Notes under the pieces: model-generated
What the model saw: only the letters and a program-made list of their open reading frames with translations
What the model was told of the DNA's origin: nothing
The model's database searches: none
Part shown: piece after piece, positions 1-26,693 of the stretch
Position numbering within the stretch: position 1 is the first letter of the stretch
Layout: every line of letters begins with the position of its first letter
Assembly (NCBI GenBank): GCA_041179225.1
Contig: JBEGTV010000001.1
Span: 1-26,693 of the forward strand
Direction: 5' to 3'
Source of the DNA: Deinococcota bacterium
GTDB taxonomy: Bacteria > Deinococcota > Deinococci > Deinococcales > JAAFIG01
DNA length: 26,693 nt
Position numbers and translations under genes: made by a program

Positions 1-3000
1 CGCTCGGTGGGCGCGGCGCAGTCCAATCTCGGCGGGGAAACCCGCGTACTTCAGGGCGTGCGCTCGAGCCGCGCCTGTGCCACCTTCAAAGCCCGAGAGC
101 GTAATTACATCTGCGCCAGCTTTGGCGATACCGACGCAGATTGTACCAATGTCGGGTACGACGGGGACTTTGACGCAAACTTTAGCGTATGGGTTAATGG
201 TTTTCAGTTCTTCGATCAACTGGGCGAGGTCTTCGATTGAGTACAAGTCGTGGTTATTGCTTGGCGAGATTAAATCCACGCCTTGGGTGGCATGGCGGGC
301 TTTTGCCACTTTTGCTGTCACTTTAGAACCGGGCAAGTGTCCGCCTTCGCCGGGTTTTGCACCTTGACCAATTTTAATTTCAATAAAGGCACTCGAGTTC
401 AGCATTTCCGAAGAAACCCCAAAGCGCCCAGATGCCACTTGCTGACCACGCCAACGGGTGTACTGCCCAATCATGTCGGCAATTTCGCCGCCTTCGCCGT
501 TCATGCTGACCATATCAAGGCGCTTAGCCGCTTCTGGGTACGCCCTAAACGCCGTTTCGCCTTGTGAACCAAAACTCATGGCACTAATCACAAATGGCAA
601 ACGGTGCGAACCTGCACTGATGTCCACTTCTTCTGCCGAGCGCATTTCATCTTCGGTGGCAGGACCAGATAAACCCTTGACCTCGAGCAGATTACGGGCT
701 GCGACTGGAAACTCGAGTTCTAACGCCCGAATTCTACCTGTGTAATCTGTGGCGGCAATTTCGCCGTTGGCGGCGGCGGCAGCGTGTTTATAGACACGGG
801 TGTTCAGACGGGCATCGCGCTCGAGTGAAGCCCCGCCGAGTGTCCAACGATGACGACGATCCTGCATGGTTTTCTCGAGGTCGGTCATGCCGTAACCCGC
901 ATTTTCAGAAGCCAAGAAGCTCTTGATGCCGAGTTTATCGGCTAAATCTGGTTTTAAGCCAATCGCTGCAAAAACCCGTCCGTAACCACGCAATTCATGG
1001 ATTCCCATTGTAGACATGACTTTTTCTACGCCTTTGGTCAGTGCCGAAACAATTTTATCGGCTGATTGTTTATCCGCACCCGAAAACGCCGCCAGCAACA
1101 ACCAAGGTTCAACCGCATCTGCGCCCAGCCCAAGTAACATCATGATGTCATGCAAATTGCGAACTGCCCCGCTCGAGACGATTAAACTGGTTTGACGACG
1201 ATAGGCTAAACCATCGGAATTGAGGTTTTCTAAGGCTTTATTGGCTTCGGCAATACTTAAACTTGGGTCAAGTGGCATATTGCCAGAGCGGTACACCAAT
1301 CTGTCCTCGAGAATAATCAGTTCTGCGCCGCTATGGGCAGCTTTAAGGACTTCTTCGCGTAGACGGTCAAGGGCTTTTTCGAGCGGTTCTGGGAAATTAT
1401 TGTCTACTCGTAACTCGAGTTTAATTCGCACGGTTTTTAAGTGGCTCTCGAGTTCCAGCAGGGTCATTGTGCCGTGCTTAACTGCCGTCTCAGAATCAAG
1501 CGGAATAATTGGGGTGATGAGTTCACAGATTTGCCCAGCGAACTTGCCATTGGGCAAGGCGCGTTTACCCAGCACCACCCGAGTGCTGAATTGTTCGATT
1601 TCGCGTTCACGGTCAATGGCGGGGTTGGTCACGACTGCCACGGTTTCTTTGAGGAATTCTGCCAAGTTTGGTTTTGGTTCGCGCAGTGCCGCAATTGGTC
1701 CATCAAAACCTAGGCTCGAGATGGGTTCGTTGCCCTTTTCTGCAAGCGACTTGACATATTCTTCGTCCCATTTTTCCCAGCCGAACGCCGCTAACGCCGC
1801 CGCACTCGGGACATGAACTTCGGGGTCAAATTCGGGCATGTTGTTGGGGCGCTCTAAAGGACCCGAGACATGCGCCCGAGCGCCGACCACCACTGCACTG
1901 CGGTTATGAACTCGCTCGAGCAGCACCCGTTGTGCCTCGAAATGCGGCATCGGTTGAACACCATTGGGGCGGATGGTACAGAGCATCTTTTCGCCTGGAG
2001 CAAGTGGGCGTGGGTCGCCAACGAACACACCCAAGGGAATCACACCGCGTTCCGAAGACCAAAAAAATTCTTTTTCCGATTCGCCAAACCAAAGCGGACG
2101 TAAGCCCAGTGCATCCACACTAAAAGCGCATTCGTTGCCAAAGCGCATCACCAGCGCCGCAGGTCCTTGGGCAAGTGGTCCGAGTTGTTGCCTGAAACTC
2201 ATGTAGGCATCTTGCAAGGCTGGACTAAAGGTTTTAATTTCGCCCAGCACTGGTGGGAAAGCCATTTCTAAAGATTCATATAAACTGAGTCCCTGACCAC
2301 AAATTAAACCCTCGAGAAGCCGATTTAAGTCCTGTGAATCCGACCCGCCCGTTCTCGAGATACCAAGAAAATCCAGTTCACGGCGCAGGCGTTCAATGGT
2401 GTTGATTTCGCCATTGTGTCCAAGCAGCGTAAAAGGTTGAACTTGCTCGAAGGTAGACATCGTATTGGTGCTGTAGCGGTTATGCCCAATAGTACAGACC
2501 GATTCAAAATCCGAACGACGCAGTTCTGGGTAGTACCGATCAAGAATATCGGCTGCACCACGCACTTTATAGACAACTGTATGCTGACTTAATGAAACCA
2601 CATGAACAGGCAGGGCATCCTCGAGTTCAAGGGCTAAGTTAAAAAGACTGGTGGCTCGAGCGGCTTCGGTTTCACCAGCCACCACACCTGCCACTTGGTA
2701 AAAAGCGGGTTCGGAAATCGCAGCCACAGGACCTAGCACACTGCCATGTGTTTGCCCACGACGCTCTAAAATCACTCGAGTGCCAAATTTCATGGTGTTG
2801 GCACGAATATGGTCTAGCACATCCCGAGGGTTGACATTGACTGGAATAAACAAATGGGCAATAAAAAAACCCGTTTCGTCCACGGTACTGGCTTCCAGAC
2901 CCGCTTCGGTTAGCCAAGCCTTCCAGAGTTTTTTTGGAATATCGGTTTGGATGCCGCAACCATCGCCCTCGCCGCGTACCTCGCCGCTTCGGTGCGCCAT

Positions 3001-3183
3001 TTGGGTCAGGGCTTCAAGGGCGCGTTTAACATTGCCATGACTGGGAAAACCTGTTTTACGGATTGTACCAATTACCCCGCAGGCATCGCGTCCAACACCT
3101 TCATGCAAGGCATTGGGGATGGTTTGACGCAAGCGTTTGCGTTCGTGGGTGCGGTGTAAAGACTCGAGTTTTGGTTTTCTCAT
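1..3183 (-). CDS. gltB: Glutamate synthase large subunit, 3'-truncated by the window edge
   Basis: Manual translation from ATG at 3183 (missing from the ORF track because there is no stop in the window); frame checked at 3183, ~1800 and position 1. A 34-aa propeptide is followed by the Ntn-amidotransferase Cys (RDA|CGVIG), then HNRYSTNT, HNGEINT, VTNPAID, SAMSFGS, IEIKIGQGAKPGEGGHLPG, ISPSNNHDLYSIEDLAQLI and ITLSGFEGGTGA. Confidence 0.95.
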   Translation of the reverse strand, partial: MRKPKLESLHRTHERKRLRQTIPNALHEGVGRDACGVIGTIRKTGFPSHGNVKRALEALTQMAHRSGEVRGEGDGCGIQTDIPKKLWKAWLTEAGLEASTVDETGFFIAHLFIPVNVNPRDVLDHIRANTMKFGTRVILERRGQTHGSVLGPVAAISEPAFYQVAGVVAGETEAARATSLFNLALELEDALPVHVVSLSQHTVVYKVRGAADILDRYYPELRRSDFESVCTIGHNRYSTNTMSTFEQVQPFTLLGHNGEINTIERLRRELDFLGISRTGGSDSQDLNRLLEGLICGQGLSLYESLEMAFPPVLGEIKTFSPALQDAYMSFRQQLGPLAQGPAALVMRFGNECAFSVDALGLRPLWFGESEKEFFWSSERGVIPLGVFVGDPRPLAPGEKMLCTIRPNGVQPMPHFEAQRVLLERVHNRSAVVVGARAHVSGPLERPNNMPEFDPEVHVPSAAALAAFGWEKWDEEYVKSLAEKGNEPISSLGFDGPIAALREPKPNLAEFLKETVAVVTNPAIDREREIEQFSTRVVLGKRALPNGKFAGQICELITPIIPLDSETAVKHGTMTLLELESHLKTVRIKLELRVDNNFPEPLEKALDRLREEVLKAAHSGAELIILEDRLVYRSGNMPLDPSLSIAEANKALENLNSDGLAYRRQTSLIVSSGAVRNLHDIMMLLGLGADAVEPWLLLAAFSGADKQSADKIVSALTKGVEKVMSTMGIHELRGYGRVFAAIGLKPDLADKLGIKSFLASENAGYGMTDLEKTMQDRRHRWTLGGASLERDARLNTRVYKHAAAAANGEIAATDYTGRIRALELEFPVAARNLLEVKGLSGPATEDEMRSAEEVDISAGSHRLPFVISAMSFGSQGETAFRAYPEAAKRLDMVSMNGEGGEIADMIGQYTRWRGQQVASGRFGVSSEMLNSSAFIEIKIGQGAKPGEGGHLPGSKVTAKVAKARHATQGVDLISPSNNHDLYSIEDLAQLIEELKTINPYAKVCVKVPVVPDIGTICVGIAKAGADVITLSGFEGGTGAARAHALKYAGFPAEIGLRRAHRA

Positions 3184-3190
3184 AACACTG

Positions 3191-3220
3191 AGCATAGTCA
3201 ACAATTACTTGGGATGTCAA
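3191..3220 (-). promoter_or_regulatory. Sigma70-type promoter for gltB, probably leaderless
   Basis: On the minus strand TTGACA-N18-TATGCT, followed 7 nt later by the gltB ATG; no Shine-Dalgarno sequence. Confidence 0.6.
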
Positions 3221-3488
3221 GAATTATAAACTAAAAATGATAAATTTATTCAACAATTTTTTTATTTTAATTCTTAAAACATTTTTACTGAACAAACCAA
3301 TTTGAATAATCCTTAAACAAACTAACACAGTTTTGCAAAATGTTAAATTTATTTTTAACTGGTATTCTATAGATCAACTGTACCAATATCAGTACAATTG
3401 AAGTGCCTTTCCTACCCAAACGATTCATTTGTAATTTAATGCCATGCCACATCAGACTTTTAGAGTAGAATCCGTATTCAAAATAAAT

Positions 3489-3505
3489 TGTCATTGTAAT
3501 TGACA
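3489..3505. promoter_or_regulatory. Palindromic operator candidate TGTCA-N7-TGACA (GlnR/TnrA-box-like)
   Basis: Inverted repeat (T)TGTCA ttgtaat TGACA(A) in the ~28% GC spacer upstream of gltB. Confidence 0.3.
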
Positions 3506-3583
3506 ACATTGGAATGACTTTTAGTACCAACAGTCAGTCAATCACTTTTAGCTTCGTAAGACCATAAATTAGTCTCGAGTTTC

Positions 3584-4171
3584 TTATAACTTACCCTTCG
3601 TGCTGGGCAAATCGTTATGGGTAACTCGAGTGGCTTGAAACACGGCTCGAGCCAAGGCTTTTACAATCGCTTCAATCACATGATGGGCTTCTCTGCCTGT
3701 TAAAACACGAACATGGACAGTTGCTTGGGCATGGTTGCAAAAACCACGCAGGAATTCACGCAAATGAAAAATGTTAAAACCACCAGCATCACCAACAATT
3801 TGTAATTCCTCTGGACGAAACTCGAGATGAGCGCGTCCAGAAAAATCGAGTACCACATGAGCAAGTGTTTCATCCATTGGCACAAAAGACGAACCGTACC
3901 GCTCGAGACCCGTTTTATTCTCAAGTGCCTTAGCAAATGCCATGCCAAGTGTAATTCCACAATCTTCAATTAAGTGATGCGTATCTACTTGTAAATCTCC
4001 CGTGGCAGTTACAGTTAAACCAATTCGAGCATGGCGTTTGAATGCGTCTAACATATGATCCAAAAACCCCAAGCCTGTTTCTAGTTTCCCAGTCATAGGT
4101 GCGTCTAAATCAAGGCTTAAAAGGATTTGGGTTTCTAAGGTATTGCGTTCAACTGTGGCGGTTCGGTTCAT
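3584..4171 (-). CDS. hisB: Imidazoleglycerol-phosphate dehydratase
   Basis: Motifs TGLGFLDHML, DTHHLIEDCGI, PMDE, DFSGR, HHVIEAIVKA and a C-terminal PSTKG. Start moved to MNRTA (195 aa) because it follows TACAAT by 6 nt. Confidence 0.96.
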   Translation of the reverse strand: MNRTATVERNTLETQILLSLDLDAPMTGKLETGLGFLDHMLDAFKRHARIGLTVTATGDLQVDTHHLIEDCGITLGMAFAKALENKTGLERYGSSFVPMDETLAHVVLDFSGRAHLEFRPEELQIVGDAGGFNIFHLREFLRGFCNHAQATVHVRVLTGREAHHVIEAIVKALARAVFQATRVTHNDLPSTKGKL

Positions 4172-4177
4172 GGATTC

Positions 4178-4205
4178 ATTGTAACTCGAGGCGAGCAAAG
4201 GTCAA
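4178..4205 (-). promoter_or_regulatory. Sigma70-type promoter for hisB, leaderless
   Basis: Minus strand TTGACC-N16-TACAAT-N6-ATG. Confidence 0.55.
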
Positions 4206-4224
4206 AACTGCAAACCCTCCCCTG

Positions 4225-4312
4225 ATGGTCAAGAAGCGACCATGCCCGAAGGTGCGCGTATATGGTTAAGAAGCGACCATGCCCGAAGGTGCGCGTATAT
4301 GGTCAAGAAGCG
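4225..4312. repeat. 37-bp tandem repeat (2.4 copies) with an internal palindrome
   Basis: ATGGTCAAGAAGCGACCATGCCCGAAGGTGCGCGTAT at 4225-4261, a copy with one mismatch at 4262-4298, and a 14-bp partial at 4299-4312; stem ATGGTC/GACCAT. Confidence 0.9.
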
Positions 4313-4376
4313 TGCTTTGAGCTTCCAGTCAGTTGGGAGAGGATTTACGAATAGGTTATTCTCGAGCAACAGGGTT

Positions 4377-5312
4377 TTACTTCGCTGGGTTTAAGTAGAC
4401 ACTAATAGTCCGATTTTTTGGCAAGTTCGCAGTTTTCCCAAAGGTGGTAAACCCAGTTTGTGCGACACTATAGGTATACTCGCCTGCGTCTACACCAATA
4501 AATGAAATCATGGTCGCGGTTTTACCTTTGAATGGAATGACTGCACTGACTGGCTCTGGGGTGGCACTCGAGCCTGTTAGGGTGACAGTAGCGGCTTGGG
4601 TTTTAGGATTGGTCAGAATAAAACGCAGTTTGCACGGACACACAGGAGCAGTTGCGCCTTTGGGAGCAATGTTGAGGGTATAAAGTGCGCCAGTTGTTTT
4701 GCCCTCTGGTCGCACCAAATAATCAATATCGCCTGTATTGGTTGGCGTGACTTTATACGTCCATTGTCCATCGGCGGCGGCTGTTGCGCTACCTAGTACC
4801 TTGCCCGCCTCGAGAACCTCGAGTTTGGTGTTGGCTGGCGCAAGCCCAGAAAGTGCAAATTCATCGGCGGCTAAGAACCCATTGGCATCTTTTAATTGCG
4901 GGGTGAAAATGTTGATACCTTCGCCTTCTGCCATGGCTTGTAAGCCTTCAAATGGAGCTTTGAGGGTCAGGTCTAATGGCGCACTCTCGAGCGAAGCGAC
5001 TTTGCCATCAAAGGCTTTGGCGACAACACTGACCGAACCACTAGGTAAACTGGTGTCAAATTTCCAATTGCCATTCGCGTCCACATCTGCCACACCAACC
5101 ACTTGACCATTCACAAAAACCTGTACTTTGCTGTTCTTCGCGCCTGTTCCCTCAAGGGTTCGCACCCCAGAAGCGACTGCCCCAGTAATCGGTACAATAG
5201 TCGGTGCGACCAAAGACACAGCATTCCAGTTCATAAAACCAAAAGCGGCTGCACCAGCCAGCAACAATGCTCCAGCCGCCTTAACAGGATGAAATGGATA
5301 ACCCCTAGCCAT
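4377..5312 (-). CDS. Membrane-anchored or secreted protein with two bacterial Ig-like repeats and a C-terminal beta-sandwich
   Basis: N-terminal hydrophobic segment (GALLLAGAAAFGF). Two repeats resemble Ig-like domains: LEGTGAKNSKVQVFVNGQVVGVADVDANGNWKF and LSGLAPANTKLEVLEAGKVLGSATAAADGQWTY. Confidence 0.8.
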   Translation of the reverse strand: MARGYPFHPVKAAGALLLAGAAAFGFMNWNAVSLVAPTIVPITGAVASGVRTLEGTGAKNSKVQVFVNGQVVGVADVDANGNWKFDTSLPSGSVSVVAKAFDGKVASLESAPLDLTLKAPFEGLQAMAEGEGINIFTPQLKDANGFLAADEFALSGLAPANTKLEVLEAGKVLGSATAAADGQWTYKVTPTNTGDIDYLVRPEGKTTGALYTLNIAPKGATAPVCPCKLRFILTNPKTQAATVTLTGSSATPEPVSAVIPFKGKTATMISFIGVDAGEYTYSVAQTGFTTFGKTANLPKNRTISVYLNPAK

Positions 5313-5488
5313 TAATGACCACCTACTTTGTGTTGTAAAGCGACAAGTTCAGCACTGACTTTAGCAAGCTCGGATTTTAATGCTTCGTTGGATTTATTGG
5401 CATTGGTACGCCAAAGAAAATGATCATAAATTATTTCTAGGACAAAAAAAGTACCTGCCCCAAGTAAAAAAACACCTAAGTATTCCAT
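5312..5488 (-). CDS. 58-aa single-pass membrane protein with a coiled-coil tail (absent from the ORF track)
   Basis: MEYLGVFLLGAGTFFVLEIIYDHFLWRTNANKSNEALKSELAKVSAELVALQHKVGGH; GGGAG RBS; its stop overlaps the next ATG (TAATG). Confidence 0.8.
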   Translation of the reverse strand: MEYLGVFLLGAGTFFVLEIIYDHFLWRTNANKSNEALKSELAKVSAELVALQHKVGGH

Positions 5489-5500
5489 TTTTTGCTCCCT

Positions 5501-5695
5501 TTAATGCTGCTCGAGTTTAGCGCGTAACTCAAGAACTTCGCGTTGCTTGGTCAGTAATTCATCACGTAAATCATCATTGGTGATACCTTGGGCGGGTTGC
5601 GAACCGTTCCATTTGACCACATCGAGAAGCCACCCAACCACCCAAGCGATCAGACCGCCCAGAAAAAACACTGCTATTAACTGCCATGCACTCAT
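5501..5695 (-). CDS. 64-aa single-pass membrane protein with a coiled-coil tail
   Basis: MSAWQLIAVFFLGGLIAWVVGWLLDVVKW...LRDELLTKQREVLELRAKLEQH; GGAGG RBS before ATG 5695. Confidence 0.8.
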   Translation of the reverse strand: MSAWQLIAVFFLGGLIAWVVGWLLDVVKWNGSQPAQGITNDDLRDELLTKQREVLELRAKLEQH

Positions 5696-5734
5696 GGTTT
5701 CCTCCACTGCTCAAACCTTAGCTCAAGCGGTCAT

Positions 5735-5764
5735 AGTCTAGCAGGGGAGAGGGCGACATGGCAA
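5735..5764 (-). promoter_or_regulatory. Candidate promoter for the small-membrane-protein/Ig operon
   Basis: Minus strand TTGCCA-N18-TAGACT with an extended -10 (TGc). Confidence 0.4.
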
Positions 5765-5814
5765 AAAGATTAAATTGACTCGTTTTTGATTCTGTTTCAA
5801 GCTAGAATGTAAGC

Positions 5815-5913
5815 ATGAATCCTTTCTTCTTTCTTCGTTGCGCGGCAGCGCCACCACCTCGAGAAACCGTTTTTAGGCTCGAGTGTGGGGGTACTTGTGT
5901 CTATTCTTGGTGA
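5815..5913 (+). CDS. Candidate leaderless upstream ORF / leader peptide (32 aa) of aroK
   Basis: TAGAAT-N6-ATG, then MNPFFFLRCAAAPPPRETVFRLECGGTCVYSW*; overlaps the aroK start in a different frame. Confidence 0.3.
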   Translation: MNPFFFLRCAAAPPPRETVFRLECGGTCVYSW

Positions 5914-6466
5914 ACCAATTGCATTGGAGCGTCCTGTAACTTGGGTGGCATTGGTTGGTTTTATGGGAACAGGCAAAAGCCGAATTGGTTGGGAATTATC
6001 TCGGTCTTTGGCACTGCATTTTTTTGATACCGATAAAGTCATTGAAAAAGTCGCGGGTTTAACTGTCGCACAGATTTTTGAAGCGTATGGCGAACCAACC
6101 TTTAGGGCGTATGAATCCGAAACAGTCGAGCGCTGTATTGCCCTAAACGAAGCCGTGATTTCTTGTGGTGGTGGAACATTTAATAACCCAGAAAACCGCG
6201 CTAAACTCTTGGCTCGAGGTCCTGTGGTGGCGCTTTGTGCCAGTCCAGAAACAATTCTTGAACGTACCAAACGCAGCCCAAGGGTTCTGCTGCAAGTCCC
6301 AGACCCACTTGGCAAAATTCGGGAATTGCTCGAGATTAGAAAACCCTTTTATGACCAAGCCCCTATTCAAGTTTCCACCGATGGACGCTTGCGCCGCGAA
6401 GTGGTTCAAGAAATTGTCGAGAAACTCGAGTTGTGGCATGAAAAACAAGTCGAGGCGTATGTCTGA
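5897..6466 (+). CDS. aroK: Shikimate kinase
   Basis: P-loop GFMGTGKS, DTD, GEPTFRAYE and SCGGG. The start is uncertain (GTG 5897 or GTG 5885). Confidence 0.93.
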   Translation: MSILGEPIALERPVTWVALVGFMGTGKSRIGWELSRSLALHFFDTDKVIEKVAGLTVAQIFEAYGEPTFRAYESETVERCIALNEAVISCGGGTFNNPENRAKLLARGPVVALCASPETILERTKRSPRVLLQVPDPLGKIRELLEIRKPFYDQAPIQVSTDGRLRREVVQEIVEKLELWHEKQVEAYV

Positions 6467-7532
6467 ACTTTTATCGTGCTTATCACTTTTTTTTACTGCT
6501 GGACTTGGCTCGGTGCGAATCAAGGCGTTAATTGAGCATTTTGGAACTGCCGAAGCGGTCTTAAGTGCCAAACTCCTCGAATTACGGCAAGTGCGTAGTT
6601 TAGATGCAGCCAGTATTGCTGGAATTGGCGCACAAGCCAGTCGTCAACGTGCTGAAGCTGAACTAACTCGAGCCGACAAAATGGGTTTGACTTTACTGGG
6701 TTTAACCGACCCCTGTTATCCCGAAAGTTTAAGAGCTATTTATGACCCGCCGCCAGTCCTGTGGGTACGCGGCGAAGTCAGTGCCTTAAAGAATTTAACA
6801 GGAGTCTTGCCACGCAGTATCGGTGTGGTTGGCACTCGCAAAGCCAGCACCTATGCCAAGGCCTTCACCCAAAAACTAGCGCACGATTTAGCTTTGGTGG
6901 GAGTAACAGTCGTCTCTGGGTTAGCCAGAGGGATTGACACTGTGGCACACACGGCTGCCGTGGATGCTGGAGGCTCGAGCATTGCTGTACTGGGTTGCGG
7001 TGTGGACACGATTTATCCATCGGAAAATAAAGCCTTGTCCGAACGCCTAACCGTGATTTCTGCTTATGCCCTAGGCACGCCACCCAATAGCTACAATTTC
7101 CCACCACGCAACCGAATTATCGCTGGGCTATGCAGTGGTAGCGTGGTCGTCGAAGGCGACACTGACAGTGGCGCAATGATTACGGCGGTGGCAGCCCTCG
7201 AAGCGGGACGCGAAGTTTTTGCTGTCCCCGGTAGAGCCGGCGACCCATTATCTAAGGGACCCCACAAACTGATTAAAGAAGGTGCGACCCTAATAGAATC
7301 AGCCGCCGATGTTCTCGAGAATTTGCGTTGGACAGCCGCGCTACCCCGCCTTGCTCCAGAACTCGAGGGCGACGAAGCAACCATTTATAAAGCCCTAAAC
7401 GGCGAAATGTTATTAGATGAACTCTGCCAAAAAACTGGTTTTATCACCCCTCGAGCCACGGTTGCCCTGACCATGCTGCACCTGAAAAACATGATTCTTG
7501 AGTTACCTGGTGGGCGCTATAGTAAGAACTAA
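6459..7532 (+). CDS. dprA: DNA-processing protein DprA
   Basis: YPESLRAIYDPPPVLWVRG, VVGTRKAS, VVSGLARGID, AVLGCGVDTIYP, FPPRNRIIAGL, GREVFAVPG and a C-terminal winged-helix-like region. ATG 6459 overlaps the aroK stop by 8 nt. Confidence 0.95.
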   Translation: MSELLSCLSLFFTAGLGSVRIKALIEHFGTAEAVLSAKLLELRQVRSLDAASIAGIGAQASRQRAEAELTRADKMGLTLLGLTDPCYPESLRAIYDPPPVLWVRGEVSALKNLTGVLPRSIGVVGTRKASTYAKAFTQKLAHDLALVGVTVVSGLARGIDTVAHTAAVDAGGSSIAVLGCGVDTIYPSENKALSERLTVISAYALGTPPNSYNFPPRNRIIAGLCSGSVVVEGDTDSGAMITAVAALEAGREVFAVPGRAGDPLSKGPHKLIKEGATLIESAADVLENLRWTAALPRLAPELEGDEATIYKALNGEMLLDELCQKTGFITPRATVALTMLHLKNMILELPGGRYSKN

Positions 7533-7601
7533 GGCTTTGAATAAGATAGTTCTCGAGAAACCCTTGATTGTACCAAGGCAAGAAACGGTAGACTGTGCAA
7601 C

Positions 7602-8618
7602 ATGAAAACTTTTGGAGTGGCACTACTTGGCTGCGGACGCATGGGCATTGAACACGCCCGAACCCTGATTGGTATTAGTAACGCTAAAGTTGTGGCAGTC
7701 GCCGATCCGTTTGAGGCTTCCCGAGCGGCAGCTAAAGCCTTAACTCGAGCCGAATATGATTTTGCTAATCCCGAAGATGCAATCCATGCCCCCGGTGTGG
7801 ATGCGGTACTGATTGTCACCCCAACCCCGACTCATGCGACCTTAATCGAAACCGCAGCCCGAGCAGGCAAAGCCATTTTTTGTGAAAAACCCGTAGCACT
7901 CGAATTAAATCGTACCAAATCGGCGCTCGAGGTTGTACAAAAAGCAGGTGTGCCTTTTCAAATTGGCTTTAATCGGCGTTACGACCCAGCTTTTATTGTG
8001 GCTAAACAAAAATTATTAAACGGCGAACTAGGTACAATCCGCCAATTCAGAGCCGTCGGACGCGACCCAGCCCCACCGAGTCTCGAGTACCTAAGCATGA
8101 GCGGTGGACAATTTTTAGACCAAGCCGTACATGACCTAGACATTGCAAGGCACTTGGTGGGCGAAGTCGAAGAAGTGATGGTTTGGGGAACAGCCCATAA
8201 TCCAGACATTGCTGCTCTAAATGACTCAGACACCACCACCACCATGCTGCGCTTTGTAAATGGTGCAATTGGGGTCATCGAAAACTCGAGAACCAGCACT
8301 TACGGTTATGACATCACCACCGAGATTTTTGGCACAAATGGCAAATTGGTCTTGGATGCCACACCTAAAACCCCAATTTGGCAATACGGACAAAATGCCA
8401 GTGGTGCAGGACAACTCAGCGCGGATCATTACAATTTTTTTATGGACAGATTCAAAGAAGCCTATAAACTTGAGCTAGAAGCTTTTTTTAAGTGCTTAGA
8501 AGAAGGCGTAAGCCCAAATCCAAGTGCTGAAGATGCCTATGAAAGTCTGCGCTTAGCCGTAGCGGTTACGCGGTCATACCAAGAAAAACGCAGTGTGAAA
8601 CTCGAGGAAATTGTTTGA
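7602..8618 (+). CDS. iolG: Inositol 2-dehydrogenase (Gfo/Idh/MocA family)
   Basis: GCGRMG Rossmann motif, IFCEKP, QIGFNRRYDP, RDPAPP, SGGQFLDQAVHD and GYDITTEIFG. The family is secure; the exact substrate is inferred. Confidence 0.8.
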   Translation: MKTFGVALLGCGRMGIEHARTLIGISNAKVVAVADPFEASRAAAKALTRAEYDFANPEDAIHAPGVDAVLIVTPTPTHATLIETAARAGKAIFCEKPVALELNRTKSALEVVQKAGVPFQIGFNRRYDPAFIVAKQKLLNGELGTIRQFRAVGRDPAPPSLEYLSMSGGQFLDQAVHDLDIARHLVGEVEEVMVWGTAHNPDIAALNDSDTTTTMLRFVNGAIGVIENSRTSTYGYDITTEIFGTNGKLVLDATPKTPIWQYGQNASGAGQLSADHYNFFMDRFKEAYKLELEAFFKCLEEGVSPNPSAEDAYESLRLAVAVTRSYQEKRSVKLEEIV

Positions 8619-8637
8619 ATTAGAAGCTGCCAATCTA

Positions 8638-8674
8638 AACAAAAAGCCGCACTGTCACAGTGCGGCTTTTTGTT
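8638..8674. terminator. Bidirectional intrinsic terminator
   Basis: Perfect 17-bp inverted repeat AACAAAAAGCCGCACTG-tca-CAGTGCGGCTTTTTGTT between convergent genes, with T-tracts on both strands. Confidence 0.92.
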
Positions 8675-8680
8675 CTTCGT

Positions 8681-10318
8681 TTACTTCGGTTCGTTCAAAA
8701 TCGTGATGCGCCCTTCGACTTTGGCATCAATGGTTTTTAAGGCTTGGAAGTATTCAGTCATAACACTGTAATCAGGTAAATAGGTGTCTATGCGTGTTCC
8801 TTTGGCGTTCTTTAAGGAATTAAAGCCGTCGCCACCAGCCGCTATAAAGTTATTAACCACAACTTTATAGGTTTTGCTGTCTTCAAGGACAACAAATCCA
8901 TCTTTGGCATTGCCAGTTTCGACTTTTGTAATTCTCGAGCCTGGCTTTTGGGCTAGGTCAAAGGTGTAACGCAATCCTGAAACTTGTAAGAAACGTCCGC
9001 CGCCTGCTTCCCAAGTAGATACGCCATTCTCGAGTGAAGCACGGACTTCTGCGCCTGTTAAGTCCATTACAAAAAGGGTGTTACCGAACGGTTGAACATC
9101 AATCAGTTGCCCTTGAGTGACCGCCCCAGCTTCGATACTAGCGCGAACACCACCACCGTTTTGAAATGAAATCGTGGTGTTGTAGGTGCGGGTTTTCCAA
9201 AGGTTCGCATCGGCAATCACGTTACTTAGATTGGTTTCGCGTTTGCGGACATCGGCACGATCACCATTTAAGCGTACAGCAGCAGTGCCAATCACATTGC
9301 GTCTAAAGGCTTCGATAGGCACTGTGAAGGCTTTGACCGTAGCAGCCAGTCGTGCATCGGATTTGAAGGCATTGGTGACTGGTATTGGTGTGCCTTTCCA
9401 AAATTGCGGTGTACCATCGGCGAGGAATGTAACGCGCATACTGCCGTAAACCTTGCCCCATTCCCAGCTTTGCAAAACCAGAATGTTTTTGCCAGCCGCA
9501 TCTTTTAAGACTGTTGGGTAATTGCCTTCGGAAGTGGGTAAGCCATTGCCCTCGAGTTTACCAAGTGGGGTGTGTGAATGACCACCAACAATTACACCAA
9601 CCCCAGTTAGTTCTTTAGCCAGTACAACATCTTTGGAGTACCCAAGGTGGCTAAGCAAAATAATTTTTGTTACACCAGTGGCGCGTAACCTGTCCACTTC
9701 GGCTTGTACCGATGTTCTAGGGTCAAGGAATTTAACTTTATCGCCGGGGCTGCTGGTGATTGGGGTATCTGGTGTGGTCACGCCAACAATCCCAACTTTT
9801 TGCCCTTGAACCTCGAGAACCGTAGATTTTTTGAGAATATCTTTAAGTAATGGCTCGGCACTGGCATCCACATTGGCACTGACCACAGGAAAAGTTGCAT
9901 TCTTAATGTAATCGGCAAGCGGGGCTGCGCCACCATCAAATTCGTGATTGCCAATGGTTTGGGCTTGCACCCCAAAAGATTCCATATAAGCAAGATCGGC
10001 AAGTCCTTTGTAAATCATGCCGTAAATCGTGCCAGTAAAGACATCACCAGCATCCACCACAATTGGATTAACCGCGCCTTGTTTAAGGGTTTCGATAGCA
10101 CTTTTAATCCGAGCAACCCCACCGTACTGCACACTAAATGCCTTGCCAGCCGCATCTGTACCCGCAATTGTGGTTGGCTCGAGATGATCGTGGGTGTCAT
10201 TACAGTGCAAAATAGTCAGGGTTAATGCCCCACTTTGGGCTTGGGCTTGCTGTGTGCCAACTGCCGTGCTTGCCCCTGCCACACCGAATAGTTTAAGAAT
10301 ATCGCGTCTTGAAATCAT
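8681..10318 (-). CDS. Tat-exported bifunctional metallophosphatase/5'-nucleotidase
   Basis: Twin-arginine signal SRRDILK; metallophosphatase motifs NDTHDH, DAGD, GNHEFD and GGHSH; C-terminal 5'-nucleotidase domain (NGGGVR, LQVSGL); AAGGAGG RBS. Confidence 0.93.
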   Translation of the reverse strand: MISRRDILKLFGVAGASTAVGTQQAQAQSGALTLTILHCNDTHDHLEPTTIAGTDAAGKAFSVQYGGVARIKSAIETLKQGAVNPIVVDAGDVFTGTIYGMIYKGLADLAYMESFGVQAQTIGNHEFDGGAAPLADYIKNATFPVVSANVDASAEPLLKDILKKSTVLEVQGQKVGIVGVTTPDTPITSSPGDKVKFLDPRTSVQAEVDRLRATGVTKIILLSHLGYSKDVVLAKELTGVGVIVGGHSHTPLGKLEGNGLPTSEGNYPTVLKDAAGKNILVLQSWEWGKVYGSMRVTFLADGTPQFWKGTPIPVTNAFKSDARLAATVKAFTVPIEAFRRNVIGTAAVRLNGDRADVRKRETNLSNVIADANLWKTRTYNTTISFQNGGGVRASIEAGAVTQGQLIDVQPFGNTLFVMDLTGAEVRASLENGVSTWEAGGGRFLQVSGLRYTFDLAQKPGSRITKVETGNAKDGFVVLEDSKTYKVVVNNFIAAGGDGFNSLKNAKGTRIDTYLPDYSVMTEYFQALKTIDAKVEGRITILNEPK

Positions 10319-10470
10319 AGTTCCTCCTTGGATTTGCTCAATGCTTAGTTTACTCGAGAATCGTTGTAAAAGAAATCTGAACAGATTGCTGTCAAGGGTT
10401 TGTCATGAAATGGTGTCTAATTAAGTTTTTTTTGAAGTGTGTTGTGCTGTGCTACATTGCTTTTTTACTG

Positions 10471-10489
10471 ATGTGACGGGCATGTGACG
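10471..10489. promoter_or_regulatory. Direct repeat ATGTGACG with an 11-bp period (candidate tandem regulator site)
   Basis: ATGTGACG at 10471-10478 and 10482-10489; a second 11-bp-period pair, TGTCA, lies at 10390 and 10401. Confidence 0.4.
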
Positions 10490-10527
10490 CGGCTCGGGTA
10501 GCATTACTGCGAGGAAAAACAATTAAA

Positions 10528-10668
10528 ATGAAAAAACAAGAATACCAAATCCCGTGTCTCGAGACGTATCAATGGCAAGTATTAACAGGTGTTTCATTGC
10601 CAATTGGAACAAGTGGCTTACCAGAGAACCTTTTCAATGACTTCCTTGAATTCGAGGAACAACCATGA
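10528..10668 (+). CDS. 46-aa peptide with a YxxPxL...LTG leader-like motif (absent from the ORF track)
   Basis: MKKQEYQIPCLETYQWQVLTGVSLPIGTSGLPENLFNDFLEFEEQP*. GAGG lies upstream, the stop overlaps the lipoprotein ATG (ATGA), and a paralog lies at 22868-22999. Confidence 0.78.
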   Translation: MKKQEYQIPCLETYQWQVLTGVSLPIGTSGLPENLFNDFLEFEEQP

Positions 10669-13600
10669 AAAAAGTTATTACTCTAGCATTGTTGCCAGTG
10701 GCACTGATGGCATGTTTACAAGCCCCAAGCCCAGAAGTCAAACCAGTTTCCCCAGACCAGACATTCAAACCCACACTTTTAGGCAGTGTGACTTTGCAGA
10801 TAGATAGTAATTTGGGAATCCAAGGGTCAAAATTTATTCCAAATCGTCGGCTCTCGAGCCAAACCCTTAGCCCAGTCACCGAAAGCAATTTGGTGTTCAC
10901 TCGAGAAACACTGGTCAACATTGACCGTCCGAGCAGTGGCGACAGGTACTTGAACGCGCCGTTTAAGGTCACAAACAATAACTCGAGCAACTTGCAGAAT
11001 TTAACGCTGGTGGCGTATCACAAAAACGGCAATGTTGGCGGCAGTGCCTTTAAGGACATTCAAACCTTTGGTGGCACACTCAACCCAAATGTCAATACAC
11101 TGCTGCCAATTCACACCATGACAGGTTCTGGAACTGTTGTGGTGGACAATACCAAAGCTGACCTACAAATTTTTACTCGAGGTGAAATTGCTACACTGAC
11201 CACTGCCTCAGCCGCACCAAATGGCACGTTACTCAATCCAGGCGAAGGAATTTTGCATTATGGTTTTATTGCCCGTAAAGGCAGCAGTGGAACGTACCGC
11301 ACGATTGCAGGAACAGCTTGTGATCCAGTTGCAAACGTAGGTTGTAACGAAGGCACGATAAACCTTGCGTTGCGAGTCCCACAAACTACCGACCCAAGCG
11401 GAGTAAACGCCCCAGCTTACCGGTACAGCATGACTTTCTTGGTGTTTACCGACAGCGCTGCTCGAGTCACCGAAAGCATCGAAGAACAAGGCACAACCAA
11501 CGCGGCGACTCGAGCTACTGCCCTTGGAGGTTCACCGCAAGTCGTGGCAATGTGCGGCACGAGCCGAAGTTCAAGCAACACCACGTACATCACAGGGGTT
11601 CGTACTGTTGGGGTTGGGGTCAACACCGAAACAGCTTTGATGGGTGGGAAATTTGTACTCACCAGTACCACAACGCCGAATTTCACGGTTAATGGCAATA
11701 TCTCTAAGAATTTTAATACTGCCAGTGGCTTACTCAGCACAGGACTTTCGGCGTTGGGTGGCGCAACCCTGACAACTGCTCTTGTGGGAACACCAACCAA
11801 CTCGAGTAACATAACGGTCAATACAGATGGAAGTCTAAGCATTAACCCAGCCGCGAATTTACGCACCACCGATAGTTTTAATTATTCGATTGCTGATGGA
11901 ACATGCACTTGGACACGTCCGGCTGGTGTAACCATCCAAAACGCCGTGACTTGGTTTGTCAAAAACAATGTGGCAACCACAGGCGATGGGCGCTTCTCGA
12001 GTCCATTCAAAACACTGGTTGAGGCACAAACGGCTTCGCTTGCCAATGACACAATTTATGTGTACAACGGCGATAACAGCACCACAGGGCAGAATGCTGG
12101 AATTACCTTAAAGGCGGGTCAAAAACTGATTGGGCAAGGTGTGGCGCTAACCGTTGGTGGGGATGCCATTGAAGTAGCTGGAACAAACGCCAAAGTGGGC
12201 AATGGGGCTGGAACGGCTATAATGTTAAGCACCAATAACACCTTGAATGGACTTGATGTCAACACTACAGGAATTGGGATTAGCGGCTCGAGTTTTGGAA
12301 CGCTGACAGTCAGTGCTGTGAATGTGAATGTCAGTAACAATACTGCTCTGAATTTAGCAACGGGTACGCTGGCTGCGACCTTTGGTACAATCACTTCTGC
12401 CAATGGGGTAAATGGCGTATCGTTTGATGGTTGTGATGGTACAATCACAGCCACTAATGGCACTTTAAGCTCAAGCAGTGGTCCAGCTAATCATGTTGTC
12501 AACATCGTCAATACCAGTGGAACGAACAGCCTCAACTTTACTTATGGCGGTACAATCAACAAAACCACGGATGGCGCGGCTGTGAATATCCTTGGCTTAA
12601 GTGGTACAGGAGCAGCAACCTTCAATGGTAACGTGACTGGCAATAATGTTTCCGATGGAGTAATGATCAATACCACTTCGCGTCCTGTCACCTTTAGTAC
12701 CCTTTACCTTGGTACAAGCGCGGCACGCTTTACAACGACTCCCGTTGCCCTTGTTGGGAATACTGGTGCAGTTGACCTTGGTGTGTTCACCAGCTATACC
12801 AACGCTGTTCCAGCACTGGAGATCAATTACAGCATTGCCAGCCCGGGGTTGGTCACAACAGATGCGGGTAGTTTATTAGATGCCACTGGTGCAGCTACTG
12901 CATTACTTGTTTCGCATTCAACCAGCCAGTCTTTGAACTTGAATTTTGCAACAATTTCAGCCACTGGTGCTGGAACTCATGGTGTCAACCTCAATCGCAG
13001 TAGTGGTAGCCTGACTGTGACAGGCTCAACCGCCTTTGGTGCAAAGACCGTGGCGGGTATTCAAATCACCAACTCGAGTCTTGCCACGAGTTTTAAGAAA
13101 GTGGATGTGAATGGTGCAGCCGATGGCGTGAAACTGAGCGCCAATACTGGCAGTTTTAGCATCACTGGCGATGGAAATTGGGTTAATGTTCATACCAACA
13201 GCGCAGGCGGAACATTCACTAATCTGACCAACAACGCTTTTGACCTGACCAGTGTTCAGAATGTTCAATTGACAGACATCACCATCAATGGAACAGGCAG
13301 CCACGGTGTGATTGGTTCGGGTGTGAGCGGCACGACCATCTTCTCGAATGTTGATATGACCAATATCGGTAACGCAGATAATGAACACGTCTTTAACTTC
13401 CAAGAGGGTGCAGTTTCTGGCGCACAAGTGAGTGGCTCGTTCGAGGTGAATAATAGCGAGATTAGTAACTTCACCGACAATGGTGTTTACCTCGAGAACT
13501 TTACTGGGACCTTAGATTTTCGCTGGACGAACAATAACCTTCGGAACAACATCACGACTACAGCCTGTGGTGGTGGAAACTGTAATGGTAACGGCATTTT

Positions 13601-14477
13601 GTTGCGGGCTGACGGCACATCGCGCATCAATGCCTTGATCTTAAACGCCGTCTTTGAGGACATTGATGGTATCGGGGTTACTGCCAACCCAGAAGGCAAT
13701 AGCGGCGCACGAATGGACATTAACATTGCTCAAAGCAATTTCACGGCTGAACCTTATGGTGGGACGGGTAACACCAACAATGGCGAAACCGCCATCAGCC
13801 TGCGGAACCAACAGGGCAACAGCATCATGAACTTTCGTTTGTTCTCCAACGATATTAATGATTATACTGGTGAACTAGCGTTGGGCGTGGTTGAGATTGA
13901 AGGCGGCGATTTCACCACCACCAATGGTATCATTGACACGCTTTACATCTATCATGCTCACGCAGGTAATGGACTCCAAATTTTTGCGGATGGCGCAAAT
14001 ACTGGTGGTAGTGGCACAACGAACTTCACCATGAATGTCTCGATGAATGACATCAATTTCCTTGCGGCAACACCCATTTTGGGCAGCTCTATTTTGCTCA
14101 GCAACAATGGGGCGATTTCCGGAAGCATAGTACAGGGCAACTACATTATAACCAATAGTAGATTATTAGCAAATGCAACTGGCACGAGTCGGCGTACACT
14201 AACAATCAATGCAAGGGATTTTAACGATGTCTGTGCGCGAGTTCAAACCAATATCATAGCAGCAGGCACATCTGGTACTCAACCATCAATCAATTTGTCT
14301 TATAACGGTTCAGGTGCAGTTCGTTTACAAGGAATGAGCGGGTCAGGAGACACGAACGCAATAGCTTATCTCGGTGCAAACAATACACTATCTGTTGCTG
14401 CCATTTCTGGTCCGAACAACAATGTAACCAGCGCGACCTGTACCACCCCAACCATCCCTGGAGTATTCCCGTTCTAA
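10665..14477 (+). CDS. 1270-aa lipoprotein: shared N-terminal domain, Ig/cadherin-like domain, right-handed beta-helix-like passenger
   Basis: Lipobox LMA|C. Residues ~1-316 align with the 22996 protein. NTDGSLSINPAANLRTTDSFNYSIADG is Ig-like. WFVKNNVATTGDGRFSSPFKTLVEAQTASLANDTIYV is a typical beta-helix start, followed by N/G/T/S-rich coils. Confidence 0.88.
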   Translation: MKKVITLALLPVALMACLQAPSPEVKPVSPDQTFKPTLLGSVTLQIDSNLGIQGSKFIPNRRLSSQTLSPVTESNLVFTRETLVNIDRPSSGDRYLNAPFKVTNNNSSNLQNLTLVAYHKNGNVGGSAFKDIQTFGGTLNPNVNTLLPIHTMTGSGTVVVDNTKADLQIFTRGEIATLTTASAAPNGTLLNPGEGILHYGFIARKGSSGTYRTIAGTACDPVANVGCNEGTINLALRVPQTTDPSGVNAPAYRYSMTFLVFTDSAARVTESIEEQGTTNAATRATALGGSPQVVAMCGTSRSSSNTTYITGVRTVGVGVNTETALMGGKFVLTSTTTPNFTVNGNISKNFNTASGLLSTGLSALGGATLTTALVGTPTNSSNITVNTDGSLSINPAANLRTTDSFNYSIADGTCTWTRPAGVTIQNAVTWFVKNNVATTGDGRFSSPFKTLVEAQTASLANDTIYVYNGDNSTTGQNAGITLKAGQKLIGQGVALTVGGDAIEVAGTNAKVGNGAGTAIMLSTNNTLNGLDVNTTGIGISGSSFGTLTVSAVNVNVSNNTALNLATGTLAATFGTITSANGVNGVSFDGCDGTITATNGTLSSSSGPANHVVNIVNTSGTNSLNFTYGGTINKTTDGAAVNILGLSGTGAATFNGNVTGNNVSDGVMINTTSRPVTFSTLYLGTSAARFTTTPVALVGNTGAVDLGVFTSYTNAVPALEINYSIASPGLVTTDAGSLLDATGAATALLVSHSTSQSLNLNFATISATGAGTHGVNLNRSSGSLTVTGSTAFGAKTVAGIQITNSSLATSFKKVDVNGAADGVKLSANTGSFSITGDGNWVNVHTNSAGGTFTNLTNNAFDLTSVQNVQLTDITINGTGSHGVIGSGVSGTTIFSNVDMTNIGNADNEHVFNFQEGAVSGAQVSGSFEVNNSEISNFTDNGVYLENFTGTLDFRWTNNNLRNNITTTACGGGNCNGNGILLRADGTSRINALILNAVFEDIDGIGVTANPEGNSGARMDINIAQSNFTAEPYGGTGNTNNGETAISLRNQQGNSIMNFRLFSNDINDYTGELALGVVEIEGGDFTTTNGIIDTLYIYHAHAGNGLQIFADGANTGGSGTTNFTMNVSMNDINFLAATPILGSSILLSNNGAISGSIVQGNYIITNSRLLANATGTSRRTLTINARDFNDVCARVQTNIIAAGTSGTQPSINLSYNGSGAVRLQGMSGSGDTNAIAYLGANNTLSVAAISGPNNNVTSATCTTPTIPGVFPF

Positions 14478-14519
14478 TAGCTACTAGCTACTGGCAAGAT
14501 TCACAATCATAGTTTCGGC

Positions 14520-14643
14520 AATAGTCTGGAATGATTTTGATTTTTTTGGTCATTAACGCATTTATTTTCCGTAGGGCGAATTTTGTATTCGCCCTATAGA
14601 ACGACATAAATTGGAATTCCCTAAAGAAATATTCCAGACTATT
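14520..14643. mobile_element. 124-bp MITE/REP-like element, copy A
   Basis: Perfect 13-bp terminal inverted repeats AATAGTCTGGAAT / ATTCCAGACTATT. A central GTAG-initiated hairpin TAGGGCGAAT-tttgt-ATTCGCCCTA lies at 14572-14596. A homolog lies at 22632-22756. Confidence 0.65.
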
Positions 14644-14678
14644 CACTATTCAAAACCTATAAAGAGTAAACTAGAATC

Positions 14679-15071
14679 ATGGAAATTAAGTCTTGGCAAC
14701 CTTTAAGTCAATTGGCTAAAATTCGTGAGCGGGTGGCGCAAATCTCTCAGCGTTCGGGTTGGTCGCCTGCCGCAGATTGGTTTGAATCCGACGATGCGCT
14801 GCTGCTGGTCTTGGACGCTCCGGGCTTAGATATGTCGTTGCTCGAGTTAAACCATGATGGTAATTTACTCACGGTTACGGGGACAAGAGAAGACCAAGGT
14901 TACGGGCAGCGTTTACATGGCGAGCGCCCACTGGGTTCTTTTTCACGGGTTCTCGAGATTCCAGTGCTTGTCGAACCAGATTCTGGGGTGGCGCAGTACC
15001 GTGCGGGTCAACTCGAGATTCGGTTTGGTAAATTGGGGCGTACCATCACCATAGATGCTGGTCGGGGCTAA
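14679..15071 (+). CDS. Hsp20/alpha-crystallin family small heat-shock protein
   Basis: PAADWFESDDALLLVLDAPG, LTVTGTR, ERPLGSFSRVLEIP and AQYRAGQLEI; TAAACT-N6-ATG. Confidence 0.88.
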   Translation: MEIKSWQPLSQLAKIRERVAQISQRSGWSPAADWFESDDALLLVLDAPGLDMSLLELNHDGNLLTVTGTREDQGYGQRLHGERPLGSFSRVLEIPVLVEPDSGVAQYRAGQLEIRFGKLGRTITIDAGRG

Positions 15072-15072
15072 A

Positions 15073-15816
15073 ATGCGTTTTTTGTTGGTGCTGCTTTTAT
15101 TTGTAGGCGTTGCCACTGCCCAAGTGACTGATTTGGCTGTGTTGCGGTCACGGATCGAACAAGGAGATTTTTTAAGTGCTATTCCTAAACTCGAGGCGCA
15201 TGTGAAAGTGCGTCCTTCGGATGCCGAAGCCTATTTTTTGTTGTCTCGAGCGCTTTATTTGGCGGGTGGAGCGGTCTATTTATCTCGGGCCGAGGATGCG
15301 ATCAATCAGTGTTTTCGGCTCTCGAACTTGCCGCGTCCAGAGTCGTATTGGCAACGTGGGCTTATTCGGGCGGGTACAAACCGTTTTAAGGATGCGCTGC
15401 TTGATTTACGGGTGGCTTCGAGCAGCAGCACACGGGCTAATCCTAAAGAAGTTTACCGGTATGCAATGGATTGGGGGGCAGTTGCTTGGCGCTCAGGGGA
15501 TTTAACTCAAGCACTCGAGGCGTACCGTCGGGCAGTGCGTTTAGACCCTATTCAGGCATTGCCGTGGCTGCATCAGGGGACGTTGTTGCTGTCTTTAGAA
15601 GATGCCAAAGAAGCCGAGGCTGCCTTAAGCAAAGCCATTGGTTTAATGCAAGCCCAAAAACACCCAGCCTTAGCTGAAGCCTTTTATTGGCGTGGAGTGG
15701 CTTTAGAACGTCAAAATAAACTCGAGGCTGCCAAAGAAAATTATCGTCGGGCGTTAGAACAAAATCCCAGTCATGTGGCGGCAAAAATGGCACTTGAGGC
15801 ACTGACAAGCAAGTGA
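15073..15816 (+). CDS. Secreted tetratricopeptide repeat protein
   Basis: Signal peptide MRFLLVLLLFVGVATA|Q; TPR-like units such as ALEAYRRAVRLDP, AFYWRG and AKENYRRALEQNP. Confidence 0.85.
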   Translation: MRFLLVLLLFVGVATAQVTDLAVLRSRIEQGDFLSAIPKLEAHVKVRPSDAEAYFLLSRALYLAGGAVYLSRAEDAINQCFRLSNLPRPESYWQRGLIRAGTNRFKDALLDLRVASSSSTRANPKEVYRYAMDWGAVAWRSGDLTQALEAYRRAVRLDPIQALPWLHQGTLLLSLEDAKEAEAALSKAIGLMQAQKHPALAEAFYWRGVALERQNKLEAAKENYRRALEQNPSHVAAKMALEALTSK

Positions 15817-15836
15817 TAAAACTTGTATAATCTTAC

Positions 15837-17324
15837 ATGTTTGGTGAATATAATCCCACGGGTTTTTTCGATGAGATGTTCGATGGTGTAAAACCTCGAG
15901 ACCATTACGCCCCGATTCTGGATCGGATGAATGCAATCACCAAATCAGAATTCGAGCGACGACGAGCAGCTTCGGATTTAACTTTTCGCAATCAAGGCAT
16001 TACCTTTACAGTGTATGGGGATTCCCAAGGTACGGAACGCACTTTTCCGTTTGATCCTGTGCCTCGGATTATTCCAGCCACTGAATGGGCGCATTTGGAA
16101 CGTGGTTTAACGCAGCGTGTGCTTGCCTTAAATGCTTTTCTGCGCGATATTTACGGCGAACAAGCCATTCTGCGTGATAATGTCATGCCAAGGGAATTGG
16201 TTTTATCTTGTAGTAATTTTCGGCGCGAGGTTTTTGGGCATAAACTGCCGCTTGGGGTTTTTACCCATATTGTTGGTTCGGATTTAGTCCGTAACGAACG
16301 CGGCGAATACCTTGTTCTCGAGGATAATTTGCGTACTCCAAGCGGGGTTTCGTATGTGCTGGCAAACCGCACTGCCCTAACTCGTACCTTGCCGGGTTTA
16401 TTTGAAGGCATGAATGTCCGCCCTGTGCAGCACTACACCACGGTGCTGCTCGAGGTGCTGCGTTCCTTGTCGCAACGCGATAACCCTGTGGTGGTGGTGC
16501 TAACACCGGGCATGTACAACTCGGCGTATTTTGAACATGCTTTTTTAGCCCAGCAAATGGGGGTGGAACTGGTTGAAGGCAGGGATTTATTTGTAGCCGA
16601 TGGCAGGGTCTGGATGCGAACCACGACTGGACGCGCTCAAGTGGATGTGATTTATCGCCGTGTGGATGATGATTTCCTTGACCCAGTGGCTTTTAGGTCA
16701 GACAGTGCGCTTGGTGTACCGGGCTTACTCGAGGTTTATAAGGCTGGTCGGGTGGCGCTGGCGAACGCAGTTGGGGCTGGAGTTGCCGATGACAAAGCGG
16801 TTTATGCTTACGTGCCGAAAATGATTGAGTATTATTTGGGTGAAAAACCGATTTTGGGTAATGTTCCGACCATGCTCGGTTGGGATAAAGCCGACTTAGA
16901 CGTGATGTTTTCTAAGCCATCTGAATTGGTCTTTAAGGCAGTCGGAGAAGCGGGTGGTTATGGAATGCTGGTCGGACCTGCCAGTACCAATGCCGAAATC
17001 AAAGACTATTTAGAAGATGTCAAAGCCAACCCCAGAAATTACATTGCCCAACCAGTTATTCCACTCTCGAGACATCCAACTTATTACCCAGACAGTGGCA
17101 AAATGGAAGCCTGTCATGTGGATTTACGTCCGTACATTCTGTGTGGCGAAAAAGTCACGATTATCCCCGGGGGTTTAACCAGAGTCGCCCTTAAACGTGG
17201 CAGTTTGGTGGTGAATTCTAGTCAGGGCGGCGGCAGCAAAGACACTTGGGTTCTCGAGGATGACGGGCAGACACAAAGTTCACAGGTTCAAAATTCACAG
17301 TCGCAAAGCCAAAGGAGCGCATAA
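15837..17324 (+). CDS. Circularly permuted type 2 ATP-grasp protein (DUF404/DUF407-type)
   Basis: [89 protein letters not shown] and a Q/S-rich tail. Confidence 0.92.
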
Positions 17325-18241
17325 TGTTATCTCGAGTTGCTGAAAATCTTTTTTGGATAGCGCGGTACATTGAACGCGCTGAGAGTTCATCGCGCTTACT
17401 AGACGTGAATTATTATGCAACTTTAGAAGGTGGCAATCTGGTGCAAGAACAGTGGTTGCCGCTCCTTAAAATCACGGGTGGCGAAAAAGCCTTTAGAGAA
17501 CAACACCCCAAAGCCGATTCTAAAAGTGTGCCATTCTGGTTGGCATTTGATTTATATAACCCGTCCAGCATTTGCAGTACCTTGACCCAAGCCCGCGAAA
17601 ACGCCCGCAGCTTACGCGACCGAATCTCGAGTGAAATGTGGGAGTGTATCAACAAGGCATACCACGAACTTTGTTTTGACACTGATTCAGTCATTGCCAA
17701 CGATGCACTGCATGAATACTGCAATCGGGTGCGCGAAACCAGTCATTTGTTTTTTGGAATTGCCTTGTCTACATTGCTGCGCGACGAAGGCTGGCAGTTC
17801 TTGCGTTTAGGACAACTGATTGAACGTGCCGATAATTTACTACGAATCCTGCAAGTGCGTTACCAAAACTCCGAAACCAGTGTGGTTGCCGATGCACTGG
17901 AAAATCACCGTTGGATGGCGCTCCTAAAAACTGTTTCGGCATACGAAGCCTACCGCAAGCGTTACCACACCAGATTAGAACCACAAAACATTGCTGAGTT
18001 TCTGCTCTTAGATTCAACTTTTCCACGCAGTGTGATTTACGCGGTCGAAGGGGTGCGTGACAGCCTTAAAAAATTACCTAATGCCAGTAAAATCCAACAC
18101 GAAACCAATTGGTTAGCGGCACGGCTCGAGCATAGCCAAGTCAGTGATATGCTCGACCAAGACGCACTCGAGAAGATACTCGAAGATGTTAATGCGATAG
18201 GGGCAATGGTACAAAGCACTTATTTTCATTTGAACAGCTAA
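17324..18241 (+). CDS. Alpha-E domain-containing protein (DUF403)
   Basis: [46 protein letters not shown] and FPRSV; 1-nt overlap with the ATP-grasp stop, which is the canonical pairing. Confidence 0.92.
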   Translation: MLSRVAENLFWIARYIERAESSSRLLDVNYYATLEGGNLVQEQWLPLLKITGGEKAFREQHPKADSKSVPFWLAFDLYNPSSICSTLTQARENARSLRDRISSEMWECINKAYHELCFDTDSVIANDALHEYCNRVRETSHLFFGIALSTLLRDEGWQFLRLGQLIERADNLLRILQVRYQNSETSVVADALENHRWMALLKTVSAYEAYRKRYHTRLEPQNIAEFLLLDSTFPRSVIYAVEGVRDSLKKLPNASKIQHETNWLAARLEHSQVSDMLDQDALEKILEDVNAIGAMVQSTYFHLNS

Positions 18242-18254
18242 AAAAGGAATCAGA

Positions 18255-18830
18255 ATGAATCCTAAAGTCAATTGGTTTTTTGAAAAAGCCTCAAAGTGGC
18301 AAGAAGAATTTAAGCACTTACGAACAATGATGCTCGAGTGCAAATTGACCGAAGAACTCAAATGGGGTGTGCCTTGTTACACCTTTTCAAACAGCAACAT
18401 TGTTTTAATTCACGGCTTTAAGGATTACTGTGCGATTTTATTTCACAAAGGCGCTTTACTCACAGACCCCGAAAAGATTTTGGTTCAGCAAACCCAGAAT
18501 GTGCAGTCAGCCCGTCAGATTCGCTTTACCAGTCTGCAACAAATTATGGCGCTAGAATCCACCATAAAAGATTACCTTTTAGAAGCCATCCAAGTTGAAA
18601 AAATGGGCTTAAAGGTAGAACTCAAAAAAACATTTAATATGCCCGAAGAATTATTAACGCAATTAGAACAAAATCCTGCCTTAGAAAAAGCTTTTTCGGC
18701 GCTTACCCCCGGACGACAACGAGGCTATATTCTTTATTTTTCTGCACCTAAACAAGCCAAGACTCGAGTTTTGAGGGTGGAAAAATATATAGAGCAGATT
18801 CTCGAGGGAAGGGGATTAGATGATGAGTAA
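18255..18830 (+). CDS. YdeI family protein (DUF1801 plus YdeI/OmpD-associated domain)
   Basis: EELKWGVPCY, NIVLIHGFKDYCAILFHKGALL, ARQIRFT and AFSALTPGRQRGY; closely resembles the Bacillus YdeI family as recalled. Confidence 0.85.
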   Translation: MNPKVNWFFEKASKWQEEFKHLRTMMLECKLTEELKWGVPCYTFSNSNIVLIHGFKDYCAILFHKGALLTDPEKILVQQTQNVQSARQIRFTSLQQIMALESTIKDYLLEAIQVEKMGLKVELKKTFNMPEELLTQLEQNPALEKAFSALTPGRQRGYILYFSAPKQAKTRVLRVEKYIEQILEGRGLDDE

Positions 18831-19194
18831 ATTTAATTCGGTTGATGATTACCTAGCCTCGCTGGACACACAAAAAGCTGGTACGCTCAGGGCAATTATA
18901 GATTTTATTCTGACCCAATTCCCAGAACTTGAGTGCAAAATTTCTTGGAATGTACCGCAAATTCACTTTCAGGGCGAATACGTGTTTGGTGTTTCTGCCC
19001 TTAAAAATCATTTGGCACTTGCCCCTTGGAGTTCTCGAGTCATTGAAGATTTTAGGGTTCGGTTAGAAGATAAATACATTGTTCGCAAGAATCTTTTCCA
19101 AATTCCCGTGGATTGGGAAATAGATAAAGAATTATTAAAGGATTTAGTCCGTGCCAGATTAGCCGAACTCAAACATATTCTTAGCAAAATCTAA
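18820..19194 (+). CDS. DUF1801 domain-containing protein
   Basis: SVDDYLASL, LRAII, ECKISWNVP and DKELLKDLVRAR; overlaps the upstream stop. The start may be 18823. Confidence 0.8.
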   Translation: MMSKFNSVDDYLASLDTQKAGTLRAIIDFILTQFPELECKISWNVPQIHFQGEYVFGVSALKNHLALAPWSSRVIEDFRVRLEDKYIVRKNLFQIPVDWEIDKELLKDLVRARLAELKHILSKI

Positions 19195-19200
19195 ACTCAC

Positions 19201-20154
19201 CTAAGCGACGCGCTCAGATTCTCGAGTCGCCAGCGCTTCTAAAGCACTTTTTGCAGGGGAAGGTACTAAGCATTCAAGCGCTTGGATGGCATTTTCGGCT
19301 CGGCGGCGCATCTCGAGACGGGCTTGATCATCGGTTTTGGCAGCCAAGACCAGTTCACGCATTCGTTGCACATCGCCTCGTTGGGATGCGCGGCGCTCGA
19401 GAATATCTCGGGCTTCCTCGTTGTTGTTTTCGAGTAAGTACAGCACAGGCAGCGTGGCTTTGCCTTCGCGTAAATCGCCGCCAACGGGTTTACCTAGGGT
19501 CTGTTCGTTGGACATTAAATCGAGGATGTCATCTTGAATTTGAAAGGCTCGCCCGTACTCGAGTCCGAAGGTCTCCAAGGCGTTTTGCACACTTAAGTCG
19601 GCTTTGGCAAGCATGGCTGCGCCTTTGGTGGCAGCCGCCGCTAGAGACGCGGTTTTACCAGTGATGATACTAAAATAATTTGGAATGCTGTATGTGCCTA
19701 GGGCTGCTACTTGAAATTGCAACACCTCACCTTCGCAAATGGTGCGGGAGGTGTTGCCAATTAAACGCACAAAGTCGCCTGCATCTGAACCAAAATCGGC
19801 AAGGAGCATCATCAGGCGGCTGAGCAAGTAATCGCCACTCATCACAGAAACCACATTGCCATAATGCTTAAAGGCAGCTTCTTTGCCACGCCGCGTATCA
19901 GCATCGTCTATCAGGTCATCGTGCAGCAAGCTAGCACTGTGCAGCAGTTCGATCACGGCAGCATAATCCACTTCTCGAGGGTCGTTGGTAAAGAGGGCTT
20001 GGGCAGCCAAAAAAACCAGTTGTGGACGGGCGCGTTTACCACCCGCATCAAGCAAATCCTCACCGATTAATTCGATAAATTCCACTTCGGATTTGACCAG
20101 TTCACGCAAGCGTCGCTCGAGTGCTGCCATTTGAGGTTCCACCAGTGGGTTCAT
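19201..20154 (-). CDS. Polyprenyl diphosphate synthase (trans-prenyltransferase)
   Basis: GGKRARP, first Asp-rich motif LLHDDLIDD, RRG, GKTA, second motif FQIQDDILD and GKPVGGDLREGK; GGAG RBS 6 nt before ATG 20154. Confidence 0.93.
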   Translation of the reverse strand: MNPLVEPQMAALERRLRELVKSEVEFIELIGEDLLDAGGKRARPQLVFLAAQALFTNDPREVDYAAVIELLHSASLLHDDLIDDADTRRGKEAAFKHYGNVVSVMSGDYLLSRLMMLLADFGSDAGDFVRLIGNTSRTICEGEVLQFQVAALGTYSIPNYFSIITGKTASLAAAATKGAAMLAKADLSVQNALETFGLEYGRAFQIQDDILDLMSNEQTLGKPVGGDLREGKATLPVLYLLENNNEEARDILERRASQRGDVQRMRELVLAAKTDDQARLEMRRRAENAIQALECLVPSPAKSALEALATRESERVA

Positions 20155-20266
20155 TGCCAACTCCAAGCCGCTTAAGATGAGAAACCCTCAAGCCTTTGTG
20201 AAACTATACACGCCCCACGCGGGACGAATGCCGTTTGTTTACAGCACAATCTTTTTACACTCACTT

Positions 20267-21418
20267 TTACATACTCGTCCATTTTTGGCTCGAGCCAGCA
20301 CTCTGTACGGTGCGTTCAATAAATTTCACGCCCCTCGCGCCATCTTCAAGCGTTGGATAATCGCCTTCGAGCGGACTTAAGGCACGGTTCTCGAGTTTGG
20401 CATGAATCGCTTCGGCAGCCCCGATGTACACATTGGCAAAGGCTTCTAAAAAGGCTTCTGGATGCCCGGCTGGGATTCGCGTGGCTTTTTGGGCGGCAGC
20501 ACACAGGTAATTAGAGCCTCGAGTCAGGATTTGACGCGGAGCATCTATTGGGTTGTACTCGAGGTAATTTGGGTTTTCTTGATGCCATTCAATCCCACCT
20601 TTGGTTCCAAAAACCCGTAGACGCACATCGTTTTCGCCACCGATTTGAATTTGGCTGGCAATCAGTACGCCCTTTGCGCCACCTTTGAAACGCATCAGTA
20701 AATTGCCATCATCATCGAGTTGCCGCCCTTCAACAAAGGTCGTCAGGTCAGCGCAAATACTCTCGAGTTCTAAGCCAGTCACAGTTGCCATCAGGTTCTC
20801 GGCGTGCGAACCAATATCACCAATGCAACCAGCCGCGCCACTACGGGCTGGGTCGGTACGCCAATCGGCTTGTTTTTGCCCAGATTCCTCGAGTTTCGTG
20901 GCAAGCCAACCTTGGTTGTATTCAACAATGACTTTGCGAATTTCCCCAAGTTGCCCAGAGCGCACCATTTCCCTAGCATGTTTGACCATTGGATAACCTG
21001 TGTAATTGTAGGTCACGGCAAAAACCACACCAGATTTATGGGTTGTTTCGAGTAAACTTGCGGCTTGGCTCGAGGTGTGAACCAAGGGCTTATCGCAAAT
21101 CACATGGATTCCAGCCGCCGCGAATGCCTGAGCCACAGGGAAATGCACATGGTTTGGGGTGACAATGCTGACCAAATCAATTCGCTGGTCAGCAGGCAAT
21201 GCCAATTCGGATTCAAGCATTTCTTGCCAAGTGCCGTAGTTCCTCGAGTCTGCCAAACCCAAATCTTGCCCTGACAAACGTGCTTTTTCGGGATTACTCG
21301 AGAGTGCGCCAGCCACCATTTCATACATTCCATCTAATGCCATGACTTTACGATGCACCGCGCCGATGAAGGCATCGCGTCCGCCACCGACCATTCCGTA
21401 CCTAAGTTTTCTGGGCAT
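20267..21418 (-). CDS. Gfo/Idh/MocA family oxidoreductase
   Basis: [39 protein letters not shown] and DIGSHAENL. Confidence 0.92.
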
Positions 21419-21420
21419 GA

Positions 21421-22437
21421 TTATTTCTCCTTTTCAGAAACACTGTCAAAAGCACTATCAAAGGCTCTATGACTTGGTTTGAAATCAAGTTTCTTGGTGT
21501 ACGCCGCACTTTCGGTTGCCCCATGAATCCTATCCATGCGGCTGTCCTCCCATTCGACACTTAAGGGTCCTGTGTAAGCAATGTCGTTTAAGGCAACAAT
21601 AATTTCTTCAAAGTGAATATCGCCGCGTCCGACACTACGAAAATCCCAGTAACGTCTCGAGTCACCAAAGTTGGTATGCCCACCAAACACCCCCGCTTCG
21701 CCTGTGCCATGACCCCACCAGACATCTTTCATATGGACATGGAAAATTCGTGTGGCAAACCGACGAATAAACTGCACGTAATCCACACCCTGATACCCAA
21801 GATGACTTGGATCATAATTAAATCCAAAGCGCTTATGACCTTTCAGGGCAGCAATGGCGCGTTCGGCACTGGCAGTATCAAAAGCAATTTCAGTAGGATG
21901 CACCTCGAGTGCAAAGTTAATATCATGTTCTTCAAAAACTTCAAGAATTGGTTTCCAGCGCTTGGCAAAGTCCTTAAAACCATTATCCCAATAGGCTTGA
22001 CTGGTTGGCGGGAAAGCATAAAGGCTATGCCAGATGCTTGAGCCAGTAAAACCATTGACAACTTTGACCCCAAACTTCGCGGCTGCCCTTGCCGTGTCCG
22101 CCATTTCAAGGGCAGCCCTGCCGCGCACACCTTCGGGTTGACCGTCACCCCAGACATGAGCAGGTAAAATAGACTTATGACGCTCATCAATTAGGTCACA
22201 AACCGCTTGTCCGACCAGATGCGCCGAAATAGCATGACACTCAAGACCATGTTTTTTAAGCAGCGCTCGTTTATCTTTAACATACGACTTGGATTTCAGA
22301 GCGGCTTGCACGTCAAAATGATCGCCCCAACAGGCAAGCTCAAGACCATCGTACCCCATGCTTTTTGCCAGTGGTGCAAGTTCAGAAAGTGGTAAATCTG
22401 CCCATTGACCCGTGAATAACGTCACACTTCTTGCCAT
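21421..22437 (-). CDS. Sugar phosphate isomerase/epimerase (xylose-isomerase-like TIM barrel)
   Basis: [41 protein letters not shown] and SVEWED; GGAGG RBS before ATG 22437; in an operon with the Gfo/Idh/MocA gene. Confidence 0.9.
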
Positions 22438-22548
22438 AAGAACCTCCAAAGGATAAAAGCCTTTTTGTCTGACATCGGATTTTAACTCACTTAGTTATTT
22501 GGTGCTTGTCTTGTACAATGCGATTCTCTAACCAGCCAGCGCGTGCCA

Positions 22549-22594
22549 AACGTGACCCTACGCTTATGGGTAACGTGACCCTACGCTTATGGGT
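22549..22594. repeat. 23-bp perfect tandem duplication
   Basis: AACGTGACCCTACGCTTATGGGT at 22549-22571 and 22572-22594; contains GTAG on the minus strand. Confidence 0.88.
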
Positions 22595-22631
22595 ATGGTC
22601 GAAAATGCAAATCAATCTTAAATCAGAATTC

Positions 22632-22756
22632 AATAATTCGGAAAGTTTTTGATTTTTTGCCTATGTGACGCATTCAGGGTTTTGTAAGAGCGAATCTTGT
22701 GTTCGCCCTGTAGGACGTGGTGAATCGTGTTTTCCTGAAAAATGTTCCAGACTATT
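22632..22756. mobile_element. 125-bp MITE/REP-like element, copy B (degenerate)
   Basis: About 70% identical to 14520-14643 by hand alignment, same orientation. Right TIR GTTCCAGACTATT matches 12/13; left TIR AATAATTCGGAAA matches 9/13; central hairpin at 22684-22709. Confidence 0.6.
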
Positions 22757-22867
22757 GAGAATTAGCACAACAAATCAAAAACAAATTTTCGGGATGCCTT
22801 GAGTTCATGCCCTACCTGCGACAACCAAAAGACAGCTTGTCTCTATTGTTTGCTCGAGGAGAAATAT

Positions 22868-22999
22868 ATGGTCATGCAAACACCGAAACTACCGTATCAA
22901 ACACCGAAACTCGAGCAGGAAAAAAGCCATACCGTACTCACAGGGGTCAGTCTGCCAATTGGTGGGATTCTTAGCGAAGATGAAGGAATAGGGCAATGA
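22868..22999 (+). CDS. 43-aa peptide with a YxxPxL...LTG leader-like motif
   Basis: MVMQTPKLPYQTPKLEQEKSHTVLTGVSLPIGGILSEDEGIGQ*. GAGGAG RBS, ATGA overlap with the lipoprotein, and a paralog at 10528-10668. Confidence 0.78.
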   Translation: MVMQTPKLPYQTPKLEQEKSHTVLTGVSLPIGGILSEDEGIGQ

Positions 23000-25356
23000 A
23001 GCGCTTTTTATCGAGTGCAATTGGTTTAGCAGCCTTACTAGCCGCCTGTCAAACACCCATGCCGAATCTCGAGCAAAAACCAATCGGAGTGGCGGGGCAA
23101 GTCGAATTAACTTTTGATTTACGCTCTAAAACCGCTTTTGCAAGGTACAAGAAAAGCGGTTTGATTACACAAACCGTGCAGACCAGTATTTCGTTTGGTG
23201 CTGCGCCAACCATTGGGTTTCTCGCCGATGGTAGCAATAATTATGTTTCTGCTACATTTGATGTCAATAACCTGACTGGCTCGAGCCTGACCGATTTAAC
23301 ACTGGTGGCTAAGCATCAGCAAGGAAATCATGTGGGAACAGCTGTGAAAAATGTGGTGAATTTCTCGGGCAATGCCCTTGACTTTAATGTCTTTGCTCAG
23401 AATGTCAAACCAACCCTGATACCAACGGTACTGACTCCGTTCACAGTCAATTCCAATGTGGCAGATTTGCAATTCCTGACTGAACTCGAGATGGCTGCAT
23501 TGCAAAGCCAAGCGGTCAGTGCTGGTCAGGTTATCACTGCCAATGGCGAATACTTACTGCCGTATGGTTTTATGGCACGAAGCAGCAACACTTCGAGAAC
23601 CTTAGCCACTGGCAACAGTGTAGGGAGTTTAACTGTTTCGATTAAATTACCCAGTGGTAACGAGCCAAGCAGCAATGTGACACGGTTTAGCATGACCTTT
23701 GTGGCATTTGACCAAGCTGTGATCCCTCGAGTTTCTGAAGCGCTTGAGGAACAAAGTAATTCGAGTGCTGCCACTCGAGCCACAAGTTTTGGTGTAGCTC
23801 GAGTGGCAGCCTTACGCAACAGTGCTTTATTGACCGAATCTGACGGTACAAAAGTCAATGTTTGCCAAGTTCGCACGGCTGGCACGGTGGTCGCACCGAC
23901 TGCTCGAATAGACACAACTGCGTTGCTCATAGGGAGTGGACTGAATGACCCGTGCTTTGCTGCGTCTGGGCGGCGCGTATTTGGTGGCAGTTCTTCGGAT
24001 AAAGTTGTGGCACGCCACATTGTGCCCGATGGTGGTTTTTTATTGGCTGGTGAGTTCGCTCAAACCCCGACCAACACCGATGCGATGGTACTCAAATACA
24101 AACCAGATGGTTCTTTGGACTCGAGTTTTGGTGTGGGCGGACTTGCCACAATGGATGCTGTCAATGATGATCTAATCACGGGTTTTCATCTTTTACCGAA
24201 CGGCAAAATGTACTTGGTTGGCTCGAGATTTCGGATTTACAAATTCAATGCCAACGGAACACCAGATACAACTTTTGGCACAAATGGTTTTGCCAGTACC
24301 GTCTTAAGCCAAAGCAGCACCGATGATTTTGTGATTACCAGTGCAGTTAATCCAAGTGATGATTCAATTGTTTTAGCTGGTGTGGTGGTACAAGCTGCGG
24401 GAAACGCCAGCGACATTGGATTGGCTGTTTTTACCAATACTGGAATTCTTAACAATAGTTACAATGGCTCTGGAAAATTGTTCTGGGAGTACCTGAGTGT
24501 AGCCTCAAATCCAGATACACCAATCGCTGTGTACTTTAATGCCGATGGGAGTCTCCTAGTTTTTGGCGATACGATTTCTTCCAATCGTGATTGGGTGGTC
24601 TTCAAATTAGACAACAACGGGCAATTGGATGCCATTAACTTTGGGAACGGTGGGTACTTGCTGATTGATGTTCTCGGAGCAGCCGATTTTTTAACAGTGG
24701 TTGATCGTTTATCAGATGGAAATTTCTTATTGGCAGGTACAGTGAGCGACCCAACTATAGCAAGTACAAATCGCTTAGCCGTGGTTAAAGTAACCGATGC
24801 TGGGCAATTGGATACCAGTTTTGCCAACCAAGGGCAATTTGTACAATCAGCAACAGGGTCAACCTACCGTGAAGCAGTAGCTCTACATGTCCTTGCCGAT
24901 AATCGTGTTTTGGTGGCAGGTACGGATGTTTCACTAACTCGAGGTGTACAGTTTGGATTACTTAAACTCAGTGAATTTGGTGCATTGGTGAGTTCTTTTG
25001 GGACAAGCGGCGTGGCAACTCCTGTTAATTTCTTTGCTGGTTCAGGTAACGACACGCCAACAGGCATTACTGTTTTAAGTGATGGTAGCATTGTCCTCGG
25101 AGGCATTGGCACAAAACCCGGTGCGTTCCCAGCACCAACCCAACCGCATATGGCACTGGCAAAATACACCTCGAGTGGTGTGCTGGACACAACTTTTAAT
25201 AGCACTGGCTTAAAAACCACCTTATTTGGCAATAATGGCTCGAATCAGACTGCCTTGCCGCCTGCGGTTTTTACAAATGATGCTTTGCTGCACGTTGGCT
25301 GGGCTGGGTTTACTGGACAATCAAATAATATCACGCTCTACAAAACCCTGCCATAA
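22996..25356 (+). CDS. 786-aa lipoprotein: shared N-terminal domain plus delta-60 (DUF5122-type) repeat beta-propeller
   Basis: Lipobox LAA|C. Residues ~1-296 align with the 10665 protein. About seven repeats follow, such as KYKPDGSLDSSFGVGG, KFNANGTPDTTFGTNG, KVTDAGQLDTSFANQG and KYTSSGVLDTTFNSTG. Confidence 0.9.
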   Translation: MKRFLSSAIGLAALLAACQTPMPNLEQKPIGVAGQVELTFDLRSKTAFARYKKSGLITQTVQTSISFGAAPTIGFLADGSNNYVSATFDVNNLTGSSLTDLTLVAKHQQGNHVGTAVKNVVNFSGNALDFNVFAQNVKPTLIPTVLTPFTVNSNVADLQFLTELEMAALQSQAVSAGQVITANGEYLLPYGFMARSSNTSRTLATGNSVGSLTVSIKLPSGNEPSSNVTRFSMTFVAFDQAVIPRVSEALEEQSNSSAATRATSFGVARVAALRNSALLTESDGTKVNVCQVRTAGTVVAPTARIDTTALLIGSGLNDPCFAASGRRVFGGSSSDKVVARHIVPDGGFLLAGEFAQTPTNTDAMVLKYKPDGSLDSSFGVGGLATMDAVNDDLITGFHLLPNGKMYLVGSRFRIYKFNANGTPDTTFGTNGFASTVLSQSSTDDFVITSAVNPSDDSIVLAGVVVQAAGNASDIGLAVFTNTGILNNSYNGSGKLFWEYLSVASNPDTPIAVYFNADGSLLVFGDTISSNRDWVVFKLDNNGQLDAINFGNGGYLLIDVLGAADFLTVVDRLSDGNFLLAGTVSDPTIASTNRLAVVKVTDAGQLDTSFANQGQFVQSATGSTYREAVALHVLADNRVLVAGTDVSLTRGVQFGLLKLSEFGALVSSFGTSGVATPVNFFAGSGNDTPTGITVLSDGSIVLGGIGTKPGAFPAPTQPHMALAKYTSSGVLDTTFNSTGLKTTLFGNNGSNQTALPPAVFTNDALLHVGWAGFTGQSNNITLYKTLP

Positions 25357-25376
25357 GCCAAACTCGAGAACCCAAT

Positions 25377-25646
25377 TTGTCTAGCCAACAATCTTTAGCA
25401 CTCGAAATCCTTGAGCAATTAGCCACCCATTCAGACTCGAAAGTTCGGAGGATGGTGGCAACGAAAAACACACTGCAAGAATCATTATTGTTGCAATTGG
25501 CAACTGATACCGACGATGCAGTCCGAATGAGCGTAGCTCATCACAAAAACGCCACCAAAGTCGTATTATCTTGTTTAATAACCGATTCATGGGCTGAAAT
25601 TTCGCGTCTGGCTCGAGCCAGAATTGCCGAAAGCCAATTTATTTGA
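25377..25646 (+). CDS. Short HEAT/LRV-like repeat protein, possibly a 5'-truncated remnant
   Basis: Repeats LEQLATHSDSKVRRMVA, LLQLATDTDDAVRMSVAHHKN and LITDSWAEISRLARARI; TTG start with no obvious RBS. Confidence 0.5.
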   Translation: MSSQQSLALEILEQLATHSDSKVRRMVATKNTLQESLLLQLATDTDDAVRMSVAHHKNATKVVLSCLITDSWAEISRLARARIAESQFI

Positions 25647-25653
25647 GGATAAA

Positions 25654-25758
25654 ATGGGTTCTTTAAGTGTGGCACTTGGTGTATGGCAAATTGGACTGGT
25701 TTTTGAAACCGACCTGATGACATGGGTTGACATGCAGATTCTCGAGCCGAATAGGTAA
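25654..25758 (+). CDS. 34-aa ORF of unknown status, possibly a gene fragment
   Basis: GAGGA RBS, then MGSLSVALGVWQIGLVFETDLMTWVDMQILEPNR*; tightly packed between its neighbours. Confidence 0.3.
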   Translation: MGSLSVALGVWQIGLVFETDLMTWVDMQILEPNR

Positions 25759-25761
25759 ACC

Positions 25762-26256
25762 ATGTCTAACCTCATTTCTTACGATGCCCAAAACCTCGAG
25801 CCATTACAGATGAATAATGGCTTAACCAGTGTTTTTGTTTCGGTGCTGGCGTTATCAGCATCCAACCTTGCCCAAACCGATAATCAGCGCCTTTGGGCAG
25901 CTTGGATAGCTTCGAGAGATCAAGGCATTTTTGGTGGTGGGATTGTCGGCTTTGATTTAACCCAAATGCCTTGGAAAGTAGCCAGTCTCGAGGCAGATAA
26001 AGATTTTTGGTCACGCGCTGTAGCGGCTGCCAAACAAAAAATAGGTTGGGAGTGTCTGGACTACCAACCACATGAAGAATGGGTATTCTCGAGCTTAGAC
26101 CAATTTATAGGGCTGATTATTGCATTTGAGGCGGCAGACATCAACTCGGACGAGTCAAGGGAATGGACATATGATTCCCGCCCAAGAACCCTCGAGCTTT
26201 GCAAAAAACATTTGGTTTACCTCCATGCTTATGGTTGTGTGATTTGCAATGATTGA
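25762..26256 (+). CDS. Hypothetical protein (164 aa) with a C-terminal C...H...H...CxxC metal-binding-like motif
   Basis: Uninterrupted ORF with an AGGT RBS, ending in LCKKHLVYLHAYGCVICND. Confidence 0.7.
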   Translation: MSNLISYDAQNLEPLQMNNGLTSVFVSVLALSASNLAQTDNQRLWAAWIASRDQGIFGGGIVGFDLTQMPWKVASLEADKDFWSRAVAAAKQKIGWECLDYQPHEEWVFSSLDQFIGLIIAFEAADINSDESREWTYDSRPRTLELCKKHLVYLHAYGCVICND

Positions 26257-26498
26257 ACGCCATAAAATCAAAGCCCTCAAAAAGCACCAAGCCAATTTTG
26301 AGGGCTTCTAGGAAAATCTCGAGCAAGGGTTTCTACCCCTGAGCAGCACCTTGCCAGATCAAGTGGTGATGCGTGGGCTATGCTTAGTCTACTACCAGAA
26401 AAGTGAATTGCGCGACGGCTTTGATGTTTAAGTTGTTTTAAGTGTGTGGAGTGGAAAGTGACCGAGTTGTAATCCAAGCAATTTGTTAGACTGCTATC

Positions 26499-26693: not shown

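Follow-up and report, generated by a model that had tools for sequence, protein, structure and literature searches.

The window, which is the whole stretch of 26,693 nucleotides that was analysed, contains two copies of a cassette in which a very small open reading frame is followed by a large lipoprotein gene. All features of the window that are given with coordinates below are located on the + strand. The first small ORF (peptide 1, 10528..10668) specifies 46 aa and matched the peptide HMM with 77 bits, and the second (peptide 2, 22868..22999) specifies 43 aa. At both junctions, stop and start codons overlap in the sequence ATGA, and the codons for the acidic tails of both peptides hold a purine-rich stretch immediately upstream of the lipoprotein start.

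In peptide 1, a lasso-type leader is predicted for residues 1-21 (nt 10528-10590). It reads Y6-x-x-P9-x-L11 ... T20-G21, with Thr at Y+14, one residue short of the canonical spacing. The predicted core comprises residues 22-46 (nt 10591-10665) and consists of VSLPIG followed by an acidic tail of the NDFLE type. The leader of peptide 2, residues 1-26 (nt 22868-22945), reads Y10-x-x-P13-x-L15 ... T25-G26 and shows the canonical spacing, Y(-17)/T(-2). Its predicted core, residues 27-43 (nt 22946-22996), again starts with VSLPIG and ends with an acidic tail. Neither core contains Asp or Glu at positions 7-9. Aligned with each other, the peptides are identical at 16 of 26 residues (E 6e-7). Six of the ten codons for VLTGVSLPIG differ between them, every change being synonymous. 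Searches of Pfam (E<=0.01) and NCBIfam (E<=1) with the window peptides gave no match.

The DNA ahead of the cassettes was also inspected. An element spotted by eye ahead of both window peptides, ATGTGACG, was rejected as a common motif since it is not shared, and no 7- or 8-mer is common to at least four of the upstream regions of the seven cassette copies in the source metagenome-assembled genome (MAG). A CP_ATPgrasp_2/Alpha-E gene pair is located between the two window cassettes. No link of this pair to the cassettes was found, and it is absent from the clusters of the Deinococcus type described below.

Lipoprotein 1 (10665-14477, 1270 aa) starts with a signal peptide and lipobox (10665..10715; L-M-A-C, residues 14-17, Cys17), its start overlapping the stop of peptide 1. 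A domain of about 300 aa follows (10716..11612; HMM 330 bits), and the remainder is a passenger (11613..14477) with a cadherin-like/Ig match at residues 364-416 and about 850 residues rich in Gly, Asn and Thr, for which no family match was obtained. From this composition, and from Beta_helix matches in one homolog, we infer that the passenger is beta-helix-like. Lipoprotein 2 (22996-25356, 786 aa), which overlaps peptide 2 in the same manner, has a signal peptide and lipobox at 22996..23049 (L-A-A-C, residues 15-18, Cys18) and the shared N-domain at 23050..23883 (HMM 394 bits). Its passenger (23884..25356) is a delta-60 repeat/DUF5122 beta-propeller, detected by TIGR02608 (185.3 bits, cut-off 76.5, seven stretches) and by Pfam PF17164 (74.7 bits, cut-off 27). 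The lipobox, read from the sequence and not by a dedicated predictor, has an invariant Cys in an alignment of 15 homologs. Real similarity between the two lipoproteins covers the first 300 residues or so, with 29% identity and an E value of 5e-26. Thus, the architecture proposed in the original prediction was borne out, with its two copies, its paralogous peptides, its paralogous lipoprotein N-termini and its unrelated C-terminal passengers.

An AlphaFold2 model of the N-domain of lipoprotein 2 (pLDDT 76, pTM 0.78) predicts the shared domain to be a beta-sandwich. A Foldseek search with this model against the PDB gave no credible solved relative (best E 0.033, TM below 0.25), and the best VIA-align score (Z 5.6) was under the noise level of 7-8 stated for that tool. 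Searches of AFDB clusters returned uncharacterised proteins only. The mu-homology domain was rejected as a relative, the weak rows pointing to it being below noise.

Recurrence of the cassette and conservation of the peptide

The pair of peptide and lipoprotein genes is not confined to the window. Five further copies were detected elsewhere (C156, C240, C73, C97, and C294) in the same MAG, which thus harbors seven although it is only 57% complete, and sister genomes contain up to 16. In the sister genomes, an N-domain gene is located directly downstream at 27 of 33 peptide loci, some of these loci representing the same place twice. The four-base overlap, mostly ATGA, was present at 22 of 31 peptide/lipoprotein junctions. 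These data support the proposal of a joint duplication and retention of peptide and N-domain. The payloads behind the N-domain are interchangeable, as had also been proposed, since beta-propellers, FG-GAP, cadherin-like/beta-helix, and nuclease plus LTD passengers occur across the cassettes.

The designation of the peptide as a dedicated partner of the N-domain needs to be qualified. The N-domain is the constant genetic partner of the peptide, but about one quarter of the N-domain genes have no peptide, so the pairing is not obligate. One sister genome (G127, 94% complete) contains 14 N-domain genes, one peptide gene and no gene for the B2 peptidase introduced below; it is a natural case of loss. 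On the whole, N-domain genes usually come with a peptide gene, the peptides were not found to occur independently of these lipoproteins, and no earlier characterisation of the pair came to light. The peptide has no export signal and the lipoprotein is exported; any contact between the two therefore requires an export step.

Among 1.84 billion representative proteins, 213 small proteins matched the peptide family at E<=1e-3, and the best 150 of these 213 all belong to the family except for one protein of 382 aa with repeated leader-like motifs. At 50% identity, the family falls into over 200 clusters. For ten clusters, the names given in the source databases were checked, and the entries were either called 'hypothetical protein' or nameless. 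A motif of 25 residues is conserved at the amino-acid level across families of the Deinococcales. One ortholog of peptide 2, on JGI contig L010, is annotated there as a gene of 43 aa. Values of dN/dS were 0.17 for peptide 1 compared with its ortholog in G129, 0.23 for peptide 2, and 0.17-0.37 over seven ortholog pairs, indicating purifying selection on the reading frame. Judged by this constraint, the peptides are genuine translated products.

Positions recognised in lasso precursors are Y(-17), P(-14), L(-12), and T(-2) (PMC10368454), and the leader of the family corresponds to this signature, Y(-17)xxP(-14)xL(-12) and T(-2). Among 134 family representatives, 93 have Thr at Y+15 and another 39 have it at Y+14. 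The consensus of the predicted core is [V/I/L]-S-[L/F]-P-[I/V]-G with an acidic tail behind it. Its first residue is V, I or L in 92 of the 134 and Gly in 12, and just six members contain Asp or Glu at core positions 7-9. With a V/I/L-Ser start and an acidic residue so rarely available at 7-9, the predicted core is incompetent for ring formation.

Candidate enzyme genes

Where Deinococcus and other Deinococcales carry just one copy or a few, the pair adjoins genes for a PqqD protein, a P-loop protein resembling HprK/ScmC, and a fusion of a nucleotidyltransferase with a lasso-B2 domain. Distances between the pair and the PqqD, kinase-like and NTP_transf_5::B2 genes were within 0.3-8 kb in G171, G169, G025 (Deinococcus detaillensis), G053, G022, G084, G063, and G043 as well as on a metagenome contig (L139). 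For G118 and G059, the distance was read for B2 alone and was 1.4-3.9 kb. Across Deinococcota, the B2 fusion was found in 116 of 364 genomes, in 55 of 58 with the peptide vs 61 of 306 without it, and within the genus Deinococcus in 31 of 32 vs 22 of 79, the genomes of both comparisons not being phylogenetically independent. The three peptide-positive genomes without detectable B2 are G127, G133, and G005.

The fusion matches PF13471 and NF033537. The His of the B2 domain does not vary, and nine of ten fusions retain its Cys; in the nucleotidyltransferase (PF14907, 72-92 bits), the GDVD motif is invariant. The NCBI name of the fusion is 'lasso peptide biosynthesis B2 protein', assigned in D. 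detaillensis, D. sonorensis, D. maricopensis, D. wulumuqiensis, and others; among these species, an adjoining pair was confirmed for D. detaillensis (G025) alone. The PqqD protein beside the peptide in G169 matches PF05402 with 56.7 bits. Matches of the kinase-like protein to HprK-related models are weak (TIGR04352, 31.8 bits vs a cut-off of 200), those to Hpr_kinase_C and PEPCK_ATP are confined to the P-loop region, and its precomputed label, PF27840:ScmC, is weak as well. Of the options raised in the original prediction, a processed RiPP-like precursor gains strong genomic support from the exact spacing of the lasso leader and from these adjoining PqqD, HprK-like and lasso-B2 fusion genes.

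The source MAG encodes the fusion (NF033537, 35.4 bits, cut-off 33), which adjoins an MFS exporter, and also a PqqD protein and a protein like those termed HprK-related. In its genus, the enzyme genes adjoin no cassette. Its kinase-like gene and that of the Deinococcus clusters are distant relatives, at 30% over 184 aa; between the PqqD proteins, no significant match was obtained. When the MAG kinase-like protein was used as query, an ortholog was detected in one of five sister genomes, so the correspondence between the B1/kinase pairs of this genus and of Deinococcus may be inexact.

For the lasso cyclase, an Asn-synthase homolog, PF00733 was searched. G169 and G025, each 99% complete, gave no match, and in G022 and G143 there were weak partial matches alone. 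The sole full-length match of G171 is about 620 kb away from the cluster, and in none of G171, G022 and G143 was any match located near it. The one full-length Asn-synthase homolog of the source MAG belongs to a polysaccharide cluster, and its best score is that of an ordinary amidotransferase.

Possible function of the peptide

From these analyses it appears likely that the system consists of a cyclase-less, lasso-derived peptide precursor that is genetically tied to the N-domain of surface lipoproteins. By homology, the PqqD-type recognition protein (B1) would bind the leader of the peptide, and the lasso-B2-type cysteine peptidase, fused to the NTP_transf_5 nucleotidyltransferase, would cut after T-x. 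The HprK/ScmC-like P-loop protein and the nucleotidyltransferase could phosphorylate or decorate the peptide, perhaps on the conserved Ser. A macrolactam ring would not be formed, because the pathway is without a cyclase and the predicted core is unable to form one. The peptide gene would be translationally coupled to the lipoprotein gene, the beta-sandwich N-domain of about 300 aa being its constant genetic partner and the remainder of the lipoprotein a swappable surface payload. The ancestral state, persisting in Deinococcus and other Deinococcales, was probably a single cluster of B1, kinase-like gene, peptide, lipoprotein and B2 fusion. In the uncultured source lineage of Deinococcales, the cassette would then have been amplified to about 10-16 copies, with the enzyme genes elsewhere in the genome.

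The fate of the processed peptide is a more speculative matter. Conservation extends over the first six residues of the predicted core, an unusual feature for the core of a RiPP, and this region could be a binding element and not a product. It is possible, though doubtful, that the short linear peptide made by the cyclase-less machinery, perhaps in a phosphorylated or glycosylated form, serves the N-domain as a ligand or cofactor of its own and is required, for instance, for anchoring, activation or marking of a whole family of surface proteins whose payloads are interchangeable. It would then define a new RiPP class with the task of servicing the surface proteins of its own producer and not that of an antibiotic.

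The same conservation past the predicted cut site would also suit a peptide that acts unprocessed, as a stoichiometric partner of the N-domain (a chaperone or holdase before export, or a ligand), with coupling for 1:1 production and a secondary or regulatory role for the lasso-type enzymes. ATGA coupling in most copies and the fact that peptide and N-domain are the two constant parts of every cassette are in line with such a role, as is a fused peptide-lipoprotein AlphaFold2 model in which residues 1-20 of the peptide reached pLDDT 71-76, the remaining peptide and the signal peptide staying below 50. However, the five fused models span mean pLDDT values from 54 to 74 and were obtained from an unpaired alignment; giving no contacts, they are taken as a hint. 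Moreover, about one quarter of all N-domain genes, and nearly all of those in G127, manage without a peptide, and neither the exact spacing of the lasso leader nor its close link to PqqD and B2 is explained. An unprocessed partner is considered rather improbable.

Still less probable, and by a good deal, is that the small ORF serves mainly as a translational or regulatory leader, opening or coupling the lipoprotein start, with a peptide that has no function of its own. The frequent stop/start overlaps and the purine-rich stretch in the acidic-tail codons would suit such a device, but not the motif conserved across Deinococcales families, the synonymous changes and the low dN/dS values. In addition, the peptide gene adjoins and co-occurs with genes of the kinds used for recognition of peptides and removal of leaders, and the copies in the MAG share no upstream DNA motif. 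Finally, ordinary lasso precursors with a cyclase encoded elsewhere or missed, as the leader motif, the split B1/B2 genes of lasso type and the NCBI name of the fusion might suggest, can practically be dismissed in view of the PF00733 results, the polysaccharide-cluster context of the MAG homolog and the ring-incompetent predicted cores.

Comparison with known systems

Literature searches on lasso peptides and Deinococcus, on HPr kinase/PqqD/nucleotidyltransferase/lipoprotein combinations, and on ScmC yielded no description of the system, which apparently is undescribed so far. To our knowledge, lasso-type enzymes for leader recognition and cleavage are known solely from pathways for lasso-peptide antibiotics. 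Here, they are present without the ring-forming enzyme, and their predicted substrate, a conserved peptide, is hard-wired to a family of surface lipoproteins by overlapping stop and start codons. If this link is functional, a machinery for modification of ribosomal peptides would have been recruited for cell-surface biology, representing new chemistry at the class level. The peptide family, hitherto unannotated, and the beta-sandwich domain of 300 aa, for which no solved relative was found, are additions to the catalogue in any case.

SynChlorMet-type cassettes combine PqqD with ScmC, an HprK-like protein, and carry radical SAM/SPASM maturases. They resemble the Deinococcales cluster in possessing a PqqD homolog and an HprK-like P-loop protein for peptide modification without a lasso cyclase, but no radical SAM/SPASM maturase is present in the latter. 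Coupling of SynChlorMet-type cassettes to a lipoprotein has, as far as we know, never been described.

Lasso pathways in which B1 (PqqD RRE) and B2 (transglutaminase-like peptidase) are separate proteins are similar in the leader (YxxPxL at -17 to -12, Thr at -2), in the discrete PqqD-family protein, in the B2-type domain that keeps Cys and His, and in a precursor gene of 40-70 codons. In contrast to them, the Deinococcales system has no lasso cyclase, its predicted core opens with V/I/L-Ser, is without Asp/Glu at 7-9 and is conserved in the first six residues, translation of its precursor is coupled to that of a large lipoprotein, and a genome can contain as many as 16 dispersed copies of the precursor.

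Phosphorylated or phosphoglycosylated lasso peptides are encoded by the paeninodin and pseudomycoidin clusters. In the bsf cluster of Bradymonas sediminis, BsfK phosphorylates Ser3 of its core (PMC10368454). The clusters for bsf, paeninodin and pseudomycoidin have B1, B2, an HPr-kinase-like protein and a nucleotidyltransferase of the NTP_transf_5 type in common with the Deinococcales cluster, together with a conserved Ser near the start of the core. The Deinococcales cluster differs from them in a kinase-like protein that matches HprK-related models weakly and in having neither a cyclase nor an ABC exporter, while its nucleotidyltransferase is fused to B2 and a lipoprotein gene belongs to it as an integral component.

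Two cassettes of identical architecture

The original prediction held that one architecture, a small ORF overlapping a large lipoprotein gene, occurs twice in the window, and this was confirmed. In the first cassette, the terminal TGA of a 46-aa peptide ORF (10528-10668) overlaps the ATG of a lipoprotein gene specifying 1270 aa (10665-14477). In the second, a 43-aa peptide ORF (22868-22999) shows the same stop/start overlap with the gene of a 786-aa lipoprotein (22996-25356). The proposed paralogy was borne out for both parts. The two peptides have in common Y-Q-x-P-x-L-E, a spacer of 5-6 residues, and then VLTGVSLPIG (alignment E 6e-7); the lipoproteins share the lipobox and about 300 N-terminal residues, the N-domain (29% identity, E 5e-26), and are divergent beyond. 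The remaining parts, the passengers, are unrelated as predicted: a cadherin-like/Ig match followed by a long Gly/Asn/Thr-rich region in lipoprotein 1, and delta-60/DUF5122 beta-propeller repeats in lipoprotein 2.

Several other features were noted in this stretch. The intergenic sequence ahead of cassette 2 contains two perfect tandem copies of a 23-base direct repeat (AACGTGACCCTACGCTTATGGGT, 22549-22595), and a 14-base direct repeat (CAAACACCGAAACT, 22877-22911) duplicates the QTPKL element within peptide 2, the first copy, PKLPY, preceding the true YQTPKL motif. Leu-Glu of the motif is encoded by CTCGAG in both window peptides; CTCGAG is present 25,862 times in the whole MAG (2.68 Mb), or 9.7 times per kb. 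Between the cassettes, Hsp20, TPR, and DUF1801 genes flank a gene pair (15837-18241) for a circularly permuted type 2 ATP-grasp protein and an Alpha-E protein; no link between this pair and the cassettes was found.

Pairing of peptide and N-domain across genomes

The MAG to which the window belongs, 57% complete and from an uncultured Deinococcales lineage, contains at least nine N-domain matches and seven peptide copies, two on contig C1 and one each on C156, C240, C73, C97, and C294. Wherever downstream sequence is available, the next gene specifies a lipoprotein of this kind. Besides the window pair, four junctions were readable, three with the ATGA overlap and one, at C294, with a 20-base gap. 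On contig C351 (loci L007/L009), an N-domain lipoprotein gene without start and without peptide is split across two reading frames, representing a pseudogene or else a frameshift of the assembly.

In sister genomes the peptide reaches 16 copies, and N-domain genes number 10-26. An N-domain directly follows the peptide at 27 of 33 fetched peptide loci, some of which are the same place twice. Among the other six, two are false matches within long ORFs, one is followed, after 209 bases, by a 192-aa ORF without N-domain match, and three precede lipoproteins too diverged for the HMM; one of these three, from D. detaillensis, matched the N-domain profile by hhalign (86% probability). In the opposite direction, a peptide is present upstream at 21 of 29 N-domain loci, and in genome G130 upstream of 14 of the 18 listed N-domain genes. 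Across these loci, the peptide is constantly paired with one N-domain and translationally coupled to the lipoprotein, and the passengers are swappable. A literature search yielded no paper describing this pairing.

Leader, core, and lasso-type enzymes

Leaders of lasso precursors carry Tyr at -17, Pro at -14, and Leu at -12 (YxxPxL), and Thr at -2 (PMC10368454). The N-terminal half of the peptide fits such a leader, with Tyr, Pro, and Leu at -17/-14/-12 and Thr at -2 of the predicted cut, and distant family members have the full YxxPxLx3Gx5Tx spacing. When 1.84 billion representative proteins were searched with a profile, 213 small proteins matched at E<=1e-3, most of them 38-103 aa long. The 150 matches listed all belong to the peptide family, whose proteins are nameless in the source databases, with one exception, a protein of 382 aa in which leader-like motifs are repeated. 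This protein, P0172, contains at least four tandem repeats of Y-x-x-P-x-L-x-D-H-G ... T, then a coiled-coil end; the recognition motif may be put to another use there. Of 134 family members, 93 have Thr at Y+15 and 39 at Y+14; 92 begin the predicted core with V/I/L, and 103 have Ser as its second residue. The first six core residues are conserved, the tail is acidic, and a [D/N]-F-[L/M]-[E/D] element is frequent.

The MAG also specifies a 439-aa protein in which an NTP_transf_5 nucleotidyltransferase is fused to a lasso B2 peptidase domain; NCBI calls this fusion 'lasso peptide biosynthesis B2 protein' and has no annotation for the peptide. The fusion gene adjoins an MFS exporter gene, and a separate contig carries a PqqD-family gene (B1, putative leader recognition), then an HprK-related-like (kinase-like) gene and two GT2 genes. 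Among fusions, the B2 His and the nucleotidyltransferase GDVD motif are invariant and the B2 Cys is kept in nine of ten. On contig C248 (L074) the fusion gene has a CapD-like sugar dehydratase gene on one side and the MFS_3 exporter gene on the other, and on C369 (L073) the PqqD and kinase-like genes are together with the two glycosyltransferase genes; these neighbourhoods hint at a link to glycan synthesis in the MAG's genus.

In genomes with a single or few peptide copies, peptide and enzyme genes are neighbours. In G171, 0.3 kb separates the divergent fusion and peptide genes; the PqqD, kinase-like, peptide, and lipoprotein genes are consecutive in G169, with the fusion 7 kb further; and in Deinococcus detaillensis (G025) and G053 the PqqD/kinase-like genes are divergent from peptide/lipoprotein/fusion. 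The same neighbourhood was detected in four further Deinococcus genomes and on metagenome contig L139. Clusters of one Deinococcales family (L102, G169:C148 6072-10415; L101; L139, 5903-10113) also contain three tandem phage-tail-collar (PF07484) genes, a periplasmic-binding-protein-like gene with a Tat-like signal, GNAT, and a stand-alone N-domain lipoprotein of 290 aa; DUF6916 is present in L139 only.

Fusion homologs were detected in 116 of 364 Deinococcota genomes; one genome in this tally, G324, is unpublished, and none of the conclusions depends on it. They are present in 55 of 58 peptide-positive (E<=1e-3) versus 61 of 306 peptide-negative genomes, and within the genus Deinococcus in 31 of 32 versus 22 of 79, the genomes counted not being phylogenetically independent. 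The peptide is genomically linked to, and co-occurs with, B1, the kinase-like protein, and the fusion. In a sister genome, G127 (94% complete), the fusion and any match to PF13471, the B2 family, are absent; there are 14 N-domain genes and one peptide, and six N-domain upstream regions read contain no peptide ORF. The system's peptide arm appears to have been lost naturally here.

The original interpretation of the peptide as a dedicated partner of the N-domain, for example a processed RiPP-like precursor, was supported in part: leader and enzyme linkage favour processing, and about a quarter of N-domain loci are without peptide. In the reading that we consider most probable, B1 would bind the leader and B2 would cut after T-x. 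Phosphorylation or further decoration may take place at the conserved core Ser, export of the product may fall to the MFS exporter adjoining B2 in the MAG's genus, and the processed product, or the intact peptide, would act on the N-domain.

Alternative roles and relation to lasso pathways

The peptide could also act unprocessed, as a stoichiometric partner of the N-domain. AlphaFold2 models this domain as a beta-sandwich with two helices (pLDDT 76, pTM 0.78); the best Foldseek E against the PDB was only 0.03, an exhaustive VIA-align search gave a top Z of 5.6, under the tool's stated noise level, and matching AlphaFold DB clusters contain uncharacterised proteins only. In a fused peptide-signal peptide-N-domain prediction, pLDDT was 71-76 at peptide residues 1-20 and <50 at residues 22-69 (five models, 54 to 74; confidence values only, contacts not inspectable), which hints only weakly at possible packing of the leader against the N-domain. 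Such packing and the constant pairing would suit an unprocessed partner, the linkage to a leader peptidase suits processing, and we consider the former rather unlikely. A small ORF serving coupling or regulation only would agree with the stop/start overlap and is improbable given its codons: six of ten differ in the VLTGVSLPIG decapeptide of peptides 1 and 2, every change being synonymous, and dN/dS is 0.17-0.37 across seven ortholog pairs. Judged from these substitutions, the peptide is a translated, constrained product.

A true lasso precursor, for which the leader would be appropriate, is hardly credible. Asp/Glu at core positions 7-9, needed for the ring, is present in only 6 of 134 family members, and by its residues the part after the predicted cut is not lasso-like. 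The cyclase family, PF00733, has zero matches in G169 and G025, each 99% complete, and weak partial matches only in G022 and G143. The sole full-length match of G171 is about 620 kb away from the cluster, and the MAG's single full-length Asn-synthase homolog is located within a polysaccharide cluster and scores highest as an ordinary amidotransferase. Two defining lasso-peptide features, the cyclase in the genomes checked and a ring-competent core in nearly all family members, were looked for and not found. The system resembles that half of a lasso pathway which deals with the leader, but it is not a lasso pathway. It is lasso-derived machinery with lipoprotein coupling, differing from lasso pathways in cyclase and ring-competent core but like them in the YxxPxL/Thr leader, B1, and B2.

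Follow-up and report, generated by a model that had tools for sequence, protein, structure and literature searches.

What is made by the 46-codon open reading frame that stands directly in front of a gene for a large lipoprotein in a Deinococcota bacterium, and that shares its last four nucleotides with that gene? The window, by which we mean the whole stretch of DNA that was analysed (26,693 nt), contains two such pairs, the first of which is the subject of this study. Our preferred answer, to which we assign a probability of roughly two in three, is that the short gene encodes the precursor of a cyclase-less, lasso-related RiPP pathway. It would be for Deinococcales what the linear polyphosphorylated peptides (LPPs) are for Bacillota, and a counterpart also of the phosphorylated lasso peptides. 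As predicted from sequence, the most likely product would be an RRE-dependent, B2-cleaved, probably Ser-phosphorylated linear RiPP and not a lasso peptide. The features to which the argument refers are given here in order of position.

10511-10515, + strand: Shine-Dalgarno-like GAGGA, 13 nt 5′ of the start of peptide 1 and slightly further off than in other members
10528-10668, + strand: peptide gene 1, 46 aa, ATG start and TGA stop, predicted to encode the precursor of a linear modified peptide that depends on an RRE
10543-10563, + strand: Y6-Q-I-P9-C-L11-E12, matching YxxPxLE, the predicted RRE-binding leader motif; L-E is written CTCGAG
10579-10608, + strand: VLTGVSLPIG block, residues 18-27 of peptide 1, with the same protein sequence as 22934-22963
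10585-10596, + strand: T20-G21-V22-S23, the predicted leader/core junction and predicted phospho-acceptor Ser23
10609-10665, + strand: variable acidic tail of peptide 1, holding GAGG (10654-10657), the Shine-Dalgarno box of lipoprotein 1
10665-10668, + strand: ATGA, in which the stop of peptide 1 overlaps the start codon of lipoprotein 1 (translational coupling)
10665-14477, + strand: lipoprotein 1, 1270 aa, with a signal peptide and lipobox Cys17 (10665-10715), a beta-sandwich N-domain to about 11630, and an Ig-like and beta-helix-like passenger
22868-22999, + strand: peptide gene 2, 43 aa, a paralog of gene 1 with ATG behind a GAGGAG box, Y10, T at Y+15 and S at Y+18
22996-25356, + strand: lipoprotein 2, 786 aa, starting in an ATGA overlap, with the same N-domain followed by delta-60/DUF5122 beta-propeller repeats

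The two peptide genes already speak for selection at the protein level. VLTGVSLPIG is encoded as gta tta aca ggt gtt tca ttg cca att gga in peptide 1 and as gta ctc aca ggg gtc agt ctg cca att ggt in peptide 2; six of the ten codons differ, all synonymously, including a Ser written TCA in one copy and AGT in the other. The initial annotation had drawn attention to this pattern and had read it as the mark of a translated, constrained peptide. Both stretches were read again, its position for the second copy (22934-22963) proved correct, and the first copy was placed at 10579-10608. BLASTP aligns the two peptides with 16/26 identities (E 6e-07). The ortholog comparison that had been proposed gives a peptide dN/dS of 0.13-0.25 at three orthologous loci where the frame is kept, against 0.12-0.16 for the adjacent lipoprotein N-domain.

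Conservation in relatives, also put forward as a check, is extensive. The window genome was assembled into 428 contigs (2.68 Mb; 46.7% G+C) and is 57% complete; its nearest public relatives are MAGs labelled 'Deinococcales bacterium'. A peptide profile search recovers seven copies in it at E <= 1e-5, and other genomes of the genus mostly give 10-19 matches at E <= 1, with 2-5 in two others. All 18 genomes of the same family (f1) contain at least a weak match, and 15 of the 18 match a wider, 26-member profile at E <= 1e-3. Beyond the window's family only four genomes in a 301-genome sample of the order match this wider profile at the same threshold. Thirty-nine family members had already been predicted by gene callers, all as 'hypothetical protein', and the window peptide sequence itself is found only in DNA metagenomes.

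We inspected 40 matches, namely those in the window, those on other contigs of its genome and 30 loci from three better-assembled relatives. An N-domain lipoprotein gene lies downstream in 33 of these, and the ATGA overlap with that gene is present in 30. Shine-Dalgarno-like boxes are found 7-16 nt 5′ of the peptide start in 21 of 25 members, and the corresponding box of the lipoprotein lies within the peptide tail in 19 of 25, a location that explains why the peptides so often end in G/E-E-Q. Judged by synonymous divergence between paralogs, low dN/dS between orthologs and a frame kept at dozens of loci, the open reading frame at 10528-10668 is a real gene under purifying selection and a member of a multi-copy family.

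Neither window peptide matches any Pfam or NCBIfam model, even at E 10, and the anatomy of the family was taken from an alignment of 26 members. The consensus consists of YxxPxLE, eight residues, [T/I]-G-x-S-[LF]-P-[IF]-G-T and an acidic tail. The Y, P, L and E of the first motif and the G that follows the T position are present in 26/26, almost all members keep the S and P of S-[LF]-P-[IF]-G-T, and an aromatic residue occurs about four to five positions C-terminal of the Glu of YxxPxLE. The C-terminal tail is variable and acidic, often with DF[LM]E. Twenty-one members have T directly before the invariant G, three have I, one has V and one N; the closest ortholog of peptide 1 carries I there. 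Sixteen members have T at Y+15 and S at Y+18; in seven, peptide 1 included, the spacing is one residue shorter (T at Y+14, S at Y+17).

This arrangement is that of lasso leaders, which are recognized by [Y/W]xxPx[L/V/I] and by Thr, or rarely Ile or Val, at position -2. Peptide 1 supplies Y6, P9, L11 and T20-G21, and T, I or V precedes the invariant G in 25 of the 26 members. The earlier suggestion that YQIPCL...LTG could be an RRE-type leader thus gains support from the invariance of YxxPxLE and from PqqD-family RRE genes that lie within a few kb of the peptide gene in Deinococcus soli and other Deinococcales. Its companion, that any product would be non-canonical, holds as well. Canonical lasso cores open with a small residue and close their macrolactam through an Asp or Glu at position 7, 8 or 9. 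Counted from G21 or V22, the first acidic core residue falls at position 12-13 in peptide 1 and at 11-14 in its paralogs, core positions 7-9 are never acidic in the 26 aligned members, and the peptide-lipoprotein-enzyme loci examined have no cyclase. The lack of Asp or Glu at core positions 7-9, together with the lack of an Asn-synthetase-like cyclase in these loci, argues that the product is not a lasso peptide.

From its position just past T-G, the conserved Ser is the likely modification site, which would account for sequence conservation that reaches beyond the leader. The numbering of this residue depends on the point of cleavage. If the B2 rule (T at -2) applies, by analogy with lasso systems, the predicted cut falls after G21 and the Ser would be core residue 2 here and core residue 3 in Deinococcus variants. 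If the LPP rule (T at -1) applies instead, it would be core residue 3 in peptide 1.

The enzymes expected of such a pathway are found beside peptide-lipoprotein pairs elsewhere in the order. The only database match from a named organism is a 52-aa protein of D. soli (locus L057), whose gene is grouped with those for an HprK-related P-loop protein, an NTP_transf_5 protein (PF14907), a lasso B2 protein (53 bits with NF033537, cut-off 33), a 582-aa N-domain lipoprotein and a PqqD-family protein with top scores to lasso B1 chaperone models. A second peptide-lipoprotein pair occupies the opposite strand at this locus, and within 10 kb there is no cyclase among the called genes with Pfam matches. 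In G128 (L066) the genes for PqqD and the HprK-like kinase come first, then those for the peptide and its N-domain lipoprotein; three genes for phage-tail-collar-domain proteins, one for a short N-domain lipoprotein and, last, one for a 448-aa NTP_transf_5::B2 fusion (hereafter NTase::B2) follow. G200 (L067) has an HprK-like kinase, NTase::B2, peptide and lipoprotein, with no PqqD gene confirmed at that locus, and in G160 (L068) and G267 (L069) a PqqD and HprK-like kinase pair is divergent from peptide-lipoprotein-NTase::B2.

[quoted passage not shown] No cyclase was seen at L066-L069, where part of the ORFs was Pfam-scanned. Nor was a SipW-like signal peptidase (LppS) seen in the loci examined, which have a lasso B2 domain instead.

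How general is this association? Across the 301 genomes of the order, NTase::B2 is present in 89 (a tally that includes one unpublished genome, G250, on which no conclusion depends), the N-domain in 80 and the peptide profile in 20. Because the profile reaches 20 genomes and the fusion 89, the link between peptide and enzymes leans partly on diverged peptides that were found by eye. At least eight of 14 sampled NTase::B2 loci, mostly from Deinococcus, have a small ORF with the pattern PYxxPxVxxLGxWxxxTLxxSxPxG directly 5′ of a large lipoprotein gene, and the window-family profile is too narrow for these peptides. Outside the window's family, N-domain and NTase::B2 occur together in 48 genomes against 16.8 expected, a descriptive figure that is inflated by kinship; 27 genomes there have the fusion only, 15 the N-domain only and 192 neither. 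In four of five Deinococcus genomes the sole PqqD-domain gene lies within 11 kb of NTase::B2.

Several other arrangements were observed at these loci. In G100, a four-contig Deinococcus genome, a 177,466-bp replicon carries NTase::B2 together with genes for three N-domain lipoproteins and two small ORFs with leaders (L082, G100:C4:69000-87000), and the only PqqD gene of the genome lies 3 kb beyond. Outside the window's family, one to three tandem genes of ~170 aa follow the peptide-lipoprotein pair at L066:6072-7634, L067:12979-13494, L057:4635-5195 and L080:1870-3407. The phage-tail-collar domain (PF07484) is assigned to one L066 gene and to the L057 gene by Pfam, and to the others by sequence similarity.

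No RRE, kinase or protease gene lies within the 26,693-nt window, the other genes of which are housekeeping genes. A search of the whole genome for such enzymes, which the initial annotation had recommended, located NTase::B2 on contig C248 and a PqqD and HprK-like pair on contig C369. The C248 protein scores 35.4 bits with NF033537 (cut-off 33), and its catalytic Cys and His align with those of lasso B2 proteins. Its gene stands between a CapD-type polysaccharide-biosynthesis gene and a gene for an MFS_3 transporter, in the order CapD-type, NTase::B2, MFS_3. The fusion is followed by MFS_3 also in G001 and G003, making three genomes of the genus with the window's, and a CapD-type gene lies 5′ of the fusion in G003, by Pfam, and in G001, by N-terminal sequence only. 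The fusion locus of G006 holds Wzy_C and Bac_transf genes.

On C369 the genes for the PqqD protein and the HprK-related protein are followed by two for GT2 glycosyltransferases. A second PqqD and kinase operon, kept in G003, G004 and G006, encodes a kinase that shares 33% identity with the D. soli protein (E 2e-34) and an RRE that is, among solved structures, most like the lasso B1 proteins TbiB1 and TfuB1. The G003 operon at G003:C75 adjoins an NB-ARC/TPR regulator and lies 4 kb from a cassette; no ortholog of this type of operon was found in the 57%-complete window genome.

A 506-508-aa gene with AAA-ATPase_like and PDDEXK_9 domains was encountered twice in G003, once between the PqqD-kinase operon and the cassette (L036:7314-8834, G003:C75) and again beside the CapD-NTase::B2 locus (L084:8168-9694, G003:C46). 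The gene may be mobile or repeated.

The pathway that we propose is assembled from these gene contents and motifs. A PqqD-type RRE would bind the YxxPxLE leader, and an HprK-like kinase would phosphorylate the conserved Ser two or three residues beyond the junction (Ser23 in peptide 1). The B2 domain would cut the leader off after T20 or G21, the nucleotidyltransferase, with neighbouring sugar enzymes, may extend the phosphate, and export may fall to the MFS_3 transporter encoded beside the fusion enzyme. Within the window's family, the products of 10-19 dispersed precursor genes would all be processed in trans by a single enzyme set. The mature peptide may then work at the cell surface with the N-domain of its own lipoprotein, a conjecture to which we return below.

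The closest published parallel is provided by the LPPs, which are linear peptides of Bacillota encoded in lppA-K-B-S-D-N clusters (Popov et al., Nat Commun 2026, PMC13381572). LppA carries the motif YxxPxVLxHQxIxFETxxS, is cut after T(-1) and is polyphosphorylated on Ser3, and the clusters are often embedded in capsule loci (PMC13381572). Discrete lasso and LPP RREs alike recognize [Y/W]xxPx[L/V/I], and the authors describe LPPs as restricted to Bacillota and of unknown function (PMC13381572); their paper makes no mention of lipoproteins or Deinococcus. Both systems lack a cyclase, the predicted Deinococcales product is linear like an LPP, and both have a discrete PqqD-type RRE, an HprK-like kinase and a PF14907-type NTP transferase, with enzyme genes embedded in polysaccharide-biosynthesis loci. 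The precursors likewise share a variable C-terminus and a YxxPx[VL] leader with Thr at Y+15 and Ser at Y+18 (16 of our 26 members), a comparison made with the published consensus, from which the intervening residues differ.

However, the leader peptidase of the Deinococcales system is a lasso B2 cysteine-protease domain fused to a nucleotidyltransferase, whereas that of LPPs is LppS, the SipW-like serine peptidase that guided their discovery. The MsbA-like ABC exporter is also missing here, and an MFS_3 transporter stands beside the fusion in three genomes of the genus. Moreover, the precursor gene overlaps a lipoprotein gene in Deinococcales (30 of the 40 inspected), and its 10-19 copies are dispersed through each genome, in contrast to the one to three that lie within an LPP cluster. 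The hosts, finally, are Deinococcota rather than Bacillota.

Paeninodin and pseudomycoidin are phosphorylated lasso peptides made with split B1/B2 proteins, a kinase K and sometimes a transferase N. For the Bsf lasso peptide of Bradymonas, B1 assists the kinase in phosphorylating core Ser3, and B2 carries out cleavage (Duan et al., PMC10368454). The B1-type RRE, the B2 Cys protease and the HprK-like kinase are common to these systems and ours. So is the YxxPxL leader with Thr, Ile or Val just before the junction: five of our 26 members have I, V or N in place of T, and Ile or Val may replace Thr at -2 in phosphorylated lasso precursors (PMC10368454). Unlike the lasso clusters, the Deinococcales loci have no Asn-synthetase-like cyclase and their precursors no Asp or Glu at core positions 7-9, so no lariat could form; fusion of B2 to the nucleotidyltransferase and the lipoprotein partner gene are further differences. 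The Deinococcales family thus appears to be a mixture, with the linearity, kinase, transferase, polysaccharide context and Y/T/S spacing of LPPs and the B1 RRE and B2 protease of lasso systems.

The genomic layout has a precedent of its own. In the prochlorosins of Prochlorococcus, one maturase acts on the products of many scattered precursor genes that share a conserved leader, and its chemistry forms lanthionines. Many scattered precursors, a conserved leader and, as predicted here, a single enzyme set located elsewhere are what the two systems have in common. By contrast with prochlorosins, the first core residues are also conserved here, each precursor has its own lipoprotein partner, and the chemistry differs.

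Other readings of the gene must be weighed against this one. The most durable holds that the peptide is never modified and serves its neighbor directly, either as a coupling ORF through which termination-reinitiation translates the lipoprotein, or as a small cytoplasmic protein acting with it, with no RRE processing in either case. The conserved ATGA overlap and the Shine-Dalgarno box inside the peptide tail are what such a role would produce, and for the majority of copies in the window's family, both window copies among them, no RiPP enzyme gene lies close by. Yet translational coupling needs neither an invariant YxxPxLE nor a [T/I]GxSxPxG block at LPP-like spacing, and the repeated adjacency of the peptide to PqqD, HprK-like and B2 genes in five other genomes would go unexplained. 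We consider this reading unlikely, and the idea of an arrest peptide or uORF is kept only as a part of it.

The peptide might alternatively be a signal that large BTAD-AAA-TPR (STAND) regulators sense, by analogy with TPR regulators that respond to peptides. Five or more cassettes have a divergent gene for such a regulator <= 400 bp away, two of these cassettes being in the window genome (C97, C240), and one regulator adjoins the G003 PqqD-kinase operon. Most cassettes, including both in the window, nevertheless lack such a neighbor, and the regulators may simply activate adjacent operons. A signalling role would in any event be compatible with a modified precursor rather than an alternative to it, and as a separate explanation we rate it very unlikely.

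A canonical lasso precursor, cyclized by a lasso cyclase from another locus of the genome, would fit the lasso-like leader. The same genus does possess what looks like a standard cluster (L060, G004:C92, 7626-10508), with B2, PqqD, a 640-aa Asn-synthetase-like ORF identified as a cyclase by N-terminal sequence only, and a WVAPQLE precursor. If L060 is a lasso cluster, lasso and lasso-like linear systems with similar leaders coexist, as has been analysed for Bacilli (PMC13381572). But the acidic core residues of our family lie at 11-14 and never at 7-9, the peptide-lipoprotein-enzyme loci examined contain no cyclase gene, and a conserved core with a variable tail is the opposite of what a ring requires. 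Ring formation is therefore highly improbable. That the feature is no gene at all, and either arose by chance or is conserved as a DNA or RNA element, is barely credible: the L-E codons do coincide with the hyper-abundant CTCGAG of this genome in 20 of 26 copies, but the other six use different L-E codons, paralogs differ synonymously, and frame, start, stop and ribosome-binding site are kept at dozens of loci across genera with 47-67% G+C.

If the gene encodes an RRE-dependent precursor, as we favor, the role of the lipoprotein has to be considered. The N-terminal parts of lipoproteins 1 and 2 (roughly 300-400 aa) are paralogous (29% identity, E 5e-26), and the C-terminal parts are unrelated. 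An L-x-x-C lipobox is present at residues 15-20 in all 27 aligned partners, with the Cys invariant and mostly followed by Gln. An AF2 model of the N-domain is a beta-sandwich (pLDDT 75, pTM 0.79). Foldseek finds nothing in the PDB for this model at E <= 1e-3, the best VIA-align score (Z = 6.4) is to WSSV envelope proteins and is uninformative as to relatives, and matches among AFDB clusters are uncharacterised proteins only. Common ancestry of the peptide with either the N-domain or the mature lipoprotein N-terminus was considered and rejected: MAFFT aligned them repeatedly, but the hhalign probability is 0.1%.

The conserved 4-nt overlap, together with the operon order peptide-lipoprotein-NTase::B2 in Deinococcus, argues that the lipoprotein is part of the system. 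It counts against a partnership that the peptide has no export signal, whereas its partner is Sec-exported. The 1:1 production of each precursor and its own lipoprotein makes it probable that the mature peptide acts with that N-domain at the surface, although this remains conjecture. More specifically, and only tentatively, the processed (phospho- or phosphoglyco-) peptide could serve the N-domain of its own lipoprotein as a dedicated ligand, as a cap or as a covalent adduct. If so, RiPP-type maturation would build two-component surface proteins, with one pair for each variable passenger.

These findings suggest that the cyclase-less logic of RRE, kinase and transferase, described in 2026 for the LPPs of Bacillota only, is present in Deinococcota with a leader protease derived from lasso systems. 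In an uncultured freshwater lineage the peptide-lipoprotein pair has expanded to 10-19 copies per genome, and the conserved overlap with a gene for a surface lipoprotein offers a functional lead, either to surface decoration or to partnering with the lipoprotein. Since the cluster is present in cultured Deinococcus genomes, the system can be tested in a tractable organism. Its wide occurrence in that genus gives a handle on a RiPP class that has no known role.

Two minor observations concern sequences that resemble or overlap the leader. Weaker profile matches at L055 (G013:C1:2930685-2930807) and L040 (G003:C32) have a lasso-type leader, PYQxPKLExLGxF..., with no N-domain lipoprotein downstream, and are probably precursors of another RRE-dependent pathway. 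Separately, CTCGAG occurs 124 times in the 26,693-nt window against 5.9 expected from base composition, and at 4.83 per kb genome-wide. It encodes Leu-Glu in 20 of 26 peptide leaders and in nine of the 17 LE dipeptides of four other window genes, and the excess looks like that of a HIP-like iterated palindrome.

What the first reader, a model, noticed from the sequence alone, without database searches (positions are those of the whole stretch)
10665..11612. Shared ~300-aa N-terminal domain carrying swapped C-terminal passengers
Seen, colinear blocks (10665 protein versus 22996 protein): YLNAPFKVTN/YVSATFDVNN, NLTLVAYHKNGN/DLTLVAKHQQGN, ADLQIFT/ADLQFLT, GEGILHYGFIAR/GEYLLPYGFMAR, RYSMTF/RFSMTF, RVTESIEEQGTTNAATRAT/RVSEALEEQSNSSAATRAT, VRTVG/VRTAG. 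Similarity stops after VRTxG (about residue 316 and 296, at 11612 and 23883). One protein continues with Ig-like plus beta-helix-like sequence, the other with delta-60 repeats. I cannot assign the shared domain to a named family. Inference: it is an anchoring, export or polymerisation module for variable extracellular payloads.
Basis: partly seen in the sequence, partly recalled or inferred. Interest (0 to 1): 0.78.

Follow-up and report, generated by a model that had tools for sequence, protein, structure and literature searches.

The report
Shared lipoprotein domain with swapped passengers
Two genes in this window start with the same unnamed 280-residue domain, the constant base of a large Deinococcus-group family of lipid-anchored envelope proteins that carry dozens of different working ends, and most of these genes are preceded by a small conserved peptide gene.

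Summary
The proteins at 10665-14477 and 22996-25356 share an N-terminal region (BLASTP E 5e-26, 29% identity). Similarity ends at VRTxG, and the tails are unrelated: Ig-like plus beta-helix-type versus delta-60 repeats. Both begin with a lipoprotein signal.

The shared part is a ~280-aa beta-sandwich domain with no Pfam, NCBIfam or PDB sequence match. Fold matches are only generic (best Z 6.9).

An exhaustive profile search finds 679 cluster representatives. Of 162 with an intact start, 150 carry a lipobox. The 149 tails of 80 aa or more fall into 33 unrelated classes, including beta-helix, FG-GAP, delta-60, EEP nuclease with LTD, and peptidases. About 12% of members have no tail. Every labelled member is from Deinococcota. 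This MAG, 57% complete, holds at least 9 copies.

A divergent member is probably the D. radiodurans nuclease DR_B0067, reported as bound to the hexagonal surface layer.

The scan had already noted, on this same window, a 43-46-aa ORF overlapping each gene start. I confirm it: 32 of 35 such ORFs in five genomes precede a family gene, 27 by an ATGA overlap. A lasso-B2-like gene is often nearby.

Most likely this is a membrane-proximal anchoring module. That role is inferred, not shown.

The parts
10528..10668 (+). 46-aa upstream ORF (Y-x-x-P-x-L-E ... L-T-G-V-S-L-P-I-G, then an acidic tail). Its TGA stop overlaps the ATG of the lipoprotein gene (ATGA).
   Evidence: Conserved before family genes in many genomes.
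10665..10715 (+). Lipoprotein signal peptide of protein 1, ending in the lipobox L-M-A-C (Cys17).
   Evidence: 150 of 162 family members with an intact start carry such a signal.
10716..10769 (+). Pro/Ser/Val-rich tether between the lipid-modified Cys and the folded domain (residues 18-35).
   Evidence: the domain envelope starts at residue 36.
10770..11636 (+). Shared ~280-aa beta-sandwich domain, copy 1 (residues 36-324).
   Evidence: AF2 model pLDDT 78.5, pTM 0.85.
11637..14477 (+). Passenger 1: Ig-like segment (residues 364-425, nt 11754-11939), then a long beta-strand repeat (beta-helix-type) region ending in ...C-T-T-P-T-I-P-G-V-F-P-F.
   Evidence: Homologues carry PF13229 or are named beta-helix. 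Tail cluster 1.
22868..22999 (+). 43-aa upstream ORF, a paralogue of the first, with the same V-L-T-G-V-S-L-P-I-G block. It overlaps the lipoprotein start by ATGA.
   Evidence: 6 of the 10 codons of the shared block differ between the two copies, all synonymously (read).
22996..23049 (+). Lipoprotein signal peptide of protein 2, lipobox L-A-A-C (Cys18).
   Evidence: (weak LPAM_1).
23083..23907 (+). Shared domain, copy 2 (residues 30-304).
23998..25356 (+). Passenger 2: delta-60 repeat (DUF5122) beta-propeller-type region, residues 335-786.
   Evidence: TIGR02608, E 1e-55, 7 stretches.
10472..10490 (+). Direct repeat TGTGACG-N4-TGTGACG (11-bp period), 38 nt before the first peptide ORF. Possible regulator site or promoter element.
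   Evidence: Only 3 such sites in the 2.68-Mb assembly. Similar repeats lie before orthologous cassettes in other MAGs.

Best explanation
The shared region is the constant, membrane-proximal module of a large family of lipoproteins that, so far, is labelled only in Deinococcota. Each protein is exported by Sec and lipid-modified at the lipobox cysteine. A 10-25-residue flexible tether follows, then a ~280-aa beta-sandwich domain, and beyond that a variable working part: an enzyme, a propeller, a beta-helix, Ig repeats, or nothing. The domain most likely holds the protein in the outer envelope layers (outer membrane and hexagonal layer) by binding a common envelope component, and presents the passenger outward. 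The family grew by duplication of the 5' unit, which comprises the small peptide ORF, the signal and the domain. New 3' passengers were joined at the boundary just after the VRTxG motif. Shown: the homology, the lipobox, the domain boundary, the variety of tails, the taxonomic labels and the linkage to the peptide ORF. Inferred: the surface location, the binding role and the way the family diversified.
For: The homology is real and bounded (E 5e-26; profile envelopes end at residues 296-331 in nearly all members). A lipobox occurs in 150 of 162 members with an intact start. The exhaustive profile search finds 679 representatives at E<=1e-3 and 561 at E<=1e-10, with the domain starting at residue 28-60 in almost all. 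Tails: 33 BLAST classes among 149. Pfam names them as typical extracytoplasmic modules: FG-GAP, EEP nuclease/phosphatase with LTD, leishmanolysin, GSDH, Metallophos, CAP, GDSL esterase, apiosidase-like GH, NHL, TIG/CarboxypepD_reg. On a FastTree tree of the domain, tail class changes at least 45 times, against a minimum of 32 and about 102 when shuffled. FG-GAP, EEP and delta-60 tails are each polyphyletic, which fits mostly vertical descent with repeated swapping. No catalytic-type invariant residues (His, Cys or Ser) appear in the domain. The fold is a beta-sandwich. A divergent member exists in D. radiodurans: the MP1 gene named ExeM/NucH extracellular endonuclease has a lipobox and the domain (HMM E 4.8e-10; BLAST to family members down to 1.6e-10; 38.5% identity, E 2.5e-48, to its neighbour, which hits the profile at 1.6e-14). 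This is very probably DR_B0067, which PMC3554781 describes as Sec-dependent, bound to the hexagonal layer and released by irradiation. PMC6300522 notes that DR_B0067 homologues differ in their C-terminal domain sets.
Against: There is no localisation evidence for the two window proteins or for any close relative. Lipoproteins can face the periplasm. The fold search gives only generic beta-sandwich matches (best Z 6.9 to WSSV VP37, then 5.7, 5.2, 5.0), so no binding function can be read from structure. No envelope partner is identified. The equation of the MP1 gene with DR_B0067 rests on product name and replicon, not on a locus-tag table, and its copy of the domain is divergent. The domain also occurs alone, in tandem, and after other domains. 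That fits a binding unit but not a simple spacer. The tight coupling to the peptide ORF is not explained by an anchoring role.
Confidence: 0.55

Rival explanations
1. The domain is the partner of the co-encoded peptide. The peptide ORF (lasso-leader-like motif), a B2-like nucleotidyltransferase-transglutaminase protein and the lipoprotein domain would form one system. The peptide would be processed in the cytoplasm, and it or its product would then act with or on the domain, as ligand, maturation factor or cargo. The passenger would be secondary.
For: 32 of 35 peptide-profile hits in five genomes lie directly before a family gene, 27 with an exact ATGA overlap. All 5 resolvable peptide ORFs in this genome do so. 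The peptide travels with the domain whatever the passenger. Six residues are invariant (Y, P, L, T, G, G) and the changes between the two window copies are synonymous. The Thermaceae copies score 16.4-16.7 bits against NF033521 lasso_leader_L3 (cut-off 19). The Deinococcus copies have the exact Y-17/P-14/G-8/T-2 spacing. A ~450-aa NTP_transf_5 + Transglut_core3 gene, named 'lasso peptide biosynthesis B2 protein' in D. radiodurans, lies beside cassettes in D. radiodurans, Calidithermus, two Meiothermus-type genomes and several Deinococcus. 68 of 85 domain-positive genomes also have PF13471 (relatedness is not corrected for, and the PF13471 tally includes one unpublished genome, G252, on the domain-negative side).
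Against: The peptide has no signal sequence while the domain is exported, so the two are in different compartments unless the peptide is exported too. The would-be core starts with V, L, I or A and has no Asp/Glu at positions 7-9, so it is not a lasso core. No cyclase was seen beside the cassettes. In the window's own family the B2-like gene sits in a polysaccharide cluster, not beside cassettes. Some family genes lack the peptide (C378, C49, L028). Co-inheritance of neighbouring 5' elements would produce the same linkage without any binding.
Confidence: 0.17
2. The domain is a sorting signal. A dedicated machinery would recognise it and move the lipoprotein to or across the outer membrane, much as the T9SS C-terminal domain or the Slam-dependent barrel domains of Neisseria surface lipoproteins do for varied passengers.
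For: A constant beta-sandwich domain joined to very varied secreted passengers. The position next to the lipid anchor is nearly fixed. It is confined to one phylum whose outer-membrane lipoprotein traffic is not understood (own knowledge). The DR_B0067 activity reaches the medium (PMC3554781).
Against: No conserved transporter or outer-membrane gene lies beside the cassettes in the window or in the loci examined. Domain-only and tandem-domain proteins have nothing to export. At 280 aa it is large for a signal. About half of Deinococcus genomes and all 31 genomes of the genus I take to be Thermus lack it yet must still sort lipoproteins.
Confidence: 0.12
3. The domain is a carbohydrate- or cell-wall-binding module of CBM type. 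It would attach the proteins to an envelope polysaccharide or to a substrate, rather than to a protein layer.
For: CBM2, CBM3 and chitinase-associated sandwich domains are among the fold matches at Z 4-5. Many passengers are hydrolases.
Against: Those Z values are at the level of unrelated sandwiches. No aromatic platform can be checked without coordinates. The conserved residues are mostly charged (D, E, R). There is no sequence match to any CBM family.
Confidence: 0.08
4. The domain is a polymerisation unit. It would assemble the proteins into fibres or a surface lattice, possibly as hetero-oligomers of domain-only and domain-plus-passenger proteins.
For: In many Deinococcus genomes a domain-only lipoprotein (335-345 aa) is translationally coupled to a domain + beta-helix lipoprotein. 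The top fold matches (WSSV VP28-type proteins, SadB) are trimeric membrane-anchored proteins (own knowledge) at Z 5-7.
Against: The fold matches are weak. TasA scores only Z 3.2. There is no sign of donor-strand elements. Most members are single genes.
Confidence: 0.05

Closest known systems
D. radiodurans DR_B0067 extracellular / cell-surface nuclease (ExeM/NucH family)
   Same: Lipobox signal, then a divergent copy of the same domain, then a passenger (here LTD plus EEP nuclease, the same tail class as 18 family representatives). It is preceded by the same kind of small ORF. It is reported as Sec-dependent, bound to the hexagonal layer and released after irradiation (PMC3554781).
   Different: Only distantly related to the window's copies (profile E 4.8e-10). 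The published work treats it as a nuclease and never defined or tested the N-terminal domain. The passenger differs from both window proteins.
Sorting or anchoring domains shared by varied passengers (T9SS C-terminal domain, SLH domains, Slam-dependent surface lipoproteins)
   Same: One conserved beta-rich module joined to many unrelated extracytoplasmic passengers in one lineage. The logic of a common address or anchor is the same.
   Different: No sequence relation. The module here is N-terminal, follows a lipid anchor, is about 280 aa, and also occurs alone and in tandem. No cognate machinery is known.
Beta-sandwich membrane-anchored proteins: WSSV VP28/VP24/VP37, Salmonella lipoprotein SadB
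   Same: Best fold matches: Z 6.9 (rmsd 3.5, 115 aligned), 5.7, 5.0 and 5.2. All are sandwiches or barrels held at a membrane by an N-terminal anchor.
   Different: Z is below the level at which the tool's own controls separate relatives from common arrangements. Only about 115-135 of 290 residues align, identity is about 10%, and the C-terminal 60 residues are unmatched.
Lasso peptide precursors and their B2 leader peptidase (for the coupled small ORF)
   Same: The Y-x-x-P-x-L ... T-x leader-like motif, sub-threshold NF033521 hits, and a B2-like transglutaminase-fold gene often adjacent.
   Different: No lasso-type core (wrong first residue, no acceptor Asp/Glu at 7-9). No cyclase seen nearby. 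The ORF is translationally coupled to a lipoprotein gene and is present in up to 16 or more copies per genome.

Membership tests
Bacterial lipoproteins (Lgt/LspA substrates) | N-terminal signal peptide ending in a lipobox [LVI][ASTVIM][GAS]C | tested here: met
   L-M-A-C at residues 14-17 and L-A-A-C at 15-18. 150 of 162 family members with an intact start have one.
Bacterial lipoproteins (Lgt/LspA substrates) | Actual lipid modification and membrane attachment | not testable with these tools
   Needs palmitate labelling, globomycin sensitivity or mass spectrometry.
Any curated domain family (Pfam-A 2025, NCBIfam 20.0) | Score over the curated cut-off on the shared region | tested here: not met
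   No hit on residues 1-330 of either protein. All 25 aligned members scanned singly gave only scattered one-off hits at E 0.003-0.23.
Trimeric autotransporter adhesin (the name JGI gives several homologues) | C-terminal YadA-type membrane anchor with head and stalk repeats | tested here: not met
   Pfam finds none in P0001. The proteins have an N-terminal lipobox instead. The name looks like an automatic label for a beta-strand repeat protein.
ExeM/NucH-type surface nuclease DR_B0067 (N-terminal region) | Collinear sequence similarity of the post-signal ~230-280 residues | tested here: met
   A3 profile E 4.8e-10 in two collinear pieces. BLAST to family members 1.6e-10 to 6e-4, and to the neighbouring family member E 2.5e-48.
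CBM2/CBM3-type carbohydrate-binding modules | Fold match clearly above background plus a conserved aromatic binding face | tested here: inconclusive
   Z 4-5, rmsd 3.5-5.9, about 100-124 residues aligned. The binding face could not be examined.
WSSV VP28-like / SadB-like beta-sandwich | Fold match clearly above background over most of the domain | tested here: inconclusive
   Z 6.9, 5.7, 5.2 and 5.0. The second look gave 5.4 and 5.0. This is below the tool's stated background of 7-8.
Lasso peptide system (for the coupled ORF) | Leader with Y-x-x-P-x-L and Thr at -2 | tested here: inconclusive
   The motif is present and invariant. NF033521 scores 16.4-16.7 bits against a cut-off of 19, in two copies only.
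Lasso peptide system (for the coupled ORF) | Core starting with G/A/S/C and carrying Asp/Glu at position 7-9 | tested here: not met
   After T-G the residues are V/L/A/I-S-L-P-I-G-..., with no acidic residue at 7-9 in the window copies.
Lasso peptide system (for the coupled ORF) | Adjacent B1 (RRE), B2 and C (cyclase) genes | tested here: inconclusive
   A B2-like fusion gene is adjacent in several genera but not in the window or in G188. PqqD-like genes exist elsewhere in the genomes. A cyclase was not searched for.

The most novel reading that the evidence does not exclude
The unit under selection would be a three-part system rather than the domain alone. Its parts are a lasso-leader-like peptide translated in tandem with the lipoprotein, a nucleotidyltransferase-B2 fusion enzyme that processes or modifies the peptide, and the lipoprotein's N-terminal domain as the peptide's partner. 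That would make this a previously undescribed peptide-dependent maturation, sorting or signalling mechanism for surface lipoproteins in Deinococcota, reused for dozens of different passengers.
Probability: 0.2. Interest if true: 0.88.

Novelty: new variant of a known kind. Interest (0 to 1): 0.68.

Why it matters
How the Deinococcus-Thermus group builds and decorates its unusual outer envelope is poorly understood. This work defines a large, unnamed domain family that marks a whole class of its envelope lipoproteins: nucleases, phosphatases, peptidases, glycosidases and binding repeats. It shows that the family is combinatorial. It also links the family to an experimentally handled protein in a genetically tractable model, the D. 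radiodurans surface nuclease. That gives annotators a handle for hundreds of 'hypothetical', 'VcbS' and 'beta strand repeat' proteins. It gives experimenters a direct way to ask what holds enzymes on the hexagonal layer. The peptide ORF, invariant in six residues and translationally coupled, and the recurrent B2-like neighbour are not explained by a simple anchor. They could point to a new kind of peptide-assisted lipoprotein biology.

Tried and rejected
1. Named family: Pfam and NCBIfam scans of both proteins and of 25 domain sequences, and a PDB sequence profile search, found nothing.

2. Fold identification: Foldseek against PDB had no hit at E<=1e-3. VIA-align wide and the second look gave only generic sandwiches.

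3. Peptide-domain binding: complex prediction with the domain and peptide alignments scored 0.03 against a mark of 0.32. The tool's verdict is 'no answer', so this is not evidence either way.

4. Domain-domain packing: AF2 of a natural tandem-domain member with a 7-row alignment gave pLDDT 60.8 and pTM 0.42, which is uninformative.

5. Attenuator-type RNA structure at the junction between peptide and lipoprotein genes: 32 cassettes, region -70 to +25, mean z -0.04 against shuffles. Each has its own GGAG-type Shine-Dalgarno sequence. No support for a hairpin switch.

6. Canonical lasso cluster beside the cassettes in the window's own family: the B2-like gene of G188 lies among polysaccharide-synthesis genes, and a PqqD gene lies beside an unknown 297-aa gene.

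7. Proteomic evidence for the D. radiodurans small ORFs: no tryptic-type strings in the supplements of the sORF study PMC9650054.

8. PDB sequence relatives of the two passengers: none.

9. Literature searches for the family or for a lasso-type system in Deinococcus found nothing specific.

10. A conserved operon around the two window genes: the neighbours are housekeeping genes.
Full report
THE OBSERVATION. The window holds two long genes on the + strand, 10665-14477 (1270 aa) and 22996-25356 (786 aa). BLASTP aligns their first ~316 and ~296 residues collinearly (E 5e-26, 29% identity). Nothing beyond that point aligns above chance. The tails are as described. The second protein has seven delta-60 repeats (TIGR02608, E 1e-55). 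The first has a weak Ig-like segment at 364-425 and then a long beta-strand repeat region. Homologues of that region carry PF13229 or are named right-handed parallel beta-helix protein.

Both proteins begin with a lipoprotein signal (…L-M-A-C, …L-A-A-C) followed by a short Pro-rich tether. The folded domain, by profile, spans residues 36-324 and 30-304.

THE FAMILY. The window comes from a 2.68-Mb, 57%-complete MAG that holds at least nine loci with the domain. One paralogue carries FG-GAP repeats, one delta-60-type repeats and one a PMP-like beta-helix. One has two tandem copies of the domain. One has the domain after three Ig-like repeats. One is split by a frameshift. A profile of the paralogues, run against 1.84 billion cluster representatives, finds 679 proteins at E<=1e-3, 561 at E<=1e-10 and 169 at E<=1e-30. 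They are 217-1592 aa long, and the domain nearly always starts at residue 28-60. Of 162 members with an intact start among the 173 I held, 150 have a lipobox.

TAXONOMIC RANGE. Every member that carries a taxonomic label is from Deinococcota. These are the 21 of 21 loci from a scan of one genome per prokaryote species (Deinococcales MAGs, Meiothermus, Calidithermus, Thermaceae), the 24 of 24 plasmid records (all Deinococcus), and the named cluster members. In a sample of 301 genomes of the phylum, 85 have the domain. It is 48 of 100 in the genus that includes D. actinosclerus, and 0 of 31 in what is probably Thermus. These are samples, so 'not found' does not mean absent.

NO NAMED FAMILY AND NO INFORMATIVE FOLD MATCH. 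Pfam-A and NCBIfam give nothing on the shared region, even when 25 members are scanned singly. A PDB sequence profile search gives nothing at E<=10. AlphaFold2 with a 25-row alignment gives a confident model (pLDDT 78.5, pTM 0.85): a beta-sandwich with two helices and a C-terminal alpha/beta extension. Foldseek against PDB has no hit at E<=1e-3. VIA-align against 48,161 representative chains gives WSSV VP37 (Z 6.9, rmsd 3.5, 115 aligned), VP24 (5.7), the lipoprotein SadB (5.2) and VP28 (5.0), then CBM2/3, adaptin-ear and DUF4352-type lipoprotein sandwiches at Z 4-5. The tool's own controls put the typical best Z for unmatched models at 7-8. I therefore read this as 'a beta-sandwich' and nothing more. 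The invariant and near-invariant residues are aromatic and charged (F100, P113, Y164, R169; D131, Q133, E139, E159, R177, R232, E239, R248). There is no conserved His, Cys or Ser, which argues for a binding or structural unit rather than an enzyme.

THE PASSENGERS REALLY ARE VARIED. The tails of 149 members with at least 80 residues after the domain fall into 33 BLAST-unconnected classes. The counts are beta-helix type 35, FG-GAP 25, delta-60 20, EEP nuclease/phosphatase with LTD or Big_2 18, an unknown class 10, TIG plus CarboxypepD_reg 7 and leishmanolysin 3. There are also single or paired examples of GSDH, Metallophos, P-domain, CAP, GDSL esterase with CE2_N, an apiosidase-like glycosidase, NHL propeller and PKD/Big_9, and of Laminin-G, RCC1 and Chlam_PMP. 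21 of the 173 have no tail at all.

SWAPPING ON THE TREE. On a FastTree tree of 166 domain sequences, tail class needs at least 45 changes. The minimum for 33 states is 32, and shuffled labels need about 102. FG-GAP (12 binary changes), EEP (8) and delta-60 (7) are each scattered. This fits mainly vertical descent with repeated passenger exchange. The tree has no support test, so the number of swaps is only indicative.

A LINK TO AN EXPERIMENTALLY STUDIED PROTEIN. A tblastn of a Deinococcus copy against plasmids led to D. radiodurans megaplasmid MP1. There, two neighbouring genes are lipoproteins with divergent copies of the domain. One is named ExeM/NucH family extracellular endonuclease (78759-81962). 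The other is named an Ig-like domain protein (82675-85335). The profile E-values are 4.8e-10 and 1.6e-14, the two are 38.5% identical over the domain (E 2.5e-48), and both hit many family members by BLAST. The first is very probably DR_B0067. Li et al. (PMC3554781) call DR_B0067 the only extracellular nuclease gene of the organism, encoded on the megaplasmid and Sec-dependent. [quoted passage not shown] A review notes that its homologues in other Deinococcus species differ in their C-terminal domain sets (PMC6300522). This is the best available support for reading the domain as part of an envelope-anchoring base. It is indirect, because nobody has tested the domain itself.

THE COUPLED SMALL ORF. 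Earlier notes of this scan, made on this same window, pointed to a 43-46-aa ORF overlapping each lipoprotein start. I checked this. The ORFs are at 10528-10668 and 22868-22999, each ending in a TGA that overlaps the ATG of the lipoprotein gene. They share V-L-T-G-V-S-L-P-I-G, with 6 of 10 codons changed synonymously. The same ORF precedes paralogues in this genome: all five resolvable cases, and a sixth runs off a contig end. It also precedes orthologues in other Deinococcales MAGs, Meiothermus and Calidithermus. Sixteen copies align with invariant Y, P, L, T, G, G (Y-x-x-P-x-L-E … T-G-x-S-L-P-I-G) and a variable acidic tail that often holds D-F-[LM]-[DE].

HOW TIGHT THE LINKAGE IS. A profile of the peptide finds 37 hits in five other genomes, 16 of them in one genome of the window's genus. 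Of 35 loci fetched, 32 are followed on the same strand by a lipobox protein with the domain, and 27 of those have the exact 4-nt overlap. The three exceptions are weak hits before unrelated genes. So the constant unit is peptide ORF, signal and domain together, and the variable unit is the passenger. Some family genes lack the ORF (C378, C49, L028).

WHAT THE PEPTIDE MIGHT BE. The peptide has no signal sequence. Its first half resembles a lasso-peptide leader. Two Thermaceae copies score 16.4-16.7 bits on NF033521, below the cut-off of 19. The Deinococcus copies have the exact Y-17/P-14/G-8/T-2 spacing. What follows is not a lasso core. There is no unusual RNA structure at the junction (mean z -0.04 over 32 cassettes), and each lipoprotein gene has its own Shine-Dalgarno sequence inside the peptide's tail. 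A simple hairpin attenuator is therefore unlikely.

THE B2-LIKE NEIGHBOUR. A ~450-aa gene that fuses NTP_transf_5 to Transglut_core3 lies divergently next to the peptide-lipoprotein cassette in D. radiodurans, where it is named 'lasso peptide biosynthesis B2 protein', and in Calidithermus chliarophilus. It lies within a few kb of family genes in at least five more genomes. In the window's own family it sits elsewhere. 68 of 85 domain-positive genomes have a PF13471 hit, against 41 of 216 domain-negative ones. This is descriptive only, because related genomes are not independent. One unpublished genome, G252, is among the PF13471-positive, domain-negative ones, and no other claim here rests on it.

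AN OLDER OPERON FORM. In Deinococcus and Calidithermus the beta-helix-type member, the class of the window's first protein, sits in a conserved operon. The order is peptide ORF, sometimes a domain-only lipoprotein translationally coupled to the next gene, the domain + beta-helix lipoprotein, two or three phage-tail-collar (PF07484) proteins, a binding-protein-like gene and a GNAT gene. In the window this context is gone. The first gene is followed by HSP20 and TPR genes, and both genes sit among housekeeping genes.

INTERPRETATION. I commit to the following with about 55% confidence. The domain is the constant membrane-proximal module of a family of envelope lipoproteins labelled so far only in Deinococcota. 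It holds the protein in the outer envelope layers and presents a variable passenger. The family expanded by duplication of the 5' unit and exchange of 3' passengers at a fixed boundary. The main rival, at about 17%, is that the domain works with the co-encoded peptide and the B2-like enzyme in a new peptide-dependent system. This is also the most novel reading that the data leave open. A sorting-signal role, a carbohydrate-binding role and a polymerisation role are less likely but not excluded. None of these roles has been shown for the domain itself.

NOVELTY. The domain family is unnamed and undescribed in the libraries and papers I could search. The general kind, a shared module on modular surface lipoproteins, is known. 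The tight coupling to a leader-like peptide ORF is unusual. I rate it a new variant of a known kind, with interest 0.68.

Noticed in passing
window 10528-10668 and 22868-22999: Small ORFs (46 and 43 aa) overlap the two lipoprotein starts by ATGA and share an invariant Y-x-x-P-x-L ... T-G-x-S-L-P-I-G motif. They are conserved before family genes in at least four genera.
   Followed up: yes
window 10472-10490; also G000 C124:2071 and C212:2174: Direct repeat TGTGACG-N4-TGTGACG (11-bp period), 38 nt before the first peptide ORF. There are only three such sites in the assembly. Similar repeats (GTGTGACGCTT x2-3, or ATATAACGC variants) lie before orthologous cassettes in other MAGs. This may be the site of a shared regulator.
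   Followed up: partly
window 22548-22595: A tandem duplication of a ~24-nt unit (aacgtgaccctacgcttatgggt) in the long intergenic region before the second cassette.
   Followed up: no
L031 (D. actinosclerus G036:C1:1888000-1900000), L032, L072 (D. gobiensis P1), L023 (Calidithermus chliarophilus): A conserved operon: (peptide ORF) - domain-only lipoprotein - domain + beta-helix lipoprotein - 2-3 phage-tail-collar (PF07484) proteins - binding-protein-like gene - GNAT gene. The first two lipoprotein genes overlap by 4 nt.
   Followed up: partly
L071 (D. radiodurans MP1 77888-88400); L023 4152-5501: A ~450-aa NTP_transf_5 + Transglut_core3 gene ('lasso peptide biosynthesis B2 protein') is divergently adjacent to peptide-lipoprotein cassettes in D. 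radiodurans and Calidithermus, and lies near family genes in several other genomes.
   Followed up: partly
G000 C351 (L007/L009 381-1049 and 136-372, - strand): One paralogue of the family is split into two reading frames and lacks a clean start. It is either a pseudogene or an assembly error.
   Followed up: no
window 14440-14477 and homologues (P0007, P0014, P0021-P0023, P0175): The beta-helix-type passengers end in a conserved G-T-C-x-x-P-x-F-type C-terminus with a final aromatic residue. Its meaning is unknown.
   Followed up: no
window 15837-18241: A circularly permuted ATP-grasp (PF14403) and Alpha-E pair, a predicted peptide- or amide-ligase system, lies between the two cassettes. No link to them was found or tested.
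   Followed up: no
G193:C49 and G193:C39; G256:C1 around 4.72 Mb: Cassettes often sit in tandem pairs within a few kb, which suggests local duplication as the source of the expansion.
   Followed up: no
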